Shown piece by piece: positions 1-64,000 of a stretch of 64,000 bases of DNA. The notes below the pieces were generated by a model. That model made no database searches. It was not told the origin of the DNA and worked only from the letters and a program-made list of their open reading frames with translations. Numbering within the stretch: the first letter of the stretch is position 1; the number at the start of each line of letters is the position of its first letter. Source of the stretch: Saccostrea cucullata (Eukaryota); assembly GCF_032062105.1 (NCBI RefSeq), contig NW_026940018.1, positions 124,001 through 188,000 of the forward strand, in the 5' to 3' direction. Made by a program: the position numbers and the translations under genes.

Positions 1-39417: not shown

Positions 39418-41098
39418 CTATTGCACAAAAATGCGCTGAGCTTTCAATTTACCCCTCTGAAAGTGCAAAGTACATACATATTTTTTAACGTTTAAAAATT
39501 CTTCTTGGTAAGACCCGTTCATATAGGTCTAACTGTTAAGGTGCTTTAAAGAGTTATTCTTGTCTTATTTCTGACAAATCGATAAATTCAACATTTTTGC
39601 TTATATGTCTTATAAATTTAGATGTAAGGGACTTAAAAGATAGTGCTTTTCTTTCATCGTTTATTTTGTACCTATTTGAATAGGAAATCAAAAAATCTAA
39701 GTTTGAAATAAGGCAGTGACGATATTTTTGGAGGAACGACTTTACAAAATTTCTATTGAACAATAAATTCAATTCAATTTTTCAAACATACAATGAATTC
39801 TTAACATATGATTAAATGTAACTGAATGTAATTAATTGTAATTAAATGTAATAATGTAATTAAGATTATTAATAATTATGGAATTTCTTTTTAAATCATA
39901 CATAGCATAGTTCTTGTTAACTTTGTAAGTTCCAATTCTAGAACAAATTTGAGCCAAAATCGGCAAAAATGGTCAAAACTAATATATATTTTGGTATCAT
40001 TTTACATCATTATATGACTTCTTTAACATATGTGAAAGGAAGAAAAAAATTAAATAGCAGTACCACCCACATACCTTATTGAAAAAGAATAAGGCATCAT
40101 ATTGTCGATTTGGAAAAACATTTTTTTTTAAAATTATGTCGAATAAAAAAAAAATAAGGACATGGACCTCATCTTGCTCCTAAAATAAACTGTTCAAATA
40201 GATAATTAATACCGTCACTCATTTGTATATTCTTCCTAAATTTGGAAACTTCCTTAAATCTAAATACACTAAATATATGAAACATTTCACCTTAAAAGTA
40301 AGGCTTGTAACCGTAGATGTAGAAATTATTAAACATTCACATAAAACATTATTTCCATTTTTTAAATGGCTGGGTATAAAAACTAATGTTTACTCTTTTC
40401 AACAAAACTGATACAACTGACTTTGTAATAGTGTATCTATCTAACAATTCTTTAGCCAAAAATCCAGGATAAGCCAAAGTAACATACCACGTACACTTTA
40501 ACTTAATGCAATACAATTGTGTACAAGTATATAAAACAACAAAAAGAGAACCTTATGGTTCTAAATGATCCTCTATATAATTTTGTCAATTTTGTACCTT
40601 GACATGTATATGGATATCAGTACTGACATTTTAGAGTAATTTTCTTTTCTTTTTTATCTTTGTTTTATGTAAGTTTTGTTTCTCAAATAAAACTGACTTA
40701 ATTTTATATTCCCTAGTGGAATTCAAACTTCACAGGTGCATATCATGTGATATGACCTTTTCTTGGGTATATTTATGTTTTTACCCTTGAGCTTGGAGTT
40801 TTACTTATATTTTCAAAACTTTAAATAGGGCGTTTATATTTCCCAGGTATATTTCTTATGACAATCCCTTCTTTACGAATAATTTTGATTTTTGAAAAAC
40901 TTTACCTTTGTGCGAAGGCTTTCATTATTCAAAGACATAACCTTGTGACAAGACCTTTCTTTGGATAACAAAAACCATGACATAAGCCTAGAAGTTTAAT
41001 CTTTTTTCAAATACATTAACCGCTGCCATAACCTTCGATGGTTAGTACTAGGGCTTTCATATTTCACAGGCATATTCCTGACATCAAGAATTCCATGG

Positions 41099-42260
41099 CA
41101 GGGGCGTAGCCAGGGTACATCTGATGTGGACGCCTGGATAGGCTGGGGTTTGGGGCCGCCATAAGGCCCCCAAAGAGTCCAGGGCGAAGCACTAGTTGGG
41201 GCCCAGGGAGAGAATCCCGCGGAAGCTGGTGAATTTTCGACGATTTCGATGTGCATGTTTGACCCTTCTAAAAGCATTTTTCTAGCACTTTTTCATTAAG
41301 GTCTGTTCTTTCCTTGTACAAAATGCGGACAGTCACTCAAAAATGAGAAAAGATCTGTCCAAAAGCAAACCCACTAAAACAATTTTAGACTTTTGAAGCT
41401 CGACAAAATACGTATGGTAACATACGGTAGTTGGTTAGAGTGGTTGACTGGTGTAGACAGACCACGTAATTGACTGATAGTCAGCTAGGCTTACATTAAT
41501 ATTAAGAATTACTCTCTAAAGATTGAAAATAACAAAGACAGAGGAATTCTTTTCAACACATTTTCTTGCACATTACCTTATATGTACATTGTATACATTT
41601 TAAAATGAATGTTCATAAATATTCACAAATCTGGTATCTTAAACTTTTTGCAACAATTATAAAAACATGTAAAAATATACTACTGGTTTTAAGGAAGTGT
41701 ACAGATGTCAATACTTAAATAGGCCTTGTTATCATTTTTTACGAATTTTACCAATTTTTTGATTTTTGATGTTCATATATAAAGCTGAATTATGATTTTT
41801 GAAGTCTCGCATGAATCCGATATTAGGTTAAAATTGGGGGGGGGGGGGGGTACCGTTTCAGAAGTTAAGCATTGTGATTGGAAGTCAATTTCCATTAATA
41901 GAAATTGAAATTTTTGGCATTAAATAAAATTATCGTTTGTTTTAAGGTAACTGACTGGGGTTTTATTGTGTGACATCTACAATAGAGAAACTCTTAAGAA
42001 TGTAATTACACTTGGAAAAAAATCAGCAATATTCGATAGTAAACCAAAGTCCGAGAAAATCTTTTGATTTCAGTGAGGTGTATAATATCGTATTTTCCCC
42101 CTAGAAATGATTCTGTTGATTTTCATTTATTTTTTTATCATTAATTCTTAATATTTCTAAGTATTTTTTTTTTTTTTTAATTATTTACTAATATTTTGCA
42201 AAAATGATGGGTACGCTTTACAATTATTACGCCTGCCTCGCTCTCCTCTCATCTCTTTCT

Positions 42261-42312
<52 letters not shown>

Positions 42313-42363
42313 AAAATGATGTGGACGTTTTTGCGTACAAACGTACGCCTGGCTACGCGCCTG
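41099..42363. mobile_element. Non-autonomous TIR element nested in a Helentron-like element
   Basis: Termini caggggcgtagccagg / cctggctacgcgcctg, with catgg duplicated on both flanks (41094-41098, 42364-42368). The flanking sequence continues the ttgacc-repeat family. Confidence 0.7.
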
Positions 42364-43029
42364 CATGGGGTGCCGACAATTTTGACCCCAACTTTTACGT
42401 TCGACCAACTTTGAAAACTTGAATCTTGGCCATAACTTTTGAATGGATGGTTCCAGGTCTTTCTTTTTTTTCACATGTGCTTTCCTTGTAACAGGATTGG
42501 GTTCCATTATTTTTATCTCTTGACCTTGAGTTTGGCGTTGGACTTGTATTTAAAAAGGTTTAACCTTGGCAATGGGCATCGGTGTTTCACAAACACATCT
42601 TGTTGCCAGTCATAATAACTGTTAGATCCAGAAACATAAAGTTGTACAATTGATAAAGGTTAGAGAGTTGTGTTCATAGTAAGACGGCCTCGTTCAGTTG
42701 ATTTTTTGCTTTATGTCAACTATTATTATCAGTATTAACAGTAAACCTTATTTTGTGTATAGACACATTTTGTAGACATCAAGCCTGGAAGACAGACACA
42801 TTTTAGAATTGTTATCATGGAAATCATTGCTTGTTTGTTAATTCAAATTGTTTAAGAAAAACGGCAAAGGTTAACTCTTTGGACTAAGGATTGTGTCATT
42901 TTGTGTATGCATATTCTTGATAAGTTTTAAAATACAAATAGACTCCCTTTTTACTATGTATAATTTTTTTTTCTGCACCGTATTGATATTTCTTTATTTT
43001 GTGTTTTTATAGGAAATGAATTTTAAAAT

Positions 43030-43760
43030 CTGATATTTTAAGAATGTCAAGATGACGAACGGTTATTTATCTAATTTTTTCAAACAGAACAAATCTGTGA
43101 AGAGGTCATTAACATAGACCCATAGAAATACAGAAGTGTTATCAACAAGATGCTTATCTTGTATTCTTTGAATAAGATCAACCATATGTGTAGCACAGAC
43201 GGAATCCGCTATGATGGAACATTATACACAGCACCATACACGTTTGACAGTATCTTTATCATAAATGCTTTTGTATGATCAGAAATGTTTCAAATACACC
43301 TTCCTACCGAAGAAAGACTTAAGAAAAAAAATTTCCAGCAGCGAGGAAAAGTTGTCTACTGGATATTTCCACTGCTGTAAAGCTGCTTGGTTGGATGAAG
43401 ATCCATGCAAAAGTACGGTCTCCGGAGAGAATACAAATACTAATATGTGCCAGATATTAAAAATGTGTTTGTCTTGCAACCCGACAACCAATTGACAAAG
43501 ATGACATTTACTGGCTAACTACCTTAGTTAATGCACCAACAGATGACACTTTGCTAAATTCACAGAGTACATAAGGGAGGCATGTATAGAAGGCAGATTC
43601 GCACCCCCTTCTTGGAATCAGTTACCCAGATACAGGAACCATTTTGGGGACTAGTACAACATATTATTCGATGAAAGTTAGATTGCATTTCTTTCAGGAG
43701 AAGAGGGGAATAACAATAAAGAAATACCGCAATGAAGAATGACTACAGTGTCTGATTAAA
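43030..43760 (+). pseudogene. Fossil MULE (Mutator) transposase
   Basis: Broken frames give YDGTLYTAPYTFDSIFIINAFV (DGTF motif region), FLPKK, GYFHCCKAAW (GCxFH motif), QKYGLRREY and WN, in the expected order. Confidence 0.6.
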
Positions 43761-43946
43761 TTGTAGGATATTGCAGGATTTGCAATCTGATTCATTGTAA
43801 ACTTCCTAGTGGTCCACAATTAATTAACACTTTTTGCCACTAATTAAACATATTAAAAAAATCTAATTTTATACTGCATATATTTATTAAATATAAACAA
43901 AATACACATGAAAATGATTTATAGTGGCCTTGATAGTTGACGAGTA

Positions 43947-45396
43947 TTAATATCGAGCTGAAAGAAAAAAAACGCTAATCATATTATACTGTATTATCAT
44001 ATTGTATCATATTTAATTACATTATATTACACTATACTATATCATTATGCATAGAAATAATCAATGACACTTACCTTTCATTCCAATGCCTGTAATAAGA
44101 ATATACACGAGGATTTAGAAATATTTAATTTTTATAATAATAAATAGCTACATGTATTTCCTTTTGAATAATTTTGTCTTCTACTTAAGTTGTATTTTTT
44201 CATCTTTAAACTATTACTAAGGCTGAAAGAAAATCAACTTGTAAAATGCTTTTTCCACATAAAATGGAAAATAGCCGCACATATTTACCAAAATCTACCT
44301 GTGTTGATTACTTACCTCCCATGCCACTCATAGATCCGATACCGCCCATGGATCTCATACCGCCAATAGAACCAATACCGCCCATAGATCCCAATCCTCC
44401 CATAGATCCAATGCCGCCCATGGATCCCAATCCTCCCATAGATCCAATGCCTCCCATCAATCCTTTGCCTCCCATAGATCCAATACTGCCCATGGATCCC
44501 ATGCTGCCCATGGATCCTATAGATCCAATACCACCCATAGATCCAATGCCGCCCATGGATCCCATGGATCCCATTGATCCAATGCCACCCATGGATCCGA
44601 TACCTCCCATAGATCCAATACTACCCATGGATCCTTTGCTTCTCATAGATCCAATACTGCCCATGGATCCCATGGATCCAATGCCGCCTATAGATCCCAT
44701 GCTGCCCATGGATCCCATAGATCCAATGCCACCCATGGATCCTATGCCTCTCATAGATCCAATACTTCCCATGGATCCCATACTGCCTATGGATCCCATA
44801 GATCCAATGCCACCCATTGATTTCATATTCATTCTTCCGCCCATAGATCCTATTCCGCCCATGCTTCCCATTGAACCAATGCCGCCCATGCTTCCCATTG
44901 AACCAATGCCGCCCATGCCTCCCATTGAACCAATGCCGCCCATGCCGCCCATGGATCCAATACCTCCAATGCTGCCCATTGATCCAATACCGCCCATGCT
45001 TCCCATCATTTTACTTAGGGGCATCATGCTCGTGCTCATAGATCCAATGCCACCCATACTACCGCCCATGGAACCTATACCGCCCATGGAACCTATGCCT
45101 CCCATTGACATCAATCCACCGCCTATTCCACCTGACATCATCCCGCCGCCCATTCCACCTAGAGATAAGCAGTTAGAAAAAAATGGCAATTCAAAAATTG
45201 ATATGAAGTGGGATTTTTTTGTTAAAAGGTTATCTTTAGTCATTTCCATTTAATATTTTCAAATCATTTTTATAGCAGACATTTAATTTAAAATTTATTA
45301 AACATTTCTTTAAAGATACAAACCTGGACCATAGCTTTTTGCAGTGACCATAGATACGGCCAGCACAGCGGAAACAGCGTATAGAAGAGATGCCAT
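43947..45396 (-). CDS. Gene E: secreted Gly/Met/Ser/Ile-rich abductin-like protein, coding exons 45396-45324, 45158-44316, 44089-44075 and 43957-43947, ~313 aa
   Basis: tttcag|ATG starts MASLLYAVSAVLAVSMVTA-KSYGP-G. An 843-nt phase 1-1 exon encodes GSMGGI/GSMGSI repeats, a 15-nt microexon adds GIGMK, and the terminal exon adds ARY*. All junctions are GT-AG and in frame. A 5' non-coding exon donor lies at ~45531 and tataaaa at ~45606-45612. Confidence 0.88.
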
Positions 45397-47104
45397 CTGA
45401 AAAAGAATCAGTGAAGAACGGTATCATGGGTAGATACTCCACAAGGGTTTTTTTAACAGTGAAGAACAGCTTAAAAGATAGGCTTTCCGCAAGATTGCAA
45501 AAATGAAAGCATGGTTCTTCTATCAACTTACCTTTGGAGAAGCGGGAGACTGAATATTCCAATAGGAGAAATGAAACTCTGCAGGGATTCACTTACCATG
45601 TGAGTTTTTATAGAGATGAGATAAATAAGTTTCCTGATGTAAGGGTGTTGATTGGATAAATTTTGTGTATAACTTTGTTGTTGGACATGGTAACCTGACA
45701 GGGTAACACAAGGGTTCCTTTAGATCCCACACAGTATTTGAACAAACAAAGCCTTTTTTGCGTATCTTTTGTTAAAATCAGACATCTTCAACACATGTTA
45801 CTGTGTTTTAATAATGAAGTAAAATCAACAGAAACCCTTAGGTATGCGTCACTGCGTTTCTGAAAAATGTCGGAACAATAACCTGTGAAATTTCTAAAAA
45901 CAAACACAACTCTTTTCACATTAAGAATATAATTATATATCTTGCTTATTTTGCAGATTTTTAATTTGATTTACATGATGACTCTATATTGTACATGTAT
46001 ATTAAATCCATTCACAATTTAACAATTTAAAGGTTTATAATTTATTTTATGAATATTATTAGATTTTTAAATTTTGATCTACGTATCACTTACATCTCAT
46101 GCCAGAATATAGGGATAAGCATGATCTAGGAGACATTTAATTAAGAATATCAACATTTCCCCCATATCTAAGAGGTTAAACAACAAATAAACATTTTGGA
46201 CTGCAGAAAGAAAAAAATCCACTTTTATGGCTATGGTCGAGATGCATTACTTTTATTACCAATACAAATCAAATTGCATTTGTATTCTGAAGAATGATAC
46301 AGCTTGGTTTCTTTTTCTATTAGAATTAAAGTTAAAGAGCAATATCTCACACAAGTCTACCTACAGCATGGGGCATTCGAGAAGATAATCCTTTTTGCCA
46401 CAAAATTTCTATCTTAAATATGCTTTGCTTAAAAAAAAAAATAAGTGATTTGAAACTTATTTTACAGTGTGAAATATTTTGCTCCACGCTGGCTTTTTCT
46501 GGCCATAACACAGTTTTAATTCTTTTTTTCAAAATAAAATACTAGCATACAATGTAAACTACAGAAGGAATCAAAATAGAGTTTTGATAATAAAACCACG
46601 TAAAAATAGAAATAAAGTAGAAATCAGAAGAAAGAAGAAAGCCCTATTTAAAACGGACAAAGGACAGTCTGCAAATTGCATAAAATATAATGAGAAAAAA
46701 GTTTTACTTTTAATTTTGAATCTTTCAATAAGACAGCAAGTAAAGTAATAGTCAAATATTAAATTAATTTGCAGGATAATTTGCAGCCTTTTATTTAGAG
46801 ACAATGAACATAAATCATCATTCTATACCAAAGAATTTCCCGGGGTATGAAGAATAAGTGACATTCAAATAAAATATGCAACCTACATAACGAAAATACT
46901 AGTACCCCTCGTGGAATATTTAGACCTTTGGACATTTTACAATGAACAACTGAAAGAATCAAAATAATTTTGATAGTGAAATACAAGAAAGAAACAGGCC
47001 TCTTTTTAAAACGAACAAAGGACATTGCAGTAAATAGACGCATAAAACAATTATTTTTTTTAAGTTTTAGAAATATTTTAACTATTGTCTCCTTTATCAA
47101 GATG

Positions 47105-48935
47105 GCAAATGAAACATATCGAGATAACAAACAGTATTCAAGATCAAAAGTTCATAAAACAAAACAAAATAGAGGCAGAGCAAACAAGGACCTCCAAAAC
47201 ATCAGAGGTGGGATCAGGTGCCATTGAGGAGTGAGCATCCTGGCCCTGCCGACCGGTCACATCCGCCGTGTGCTCCTTGTCACGATCTGGAAATACCGAA
47301 AAAATCCGTCCTCAATTCAGTGAATAAATAAGGGACTAACAATAAGTATGAAAAACGTCAGTCAGCATTTGACTCAATGTTAAATTATATTTGCTGACAA
47401 GGTCATTTTATCTCATACGTGTGGATGATTTAGCCCATGAGATAAAGCTTTGCTTTATCCACGGATAGATGCTTTATCAATAGCACTTCCGGTTTTGACA
47501 CGATCCCTCGCTTCAAGATTTTATTTTTATTGAAACTTTTATTTGTGAAAATTATTGCCCTTATAAAATGAATGATAAAGAGCAATAATATCGTTAAAAG
47601 CAAGAAAAAGACTCGTATATACCAAAGAAGTGTCTTATTTTATCAAGGAACCTGTATTAGCTACTTGAAGACAGATGTTAACCCGCCACCTTAAATCGTT
47701 TTCGGAGAAAGTAAAGCCTAGCAGTTATCTTGTTGTTATTTTTTTAACATCTTCAATAATGCTTTCTTATATTTTACTATGCCTACCTAGTAATGTAGGT
47801 GAAACTTATCATGGATCAACAATGAATCTACAAGTAAGCCTAGATCTAGCCTTGCCTACCACGTTTTGTACTGCCACCGTACAAAGAGTTAATTTTTACG
47901 AACCCATAGTCCTTACAATTTACAGTCAGAAGTTCGTTTAAGGTAAATCTCCAACAATTGTTACATAATGTTTTCAAAGACGCAGATAGCAAAAATTCTA
48001 AATTTTGAACACGATCTACTTTCTTTCGAGGCATGTCAACGTCAACAGTGCTACGTCATCAAGTTATACGTCATCACTTTGAATAAGCAATCATTCATGT
48101 AGTTTCGAAGGGGTAGTCTAAAAGTTTAGTTAAAACGAAAGTCGTATGAGATAAATAGAACATCTATAATTGTGTGATTTGATATTGGCTTTATCCAACT
48201 CGTTGAAATGGTGTACATTCACTCGACAAGCCTCGCGAATATATATACCATTTCAACTCGTTGGATAAAGCCAATATCAAATCACACAATATAGATATCC
48301 TCTATGTATCGACCATAGAACTTATAAAATGATGACTTTAAACGGGACTAAATTATTGAACAAAAAAAGTTATTGAAACAAGAATATCAGCAGTCTCGTT
48401 TAAAGTCATCATTTCGTAAGTTCTATGGTCGATACAATGACCTTGTCAGAAAATACAATTCAAGTTATCATTGAGTCAAATGCTGACATTTTTCATACAA
48501 ATTGTTAGGGCACTATTTTCACACTGAATTGTCTTGTCAACAGATTTTTCCGTTATTTCCCGATCATGACGAGGATCACATGGCGTGTGTAACCGGTCGG
48601 CAGGGGATGCTCACTCCTCCATGACACCTGCTCCCATCTCTCAGTGATGTTTGGGAGGTCTTTTTTCCTCTGCTCCTATTTTTGTTTTGTTTAATGGACT
48701 TTTGAGCTTGAATACTGACGTTTTTCATACCAATTGTTAGTCCATTATTTATACACCGGATTTTTTCCGTTATTTTTTGTGTTCGGCAGGGGATGCTCAC
48801 TCCTCCATGGCACCTGATCCCACCTCTGAGGAGGTCCGTGTTTGCTCTGCTCTTATTTTGTATTATTGTTTTATGGACTTTGAGATTGAATACTGTTCGT
48901 TATCTCCATATCCTTCTTCGTTATCTCCATACATT
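47105..48935. mobile_element. Back-to-back (inverted) Penelope-like family 2 3' fragments, with local tandem duplication
   Basis: A minus copy spans ~47105-48345 and is interrupted at 47408-48305. A plus copy spans ~48370-48935, with its 3' tail repeated twice. Confidence 0.8.
47408..48305. mobile_element. 898-bp insertion without TSD, with an asymmetric inverted repeat and a terminal hairpin (Crypton-like non-autonomous element?)
   Basis: It splits the family-2 consensus caaggtcatt|gtatcgacc exactly. The IR ttatctcatacg (47408) pairs with cgtatgagataa (~48143), and a ~120-bp hairpin spans ~48169-48290. Confidence 0.6.
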
Positions 48936-50959
48936 TCATGTAATTGAAAAAGAATATTGCTTATATTGGTATATCACTGTCAGATTATTTTGAATTTTTT
49001 TATCATATATTGAAAAGCAAAAAAACTTATAATGGAGATCTTGAATGCTTATTTTTTTTTTACAAATTGTGTGCAAAATTCTAACCTGTCTACATCATAA
49101 AACCATTGTCACTATTTGATCAAAGTCAAATTTTAGTTATTAGAAGGATACGTTTATATACCCGCTTTGTATTCTTTCAAAAATCTTTAAAAAATTAAGT
49201 TTTTTTTATTTTTAATTGTATTTTTAAAAAAAGTATTTTACAGATACTCTCAAAGTGGTCATGATAACATATTGCGAAAGTATTTGACGGATTTTCACCT
49301 GCACTGTAGCAAATGATATATACGTATGGCCTAGTTAAAGTTATTTTCAAAAGATTTTGTTTTCATGCTAAGAGGTTCTGTAGATGATTTTAAAATGTTT
49401 CCATCTAGGTTCATATTTAGAAGCCACAAACTGCCAGTGAAAGGATCCCTCAAATGAAGACCTTTGCTGAATGTTGCGTTTTCTTTACAACAATTAAGAA
49501 CAAGTATTAAATTTTAAGGGAGATGTTCCTTTTTTTAAATTACAAATCTTATTTTTCAACTCATGTAATGAAATATGGAGAAAACACACAGAAATTAAGC
49601 TTAAAATTCAATTGAAACATCACGAATTGAGAACAGATCAAAGACTGGCCTCTAAAAACCATCAAAGGTGGGATTAGTTGCCATGAGAGAGTTAAAGCAT
49701 CACCTGTTGACCGCTCATACAGCCGTTTTGTCTATGTCATTATCGGGCACACGGAAAAAAAATCAGTAGACTACTGTAAAATAACGTTTTCAAAGGGTCA
49801 AAATTTCATTGTTTAAAGAAAAATATTGGTTCGTGTGGATTTAATTTCGTGGATGAAGAATTGTTACGTAATAATATCTGTCAAAAATAACATTTCATGG
49901 AGGAAATAAATTAGTTGGTCTCTTCATACCTCGAAAACCACGAAAATTCAATCCCCGTGAAAATAAGTAATTTCACAGTATCCAGTATCTAAATGATATA
50001 TGGTTATTGAACTTATATTGGTGAATATTGGCTCAAGTTGGCTGTACAAATGCACAAGCATGCAATGTCTGGATTTAGAAATTATTCGTAGGTAGATCAT
50101 GCTCTTACTCGTATGTATCGAACCATCTGGGAGATATAGGTATACCGGTGATAAGAATAAATTGCTAATCGCACATTGTTGGATTTGCGGGAGCAAAGAA
50201 AAGTACTATGATACACATCAGTGTATTTGTCTCATTTATAAAAAAAAAATTAGAAGAAAGCATATTTTGTTCAAAGCTTTAACTAATAATTGTTCTCATT
50301 TTTTTCCTGATCAGAAAAAAATGATTCTCTTGCACACTCAAGAAGCTCTTAGCACTTGTTAGTTTTTAATGTGACATTCTCTCCATGCTTTATGCTTTCT
50401 CTATTTATCAAAGTTTCAAGTATATTTAATCTTACAAGATTTGGCGATACGATCGATTTCATTCTTAAAATAATCCCGTAAATACAGATAAGACATGATA
50501 ATTTAATTTTGGTTGTAACGCTGTACATGATTGGATAAAATATTTACTTTATATCGTATAAAATGGGTTGCCTACGTCACAATGACTTGCGTCAAAAACG
50601 TATCAATCCGCCTGACGTTACATTCAAATTTTGTACAAACTGAAGTCATTTTGTTAGAACAATCATCTTTTTTTCTTACATCAAATGAATGAAAATTAAA
50701 TTATAAGCAATGAACTTAATAGCTACCCGTTTTATACGGAATATACTGGGTTGGAACAGATTACGCTTTTTAAAAACGTAAACTGCCCCAACCCAGTTTA
50801 TACCGTATAAAATGGGTAGCTATTAAATTTATTCCTTAAGTGAATTTACAAATAAAAAATATTAACTGCATAAATTATATAACTTCTTTATTTTTTATAT
50901 AGAGTAGCAAAATCACCATCATTTGAAGGACTGCGAAAGGGAATTCCTTTAGCAAATTC

Positions 50960-51781
50960 TTATCCATAATAGGCAGCTGTAACAAAATAAAAAGTAAAAT
51001 TACTTTTTATTAATGAAAATGCAACAATTCTTATGGCTGACACACTAGGTTTAGGAATACAGAAATCAAAACATTCTTCATTACAAAGAAAAAATAAAAT
51101 AATCATGGTTATCGTGAAGATTTAAGAACTTTCTTAGGAAAAAAATACTAAAACAACTCTTCTATGTAAATGTGATAATATTGTTATGGACAAAAACATA
51201 AGTGAACTTACATTTCATTCCGCCCATCATACCGCCCATGCCTCCGCCGCCCATCATACCGCTCATTCCTCCGCCGCCCATCATACCGCTCATTCCTCCG
51301 CCACCCATCATACCGCCCATCTTAACGGGCATCATCATACCCTTCATTCCTCCCATACTTCCTCCGCCCATACTTCCTCCCATTCCCATGGGCATCATCA
51401 TTCCGCCCATTCCTCCTCCCATGGAACCGGCCATCATTCCTCCGCCCATGCCACCGGCCATCATGCCTCCGCCCATTTTACCTCCTTTAAAGGTTAGCCA
51501 TTCATTATTAGCAAAAACATTTACATGTTCAAACAATAATTTGTTTCACGTATTTCATATTTTGAATGTAAGTGAATGTTGTATTTAGAGTATTCTATAG
51601 TTTTTTTCTTCTTTATTTAAAACATTTTTGTAAAAGGATTTGAAAAGTGAAAAAATGCAGCTGGAAAAAAAACCGAGTTAAATTTTATCCTTAATAATTT
51701 CATTTATTGATTACCTGGTCTGTAGTACGCTGCATTAGCGACAACAATCAGAGAAAGAACGGTCACAAAAGAGAAGGACAT
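50960..51781 (-). CDS. Gene F: secreted Gly/Met-rich abductin-like protein, coding exons 51781-51715, 51484-51212 and 50976-50960, ~118 aa
   Basis: tttcag|ATG starts MSFSFVTVLSLIVVANA-AYYRP-G. A 273-nt exon reads GKMGGGMMAGG...GGMK and the terminal exon gives SAYYG*. A 5' non-coding exon donor lies at 52263 and TATA at ~52350-52357. Confidence 0.9.
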
Positions 51782-52263
51782 CTGAAACACAAATCATTTG
51801 CGATATCTTCAAAATATACATTGCATAATTTAAGTATATTATTGTTTATCCTTTTTCACTCGCATTTAATATAATTTTAATATACTGATTTAATGATTGT
51901 GCATTTCTTGCATATTATTATATATATATATTTTTAAAAGTCATTATCTTTAAACTAGTTATGAAGTATATTGTACGACATTAATCAATGAAAAGGCAAA
52001 GATAACGAGGGCAATGATCAAACCCCACCTCCCATTAAAAAAACCTATAAACAATATAAATCTGTGAAAAGGCATGAACAAGGATTTCTGGAAATTCCAG
52101 AGGTGAGATCAGATGCCCAGGAGAAGCAAACATCCCCTGTTGATCTTCAATCTTCAACTTTATTCTGATTAATACCGAAGTAATACTAAATACAGATATT
52201 TTATATCTTAAAATGCATACGTCGGTATCTAAAACAAGAAGACCAATATGAAAATACACTTAC

Positions 52264-52540
52264 CTTGAGCAAAGGAATTAAAACGAGGACTGCGAAGGAA
52301 TTGAAGAATTGAGAGGCGGAGAACTGTCGGAACTTGAAACCAAGATGGGTTTATATAGTTAGGTATCTTGGTGTTTTTCCGGTAGGGAATTTGTCGGGTA
52401 ATCATTATGTTTGATGTATTACACGTCACACCTGACACCAAGTGTGTTAGACTTTGAAATATTATTTTTACGACATGTTACTCACCTGATTTCGTGTATG
52501 GATCATCGCACAACACACCTTAACATAATTTTATGATCAT
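52264..52540 (-). promoter_or_regulatory. Gene F non-coding exon 1 and promoter, homologous to that of gene G
   Basis: Blocks shared with 59103-59372 include tgagcaaagg, ttttccggt, cgggt.atcattatgtttg.tgtat and acacacctt.aca..attttatg. Confidence 0.7.
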
Positions 52541-53974
52541 TTGAAATGCTGTTTTATTTGTTTTTCCTTCAATTTAATGCATGTTAAATTGTTTAGTTCT
52601 AATTTGATGGTTTAACCAATCTGCATTTTCTAATTAAGCATAAGATCTAAGAATCAAAATCACGTTGCTTACATATGCCTTTTATATAAATATTGAACAG
52701 TATTAACAACTCTGAATTATCTTGGCACAGACTTTCTTCTTTAACATGGTGTATTGAGCAAAGTTTAAACAAAACTTTTCATTATGAGAAAAAAATAATT
52801 TCTTTTTTCCTTTCTGTCAATGAAGAAAAAACCAAGTTAAGATAAAATTCTTATTGAGATAATGGTTTGAATTTCGACTTACAAAGTACATGTACTTTTT
52901 GGATTTTGAATTCAACCATTTATGACCAATTTATTCCATTTTAGGGCTTTTTATCAACTTTACAAATCTCTGCTTCATAAGAAAATAAAAACAAGTTGGA
53001 TAAAAAAGGAGCGTAATAAGTGCCTGACGGATTTGTAACAGTTTAGTGGAATACCCAATCTTCGAAGTCTAAATAAATATGTTAATGGAGAACTCAGTAT
53101 CCTTTTAAGGTATTCAATGTATAATGACTGCATTTTATACCCTAATAAATGAATGGTCCGAGATTTTCAATCATGGTAGCATTTTGAAGATGTTGTGAAA
53201 TAAAAGGTGTCCCAACAAAGGAATTTACTAAAATGTTGATTATTGCCCAATTAATTGCATCTTGAATTTTACATTAAAATCTTTGGGCAGCGCATGAACT
53301 TTTAAAGCTATTGTAAAAAGAAATTTGAATTTTAAACAAATCTCTTGGTGAAAGTATGCATTAATTCTTTCGTCATGCACACTAACAACCTGAATTCTTT
53401 AATATGCATTCTTGCAGCATTTTCCTTTCAAGTTAAATACCAATGTCCATGAGATGAATATGAATGTAAATTTGAAAATATAGATAACATATTGACTGTA
53501 GTTTCAAACATTGCTTTAGCTATCTAGATGATAAGCAATACATTTACATTTCTTTCCGTCGTCCATATTAAGGCAGCAGTATTGGTAATACTTCATTTTG
53601 ATTATCTGATATAATTTGTAAAATCTTGAAAACTTCCAACCACTCTTCACGTTCTTGGTAACATCAGTAATCTCACTTTGTTATACTTACTTTAAAATAA
53701 AATAAAGATTATTCTTAGACCATCTTTAAAAAAATATTTTGTTTGGCCATTTCTGGCTAGTTTAAACGTCCCAACTCAACATTTTTTTAACACTCCAGGT
53801 AGCAGTTATTTATTTAATGCATTCTGGAAATGAAATTTTTAAAGTTCAGCATTGATTGAAAAATTCTTAAATGAAAAAAAAAGGTCATGTGCTTACTGAC
53901 CCAATTTTTTTCATCATGAATGGGGAGAGGACAAACCAAACAAACATTATTTCAAAGTTGGTTTTATTTGAAAT

Positions 53975-54315
53975 GAATAATTTCTCAAACGTGGTAAATT
54001 ATTGACATACAACTTGATGATACAAGAATAACAGCAGTCTCGTTTAAAGTCAGCATTTCGTAATTTTTATGGTCGATACAATGGTTTTTAAGCCATTATA
54101 TATACACTGAATTGACGACGGATTTTTTCCGTTATTTCCAGATCATGACAAGGAGCACAAGGTAGGTGTGACCAGTCGGAAGGGAATGCTCACTCCTCCA
54201 TGACACTTGATCTAAACTCTGATGTTTTGGAGGTCCGTGTTTGCTCTGCTCCTACTTTGTATTGTTTTATGGACTTTTGATCTTGAATACTGTTCGTTAT
54301 CTCTATATGTTTCAT
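53975..54315 (+). mobile_element. Penelope-like family 2 3' fragment
   Basis: Same thumb remnant and 3' tail as 34.6-35.2 kb. Confidence 0.8.
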
Positions 54316-54485
54316 GTATAAGATATTTGTATTAAAGAAAATATTAGTTAGAAGTTATTTTATTAATCATGTACATCATATCAGTAAAATTCACATACCA
54401 ATCTTCTTATGTTAAGGACAGTAATGTGCATGTTTGTTTGCACAGCTATGTTACAACGCACTTTGAAAAATTACGCACTTTGAAA

Positions 54486-54518
<33 letters not shown>

Positions 54519-55622
54519 GCTAACGCACTTTGAAAAAATTATTTTTTTGTTCAATGTGCGTTGATATCGACTATATTAACGCACTTTGAAAAAAAATGTA
54601 AAGATTGATCAATATTCTCACAAATAATCGGTATGATAAATAACAGATCCTGGTTGGATAACTTTTTTTATGATAGTCACTTCAGGACATGAGATATTGA
54701 CGTTTTAAACAGTTTTGATAAAATAAAAGAAAATGAAAAAAAATCAATTGTTTAAGATCATTAATTCGTTTCTTCTTTTATTTAATTCTAGTCAAAGTAG
54801 ACGTAAAGGTGTAAATGTACTTTGAAAAATCAAGTACATGAAAATGTATTATAAGGATAAAAAAAAACTAAAACGCAATCTATTTGTTGTTCTTTCTAGT
54901 CAAAGAACATTTTGATTTTAGTGGAAAGATAAACATTGAGTTAAATTTGCAGTTATGAAGCAACAAAAACCCAGCTTTTCACAGGATCAAAACGAACCAT
55001 GAGTAGAAGTTTTCAATGTACACAGTTTATAAAAGAAATAGAGGACGATTACAAACAAGGATCACTGTTTTAAAACCCAAAACAATACAAATATGTGAAA
55101 ATGATATACAATAAATAATTGTAAATTCTAGAGTAGGATCAGGTATCACGGAGGAGTAAGCATCCCTGGTCAACTGATCAAATTCAATTTGAGTCATATA
55201 TTTTGATCAGATTTACGGAATTATCTGTGGTAAAAAATCAATAAAGAGGGCGACAAATAGTATGTAATTAAATACTTTTATGATTACCCGTATATGGTAA
55301 AAACCATACAATTTTTAAAAGTTGATTTTAAACGAGATGGTTGAAATCCCAAAATAAATTTTGATTTAAATGGAATTCAGACGAGATTTTATATATGACT
55401 TATCGAACGCATAAGCAGTCTATGCCATTTTAAAGAAAAAAATAGAATTATAGTATCGGAGAAATTAAAACAGTCATTCAGTCGATGAGAGCGACAGATA
55501 TTATGATGTTATTTGTTTTGCCTGCTTTTAACAAAAAACAAGCTCAATCGTTCGGCAGAACTAAGGAACATAAATTATTAACATAGTATCAAACGAGATC
55601 TCCAAACGATATAGATGTTATC

Positions 55623-56207
55623 TATGGTACGCCAAATTCACAAAAATGAGATAATCATAGTTTCACAATTGATAAGGATGGAACTATAGTTTACAAACCG
55701 TAAACTATAGTTAACGAGTTAAATTTTCATCTGTAAAACTATATTTAACGGTTGTTAACTATAAACGAGCTTAATTTAAGTTTATCTGTAATAAGCGTTA
55801 ACAATAGATTTTGTTGATAAACACAGATTCACATTTGTAAACTATAGTTTACAATCGTAAACTATAGTTAAGAGTTGTTAATCATAGTTTCACAAATCGT
55901 GAAACTATATTTATCAGATCGTTAACTATAGTTAACGGTTTGTAAACTATAGTTTACAAATTGTGAGACTGTATTTATCAGATAATCTATGTTTTGCAAT
56001 CGCAAATGATCGTTTTCGGTGTGTTAAGTATAGTTTACGGTTGTGAAACATAGATTATCGCGTTAACTATAGTTTACAGATGTAAAATATAGATTAACGT
56101 TGTAAACTATAGTTTACAGTCCGTAAACTATAGTTTACAACCGATAAACCTAGTTTATCGATTGTGAATCAATGATTTGCTCATTTTTGTGAATTTGGCG
56201 TGCCATA
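55623..56207. mobile_element. TATGG...CCATA element (IS3EU-type termini) with an internal palindromic aactatagtt array
   Basis: TIRs tatggtacgccaaattcacaaaaatgag / ctcatttttgtgaatttggcgtgccata. A 6-bp TSD gttatc sits at 55617-55622 and 56208-56213. Confidence 0.88.
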
Positions 56208-57837
56208 GTTATCTATGAAATCCTTGTTAAGATGCAAGCATATGTAATGCATTTTATCGTCTCGTATCCTGTTTTCGACCGTATTGTATTTTCGACTTAT
56301 TTTTCCCAATCTGCTCCCCGTTCCGATTCCGCGCGGTAGAACATTATTTTCGGTTGCTACACTTGGAAAAAAACCTTTGAAGCACAACTGTAGTGAAAAT
56401 ACCCAAAATAATCAATTCAACGGATTTTCCCCGGTGGTTTTAGTCCCATGTCAGAAAGTCTAGTCTTTTTACTACTGCACATTTTATCTGTTAATTAATT
56501 AAAGCCGTAATCGGTTAATTACAAAGATTTTTTGATGAATTTTTTCTGAAAGAAAAATAAGATCACTGTCAAAGAGACGCATGAATATTAAAATGAATGG
56601 GTGGATCAAACAATTTTTTTTCTACCTTAAATATGAGCACTTTCTTACAGATTTTCACTGAAAAATGCAACGTAATTTCATTGATTTTTTTTTTTTTTGG
56701 AAATGCACAGCTACTGACAGATCAATTCAACCATCAAATAAATGTATCTGCAACCAAAATATGCAACCTGTTCAATGTTTTTTGAAGGACAGACAATCGT
56801 ATTTTTATTGTTTGGAATATCCAGTGGATATTTATAACCAATACTGCTTGGGCGTTGATACTATATTTAGGTCGAAAACACAAGACGCTAATATTTTTGT
56901 AAGGAAAACTGTACCTTCTCCATATTATTGCATATAAATAAAATAAACACAAAACTGCAATTTGGGTTATATCATTTTATTTATAGACACACATGCTAAC
57001 ATTTTAAGCCCATATTTTTTCAGGTTCTATAAAGTTTGTGATAAATTGATAAATAACATCGAAATAGGTCGAAAATACAATACGCCAGGATATTACACTG
57101 GAGGATTTACTTTAGATAAGGTAAGAGTTTTCAAGCGAAATTGCTTTTATGAAATACTAGTAGCTCAAAAGTCCATAAAACAATACAAAATAGGAGCAGA
57201 ACAAACCTGGACCTCTAAAACATTGATGATCAGAGGTGTTATCAAGTGTCATGGAGGAGTGAACATCCCATGCTGATCGGTAAACCCGTTTTGGCTCCTT
57301 GACATGATCGGGAAATAACGGAAAATCAATCGACAATTCAGTGTGAAAATAATGACCTAATAATTTAGTATGAAAAATCCCCAGACAGCATTAGATTCAA
57401 TGATAAATTCTATTTTCTTGCGTATCTAACCAACTGAGAGATGTAAACCCCGTATGCAGATGATACAGGTATACAGCTGTTAACGTAAAAGAACAGCATT
57501 ATAAACTATAATTTAACTGAAATAAGGTAGTCAAAAATATGAAAAATCGTAGACAAAATCATATCTGAGAGAAAATTTGTATTCTATGATTAAATTTAAT
57601 TTCCTTTCCCTATAAACTCTGCATTTAGGACGTCATGGAGGTTTAAATATTATGATAAATAGAAATTCAAAGCATTATATTTCCTTTAGAATTAGTCTTA
57701 TTCAATCAAATTAAAAGAATAGATTCATTGCATCACTAATTTATTTCTAGTTTTCACTAATAAAAAAAACATAGAGAATGTCAAACTCCTCGGGGTCTTT
57801 CGATGATGATGAATTATAAATACGGTGAGCGTCTTTA

Positions 57838-58660
57838 CTAATAGGCGGCTGAAATAGAAGGGAAAAAATAAAATTGGATTATATGTTCGCTGAATCATTT
57901 AAAACTATCATTCTTTCTATAAAATTTTAGGATTAGAGTTTGATCAACAAAATTGAGGAAATATGAAATGTATCCTATTTAAATAATAAAACAACAACAA
58001 AAAAGACTTACATTTCATGCTTCCCATGCCACCCATACTTCCCATGCCACCCATACTGCCCATGTTGCCTGGCATCATCATCATACTGTTCATTCCGCCC
58101 ATGTTTCCGCCCATTCCATTTTTCATCATATTCATCATTCCCATTGGCATCATCATCATGTTACCTTTGCCCATGCCGCCTCCCATTCCTCCATTCATCA
58201 TGCCACCCATAGATGGCATCATCATCATCATTTTGTTCATTCCTCCCATGCCTCCGTTCATCATGCCTCCTCCCATACCGCCGTTCATCATGCCTCCTCC
58301 CATGCCGCCGTTCATCATGCTTCCTCCCATGCCGCCGTTCATCATGCCTCCTCCCATGCCGCCATTCATCATGCCTCCTCCCATGCCGCCATTCATCATG
58401 CCTCCTCCCATGCCGCCGTTCATCATTCCCATACCACCTCCTTATGAAAAATGCATTGAAATAATTTACTGACTACTTTTAACACCTGAATCAATTAATT
58501 ATTTGATGATGGTCGTAGGATATGTTTGTCATTGTAATATTTACAAAAGAAGAATGGGATCAAAAATTAATACAAGTAATATATCTTCAGTACCTGGCCC
58601 ATAGCCTGCGGCGCTGGCGACGGCAATAAGGCAAGAAACGGCAACTAAAGAGAAAACCAT
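57838..58660 (-). CDS. Gene G: secreted Gly/Met/Asn-rich abductin-like protein, coding exons 58660-58594, 58440-58012 and 57848-57838, ~168 aa
   Basis: tttcag|ATG starts MVFSLVAVSCLIAVASA-AGYGP-G. A 429-nt exon carries ~7 copies of MMNGGMGGG and the terminal exon gives SAY*. A 5' non-coding exon donor lies at 59102 and tatttaaa at ~59186-59193. Confidence 0.9.
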
Positions 58661-59102
58661 CTGAAAAGAAATGATTCACGTCTAAAATTGTAATTATGCA
58701 TTACATGTTAAAATGAAGTGCCTTTTTCTTTCGGTGATATATTTGAAATTATTGCTTCAAAACAAGGTCCTTTTCAAAGAGGTCGACCCATCAGAACATA
58801 ACAATCCTCAAGTATACTGTAAATAAGTTACATTTTCGTCGAGATTTATTTAAATTTCTTTATTTGAGACACCTATTTTTTGAATTTCCATCACATACTT
58901 TGAAATAATTGTCATGACTACGGCATAATTTATATTGAATCTCTCATGGATCTCACAAACCAGCCAGTATTATGCTTAATATAACAAATCAATCTGAAGT
59001 ATATAGAAGTAGTTTTCAAAAGACGAGTGCCGTTTAGCATATCTTTACAAAGAATTAATTTTAACGGTAACAACTGAATAAACTTGAGAAAGTTCCACTC
59101 AC

Positions 59103-59372
59103 CCTGAGCAAAGGTAATGAAGTGTCGGACAAAAACCCGGAGCAATGAGAGACGAAGCACTGATTAGATTCAGAACCGAAGGGGGTTTAAATAGTCAGAG
59201 TGTTTATCCTTTTTCCGGTGGCCAATTAGCCGGGTGATCATTATGTTTGTTGTATAACAAGTTTATCCTGACAAAATGTATGTTTTGACTTCGATGTTTT
59301 ATTTTGGGACAGTTCATTGTTTTGATGTACTGTATTTATCGTGTCTGACACACCTTGACACCATTTTATGGT
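59103..59372 (-). promoter_or_regulatory. Gene G non-coding exon 1 and promoter
   Basis: Collinear conserved blocks with the gene F upstream region. A TATA-like box lies ~85 nt upstream of the exon-1 donor. Confidence 0.7.
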
Positions 59373-60903
59373 TCCCATCTATTTTTGGTCTATCAACTTT
59401 CTGAATTTTAGTACAATTTTAAATACTCATTTAACAGCTTTTAAAACTTCAAATATAATTTTTAAATTAACACACACATGAAATAAGCATAAGAATTATA
59501 ACATCATTTTATTTGCATTATATTATTGTTCACAAATAAAAAAAATTAAATAAAAGATTTTTTCTAGGATGTGATCTTTGCAGAAAATCATTACGCAATT
59601 TCTATAAAGAGAAAAATACTTTTGTCATTATTTATCGTTTTGTGTATGATAAAATAGGTCAGCATAGATGTTTTAAATTAAAAAAAAAATGTCCAAAAAA
59701 ACCCGCATGCGTTCTCGCTGTGTATTGCTGAGAAAAACACTGCGATGAGATGCTGAACGTACGTTGAGACAGAAAGATAGACTGATGGATTTGAAAGAAA
59801 AAGCATCTTGACACAATTTGCAAGTGTTGCATTATTTCTGCGTTTCAGATCAAGATTTAATTAGCCAGTAAAATAACTGCTTGTTTTTCTTTTTGCTTCC
59901 CATACCTTCAATGAAATATTGGAGATAACGAACTCAGTTTTCAAGCTCAAAAGTTCATAAAACAATACAAAAAAAAAGAAAAACAAAAACGGACCTCCAA
60001 AACATCAGAGGTGGTATCAGGTGCAGTGTAGGAGTGAGCATCTCTTGCCGACCGTTCAAACCCACCGTGTGCTTCTTGTCATGATTGGGAAATAACGGAA
60101 AAATCCGTCGGAAAATAGATTTATTTTCAGCTTCCATCATTTTGCCCATTGTTAGATGAGATCACCATACCATTCAGTTCTCAAATGGTTCATTCTTCAA
60201 TCAAATTCATAATTTCTACGAGTAAAAGACAATGCATAAACCTTGAGCAACGTCTTTCAAGCTCCAAAGATTTGGAAAGGAAATTTAGATCAAACGTAAT
60301 GCTAATAACAAAACGCAATGTATGGTTACAAAATAAGATGTTTATAAATTTTACTTAGTCGTCTTTGTGTTATAAAAGGGGTAGTCCAATGTCTTTTAAT
60401 TTCCACTTACTTCATAAAAGAACAGTTATGTTTCCAATTCCTGGGTAAAAGAACATCCTGTTTAACCGAACATAAACACTGTAAGATAATTCATGAAATG
60501 AATGTCTTTTAGTTATTAAAAAAATCGCACGAAAATGTATTTTTAAAAAGAAAGAGTTAAAAATCATTATTTGGCTGAAAGATTAAGTGATTTTTATCTA
60601 AGGAAAGCTTGTTCGGAAAAAATCAAGATAAACTTAAAGATTATTATATGGTTGAAAGATACAGATGAAAGAGTGAAGATAATGAACTGTAACTGATCTC
60701 AAAAATACTATGAAGAAATAAATCTGTAAATTGTGCAAACCACGGACCCTTGGGAATTCCTGTTGGGATCAGGTGACTACAAAGAGGAATCCACCGACAA
60801 AAAAAAAAACCTACAAACAATGAGAACTAGATTTACGCAATTTTAAAAAAATATAACCTTTCAGTTCCTTGATTGTATTCACTTATAAAAGTGATTCATA
60901 TTT

Positions 60904-60939
<36 letters not shown>

Positions 60940-61137
60940 TTTTTTTTTTGCAATTCAAAACCTTTGAGCATATGATTTTTTTTTTTTTCTTTTTTCAGTT
61001 TGTTGAATGTCCCTTCGAGATTTTTTTACTCAGAATGAGATGGCACCAGTGGTCGGAACTAAGGGCCTCTGAACTGGGAGGGATCTTTTTTGTGCCAACA
61101 TATACTGCGACACGAGACCTCAATTTATACTGTTTTA

Positions 61138-61970
61138 TCGAAACCGAGATAAAGGGGTCAAATCCTTACTCTGCGAATCTATACCAAAACCTCTAACAAC
61201 TGCATCACTCGTGCGATATTTATTATTTGTACTTTTATTCAAAACTACCAAGCTCTATGATAAACGTGATGACTAACTTTTCTATCGTCAACTTCCTTTA
61301 CTTATGCAGCAATATATCTTCATCACCTGCATTCGGAGTTTATATATCTCGGTTGAATCAATATGCAAGAGCATGCTCTACGTATGAACAATGTCTAAAA
61401 AAAAAAAAAAAAGGTAAATCATTGACAAACAAGTTGATGAAACAAAAATTTCAGCATGCTTACTGGCATTTTTATACTAATTGTTCGTCAATTATTTATA
61501 CACTGAATTGACGACGGATTTCCCTGTTATTTCCCGATCATAACAAGGAGCACACAGCGGGTGTGACCGGTCAGCAGAGGATGCTCACTCCTCCACGGCA
61601 CCTGATCCCTCCTCTGATGTTTTTGAGGCCCATTTTGCTCTGCTCCTGTTTTGTTTTGTTTTATGGACTTTTTGATCTTGAATACTGTTCGTTGTCTCGA
61701 TATGTTTCATCGAAACCGATACAAAAGGGATCAAATCCTTACTCTGCGAATCTTTACCAAACTCTCTAACAACTGCGGCACTCGGGCGATTTTTATTATG
61801 TGTACTATTATCCATAACAACCAAGCTCTATGATAAACGTGATGAATTTCCTCTCCATGGCACCTGATCCCACCTTCAATGTTTTGGAGGTCCATGTTTT
61901 CTCTGCTCTTATTTTGAATTGTTTTCTGACTTTTGATCTTGAATAATGTTCGTTATCTCCATATGTTTCA
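61138..61970 (+). mobile_element. Penelope-like family 2 3' fragments within a local direct duplication
   Basis: NFSIVNFLYLCSNISSSPAFGVYISRLNQYARACSTYEQ is RT thumb sequence. A ~130-bp segment (tcgaaaccga...ccaagctctatgataaacgtgatga) is repeated at ~61138 and ~61710. Confidence 0.8.
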
Positions 61971-62207
61971 CATATTGATGTGAAGGTTTACATTCGTTTA
62001 TACAAACTTTACATGTCCCCTTTTAAAACCTTCATTTCATTTTATGAATTTAAATAAAGTTCTCATTCTCCAGGAAGAAAGCATGATTCCAATGTATAGC
62101 AGAAGAATCGCAGAACATGTTATACATGCTCTTGAAGTATTTAGTCAGCAGCCCTCACTTCCTTATCAGATACCACGTGTCTATGGCTCCTTATTTTAGA
62201 AAAGAAT

Positions 62208-62438
62208 ACTGTAGATCGGCAAATAATCACGATGGTTATAATTTCACTATGTTCGCGATTTATAATTTCTCAGCGAAATTAAACCCATCGTGAATCCTAT
62301 TATTAGTTTTAGAAACGTTTGAATGCTTATATAAAATCTATATTAATTTCTTGCAGCGTGAAATTAAAGCCATCGCGATTGCTAGTTTTTGAGAATTCGT
62401 GAAATTTATACACCGTAGAATCAAAACGATTTACAGTA
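62208..62438. mobile_element. TACTGTA...TACAGTA MITE
   Basis: Ends are tactgtagatcg ... cgatttacagta, with internal repeats. A similar element lies at ~49772-49980. Confidence 0.55.
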
Positions 62439-62939
62439 TGTAATAAGCCCCACCTCATGTATTTCTTCATGGACTTTTTGTTAATAATTGACACGGCTTT
62501 GAATAGAATTCAGGGAATTCAATCTCAGGTATTACAGAAGCAATAAATTATAAAATTATTCAATTTCTTTAAAAGGTATTGTAGTTATTTTCATTTTCAG
62601 GTGGTAAATTAAAGAAATTAAAAAACTATGCCAAATATATTATTAGTTTGACTTTTTATACATAGTTATGTTTTAACATGTAAAGATAATGAGGAATTTC
62701 ATTTATTCCTGAATTCTAGAAAAGACATGAAATTCTTATTCTCGGAAATACTTGTATTTACATGTACTTTTATCAGTTATGTTATGATGTCACTTTTCAT
62801 TTGCAAAATATTTTTTTAAACCATTCTGATTGCACAAAATGTCTTCCAACTATCTGTAGGAATTTTCCATAGATACAATTTACGCCCTGTTATAATATTA
62901 TATTCGTTTGAAGTAAAATTCATTCAAAAACTTATACTT

Positions 62940-63555
62940 GAAAAGAAAATAAAACTCTTGCTTTGCTTTTAACTCGACATTTAGATATCACGACGGACGA
63001 CGTATTATCAATTCAAAATAACTTCTGAACTCATAGGTGGACTCAACATAAAAAATAAACAGTACACAACTGTTTCTTATTTTGATATTTTACTAGAAAA
63101 AGAAAAATTGTTAATGACAACCGAAAAACAAAAGTTGATGATAAACAAAATGACTTTTTCATCGTCATCTTCCCTTGCTTTTAATGCAATATACAATCAT
63201 CACCTGCATATGGGGTTAATGCCTTCCAGTTGATTCGATACACAAAAGCATGTTCTACCCACGACGGATTTCTAAAAACGATAAAAGTTTCGTTTCGTTT
63301 AAAGTTCTATTATCGATAAAATGACCATGTCAACAAGTAACAATCTTTTACTTATAATTTGGAATGAATGCTGGTGGACGTTTTCCATGCACACCAATTG
63401 TTTAACCATGATTTACATGCTGAATTATCTAGTGATTTTTCCTAATCATCAAGGAGCACAAGGCGGATGTGAATGGTCGGAAGGAATTGTTCACCTCTCC
63501 AGACTAACTGACCCCACCTCTGATGTTTTACGTGCTTGGTCTGCTCCTGATTTTA
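62940..63555 (+). mobile_element. Old, diverged Penelope-like family 2 fragment
   Basis: Degenerate FRYI.D, SYFDILLEK and AYGV..QLIRY remnants with a decayed 3' tail. Confidence 0.65.
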
Positions 63556-64000
63556 ATTATAGCGAGCGCAGCGAGCGTCGCGAAGCGAGCTCAATAGACT
63601 AACGTGTATGAACAGAGGAAATTCGGATTGAAATCTGTACATATGTCAAATTTCTATATACATTGTCTGTGTTATATAATGTCCTTTGCGCGAATAAATC
63701 AAAAAAATAGTAAAACAATTAAAGGAACATTGTTTCTTACCGAATTCTTAACGAAATGATTTTGCCTTACCTTATTCAAAAAAAATACCCCCATGCCACA
63801 ACACCGGCCTTCACCTTTTCGGAAATGATAAAAAAATGACGTACAAACTTACGAATTTTGCGAAGTTATGTATTGCTTCCGTGAGATTTCAGGGTGCAAA
63901 ACACAGTTTTATGTATGACGTTATCAGGACGTTACTTGGTGAGGGACAAGCAAAAATAAAAAAATAAAATGGAGGATTGTTACATAGACTTCTGCATATC

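Follow-up and report, generated by a model that had tools for sequence, protein, structure and literature searches.

Does abductin, the hinge rubber of scallops, have relatives in true oysters? The question is raised by gene G of the true oyster Saccostrea cucullata, a small gene that a preliminary description, made from the sequence alone, read as an abductin homolog with a different repeat core. Positions below refer to the window, the 64-kb stretch of DNA that was analyzed (contig C22155:124001-188000 of the 1.17-Gb assembly), unless contig coordinates are stated.

Structure and product of gene G

G is a minus-strand gene of four exons, in which both coding-region introns are GT-AG, in phase 1 and 153 and 163 nt long. 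The first exon is non-coding and has an approximate start (59103-59170); it was placed from the alignment with the paralogs F, H and I, which stops at a common donor (GT at 59102-59101), rather than from reads. Exon 2 (58594-58660; 67 nt) has its ATG directly after the acceptor and encodes a hydrophobic leader with Cys10 and Tyr20, ending in GYGP at a phase-1 donor. Exon 3 (58012-58440; 429 nt) encodes the Gly/Met/Asn core, and the coding part of exon 4 (57838-57848; 11 nt) supplies SAY and the stop codon, and with them the C-terminal Tyr. A TATA-like box (59186-59193) has the same position in F, H and I, while an AATAAA (57740-57745) is a candidate polyadenylation signal; all of these elements lie on the minus strand.

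Splicing of G is seen in contigs from one public run (X1). These contigs cover exon 3, lack the 153-nt intron 2 and run from exon 3 straight into the SAY-stop last exon with the 3' UTR of G. The run is of guessed RNA kind ('RNA?') and is the only, weak, RNA-type holder of the gene. The cores in its contigs differ from that of G by indels and by an eight-codon block that is found in H and I and absent from G; these differences place the contigs in a genotype, or in a close species, other than that of the sequenced G. The protein-collection search returned MTFP1 from the same contig but not G, so G appears to be unannotated.

The precursor comprises 168 amino acids. Counted from residue 20 on, it is 40.9% Gly, 36.9% Met, 10.1% Asn and 2.7% Pro, with 4 Lys and no Phe, Asp or Glu; Tyr occurs at residues 20 and 168 only. 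The leader contains an 11-residue hydrophobic window (KD 2.9) followed by small residues at positions 15-19, and cleavage is predicted at about residues 18-20. Tandem Repeats Finder (TRF) reports a repeat at 58241-58426 with a period of 27, 6.9 copies and a 95% match, corresponding to a 9-residue unit of which six copies are exact. The N-terminus, Gly/Met core and KSAY C-terminus given in the preliminary description all read as stated in the spliced model. Its account of the core, as MMNGGMGGG repeats with no Phe, is right as to the repeat and the absence of Phe; the repeat is confined to the first half of the core, and the second half consists of Met runs and GSMGGM units.

The gene cluster and its setting in oysters

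Ten Met-rich secreted-protein genes (A, B and D-K), apparently uncatalogued, form a 75-kb cluster at contig ~141-214 kb. F, G, H and I are close paralogs, with leader exons of 67 nt and Gly/Met cores. F (50960-52408, minus strand; coding exons 51781-51715, 51484-51212 and 50976-50960) encodes 118 amino acids (Gly 46%, Met 32%) with a doubled Tyr at both ends and the C-terminus KSAYYG. H has a leader identical in protein sequence to that of G, its closest paralog; its terminal exon (contig 190442-190452; L009:2442-2452) reads SAS instead of SAY, so that the C-terminal Tyr retained in G has been lost. Cys10 is the sole leader Cys in G, H and I, and the leaders of E and F have none.

In E and J, as in G, Tyr-Gly follows the leader and a very small last exon carries a Tyr. 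E, a more distant relative (43947-45396, minus strand; exons 45396-45324, 45158-44316, 44089-44075 and 43957-43947), encodes 313 amino acids with a leader ending in SYGP and the C-terminus KARY. J (contig 206445-209706; L010:8445 to L011:1706, plus strand) encodes a multi-block Gly/Met/Pro protein of 677 amino acids; its leader, which contains Tyr4 and Cys7, is followed by YG, the gene includes a micro-exon of 15 nt, and the protein closes with KYW.

The remaining genes, A, B, D and K, have unrelated leaders and Met/Ser/Pro cores. A (17123-18052, plus strand) encodes a secreted Met/Ser/Thr-rich protein, B (28018-29018, plus strand) a secreted Met/Ser/Pro-rich protein ending in YY, and D (35858-36821, minus strand) a small secreted Met/Pro/Asn-rich protein. 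Tyr is among the last three residues in eight of the ten cluster genes, the exceptions being H, which ends in KSAS, and D, which has none there. A search of the oyster's own genome with a leader profile added no further family member, and weak core matches elsewhere in the genome proved to be tandem repeats.

The promoters of F, G, H and I are 73-90% identical to one another in DNA sequence and share a block located, in G, at 59212-59244 (minus strand), ~20 nt above the TATA box. It combines the words TAATGAT and CCGGAAA, which we take to be homeobox-like and ETS-like, respectively, at a fixed spacing. The pattern has four exact matches in the 1.17 Gb, one each at F, G, H and I (window 52376-52408, in F, and 59212-59244; contig 191463-191495 and 201700-201732), and is absent from E and J; the reversed pattern, used as a control, has none genome-wide. 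The block is a candidate tissue-specific control element.

Substitutions in the leader exon point the same way in all six pairs among F, G, H and I, with pN below pS. G and H differ by four synonymous and zero replacement changes (pN 0, pS 0.22), and G and I show pN 0.14 against pS 0.37. These ratios indicate that the leader exon is under purifying selection. They bear on whether G might be a silent copy or a gene-like repeat, as could be suggested by its absence from the protein collection of an annotated genome and by a core unlike its own in the one weak RNA-type holder. The intact frame, the canonical splice sites, the spliced contigs with a G-type 3' end, the excess of pS over pN and the conserved promoter have already largely refuted that explanation, which we consider very improbable. 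G is a real spliced gene of S. cucullata, as the preliminary description had observed.

The cluster can be anchored by MTFP1, which lies outside the family and 47 kb from G; its last exon (10669-10995, plus strand; Pfam MTP18) is 100% identical to an S. cucullata NCBI protein. In Magallana gigas and Crassostrea virginica the order is RPA1, stathmin, MTFP1 and then counterparts of the first cluster genes. A has positional counterparts in M. gigas and Saccostrea echinata, and B has orthologs in M. gigas and C. virginica. The MTFP1 locus of S. echinata carries A and C, and that of Ostrea edulis carries C. No cluster counterparts were found near MTFP1 in Pinctada, Mytilus or Tegillarca, and the position of the cluster looks oyster-specific.

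C is a small gene (13706-14095, minus strand) that sits between MTFP1 and A and is not Met-repetitive. It is conserved, at 44-78% identity, in M. gigas, C. virginica, O. edulis and S. echinata; in M. gigas its product carries a hydrophobic leader and has no recorded Pfam match. A and B retain short non-repetitive blocks across oyster genera. In A these are an N-terminal block rich in Lys, Tyr and Trp and a terminal SSYF, and in B a basic, Tyr-rich end; they are possible cross-link tags.

Mobile elements also occur in this region. Upstream of MTFP1, a 470-aa ORF (1686-3098, minus strand) with reverse transcriptase and GIY-YIG domains represents a Penelope-like retroelement, near which there is a run of N (1282-1411). 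Two broken reverse-transcriptase-like retroelement copies lie within the cluster, one between A and B (22927-23890, minus strand) and the other between H and I (L010:357-1124, minus strand). Directly past the cluster is a gene with an nSTAND3 NTPase domain (contig 222555-226402; L012:4555-8402, plus strand).

Comparison with abductin

Abductin is the hinge rubber, and a major protein of the inner ligament, of Argopecten irradians (Cao, Wang and Bayley 1997, as summarised in PMC9999432 and PMC13052691). It is described as the sole natural rubber that works in compression, with a sequence known from scallop and cross-links that are unproven (PMC9999432). It has a 19-residue signal with Tyr4, Cys6 and Cys10, Tyr20, a C-terminal Tyr and a GGFGGMGGGX core; the mature chain of 116 residues is 58% Gly and ~1% Pro, with 14 Met (~12%) and 3 Lys (PMC13052691, PMC9999432).

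G resembles abductin in being a small secreted Gly/Met protein with an Ala-rich leader of ~19 aa, Tyr at both ends, few Lys and low Pro, and its Cys10 and Tyr20 stand in identical register when counted from Met. Several features differ. G lacks Cys6 and Tyr4 (the latter within the cleaved leader), as well as Phe and the GGFGGMGGGX motif, and contains 10% Asn; Gly amounts to 41% against 58% and Met to 37% against about 12%, a threefold difference, and the mature chain has about 149 rather than 116 residues. No GGF motif occurs in any of the genes E-J. The looser unit GG-hydrophobic-G-G/S-M is found 3 times in G and 20 times in the core of E (44316-45158), mostly with Ile, so that the core nearest to the GGFGGM unit of abductin belongs to E and not to G.

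The match on which the proposed homology turns lies around the cleavage site. The abductin string in this alignment is the one given in the preliminary description and not a deposited sequence; it gains some support from the agreement of its Cys and Tyr positions with the reviews. Residues 10-21 of G match the string at 10 of 12 positions, with one adjacent swap, giving a BLOSUM62 score of 52 (worked out by hand by taking the two swapped positions off the self-score of 60). Agreement over the first nine residues is poor. Against the same string the paralog F scores 52, E 30, and J and the unrelated leaders 18-21. Shuffled G leaders reach 52 with P = 2.8e-5 when shuffled in full, and with P = 3.9e-3 when the hydrophobic (h) and cleavage (c) regions are shuffled apart. 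Since the score window was picked post hoc and about six candidate genes were available, a conservative P is a few percent. The match had been called more than shared composition; it does beat shuffled and unrelated leaders, but with this conservative P and a string not taken from a deposited record it is suggestive of homology and not proof.

A phase-1 intron follows the leader in all ten cluster genes, including the four with unrelated leaders, and is thus a poor discriminator of kinship with abductin. The microsynteny with scallops envisaged in the preliminary description was not found: viewed from the MTFP1 side, the sequence up to 10 kb from MTFP1 contains neither a Gly/Met-rich ORF nor a leader match in A. 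irradians, Pecten maximus and Mizuhopecten yessoensis, two of which have a TPR gene next to MTFP1. In S. cucullata 47 kb separate G from the anchor, and a 10-kb view allows for translocation, so this result is compatible with homology.

Database searches, run with single exons rather than the joined spliced protein, returned no abductin among the protein, profile, Pfam and ESM Atlas matches of the family exons. The core exon of G had no match at E 0.001 among 5.8 billion proteins; this core does not bring even the true paralogs F and I above the threshold, which is why such searches come up empty. At E 10 the core of H matched two metagenome ORFs, which are unrelated and similar in composition only, indicating that Gly/Met repeats arise independently. 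Both matches of the leader-exon profile among 1.84 billion representatives were repeat artefacts, Pfam gave no domain hit for the family, and the one bacterial cluster from the ESM Atlas (0.78-0.79) was below lead level.

The resemblance might be explained by convergence, with G a ligament protein of independent origin whose leader match reflects an Ala/Leu/Ser-rich signal and a selected Tyr-Gly. The structure-aware null (0.4% per comparison before correction), the different core motif, the lack of a database homolog outside the oyster's own genome, and a cluster position that oysters retain and for which scallops, Pinctada, Mytilus and Tegillarca showed no equivalent near MTFP1 are all in keeping with this. 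The identical register of Cys10 and Tyr20 from Met, and a match to the abductin string equal in score to that of a proven paralog (F), are harder to reconcile with it, and the gene order leaves room for translocation. We consider convergence unlikely and lean slightly toward common ancestry of G and abductin. What holds of the proposal that an abductin-type family extends beyond scallops is an oyster multigene Gly/Met family with the layout of abductin; the core motif and the second Cys are absent, and for this reason G is not assigned to the abductin family. By design, G probably works like abductin.

Ligament proteins of pearl oysters and the proposed role of G

The literature searched, which takes in a minority of the subscription journals, contained no true-oyster ligament protein sequence, and the nearest comparisons are with the pearl oyster Pinctada fucata. 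Its ligament methionine-rich protein, LMP (PMC7591529 Fig. S3A; PMC13080008), is a ligament framework protein from another pteriomorph bivalve. Compared by eye, it has YGP right after the leader, as do E, G, H and I, very high Met and a Tyr near the C-terminus. Its core differs, being a long, charged, nearly Gly-free Met/Lys/Pro/Asp repeat of the MMMKPD type, for which a spiral shape and the alignment of aragonite fibres have been described (PMC7591529; PMC13080008), whereas G has no Asp and 4 Lys. Another ligament protein of P. fucata, pfu_aug1.0_1662.1_66071.t1 (PMC7591529 Fig. S3B), has a Met/Asn/Gly C-terminal region whose NKMM and GKGS-x-MMM stretches resemble those of G and H (by eye, in low-complexity sequence), and like G it ends in Tyr; it differs in its length of ~475 aa and its long Asn/Gly/Trp repeat region, and the published model is without a leader. 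Acidic regions such as nacre and prism proteins have are noted to be missing from ligament proteins of P. fucata (PMC7591529), and G is likewise without acidic residues. The likenesses to the two pearl-oyster proteins, drawn by eye and in short or low-complexity sequence, favour a role in the ligament and suggest the idea of a single ancient family whose cores were swapped.

Judged by analogy, a role of G in the oyster hinge ligament is probable. The fuller proposal, in which G is at once a ligament elastomer and a distant relative of abductin with a replaced repeat core, seems to us evenly balanced between true and false. Under it, cleavage of the leader near residues 18-20 would make Tyr the first residue of the mature chain or a residue adjoining it. 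The uncharged Gly/Met chain would stay a random coil, with Met driving self-association, and Tyr-Tyr links at the ends, possibly with Met-Lys sulfilimine links, would join the chains into a network, as has been proposed, unproven, for abductin. Such a cross-linked entropic network could store compressive energy in the hinge, and the products of F, G, H and I would be co-expressed and blended in the ligament.

G might instead be a scaffold or glue of another material, such as an insoluble Met-rich shell scaffold, the periostracum, the cement of valves or larvae, or an egg coat. P. fucata has Met-rich insoluble proteins in nacre and prisms besides the ligament, the cluster includes the Met/Ser/Pro-rich genes A, B, D and K, which are unlike abductin, and tandem clusters of shell-matrix genes are common in bivalves. 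Among the latter, the shematrins are Gly/Tyr-rich rather than Met-rich. They resemble the oyster family in that tandem paralogs encode repetitive, Gly-rich secreted proteins, and are reported absent from C. gigas (PMC4759782). Use in another material is made less attractive by the lack in G of an acidic stretch, which sets it apart from several nacre and prism proteins. A weaker indication is that G is rare in RNA runs and absent from the protein collection, which fits a small, seldom-sampled tissue better than the general mantle. We regard use in another material as rather doubtful.

A wider reading of the ligament proposal would derive abductin, LMP and the oyster family from one ancestral pteriomorph ligament gene. 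The tag of leader and YG and the terminal Tyr would have persisted, and each lineage would have remodelled the central exon, tuning hinge mechanics: into a Gly/Phe rubber in the swimming scallops, a Met/Lys/Pro/Asp core in pearl oysters and a Gly/Met/Asn core in oysters. We offer this common origin tentatively, as a possibility that is more likely to prove wrong than right.

The genes described here provide named candidates for the oyster ligament, and the promoter shared by F, G, H and I could explain tissue specificity. The family also includes natural variants with which terminal Tyr links could be tested against Met-Lys links, as H lacks the end Tyr and F has it doubled, and E is a natural variant with an Ile version of the abductin hexamer. 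Gly/Met-rich ligament material beyond scallops was already known by composition from older amino-acid analyses, and reviews speak of 'scallops and clams'; what is new is the genes themselves and the ancestry that they may share with abductin.
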